Source: Elsinoe ampelina (lineage: Eukaryota). Taken from it: a stretch of 20,000 nt of DNA. The notes below the pieces were generated by a model, which was not told the DNA's origin, did no database searches, and saw nothing but the letters and a program-made list of their open reading frames with translations. The stretch's first letter is position 1. Each line of letters starts with the position of its first letter. Made by a program: the position numbers and the translations under genes. The stretch spans positions 680,341 through 700,340 of the forward strand of contig ML992511.1 in the NCBI GenBank assembly GCA_010093995.1, written 5' to 3'. Below are positions 1 through 20,000 of the stretch, in pieces.

Positions 1-690
1 AACCTATAACATTGCTTTGCTTATTGTATATATAGTAGTCTGTTATAATTAATATTACTCTTAGCTAATCAAACTTAATATCTATATTCTCCTTAGACAC
101 GGTAGTTGTAGCTTTATAACGTATAAGTAAAAGATCTCTAATCGAGTAGATAGGACGTATCTCTCTATCCTTACGAACTACTAATAGTATGTTGTCTAGT
201 TAATTAGAGAGTAAAGGCACTTATAATTACAATTAGCAATTCGAGGATTTATTCGAGGTAAGCGTATTAGCACTATTCTACGCTCCTCTAGGCTTATATA
301 ATCTTAAGTATAACTATACCTACTAACGTCTAAAATTAGTACTTATCTTATAGACAAGAGCATAGAAGGCAGCTTAACTGTCGCTACTCTCTAAGAGCTC
401 TATTGTACGCCGAAACGTGCACCGAATATTATTACTATCTAGTGCTACTAGAAGTACCTTCTTCTCTAACTTTCTCCTATTAGAAATCGACCTAAATATT
501 CTTCTAACTATACCTTTGCCTATTATAATATCCTCTAAGAGACTATATAAGTCTCTATAGCCTTTATTGTTAAGAGCAAGGGCTTACTTAATAGCTTTAA
601 TTAAGTATATTACTAGTTAATAAGAAGTAGATATAGGTATAGCTACGGAGGAGAGGAGAGAGGTAGAGGTAAGAGAGTAGCAGTATAGGT
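1..690 (-). pseudogene. Possible RIP-degraded minus-strand ORF fragment, unknown product, running off the window edge
   Basis: One minus frame is protein-like (KKVLLVALD..IRCTFRRTIELLES...AAFYALV...; LDNILLVVRKDREIRPIYSIRDLL). No family recognised. Confidence 0.25.
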
Positions 691-870
691 AGCAATTCGG
701 TGTAAGTGTTGCTTACGATAGATAAGCCTTAGATCTTAGTTTACTTACGAGAGGGGCATGCTAGAATTATGCTTAGTTATAATTAATTAGCCTAAACTAA
801 TACTCGTAGAACTACAAAGTTCGATATGCTAAACTTTATCTTTTCTTAGTTTTGTCGTATACTTATTACG

Positions 871-1670
871 TAGCGACATAACTATATTATAAATACAATT
901 CGTAATAACGCCTTAGTTTGCGCCCTCCGCTTATACCGACCTAAACGTAGGTATTAGCGTCCCTAGTATAACCTTTTCTCTCCTCTCTATTCGACCTTAA
1001 TAATAGCTAGCTATCTATTATAGCAGATTCCCGCGCCTAGTATACTACAATTATTAATTGTTATATATACTATAGCAACTCTAATATTTACTCCTACCTC
1101 GCTGTTGCTACTACTTCTAATAGTATTCTCTATACTAGCTATATCGTGTTTATAGAATTAACTACTACTAGTACCTAGTAGTTACGCCGGAGTAAATCTA
1201 TTATAGTATACCTCTCTATCTTGCCTACTACGCCGCTATAGGCTTAAGGGTGCGTAAGGAGACTTCGATATCTCTTTCTCTCTCCCTACTACCGCTACTC
1301 TCTATAGCTTCCTTTATACTAGCTATATATTATTAGTAGGATTAGCTACTATCTCTACCTAGTAGCTACGACTAAGTAAATCTATCGCGGAGTATCTCCC
1401 GATCTTATAGATAGCGCTACTAGGGGTTCTAGCATACGTAAAGAGAGTAGAGGAGCTAGCGTCTACTAGGAATTACCTGCCTTATAGTATAAGAATATTA
1501 AGGGGAGAATTACGGAGGAATAACTAGTATAATAAAGAGAAAGAGACAGAGGTATATCGTAGGCAAAGATACATCTACTACCTCCTACTAGATAGTAGCT
1601 TACTATAGAGAGCGTCGTAGGCGGAGCTATATTAGTAGTATTCTCTTTTATAATTGCTTTTATAGCAGGG
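871..1670. repeat. Direct repeat 1, copy A (~800 bp; partner 8044-8842)
   Basis: Directly alignable, e.g. tattagcgtccctagtataaccttttctctcctctctatt at ~952 and ~8125. Differences are mostly transitions, with one small indel. Confidence 0.95.
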
Positions 1671-2389
1671 TTTTGTTATTAGTAGTGCTTTGTTATAACT
1701 TTCTTACGTTAGTAATATACTTCTTTCTACGTAGATTGTATATCTATTACTTTAATCTCCCTCCTCTAACTAGTAAATAAAATCTCCTTATCTAATATAT
1801 ATAAGTATACTATATATCTTTCTTTATTCCTTGTTATTTGTCTTATCTCCTATCTACTATAAAGACATTAAGGTTGTTACTTTACACAATAATGCTCTTT
1901 GTTAAATAGTTCGCTAGCTGTTTAAAGTATATATAACTTTATATATAGTACTAATATATAAGTGTTTAGTATAGTTAATTACTTCGACACTAATTTTCTG
2001 TAATAATTAGCACTTATAACATTCTCTAATAGCTATGTTTTGTTTGCTTACCTAATTTACACCCTATAATATTTGTTAGTAGTAAACTAACTTATTTACT
2101 TTTAGTTCTAGTATCGACCTAATATTAGTAATTATTACGTGTTACTATTAGCACGTACGAAATATAGACTTAGTTAACTTAGTTTACTTTTAGGTCGAGG
2201 CCTAAACTAGATCTTAGTTATAAGTGTACTACTTACTTTAGTATATTATCTTAAATACAAATTTTATTATATTTAAGAAGTTACTACCTACTTTCTATAT
2301 AGTATTTTAATATTATACTAGGTAGTAGGTATTTATAATTACTACTGTTTACTCTATAGTACTTAACTTACTACGCTTAGTTCCTAGCT

Positions 2390-5300
2390 ATATAATCTTA
2401 ACTCCTCTAACCTTACCTGCCTTATATAACGCCTTTACTAGTAGACATTCTTATACTTATTAAATATATATAATAGCACTATACTGCCGAAGATAAAGAA
2501 GCTAAAGGTCGCTACTAAACCTATAGAAAAGATTCTACTTAATAACCTTATACTAGCTCTTGTTAAGAATACGCTTTATAATAATAATATTAGTAAGAAA
2601 TCTATCTAATTCTTCTTTAATTAGGATAACTAGTAATACTCTACTACATTTACGAGGATAAAGAAAATAATCTTAAAAGTCTTTATAGAATCTAATATTA
2701 AAATTAAGAAACAAGACAGAAGCGAGTTATATAATCCTAAGGTGCTTAAAGCATATCTTAAAATTGAAACTAGACTACTAAATAGCATACCTAACAATTT
2801 CTAGCTCTTTGTTAACCGACTAGATCGGAAAGATCTAGACTAGTTTAAGGAGAACTTACGGACTATAGTTAATATTAATAAGATAAAAGCTATATAGCGA
2901 TTATTCCGAAATACTATATAATTAATAAGGGCAAATCTCCTATTAGTTAAAAGGGAAAGAATAACGTTACTAGGTAAAGAAGGCACCTAGAGTCTATATC
3001 CTTTAGCTACCTCGTCCGTATAGACACTAATGCTCTTCTAAGTAAGAACACCATCCTCGGAGAGATATATAACTTGTGTAAAGACAGGTAATAAGAGATT
3101 AGATTTGTATATATAGCCTCGTTATAGAATGTTTAGCTTTAACTAGGGGCTAGTGTCTAATTATGTCTAGATTAACATTAAATTCGCTACGATCTAGATT
3201 ATAGAGATTATTAAAGCAGATACTATTCCGTATCTAATATTAAGAAAGAACATCCGCGTCTATGACTTAAGAAAGCCTAGTACTAGCAAGGACAAGAATT
3301 GTTGTGTTAATTACTATATCGGTAAGCTTAGGTAGATTCTTAACATTAGAGATAATTACCTCTAACTCTACTAGCTTAACATATATAACTCCGCATAAGT
3401 CTTCGCTATTAAAGACTCTTTCGATCTAGACGCCGCTATTACTAAGTATGTTATAACTCTTATCCCCGGTGCCTATAAGATCTTTCTCTATCTTACTTCT
3501 TCTATAGTATCTATTAAAGATCTTCTCGACTTTATATAAAGTAAGTTTACCCCTTTCCTATTTATCTATGTATACTAACACTTATAGACAACCCTTATTA
3601 ATATTATAGTGGCTAGCAACTACTTCCTTTAGCCGAGGTTACTATAGAAGAAAACTCGGAAGTGTTTCTTACTCCTAAGAAGCTTTGCTTTATAGATATT
3701 AATACTAACAAGAAGCGTAAAGGAGATTAGTAGAAAGAGAATATTATAATATAGAACATTTAATACCCGCAATAGCGACTAAACCGCTAAAGGCAAGAGC
3801 GGTAATACTACTATATTTTATTTGCTATTATGTTATTTATAAAACTGTTTAGTTCTTAACTAATAAAGTTTTATTTAGCTCGTTCTGCCCCTAAGAGCCT
3901 ATAGCCCCTATAAATCCTGCGATTTCCGTTATTATTATTAGAAGTAAACTTACTTAATAGTTCTATAACTATAGCTAGACGGATTTCAACTAACCTAGCA
4001 ACTTAGTTCGGAGTGTAGTTTTACTTTATATAGTTTTAGAAGAATATAGCTCCTTCTCCCCTACTAGAAGAACATAGCCTATTTAGACTATAGTATATAC
4101 TACTAAGGCGCTATTTATATTTCTACTACTTTAATAGCTTAAAGAATATTATATAAGCTACTATATACCTAAGGCCGGCTATCTATCTAGATAAATACGA
4201 TCTCTCGGAGCTCTCTAATACCTCTTCTAAGTTTCACTTTATTACTAGTAACTTCCTATAGCCCGCCTAGTACGCTATAACGTATTATAGTAAAGAGAGC
4301 AAGTCCGAGAAGATAATAACTTACTTCTACTAACACAAGATTAACATCGGTATTAAAAAAGTAATATGTTCTTAATATTATTAACAATAGAAACGAAGTA
4401 ATGCCACTATAGATACAATAGACTAGAGCGTTTAATAATAAGTAAAACAAGTTAGCGAGATAGGATCTTATCCCCTATTATAGTAGAAGCAATAGTATAA
4501 GTTTTAGTTCTATACCGAACTTAGAGTTAACTAAATTAAATAAGAATAGTATAGTGCTATAAAGAAGCGCGTAGGTGTTACTACTAACATAGTTATTAGG
4601 CTTTACTCTTATATACTAGCAAGGTTTATACGTAGTATACTTAGAAGTTAATAAAGAATTCCCGCCGACTATTATTAGTTCTAGCTACTACCTCCTAACA
4701 AATAGCAAAGATACTTTAGGTCAGGTTACGCCTCTTAACTAAGTATAAACTTAAGTTAGTTTAGTTAGCCTAAAACTAGAGACAAACTTATTTTATATTA
4801 GGGCGGATAAGTTCTTTAAGGGAACACTATAACACCTAGCTATCTTATACCTCTCCTTGTTAGGCAATTGCTACTTAGTATTAGCATAGCTCTACCGACT
4901 ATATACGTAGGTTTAGTATTAAGCTTAATATTTAATATAAGGTTAATTACACCGAGAGAAAGGGATTAGATACCTACTACTTAACGAAGGTAGCTTTGAC
5001 ATAGTAGAGCTAGTCTCTATCTATAGGCAGTAAAGACGTACCTATTATAAAGAATAAGAGAGGATAAACTAGACACGATTTAACTTAATATTACTATATA
5101 ATATAATAAGAGGTAGCTCTCCGCCTATACAAAGGTAATATAAGAATAGTTAAAGCCTATCGTAGCTCTCTTTTCGTAAATATAATAGTTACTTCTTGTT
5201 TCTAGTTCGAAATCTTCGTATTAGTCCTTATATAGATAGCTAGACTTCTATTTATTCCTCTTAACATGTATCTTGACCTAATTATAAAACATTTAGTAGC

Positions 5301-6360
5301 TACGCTTGCTTTTATGTCTTATTAGGTTTAAGATATTTCTAACTAGGACTCTAAAGTTTTAATCGAGGATAGATATCTTATTTCTTTAGCGGCACTATAT
5401 ATATAAATCGCTTCGCGCATAGGGGAGTATACCTTAACTACGATTATAGAGACGCTATATAGGAGAGAGTAGTATAGAATAATATCTATATTTAATAAGT
5501 AAAAGGAACCTAGAGGTAATTATACTAGATGTTATTACAAGCTTGCTTTATTTACTCCGCCGCCTCGCTAGTATAGAAAGAGTAATAACATTAACTAATA
5601 TTATAGCAGGGGCTATAAATACTTCTTAGACTTTATACCTCGAGCTAAAGTAGTAGATAAGCATATAGCTAGCGCTACGCTAGATTAGAAATATAGGGCC
5701 TTTATGTTATTATTCCTAAGATTATAGAATAGAAAGCCTATAGTTAGAAAACTAAGAGGTAGTAAGGGATTATTCGTGTATATAACTCTATAGCGCTAGC
5801 AGTAGCTATAGTAGTTAGTTCGACTTAGTTAGTCTAGTTCGGTTGTTACTAATAAGAGAGCTACATCTACAATAACTTAAGAGAATCCCGAATAGCTAAG
5901 CTATCGGAATTAGTAAAGGTACTAAAGTTATCGTTGTTAATTATAGAGAGAAGTCTATAGTAAGCTACGTAGGTATTATTAGAGTAGCTATATCGAAGTA
6001 AACTTACTTCGAGAAGGCTACGCTAGTTAGTTTATAACTAGGAATAGCGTATAGTTCTATAACAAGTAGAGTACTAGTGCTTCTACCTTAATAGTGTAAC
6101 TTCGCTTAACACAAAGTTAGTGTGTAGATCTAATTATTATAGTAGACTTCCGATAGTGCCTTAGAGAATATAATATTCGCTAGCGTAGATATAATAACAG
6201 CGTTTATGCTTAAGCTAACTATACTATCCTATCGGCTAAAGAAGTAAGTTAACTATAGCTACGATACACTAACGATAATATAGAAGGTTATATAAGACAA
6301 TATAGCAAAGCAAACGAACTAAAAGCGTAGTTGTTTAAACTAATAGAGGAGTAATAGTAA
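2390..6360 (+). pseudogene. Diverged, frameshifted paralog of the unknown ORF + SNF2 helicase, copy A
   Basis: Colinear anchors to copy B at ~7.2-7.35 kb offset: 2399/9601, 2610/9860, 2838/10084, 3430/10670, intron 5814/13158, CVDLIIIVD (~6121) vs CFDTIILLD, ataacagcgtttatgcttaagctaact (6194) vs atagaggcgtttataataaagccgaca (13535), and ataatatagaaggtt (6275/13616). Motif I is not clearly readable and small indels shift the frame. Confidence 0.6.
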
Positions 6361-6589
6361 ATTATTAGTTTATCCTTGTTAAGATTGGTTAAGGGAACAC
6401 TTACAATTTTCACCTAAAAAGCGCTAGTTTTAGTTTAGCGAACTAATTAACTACCCCTAATAGATTAACTATAGGTATAAACGACCTAATGTTATACAGC
6501 CGAGGCGTCTTTATATACCGCTATTACTATTTTTTTGTAGAGGCTATTTATAACTAACTTATTACAATACTAGTAACAAGTCGAGACAC

Positions 6590-7343
6590 GAGATAGTAAG
6601 AGCTATAAATTGTTTACTAGCTGAAATTATTATGCCTAGGCGGCACTCTCTATTTTATAATTGCTATAAAAGCCTCTACTAAGAACAATAGCGCGACAAT
6701 AGCTAATTAAGTATAGTATTTAACATTGTTCTTAAGCGAGAGATAGCTAATAAACTCTATCGCCTAGATATATTAGAGCAAACTCTGTCTCGATGTGTCT
6801 AGTACTATAGCGTAGATATAATTTTAGCTTTAGTCCGCCGACGCTATACAATAGCTTAGTCCTATTAGCTCTACTACGAATTACGGTAAATAAGAACCGA
6901 ACTAAGTAACGAGGTAGAAACGATAGCCTATAGCTAGCGTTAGGTGTCCTTCCCCCTTTGCCTACTATATAGTATAGTATAGTAGATAATTCTCTTAGTC
7001 TCTTTACTAACCTCGACCCTCGACCTCTAGCATATAGAACAGATAGTAATAGTAATAGTAGGCTCGATAGTGACATATATAAGGAAGAGAAGAGCATAGA
7101 CAAGGTTATAATAGAAGGCACGCACGAGAAAGAGTAAGTAATTACAGTAAGTATAACTAGTAGCACGTCTATAGGGCGGAGTACTAGGAGGTTGTTCTTA
7201 TCTAGTAGAGCTATATCTAATTATACTACGTTCGAGATAGTAACTAGTATACTAGCTAGTAGCGAGGAGTTAGTAATAGACATAGTTTATCCTTAGTTTA
7301 CATTAACTAATCTTGTCTAGATCTCCCTAAGTCTATAATATAT
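6590..7343 (+). pseudogene. 5' fragment (exon 1 + intron) of Plavaka transposase, copy A, truncated
   Basis: About 6830-7343 aligns with ~14180-14695 and is near-identical from ~6944. Similarity stops abruptly 23 nt after the intron acceptor. Confidence 0.7.
6885..7343. repeat. Direct repeat 2, copy A (~460 bp; partner ~14237-14695)
   Basis: Shared from gtgtccttccccctttgcctactatat through gtctagatctccctaagtctataatatat. Offset is 7352 at the 3' end. Confidence 0.95.
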
Positions 7344-7721
7344 CCTTCGCCCCGAGCGATTAATAAGATATAGCTTAGCTAGGGACCCTTAGCTCGGCGC
7401 TCTAACGTTTAATAAAAGGCAAGCTACTAACTTAGATAAATAATTTTAATTCGAGTTAGGTCGTCGTAGTAGAAGTGCCTTCTAGTAGAATACACTTGCC
7501 GTAGACTACTAGCCTCTATATAATGTTCTAACAAATCTACTTCTACCTACGTAAGGGTACTAAAGATATGTCTAAGTTACATACGCGAAGGCTATAGTAG
7601 TCTAACTAATAGTAAAATAGTATTTACTAGTAGGAAGCTTACTCGGCTTAAATTTAGTAGTATAAATCGTTGCTTTACTCTATCTCTAGCATGTTATATA
7701 TAGCAGTAGTAGAGGGCGGCC

Positions 7722-7916
7722 GGTAGAGGACAGCTAGTAGTTTATTACGTCGAACTAACAATTTCTTAGTTCTCTCTCTCGAAGTTTAAAGATGATCTAA
7801 AATTTCGACCTAACTATAGCTAGTAGGGGATAGCTAGTAGTTTATTACGTCGAACTAACAATTTCTTAGTCCTCTCTCTCGAAGTTTAAGGATGACCTAA
7901 AATTTCGACCTAACTA
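7722..7916. repeat. Tandem repeat, 2 copies of a 100-bp unit
   Basis: agctagtagtttattacgtcgaactaacaatttcttagt(t/c)ctctctctcgaagtttaa(a/g)gatga(t/c)ctaaaatttcgacctaacta at 7732 and 7832. Confidence 0.95.
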
Positions 7917-8009
7917 GATTAAGTACTCCTCGGAACTCAATTATATAATGCTATCTAATTATGTTCTTCTCTAAAGTTAAGTATTGTATGTTTAGAGACT
8001 TATAATCTT

Positions 8010-9120
8010 TATAACATTATAAACGCGTTACAAACCCTGTTTATAGCGATATAACTATATCGTAGACACGATTTACTATAACGCCTTAGTTCGCGCTCTC
8101 TACTTATACTAACCTAAATATAGATATTAGCGTCCCTAGTATAACCTTTTCTCTCCTCTCTATTTAACCTTAATAATAGCTAGCTATCTATTATAGCGGA
8201 TCCCCTGCCTAGTATACTATAATTATCTATTACTATATATACGATAGCGACTCTAATATTTACTCCTATATCGCTATCGCTACTACTTCTAATAGTATCC
8301 TCTATACTAGCTATATCGTATTTGTAGAATTAACTACCGCTAGTACCTAGTAGTTACGCCGGAGTAAATCTATTATAGTATACCTCTCTATCTTGCCTAC
8401 TACGCCGCTATAGGCTTAAGGGTGTATAAGGAGACTTCGATACCTCTTTCTCTCTCTCCGCTACTACTACCCTCTATAGCTTTCTTTACACTAGCTACGT
8501 ATTATTAGTAGGACTAGCTACTATCTCTACCTAGTAGCTACGACTAAGCGAATCTATTACGGAGCATCTCCTAATCTTATAGATAGCGCTACTAGGGGTT
8601 CTAGCGTATGTAAAGAGAGTAGAGAAGCTAGCGTCTACCAGGAATTACCTACCTTATAGTATAAGGATATTAAGGGGAGGATTATAGAGGAATAACTAGT
8701 ATAACAAAGAGAAAGAGATAGAGGAATATCGCGGGCAAAGATACGTCTACTACCTTCTACTAGATAGTAGCTTACTATAGAGAGCATTGTAGGCGGAGCT
8801 ATACTAGTAGTATCCTCTCTTACTATTACCTTCCTAGTAGGGCTAGGCGAGGAATAAAGCGCATTTATAATTATGTAGAATGTACTATTAACTGCCTATT
8901 CCGCGGAATGTATAGCCTTTACTCTACCCTACTACTCGATTCTATATATAGCAATTATAAAGTCTAAATAATTAGATAGTAGTATATTACTTTCTTTATT
9001 CCTTTACTAGTATCTATAAGCTATACTATACGCTATATATACTATGCCCTTTATTCCGCTATAGGCTACTAACTACCTTCTATTTATATTCTATTGCTAT
9101 TGTCCTTTATATACGAATAC
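8010..9120 (-). pseudogene. RIP-degraded minus-strand ORF, Ser/Pro/Arg-rich low-complexity protein, divergent from the SNF2 locus (copy B; copy A ~870-1870)
   Basis: One minus frame reads continuously with only TAA/TAG stops (REDTTSIAPPTMLS...RREKEVSKSPYTPLS...DIASIEDTIRSSSDSD). The 5' part is still detectably related between copies (ctttctttattcctt at ~1818 and ~8990). Confidence 0.4.
8044..8842. repeat. Direct repeat 1, copy B
   Basis: Aligns to 871-1670 at an offset of 7172-7173. Confidence 0.95.
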
Positions 9121-9582
9121 TAGTTTCGCTATTAAAATATTATTTAATTATTTTACATTAACTACTACTATATTCTCTCTATTTATTAGACTATTATCCC
9201 TTAAGATCTACCCTAAACACGACAATAGTATCCTTAGTGTATACGGCATATAAAATAAAAGGTAACTAAGTATATAGACTATAGTTACTCTTAGTTTAGT
9301 ATCTAAACTAAGTAATCTACTATTACATGTATACTGTATCTAGTATACTACTACGTGCTTAGTTTAGGGCCTAACCTAAGTCGACTAAATTTAGGTTACT
9401 TCTCTCTTTAATTGCTTTAGTTTACCTTTATTTATACTCTCTTATATATAAACAAATAACTTATATAGCTCTCTAGTATTTCTTTAACCTCTTTAACCTC
9501 TCTTTTAAGCGCTCTTTACTTAAATATCTCCTCTTTAGTTAAGTCTTAGTTAGGCATATATTATAAAGTACATAGACTTGCT

Positions 9583-10950
9583 ATGTTAATAAATCCTCTC
9601 TTTAATTCTTCTAAACTTATAAATACGTAACACCTTTATAGAATCTCTTCTTTAATATCTACTATACCTACTTAACCTATTTACTAGATATTATTCTAAG
9701 CTTTATTTATAGCATATACTAAGCTTATAGACGCACGTAATATGTCTAAGAATTAGCCTAATAGCGCTAGTATAGCTACTAATAACATTCCACTCTACGA
9801 AAGACCTCCTATAGAAATTTAAGTATAGCTCAATAAAAACCTTAAGATTAAGAGATTCTTCCTTAAATTCTTTAACTAGGACAATAACTAGTACGCCGCC
9901 GCACGCGTAAGAGCGTAGAAAGAATATAAGAATACCTATATAGTTCTAGGACTTAAATATAAGGAACCTTAGGATAGTAATGTTAATATAACTACAATTA
10001 TAGATAATATTAAAACTTCTCTACGATACTCTTAGGATAACTATACGAAGATCTTCTTTTAAAGACTATACTATTAAGACTAAGACTAGTTTAAGAGGAA
10101 CGTTAGAAACTATAATAATATATCTAGTTATAATATTATTAAAGATTTTGTCCTTACTATTAAGGCGTAAGAGCTTAGGAATAAGAAGAATTAGACTAAA
10201 GTAGACAAGAAGGCTTATCCTAAGAAGCATATTAGAAAGTGCCTCTTCGCTACCTAGTCTAATAGCGGACTCTCTAAAAGATTAGAGACTTCTATACTTA
10301 GTAGCAGACTTATAGGCATAGATATTAATTACTGCACTAGTTAGCCTATACATTAGTAGTAAATGCTAGAGGACATGTCTTATCTAGTCTAGAGCATTAT
10401 CGATAAAACTATTATTAACTTTATAATTGTTAAGTAATTAGACATTAGCCTAGGCATAATTATAAAGAGAGAATGTTCGTGTCGTCTATAAGCGTTTAGT
10501 CTAAGAATTTTAAGGTTATATCCGGAGGATTATAATCTAAACGTATATAGCCTTAATAATATTAGGCTATTCCTAAAGGAGAAGAAGTTAGTTAGTAATA
10601 ACATTATCCTTATATAGATAGATTATATAGAGCTATATAACATCCTACCTATCTTAGACAACTACGACCTACGTGCTGCTATAATTAACTATATTAACTC
10701 TCTAGTTAAAGGTAGTAATGTAATTTTTGTCTATCTTACGCCTAGTATAGATCTAGTTAAGAAGCTCCCTAAAGAAGTACTTTATAAGTTTAATACTTAG
10801 TTCGACTTAGGTATATACTAATATACTTAGTTAACTCTCTTTAGTATTATAATAGTTAGAAGCTATCGACTCTAGTCTAGGAGGAAGAGGAAGAGAAACC
10901 TCTAGCCCTTCTATCTCTAGCTAAGCGCCTACTACTGTGTAAATCTACCT
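9583..10950 (+). pseudogene. RIP-degraded ORF of unknown function (separate gene or long N-terminal region of the SNF2 protein), copy B
   Basis: Frame +1 from atg at 9583 is protein-like, with stops of the TAA/TAG RIP type. It shows codon-level similarity to copy A (10080 gactagtttaagaggaac vs 2838 gactagtttaaggagaac; 10666-10750 vs 3424-3507). Confidence 0.55.
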
Positions 10951-10979
10951 CTAAGAAGTAACCTAGCTCTCTATTACCT

Positions 10980-13723
10980 AACGAGGATAATACTACTATT
11001 AACTATCGTCCTACTCGGGTAATAGAAGACAAATACTATAAGTAATACTAAGATAGTAATTAGTATCCCTTTATAATTATACCTAGCAAGGAGCAAGTAA
11101 GGTACTATATTCTATTAGTCTCTAAGACGCTATCTATACCTATTCTAGCACTTATAACTTACACATTTAATAAGACTCTTAGTAGCTTAGACTTTGTTAA
11201 ACTTTATACTATAAACGACAATAACGACAAGTAAACTAGTAATAATCTAGCTAACTAAAGCTTTATCTCTATAGGCACTAGAATCGATTACTAGTCCGAA
11301 GAGTTCTAGGAGAGAGTCTATAACTTTATAGGCTTTAAGAAAGACATCTACTTACCGAACGCTAGTGTATAGTATTTTAGTTAGAATAAGAAGTATCTAG
11401 TCGAGGTAGTATAGATATACTTAGCGCTTATTACACTTAAGAAATACCTCGAAGGCTATCTAGTATTTATGTTTATATATAAGATAGAATTTAGAAAGAC
11501 TCCGATAGAACTCTTCTTTCTCTTACTAATTTAGAACTTAAATAAAAAAGTTATCTAGGATACTAACTATACTACTATACCTAAGAACAAGTAGAGTAAG
11601 TACTAGAAGGTAAAGACACTAGTTAACGAGCTATAGCTAGATGTCGCTTCTATAGATACTATTAGCTATAATCTAATTATTAGCGAATTAAATGTAATAA
11701 AATAGTAAGCGTAGGAGACACGGAAGTTTATACCTAATATAAAGGTCGTCCTATACTAGAGAAGGATATTCTAAACTATATAAGAATATAAGTATAGCAA
11801 CGTATATAACATAGACACTTTAATTCGCAAAGAGGATCTACCTATAGACTACCGCTAATAGGAGTCTTAGCTAATAGATAAGTCTAGTAAGCCTATCGAC
11901 ACTATTATAGTCTTATAACTAGTTAATATATATAAGCGACACTCTCGGACCTTATAGATAAATAATTAGTTCTTCTTCACTACTTATAACACTATAATCT
12001 ACTACTTCCTTAGTAAGAATAACGTAAATGCCAAGGATTAGAACTTTGTTCCTAAGGGACAAGAGAGAAAGCCAAGGTCTACGCCTATAAACTAGGCCGC
12101 TATTATCTTTAATAAGTTCTATTAGGTTACTAGCTAGAAGACGTAGACCTAGTATTGTCTAGGAATACTACCGGGGAGGCCTTTTATACTAGGCATAAGT
12201 AAGACGCTATTTGTTAAGTACTTAAACATAGTAGCGTTCTTAACAGCGGCTATATATAAGGACTTTAGATTAGAAAAGCTTAATGTAAATAGAAGTAGAA
12301 TAGGAGAATTTAACGAGAACTATATCTATAAATCTAAGTAAGAGCTAACTAAGGCTAAGAATAATAAACGTTAAGCAATACTAAAGATAATACTAGATAA
12401 GACTTAATAAGCTATCGCTAACAAGCTTAACTTCTAAATAGTATTAGACTATACCTTCGTAATTAATAAATAGTATAAGGCAAACAATAACTCTAGTAAG
12501 TTTAATAAAAAGAGAAGTATATAGTTCATAGAAGAGATTATAGCAACAGTTAGCAAATAGGGTACTATTCTTACGAACATTCTTATTAAGATAAATGTAG
12601 ACTATATCTAAAAACCTTTCGATACTACTTCTAGTCTACTAGCTATTAGAGTCCTACTATATTCTACCTTCGACCTAGAGATCACTATTAAGGATAAGTA
12701 TCTTTATAGTCTTATAAATACATAGAAGAAGATCAAACGGGATATAGATAAGAGTATATAAGAGGCAATTAATAGGCAAAAGGACAAATCCGATAAGCCC
12801 GAAGTAACATTAGAGACAATTCTTAATAAGAAGACTAAGAAGCAAATACTAAGCCTAGTTACGCCGCTACTGCTTTTCTCTATATTCCCTACTCTTATAG
12901 ATATATTCTAGGACAATCCCGTAGTTGTAGAAGAGTTTAGTAACTTTACTATTAAGTTTGCCTACAAAATTATATATAACCCCTCGGAGATAGTACTATA
13001 GTAGCATATAGACAAGATCTACGCTAGTCCTTAGATAAAGGTCCTTTATAGTGTTATTTCCGAGATTATTAAGTAGAACATCTCCTATTCGAAGGAGCTA
13101 AAGAGGCAAGTAATCGTCTATACGTTTATACCGTTAGTGCTAGTAGTTGCTACAATAGTTAGTTTAGTCTATTTAGTCTATTTAGGTCATTACTAACAAG
13201 GGTATAGTATCTAAAATGGCTCGAGAAGCACCTAGACGGCAAAGTAATTAAGATTAATAAGAATACTAATATAGTTGTTGTCTACTATAGAATAATATCT
13301 ATACCTACCTATATAGACATCGTCGACGTAGCTATGTCTAATAATATATTTATTAAACCTAATAGGCTAGAAGGCTTAAGGATCTTAATTGCCTAGGGTA
13401 GAGCTATTAAGACTAGTCTTAATCTAAACTGCTTCGACACTATAATCTTGCTTAATATAGCATTAGTATTACAATCCGTCCTTTAGTGTCTAGTTTAGGT
13501 CTATAGGAATATTAAGTCTTAGAAAGCTAACTATATAGAGGCGTTTATAATAAAGCCGACAGCTCCGTTCTATAGGCCTCTAGAATAGCTTAATAGTAGA
13601 TAGAGTAGGCTATTAATAATATAGAAGGTTATCTACGAGGAAATAGAGAAGTAGAGAGTAGAGATCTAGAAACTTTAATAAGCTATAGCAAAGAAGAACG
13701 CGATTATTGTAGATAATAATTAA
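10980..13723 (+). pseudogene. RIP-inactivated SNF2-family (SF2) helicase/ATPase, copy B
   Basis: Frame +3: motif I tat aag ata gaa ttt aga aag act (11478-11501) -> HEM(G)FGKT; motif II att atc ttt aat aag ttc tat tag (12102-12125) -> IIFDEFHQ; motif III LGIS(G/E)TPF (12189-12212); motif IV-like RQVIVYTF (~13104). After a putative intron (13158-13207), frame +2 gives RILIAQGRAIETGLNLNCFDTIILLD (13379-13456) and motif VI-like QCLVxVHR (~13484-13507). Order and spacing fit SNF2_N plus Helicase_C. The 5' boundary is uncertain. Confidence 0.82.
13158..13207 (+). other. Putative intron (50 nt) in SNF2 relic
   Basis: gttagt...actaac...tatag. Splicing links frame +3 (motif IV) to frame +2 (motifs V/VI). 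A similar gttagt...actaat segment occurs at the equivalent position in copy A (~5814-5865). Confidence 0.6.
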
Positions 13724-14236
13724 GATTACTAGATAATAGTCTAACTATATTACCTAAAAATGTAATTCTTTAGTTTAGCGGACTAATTTAGTTCCCCGTG
13801 TATGTTAAACTATCTTTTAGGTTACCTAACATAATATAGCATCTAAACGTTTCTTACTTTCTACTATTACTAAAATTTAGCTAGCTAACTCTAACTATAA
13901 ATTTAGATCTTAAGCGACAAACATAGATATACTAAGGCGAATTAGTAAATGCTTAGCCTACGGGAAGATTATATAATCTAGTAGAGGCCTTGTCTAATAT
14001 CTACTATATTACTAGAGGAGAGAGCTACTAATAAGCAACATAGCGTAAGTCTTACTAGAGTAATATAGTAATAGACATCTACGTAGAAATAATGCTAGTA
14101 ATAATCCTTGCTTATTTAATAAGGGAGAGCGCTTACTATCTAATAAAGGCCGACAAGGTAGTATTACTAGTAATGTACAATATAGTCCGCTAATGCCGAA
14201 TAACTCGCTAGTCTACTTTACTCCGCTGCGAATAAT

Positions 14237-14695
14237 AGTAACTAAGAATCGAACTAAACACTAGAGTAGAAACGAAAGTCTATAGCCGGTAGAGAGTGTC
14301 CTTCCCCCTTTGCCTACTATATAGCATAGCATAGCGGATAATCCTCTTAGTCTCTTTACTAACCTCGACCCTCGACTTCTAGCACGTAGAACAGATAGTA
14401 ATAGTAATAGTAGACTTAATAGCGACATACACGAGGAAGAGAAGGGCATAGACAAGGTTATAATAGGAGGTATATACGAGAAAGAGTAAGTAATTACAGT
14501 AAGCACAACTAGTAGCACGTCTATAGAGCGGAGTGCTAGGAGGTTGTCCTTATCTAGTAGAGCTATATTCGATTGTACTACGTTCGAGATAGCTACTAGT
14601 ATACTAGCTAGTAGCGAAGAGTTAGTTATAGATATAGTTTATCCTTAGTTTACATTAACTAATCTTGTCTAGATCTCCCTAAGTCTATAATATAT
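14237..14695. repeat. Direct repeat 2, copy B
   Basis: Aligns to 6885-7343. The two ORF-track minus-strand ORFs at these positions are near-identical as a result. Confidence 0.95.
14621..14672 (+). other. Spliceosomal intron (52 nt) in the transposase relic
   Basis: gttagt donor, actaat branch-like site and ctag acceptor. Removing it joins frame +3 (exon 1) exactly to frame +1 (transposase core). The same intron is present in copy A at 7269-7320. Confidence 0.7.
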
Positions 14696-17600
14696 ACACT
14701 AACACTAACGATAAACTAAATTATAATTAGTTAGGCAAGACTTAACTAAAGGAAGCCTTTATTAGCGGCATAGACGTAGGTCTTGCCTAGTAGCTTATAA
14801 AGGAGAAACTTAGTAGAGCTGCGATTATATAATTACTTAAAGACCTACGTATACAACCTCTAGTAGAGAGCCTTAGTTAGCAAACTACGAATAAACTAAT
14901 AGAGAAGATAGAGAATTTAGATACGGGCAGGGGTATTAACAGCTAGTAGACCTTAAGCTTTATACTAAACACTAATCATAGGCCTAAAAGACACACGTTC
15001 TAGTATCTAGATATTCTTATAGCGATATGCTTCTTGCTTAGCTATTGTAGTTTTATAGTAGACATAGACTATAGCTTATATAGAGTCTTTATAGAAGCTG
15101 TCGAGAGTAAGCCGCTACAACAAGTATATACCGAAATAGCAAGCAGCAACTAGTAGTAGAACACATAAAAGCGACTTAGGATACTAGGGGCTACTATTAT
15201 CCCATTAATCGTCGTAAGTAATTAGACCTAGGTAATAAACTATTAAGGAGATCTTATAGCACACGCTATCTATCTATTATTAGGCAATCTAAAGGTAGAA
15301 GTACGTAATAGCAACTACTAGCTAGGGTAGTTACTAATCGGCTTACTTCCTATTATTAAAGATAGTAGTAATATCGTTAAGGAGAAGACCTACTACGCTT
15401 GTATAAAGAAAATCTTTAACGCCGTTATTAATTACTACTTAAGAGGGGGCAAAATAATCTCTTATATAGATAGAAAGAGGTAGAGGTACTTCTCTATACT
15501 TACTGCTATGCCTACGGATTACGCCGAATAGGTTACTATAACTAGTGTAAAGTTACTATATTATTATATAAGTTACCTAATTAGTAAGGACGAAAGGGAG
15601 GACCTAGTAGTTACTATACTATTTCGAACTTACTACTCTACGTAGCAATAATAGCACTTATAGAGAGAAGCATACGAGAGTTAGTAGCGGGGCAAGAAGA
15701 TAGATATAAGCTCTTAGGTTTATATAGTTAGTTACTTCGCGTAGGATCTTCTATATACTAATATTTACTACGCGATAGTGCTAGATATTCTATACTAACT
15801 TCTTAAAGGCGTTTTAATATATATCTTATGCTAGACTTGAAAATTGCTCTAGGATTTAATACCTATATAGAGATTACTACGGTATATAAAGGCTAGAGAG
15901 ACTATATAGCGAATAGGCTACTAGTGCTCGGCAAAGAAGATTATACTTAATATTATCGATAAGCGTTTTAATAGTATACTAGTATTTCCTAGTATCTGAC
16001 ACTTCTTGCACTACTTAGCTGTTAAGTAATAGACAGGTTAAGAGTAGAAGAGTATTATACGCTAGATGCTTCTAGTATTTATACTACTACTTAAGGAGGT
16101 TAAGGCGCCTTAAGCTATTAAGTTTATACGCGCACTAGTCGACTTTATATTACTAGTGAACTATAAGACCTATAATAACGACATACTCTAGTATATTAAC
16201 CTTGCGCTCTTTAGGATAAACAAGTATAAAGAAACCTTCTAGGCCTATTATAGCGATAGGAAAGAAAAGGGCAACTTTAACTTTCCGAAATAGCACTTAA
16301 TAATACATTTTTTAAAGGCTATCTATAATTTTAGAGTAGTTACTAGCCTCGATTCTAATTATTTAGAGCATAATTATATATACTTTATTAAGGACGCCTT
16401 TAAACTTATAAATAAGAAGGCTAGATAGGAAGACTAGGTTACTACTTATAACACTAAACTAGTAAACATATTAGTAGTATTTAATAACCCCTCGAAGTTA
16501 GTTAGGCTATTAGCTACTAAACTAATTAAGATCTAGAGTACGCTAGTTAGCGTAAGCAATATAATAAACGTCACTTCTTAGTTCAGCTAGCCTAGCGCTA
16601 AGAAAAGAGCTATATAGCGTATAGTAAGAGAACTAGAGGCGCTTATTAACATACTACCTAGGCTATTACTATAGCAAGTAATAGCGGTGTTTATCCACAA
16701 GGCTCATTAAGGTATAGCTAAGATAGGCTCTAACTTAAGAACTAAATACCCTAATTAGTTCGACGCTAAACTAGATCCTAATAGACTTAAACTAGATTCT
16801 TCCTAGGTAAGCGACCTCTACGTTAAGTTCTACTATTCTTTAAAGTGTAGGAAACTATCTAACTATAATCCTAATAATCCTAATACGGACGAATAAGACT
16901 TTATCTAGTGTATAACTAAATAGTAAAGGATATATAGCAATAAGAGGCAAGACTAGCTCTAGGTATAAGAATAGACAACGAACAATAAAGGCACTAACGG
17001 AGTATTACCTAATAGCCTATAAGGTAAGTTACTAGCTTATATTATGTTTATAATAACTATAGAGGATAGCTTCTAGTCTAGTAGATCGGGCTAGCGTTAA
17101 CGCCTATACTATATAGGAGCGCTAGTAGATCTATATTAGCCTACTTAGCCGGATAGAGCAGCTAATCGAGAGCATAGTATAACACTAATTAAGCCTTAGA
17201 CAAATCGACGTACGTAAGCTAGATAGAACGCTCTTACTAGTAGGCGTATCTACTCTACCTTATAAATCTACTATAGTATCTACGTCGTGCTAGTAGATAA
17301 CATAAAGCTATATAGCCGGATATACATTAATAACATAGCTGACTTTAACACATATAATATACTATAGAATAAGTTATAGAAGTCTAAATAGCTTTACCTA
17401 GCTAAGGCTTTAAAACGAGAGAGGTTAAGATCCTAAGGCGTAGTTAGTAAGCGTAGTAGGCATTAACGAAGCTAGAGTACTCCTTTCGTAGCTAGAACAA
17501 TTATCTCTTACATCGACGGCCTAACGCTTAGGTATACTTAGGTTAACTACTAGACTATGTTAGGTAGGCGAGTTATAATAACTTCCGTAGGTATTACTCT

Positions 17601-18001
17601 AACTAGTTAGTTTATACCTATATATTATTAGGTTAGTCCCTAAACTATATAGGGTTTACGGCCTAAGGTACCTTATATAGTTTTTACGCTAAAGAGTTAG
17701 TCTATTCCTTTACTAATTATAATAGCTTAGGAAATTATAGCGAGGCGTTATAGAAGTTAGTCTTTAAGATACTTAAGACATACCCTAAGTATTTAGCAAC
17801 AGTAGTAAAAGGCTTAGGTTAGTAAGTTATCTTTAGGTTAGTTTCACTAACGGAGTTAGCAGTCTAAGAGGAAAGTTTATTCTCTATAATAAGTTTACTA
17901 ATAAGACTCCGATATAGACGATAGTACTTTACTCTATTTGCTATTATATCGTAGGGATCTACTCGATGCTACTAGAGCAGTTACTAAGGACTTATTTCTT
18001 T

Positions 18002-18100
18002 CTATCTAACGGACAAGATCTATAATAACACTAGCTTAGAAGACCCGCTAGGGAATATTCTTGTTAATCTTTATATATATACTATACGCAGGAAACGAGT
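18002..18100 (+). pseudogene. Relic coding segment, possibly the C-terminal part of a fungal BTB/POZ-domain protein (copy 1)
   Basis: Reads YLTDKIY(D)NTSLEDPLGNILV(D)LY and shares cggacaagatctataataacactagcttaga with 19589-19619. Confidence 0.35.
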
Positions 18101-19580
18101 TAAGGAAGAAGCTGCCCTTTAGTACGGTAAGTAGTCTCTTTCTTGTCCTCTAAAGTCTCCTCCGTATCTATGTAGGTTATAAGTATTTCCTCGTAAGATT
18201 ATTAGTATATAATATATATATAACAAATCCTATCTATAAGATTATATACTAGATTATCCTATATGCGCTATTACTACAACTACTACTTAGTAGTAGTAAT
18301 AGTAGAGCAGCGAAATATAGTAGGAAAAAGTATTATTATATCTACCTCCGAGAGGGGAATACTCTCTTTCTCTCCTATATCTTCCTCCTTGCTCTCCGCT
18401 ATAGTAAGGTATACCGTAACTAAAGCTACTACTACTACTCCCTCCGTAACTACTGTTGCTTATATATAGCTACGACTATAGGTTATTGCCGGAAGCTTAG
18501 TACGTGTTAGGGTAATCTTATCTTTAATATATAGTAATAAAGTGCTACAATCTTAACCCGGACACTGCCTCTATTACCTCTCTAACAACTGCTATAACTA
18601 GCGCCGAGAGCTAGTAAGGCAAGAAGTATACTACCTCTACCTTCGCTAGTGTCTATAGCTATGCTAGTATTAAGCTTAGCAAGGTAGAGGAGAAGGGTAA
18701 GAAGCGGAAGAAGTCTCTTATTATTACTAATTACCTCCTTACTAATAACCTCGTAGATAGGTAGTTAAGGTAGATCTTAAACTTCCTAGAAAGAGTATTT
18801 ACTTCTCTACTATAACTACTTTCGAGCTGTTGTTTAGACTACTATATCCTTAGTACTATCTCCGGGGCTACTTAGATACTATACCGATGTTCGTTAGACC
18901 TTACTTTTCTAGGTAGTCTTTCGTAGCTTTAGAATTATCCTTCTAGTAGGTATACTATTCCGTGTTAGTAGACGAGGAATTAGCTTAGCCTAAACTAAAT
19001 GTCTATTACATTTCCCGTACCTATCTATATTAGTGTTAATCTTCTTAGAATAGGCTATAGCCTCGCTACTATAGCCACTATTAACGTAGTATATCTAGCT
19101 TCTATTATTATTCTCTTCCTACGTTACTAACGACTTCTAAGTACTAGAACAGGTCTATAGGTATTTATACTTAATGTTATAACTATACTTAGCTATAATA
19201 ATTAAGTCCTTCTCGGGAAAAGCTTCCTTATATCTATAAGCCTAAGTTATAAATACTCCTCTATAAGCTTGTTTTATATTGTCAACAATATAGGCCGCTA
19301 GATAGTAGAACTTGTAGGCTATAGGGCAATAGAGGCGCTTTTCGTTAGTGTTAACCTTTGTCGCTAGCTATATAGTTACGCGAAAGTACTTGTCTTTAGA
19401 GACATCTAACACCTTAATAGACAACTAAGTAGAGACGATAAAATAGAGTTAGAATAAGTATATATTAGTTTAGGGTTTTATATTACAAGCTAGAGAATAA
19501 GGCGTATAATGTCTACTTTCCTATTATAGCGAAAGTGCTTCTATACTAAGCTTCGATAATATAGAGTATACACTTCCCCT

Positions 19581-19680
19581 CTATCTAGCGGACAAGATCT
19601 ATAATAACACTAGCTTAGAGAGCTCTCTCCGGAAGATGCTTGTTAATTTCTATATCTATTCTAGTCGCGGCAAGTAGAGC
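19581..19680 (+). pseudogene. Relic coding segment, possibly the C-terminal part of a fungal BTB/POZ-domain protein (copy 2)
   Basis: Reads YLADKIY(D)NTSxESSLRKMLV(D)FY, which resembles the IYENT...SPLRRLLVD.Y signature I recall from ascomycete BTB proteins. Confidence 0.4.
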
Positions 19681-19700
19681 GTTTATCTAATCTAAGGCAC

Positions 19701-19771
19701 GTACGGTGCGTTTAACTAAAATTAGGTAGGTACGGTGCGTTTAACTAAATTTAGGTAGGTGCAGTGCGTTT
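19701..19771. repeat. Tandem repeat, ~2.4 copies of a 29-bp unit
   Basis: gtacggtgcgtttaactaaa(a/t)ttaggtag at 19701 and 19730, plus a partial gtgcagtgcgttt at 19759. Confidence 0.9.
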
Positions 19772-20000
19772 GTAGTAACCTAACGTAGTTAAACTTAGTT
19801 TAATACGGAGAAACCTAATATTCTAACTCCCTACGCTTAGGACTTTCGTGACGTCTTAGCTACTAGAGTTACTATATAAGTCTTAGATTCTATTAATTAG
19901 AGATTACCCCTTATATAGATTTTTACTTTATACTTTATAACCTCTCCTTTATTATTAACTTTATAGGTAAATACCTATATTAAAGAGACAGGCTTACTAG

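Follow-up and report, generated by a model that had tools for sequence, protein, structure and literature searches.

The question raised by this stretch of Elsinoe ampelina DNA (the window: the whole 20,000 nucleotides that were analysed, from contig ML992511.1) is whether a Plavaka transposon here carries a helicase gene of its own. The first-pass annotation had proposed just such a mobile multigene unit at positions 8044-17466. At a probability of roughly 60%, we read this interval as a dead copy of a multicopy Plavaka transposon (CMC/EnSpm-like, DDE) of ascomycetes, inactivated by RIP-type mutation and belonging to a lineage in which the transposase is preceded, in the same orientation, by a gene for an SNF2-like ATPase of superfamily 2. 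The interval begins with segment L of a repeat copy described below (copy B, 8044); as transposase matches reach 17430, its end at 17466 corresponds to the transposase C-terminus.

The Plavaka identity of the DDE transposase relic is solid. It occupies 14887-17469 on the plus strand in a single frame, free of frameshifts and interrupted by 71 stops in 853 codons. A Pfam scan matches PF18759 at 14887-15816 (90.1 bits, E 2.1e-25); a search for intact homologues gave four PF18759 proteins (E 2e-78 to 2e-64), one of them from the dothideomycete Polychaeton citri, and in tblastn these four span 15013-17430 in one frame (E 5e-69 to 5e-97). With a mutation-aware Plavaka profile, the stretch 14971-17469 reaches 683.1 bits, and no other part of the window exceeds 24.5 bits. 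The transposase fills the region from 14.9 to 17.46 kb, and no evidence was found for the separate 'unknown ORF' and divergent gene that had been thought to complete the module.

Of the two families proposed, PF18759 is thus supported by HMM searches, whereas SNF2 is invisible to stock Pfam (six frames of the whole window return Plavaka only) and is recovered solely by a custom-written, mutation-aware profile alignment, its profile built from 27 bacterial SNF2 sequences. Searches of the PDB with phmmer returned no SNF2 protein (3/3), and a profile search of 1.84 billion representative proteins gave 0 matches. Across both strands of the window, the best mutation-aware SNF2 match is an N-lobe relic at 11057-12428 (plus strand; 33.3 bits, profile nodes 4-231 of 479), in which the Q-motif (11057-11134), motif I (Walker A, 11469-11549), motif Ia with a Gln-Trp pair (11664-11825), motif II (DExH, 12081-12176), an SGTP-type motif III (12180-12278), and a post-III block (12306-12428) follow one another in order; from 11469 on, most of it keeps to a single frame (27 stops in 320 codons). 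All 80 dinucleotide shuffles stay below this score (mean 18.0, sd 2.0, max 24.3), as do 16 other real tiles of 3.7 kb from both strands with the SNF2 profile (15.8-18.8 bits). A profile of ORF2 from a relative introduced below (L138) gives 28.6 bits on the window, against a null of 18.5±1.9 (0/25 shuffles reach it). In a positive control, a held-out E. coli rapA gene into which C>T and G>A changes had been simulated reached 40-130 bits when read naively and 115-164 bits with mutation-aware alignment; at the extreme setting p=0.5/0.5 the N-lobe falls to 17.0 bits and its signal disappears, and one reversed-sequence control reached 30.1 bits in the naive scoring mode.

Downstream, in a frame that differs from that of the N-lobe, lies a relic resembling a helicase C-lobe (motif IV-VI region; 13040-13760, plus strand; 11 stops in 204 codons). 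Its best segment is not significant on its own (18.6 bits at 13400-13760, nodes 388-473; 16 of 60 shuffles reach it); N-lobe and C-lobe together score 51.9 bits, reached by none of 60 shuffles, and a profile of the C-terminal ORF of a second relative (L137) scores 23.4 bits at 13382-13642 (null 16.9±1.9; 0/25 reach it). Two coding-like blocks at 9868-10140 and 10627-10926 (plus strand), conserved in the upstream repeat copy A and assigned to no family by the Pfam scan, may code for the N-terminal part of the helicase-like protein. The relic had been annotated as lying upstream of the transposase and co-oriented with it, which holds, at a distance of about 200 bp, which does not; since the helicase motifs end at about 13.5-13.8 kb and the transposase starts at about 14.9-15.0 kb, the gap is about 1.1-1.2 kb.

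Adjacency of SNF2 and Plavaka is not limited to this locus. We used for comparison 46 metagenome loci encoding Plavaka relatives, 33 of which have at least 1 kb upstream. Among the 46, L137 (417 bits) and L138 (390 bits) are the nearest to the window transposase; in these closest intact relatives, and in the more distant L147, the transposase is preceded by a helicase-like gene in the same orientation, all three coming from other samples and having transposases at most 50% identical. An SNF2-like gene is found in this position at these 3 loci, and most relatives with such upstream sequence have no helicase there. L137 carries a Helicase_C ORF (3-632; Pfam, E 1.6e-6), and L138 carries two ORFs with Q/I and DExH/III-type motifs (358-1299 and 1753-3132), its stretch 2791-3252 being 40% identical to the L137 ORF; in hhalign against a bacterial SNF2 alignment, three helicase pieces from the two loci fall in the expected order (P 0.009, 0.0012, 2.4e-5). 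The Helicase_C ORF of L147 is found by Pfam at E 1.5e-5 and by our own SNF2 profile at E 3.9e-9. Window and L138 have in common, on our reading, a DExH-to-motif-III spacing of 22 residues and a Trp at position +10; tblastn at E<=0.01 finds no similarity, in either direction, between the window helicase region and the relatives' helicase ORFs. Motif I of L138 is G-F-G-K-G, not GxGKT, and a stop lies inside its C-lobe; L138 may itself be decaying. The recurrent two-gene pairing points to a Plavaka lineage that carries its own helicase.

Whether this helicase is of the SNF2 type must be weighed separately, as the upstream relic could belong to another branch of superfamily 2 (ResIII/DEAD-like, or another Helicase_C protein), or the flexibility of the custom aligner could have produced its N-lobe match spuriously. 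Pfam detects only the generic Helicase_C domain in the relatives, SNF2-rel_dom being absent from L137 and L138 even at E<=5, and no helicase in the window; the L138 N-lobe pieces have low hhalign probabilities (4% and 19%); and the profile is bacterial, the comparison having been made with SNF2 alone among SF2 families. Structure modelling of the L137 C-lobe gave a poor model (pLDDT 57.7), with DEAD-box and Dicer helicases among its Foldseek matches, but its best Foldseek rows are overwhelmingly SNF2 remodellers such as ISWI, Chd1, INO80, and SNF2h. The ESM Atlas neighbours of L138 ORF2, which are leads only, are SNF2-rel_dom/Helicase_C clusters, the best structural one an HLTF-like SNF2 cluster (TM 0.53). 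The SNF2-typical motifs of the window in their proper order, a score that neither shuffles nor real tiles attain, and the SNF2-type motif V-VI of the L147 C-lobe (hhalign P 1.8e-7) likewise speak against these alternatives, which we consider quite improbable.

The helicase relic lies in the second of two tandem copies, A (about 871-7343) and B (about 8044-14695), which have an identical order of parts at an offset of about 7.2-7.35 kb. They have in common two young repeats: segment L (871-1670 in A, 8044-8842 in B; 88.75% identity over 800 nt by self-blastn) and segment R (6874-7343 in A, 14226-14695 in B, there directly upstream of the transposase relic; 88.4% over 474 nt). The purine/pyrimidine identity of both is 0.98-1.0 in 120-nt windows, so that the A and B copies differ almost by transitions alone. 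Segment L starts fairly sharply at 871/8044 and fades at its inner end near 1656-1670; the outer end of segment R is sharp at 7343/14695. The 700-bp spacer between the copies holds a 100-bp tandem duplication (7723-7916; period 100, 1.9 copies, 94% matches in Tandem Repeats Finder, also seen in self-comparison). At segment R of copy A lies the longest ORF of the window (6747-7166, minus strand, 139 aa), for which we found no known relatives, no Pfam match and a best ESM Atlas score of 0.77, a lead only.

Copy A contains a helicase-like relic at 2613-6310 (plus strand; blocks 2613-2894, 3375-3683, and 5696-6310), a deeply diverged paralogue of that in copy B. Translations of copy B match it in tblastn on the plus strand, with order kept, at E 3e-5 and 5.5e-10 for the two blocks of the presumptive N-terminal region and at E 1e-16 (32% identity over 213 aa) for the C-lobe region at 13040-13760. 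SNF2 motifs are not recovered independently in copy A, where the N-lobe scores 12.9 bits in mutation-aware alignment, at the null level, and tblastn at E<=0.01 finds no Plavaka relic in it. Copy A represents a second helicase-bearing unit, one that diverged anciently and has no transposase; given its near-identical L and R segments, it could be a non-autonomous or truncated relative. The gene order said to be repeated in copy A is therefore repeated for the helicase blocks only, and the inference of a linkage conserved in two deeply diverged copies within the window fails, because copy A lacks the transposase.

The window is uniformly AT-rich (GC 0.27-0.37 throughout), RIP-type indices are extreme in 20 of 20 one-kb bins (TA/AT 1.63-2.18; (CA+TG)/(AC+GT) 0.20-0.44), and ORFs of at least 80 aa number only two; RIP extends over all genes, as first annotated, and all genes in the window are inactive. 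The multicopy status proposed with it is also borne out. At >=80% identity, 13,481 and 10,139 unitigs from two runs fall on the window (these are not independent, as both come from a single sample, possibly the window's own source) and cover 30 of its 30 bins, flanks included, with a summed depth of about 8-20 thousand across bins versus about 150-350 per unitig listed; the entire window is covered dozens of times over. Variable places among them comprise 1,468 transitions and 23 transversions; the source sample holds many copies, differing by C-to-T and G-to-A changes.

Multicopy cover that is uniform over all 20 kb, the tandem arrangement of A and B, and a unitig that joins 17035 to 8765 in both runs would also suit a non-mobile amplified block of at least 20 kb (centromeric, subtelomeric, or tandem segmental), spread by recombination with old relics inside it. 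The intact relatives, however, are typical transposon contigs of single-gene scale with the same helicase neighbour, and divergence by transitions alone agrees with a burst in which near-identical copies arose and were then hit by RIP, as usually happens to active transposons in these fungi. We regard the amplified block as very improbable.

It is less easy to set aside that the helicase units, bounded by L and R, form a repeat family of their own, mobile in some other way or multiplied by segmental duplication, beside whose copy B an unrelated Plavaka relic landed in a graveyard of mutated repeats. The transposase falls outside the sharp outer borders of L and R, copy A consists of L, helicase, and R alone, and at 747 and 821, close to the start of segment L, a small number of unitigs diverge. 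Since every part of the window is multicopy, flanks included, equal depth is no proof of a single unit, and the window yielded no common termini, inverted repeats, or target-site duplications around the gene pair, a point that applies to the amplified block as well; a CACTA-like word at 14697 has a partner at chance level only, and neither of the published Plavaka ends, TGT..ACA or CATCA..TGATG with 2-3 bp duplications (as given in the Plavaka text of PMC12730594), was found in the window. Chance nesting is nevertheless disfavoured, because L137, L138, and L147 reproduce the upstream, same-strand arrangement; we judge it unlikely. A mobile unit of transposase and SNF2-like gene is likely rather than proven.

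In such a transposon, both genes would lie inside one pair of ends and would move jointly by transposase-catalysed cut-and-paste. The ATPase would act as an accessory DNA translocase or remodeller, perhaps making chromatin accessible where the element leaves or inserts, or working against silencing; that it aids integration or counters silencing is purely conjectural.

Plavaka transposons carrying TET/JBP genes were reportedly described by Iyer et al. in 2014. In the Agaricomycetes, such elements (PlavakaB; Kojima 2025, PMC12730594, in its Plavaka text) likewise link the transposase to an accessory DNA or chromatin gene, thought to aid escape from silencing, and are likewise large for DNA transposons; their accessory gene is a dioxygenase rather than an SNF2-like ATPase, and their hosts are Agaricomycotina, whereas the lineage of the window is ascomycete, with Polychaeton citri as its nearest named relative. 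In the Plavaka text and one supplement of that paper, neither 'helicase' nor 'SNF2' occurs. The giant Plavaka of the red alga Bostrychia (17-19 kb; 10.1101/2025.02.11.637652, in the portion drawn on here) is similarly multi-gene, with chromatin-related accessory genes, adjacent tandem repeats, and massive amplification to mostly degenerate copies; its three accessory genes PAG1-3, however, encode N6-adenine methylase/SET and ParB-like/2OG-oxygenase proteins and no SNF2, the single mention of 'SNF2' in that paper concerning host gene families. The giant KDZ transposons of Cryptococcus (KDZ1-3, 9-11 kb; PMC11588098, in the portion drawn on here) are also fungal DNA transposons with extra ORFs beside the transposase, but the transposase is of the KDZ superfamily, the extra ORFs have no predicted domains, and 'SNF2' occurs there only within the name of the SWIM zinc finger.

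With the host remodellers ISWI, Chd1, INO80, and HLTF/Rad5, the window gene has in common RecA-like lobes with the same motif order; unlike them, it is far more divergent, falling below the Pfam threshold for SNF2-rel_dom, has no detected accessory domains, and is multicopy and transposase-linked, with a degenerate motif I in L138. Helitron and the 'H' forms of Academ and Kolobok encode a superfamily-1 or superfamily-2 helicase alongside the transposase, and so resemble the pairing described here, with different transposase families; to our knowledge, their helicases are not of the SNF2 type. AcademH, KolobokH, and Helitron are named as sources of Helicase_C in the portion of PMC10799480 drawn on here. 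Among our comparison loci, an SF1 helicase (AAA_11/AAA_12) stands upstream of the Plavaka transposase in L143 and L149, which represent one element; this suggests that Plavaka lineages gained helicases more than once.

On the plus strand, downstream of copy B, lies the relic of a Plavaka transposase; its family, PF18759, is the only one returned by six-frame Pfam scans of the whole window (stops read as X), with a match at 14887-15816 (+) that covers profile positions 4-317 of 325 and, at 90.1 bits (E 2.1e-25), exceeds the cut-off of 26.3. Plavaka is a family of CMC/EnSpm-like DDE transposases. With residues 255-760 of the transposase query, a word-seeded protein search returned four proteins that carry PF18759, at E 2e-78 to 2e-64, including a hypothetical protein of the dothideomycete Polychaeton citri. 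By tblastn all four align in a single frame at 15013-17430 (E 5e-69 to 5e-97), the alignment spanning residues 38-810 of 858 in one of them and similar ranges in the other three, and they have no match elsewhere in the window at E<=0.01. The same query restricted to residues 255-580 gave 0 hits in the word-seeded search, as against these four strong ones; for hypermutated queries, a blank from such a search is thus weak evidence. A Plavaka profile aligned in a mutation-aware manner scores 683.1 bits at 14971-17469 (nodes 24-865 of 867) and at most 24.5 bits elsewhere in the window. The first-pass annotation, which had recognized a Plavaka transposase here, is upheld by this family match and full-length homology to four intact proteins; the end that it gave for the whole candidate element, 17466, coincides with the transposase C-terminus. 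Stops number 71 in the 853 codons of the relic, which is free of frameshifts; with this density of stops, the residues it now carries at its catalytic positions would be uninformative. A DDE catalytic triad with C(2)C and H(3-4)H motifs is among the features given for Plavaka transposases by Kojima (2025, PMC12730594).

The window is AT-rich over all 20 kb (GC 0.27-0.37) and contains two ORFs of at least 80 aa in its entire length; RIP indices are extreme in 20 of 20 1-kb bins, with TpA/ApT at 1.63-2.18 and (CpA+TpG)/(ApC+GpT) at 0.20-0.44. Logan unitigs of two public sequencing runs from one sample, here X1 and X2, which is possibly the source sample of the window, were placed on it at >=80% identity (X1, 13,481 of 231,436 unitigs; X2, 10,139 of 122,051). 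They cover 30 of 30 bins, with a summed depth in X1 of 8,275-20,039 compared to about 150-350 for each listed single unitig, where summed depth is distinct from copy number. Logan unitigs yield neither copy number nor element borders; loose unitig ends (747, 821, 4106, 9577, 11936 and others) are supported by 1-4 unitigs apiece. Among the places at which X1 unitigs vary relative to the window, 1,468 are transitions and 23 transversions. Several thousand distinct unitigs on 20 kb imply that the whole window consists of repeats with dozens of C>T and G>A variants, and the multicopy status proposed earlier is supported. Summed unitig depth doubles at the window end (20,039 in the last bin), near a 29-bp tandem repeat of 3.2 copies at 19679-19771; an 84-bp dispersed repeat, 83% identical between its two members, is found at 18001-18084 and 19580-19663.

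Copies A (871-7343) and B (8044-14695) of the internal duplication are each bounded by two segments, L and R, which in self-comparison are 88.75% identical (L, 871-1670 versus 8044-8842) and 88.4% identical (R, 6874-7343 versus 14226-14695). Together, L and R differ between the copies by 98 transitions and 10 transversions, and are 98-100% identical in a purine/pyrimidine alphabet; as the differences are almost exclusively transitions, the segments must have been near-identical before hypermutation. In the 5 kb between them, purine/pyrimidine identity is mostly at chance level, with patches of 0.72-0.88, and the interiors of A and B are similar at the protein level alone, on the plus strand, in three blocks (E 3e-5; E 5.5e-10; and, with 32% identity over 213 aa, E 1e-16). 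A and B are thus old paralogues, set between young segments. On their outer sides L and R have sharp borders, and on their inner sides they fade out; two subfamilies might have cis-acting end regions in common, or gene conversion might account for the pattern. Copy A lacks a transposase relic, both by tblastn at E<=0.01 and by the mutation-aware Plavaka profile, and the notion that it repeats the full gene order of copy B had to be given up.

Neurospora-type RIP shows a preference for CpA. The C>T differences in L and R (1061-1655 and 6900-7343, compared to copy B) are followed by A in 14 cases, C in 10, G in 4 and T in 5, and adjacent CpG<->TpA double changes between the copies account for a further 23 cases; these doubles and the mixed next bases point to a mutation context broader than CpA, in which CpG was hit on both strands. 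The unitig variants, too, include double changes of this type (3017/3018, 15738/15739 and 17659/17660). The two ORFs of at least 80 aa, at 6747-7166 (-; 139 aa) and 14261-14518 (-; 85 aa), occupy matching places in segment R. An open frame of 139 codons is unexpected by chance at about 10 stops per 100 codons, and the 139-aa ORF belongs to no family found (no Pfam match; best Atlas score 0.77). Repeat finders returned nothing diagnostic in segment L or in the spacer between the copies; a 100-bp tandem duplication lies in this spacer, at 7723-7916. In both runs, one unitig links the 3' portion of the transposase (17035) to a point close to where segment L ends (8765) through 14 letters of other sequence; some genomic copy must therefore be differently arranged, for example in tandem, permuted or rearranged.

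Upstream of the transposase, stock searches gave no sign of an SNF2 gene. In six frames, the window has no Pfam match to SNF2-rel_dom (PF00176), even at E<=10 on short queries, and none to Helicase_C (PF00271); neither phmmer against the PDB with three window queries nor the word-seeded protein search with the upstream relic found an SNF2 protein; a profile of the A/B alignment had 0 hits at E<=0.001 among 1.84 billion representative proteins; and plain hmmsearch (--max, filters off) with our own SNF2 profiles gave nothing positive on the window. Of the two families assigned in the first-pass annotation, standard HMMs thus support Plavaka (PF18759, E 2.1e-25) and fail to support SNF2 (no match to PF00176 or PF00271). 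Hypermutation alters residues besides creating stops, and a targeted, mutation-aware test was built for this reason. Bacterial SNF2 genes were assembled from three sources (rapA of E. coli; 30 loci identified by searching 151 genomes with PF00176; 20 additional regions), and the resulting profile has 27 sequences and 479 nodes. It was aligned locally at the codon level, treating T as possibly derived from C and A as possibly derived from G, with ancestral residues weighted by their posterior probability and a low-cost long-insert state taking up introns and frameshifts.

The best match of this profile in the window, on either strand, is at 11057-12428 (+), with 33.3 bits over nodes 4-231; it comprises the N-lobe motifs in order, namely Q, I (Walker A, GxGKT), Ia, II (DExH) and III (SGTP-type), from 11469 onward essentially in a single frame. 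A reading by eye had put motifs II and III near 11.7-11.85 kb, in frame with the C-lobe; this proved wrong, as the alignment places them at 12081-12278, in another frame. In mutation-aware mode, the opposite strand reaches 18.8 bits, reversed sequences 23.4 and 19.9 bits, and 16 other real 3.7-kb tiles 15.8-18.8 bits; in 80 dinucleotide shuffles of 10500-14200 (mean 18.0, sd 2.0, maximum 24.3) the score of 33.3 is attained in 0 of 80, and a Gumbel fit to the shuffles yields p ~3e-5. Against the SNF2 assignment, one reversed-sequence control reached 30.1 bits in the naive scoring mode. The N-lobe score stays at 26.7-33.3 bits for reversion settings from 0.1/0.1 to 0.5/0.3 and falls to 17.0 at 0.5/0.5, where the match is lost. 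The C-lobe on its own, at 13400-13760, scores 18.6 bits and is equalled by 16 of 60 shuffles; N-lobe and C-lobe in order score 51.9, a value reached by 0 of 60. As a positive control, held-out rapA with 36-60% of its C and G sites mutated in silico scored 40-130 bits in the naive and 115-164 bits in the mutation-aware mode. The practical lesson is that genes heavily damaged by C>T and G>A hypermutation escape stock HMM searches and are recovered by a mutation-aware codon profile.

In copy A the SNF2 motifs were not recovered; its best matches (5324-5353, 15.9 bits; 6654-6805, 16.3 bits; 4976-5065, 12.9 bits) are at the level of the null, and only the last lines up with copy B. Further profiles were made from two metagenome loci that encode relatives of the transposase, L137 and L138. 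On copy B, the second helicase-like ORF of L138 scores 28.6 bits (null 18.5±1.9, 0 of 25) and the C-lobe of L137 scores 23.4 bits at 13382-13642 (null 16.9±1.9, 0 of 25), neither being significant on copy A; the first ORF of L138 and an ORF at 1525-2259 of L137 gave null-level scores on the window.

These two loci are the nearest to the window's transposase (417 bits for L137, 390 bits for L138) among 46 metagenome loci retrieved with an alignment of the four Plavaka proteins; their own transposases are 50% identical. Both have helicase-like ORFs upstream of the transposase, on the same strand: in L137 an ORF at 3-632, which runs off the contig start and matches Helicase_C (E 1.6e-6), ahead of a transposase at 2207-5008; in L138 two ORFs, at 358-1299 and 1753-3132, ahead of a transposase at 3758-7159. 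Pfam finds no SNF2-rel_dom in either locus, even at E<=5, and no match of any kind to the two L138 ORFs at this threshold; the motifs seen in these are a Q-motif and a degenerate Walker A, as well as a DExH box and motif III. The helicase C-lobe of L138 (2791-3252) is 40% identical to the L137 ORF, and in hhalign three pieces of L138 match the bacterial SNF2 alignment in the expected order (P 0.009, 0.0012 and 2.4e-5). Weaker leads come from the ESM Atlas, where the neighbours of the second L138 ORF are SNF2-rel_dom/Helicase_C clusters (feature scores 0.91-0.95) and its best structural neighbour is an HLTF-like cluster (TM 0.53). The model of the L137 C-lobe is of low confidence (pLDDT 57.7, pTM 0.50); in Foldseek it retrieves mostly SNF2 remodellers (ISWI, Chd1, SNF2h, INO80, SMARCAD1, Fun30 and Mot1) from the PDB, together with a few DEAD-box or Dicer chains (E 2e-4 to 8e-3, TM 0.4-0.5). 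Walker A of the L138 ORF at 358-1299 ends in Gly instead of Thr/Ser, and the C-lobe region at 2791-3252 has one in-frame stop; this accessory gene may also be inactive or decaying, or the stop may lie within an intron. By plain tblastn, the helicase region of the window and the helicase ORFs of L137 and L138 show no similarity in either direction.

A more distant Plavaka locus, L147, has an ORF in the corresponding position (2-340, upstream, same strand) that matches Helicase_C (E 1.5e-5), our SNF2 profile (E 3.9e-9) and, in hhalign, the SNF2 alignment (P 1.8e-7). A helicase-like gene thus lies upstream of the transposase and on the same strand in copy B of the window, L137, L138 and L147. Most of the Plavaka relatives have no helicase neighbour (at least 1 kb of upstream sequence is present in 33 of 46 loci), and of all ORFs of at least 60 aa in the loci, our SNF2 profile matched those of L147 and L159 only. 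The latter, at L159:4596-4973 (-), and its counterpart at L155:4582-4971 (-) are SNF2-like C-lobe ORFs about 5 kb upstream of the Plavaka match, on the opposite strand of long, AT-rich contigs (E 2.7e-10 with our profile, E 3.9e-4 for Helicase_C); they share 31-32% identity with the L147 ORF, and 3 stops interrupt the L155 copy.

The linkage of SNF2 and Plavaka proposed by the first-pass annotation stands insofar as the pairing recurs at three loci; no pair of ends enclosing both genes was found in the window. Plavaka ends include the forms TGT..ACA or CATCA..TGATG, with target-site duplications of 2-3 bp (Kojima 2025, PMC12730594). In the purine/pyrimidine alphabet the window has no long-range inverted repeat of at least 36 nt, and the borders of L and R show neither duplications nor inverted ends; short ends would, however, be blurred by C>T and G>A changes, and the ends may lie outside the window. 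A CACTA-like word at 14697 was considered as an element end and rejected, its partner being at chance level (~8 expected, 1 seen). A separate helicase-bearing repeat that merely adjoins the Plavaka relic would agree with the lack of ends and target-site duplications for a joint unit, and with the borders of L and R, which leave the transposase outside; it would have to be reconciled with a pairing that recurs in other samples, and is an unlikely explanation. Most likely, a multicopy Plavaka transposon is represented at 8044-17466 by a killed copy, and belongs to a lineage with an SNF2-like ATPase gene upstream of the transposase; in copy B this gene extends over about 9.9-13.8 kb and the transposase over 14.9-17.47 kb. 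Both relics are present, on a common strand, their pairing recurs in other samples, and the sequence is multicopy; one pair of ends would enclose both genes, and the upstream product would presumably have functioned as an ATPase. The helicase motifs are separated from the transposase by about 1.1-1.2 kb, rather than the ~200 bp estimated initially, and the separate 'unknown ORF' and 'divergent gene' that were thought to complete the module are not found in 8044-17466.

We give a probability of about one half to the broader reading that a rapidly evolving gene for an SNF2-like ATPase is a permanent accessory of an undescribed ascomycete clade of Plavaka, and that the element multiplied to dozens of copies in the E. 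ampelina genome before all were killed by RIP-type mutation. An ATPase encoded by the element could help it to reach or leave nucleosomal DNA, to repair the excision gap, or to resist heterochromatin. Among specific functions we favour that of an accessory DNA translocase or remodeller, through which the transposase would gain access to nucleosomal DNA at the donor or target site, or heterochromatin would be countered; in either form this proposal is speculative and rather doubtful. Plavaka and KDZ elements are known carriers of DNA- or chromatin-modifying genes: among the accessory genes described, Agaricomycete Plavaka elements carry TET/JBP (Kojima 2025, PMC12730594), and giant Plavaka elements of red algae carry three, including methylase/oxygenase genes (10.1101/2025.02.11.637652). 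Accessory genes in Plavaka are thus known; new, within the literature searched (outside which lie Repbase and Iyer et al., 2014), is an SNF2-like ATPase in this role, of which that literature yielded no report. If true, this would be a new class of transposon accessory gene, representing the kind of motor protein that hosts use to move nucleosomes and silence transposons; should intact copies exist in Dothideomycetes, it would become testable whether transposition, or escape from silencing, requires a DNA transposon to encode a remodeller of its own.

Other genes occur next to the transposase in further Plavaka lineages. The flanks of the metagenome loci contain 111 ORFs of at least 140 aa, of which 62 were scanned with Pfam in addition to 11 chosen ORFs, omitting L175 duplicates of L173, overlapping antisense ORFs and those scanned before. 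An SF1 helicase of 961 aa (AAA_11, E 9e-27; AAA_12, E 5.5e-41) is encoded upstream of the transposase and on the same strand at L143:1471-4353 (+) and L149:5525-8407 (+), two loci that are 99.8% identical over 8.7 kb; because this lineage has a helicase of another superfamily in the same position, recruitment of helicases may have occurred more than once among Plavaka lineages. Upstream on the opposite strand, ORFs with DUF6532 (L140:936-1460 (-), L141:427-936 (-) and L144:497-1018 (-); E about 1e-11) and DUF3716 (L139:2384-2851 (-); E 3e-13) may be further lineage-specific accessory genes. The other neighbours in the scanned flanks are retroelement and MULE genes. The SF1 helicase in L143 and L149 is preceded by tandem repeats that extend over about 1.25 kb, in units of some 260 bp.
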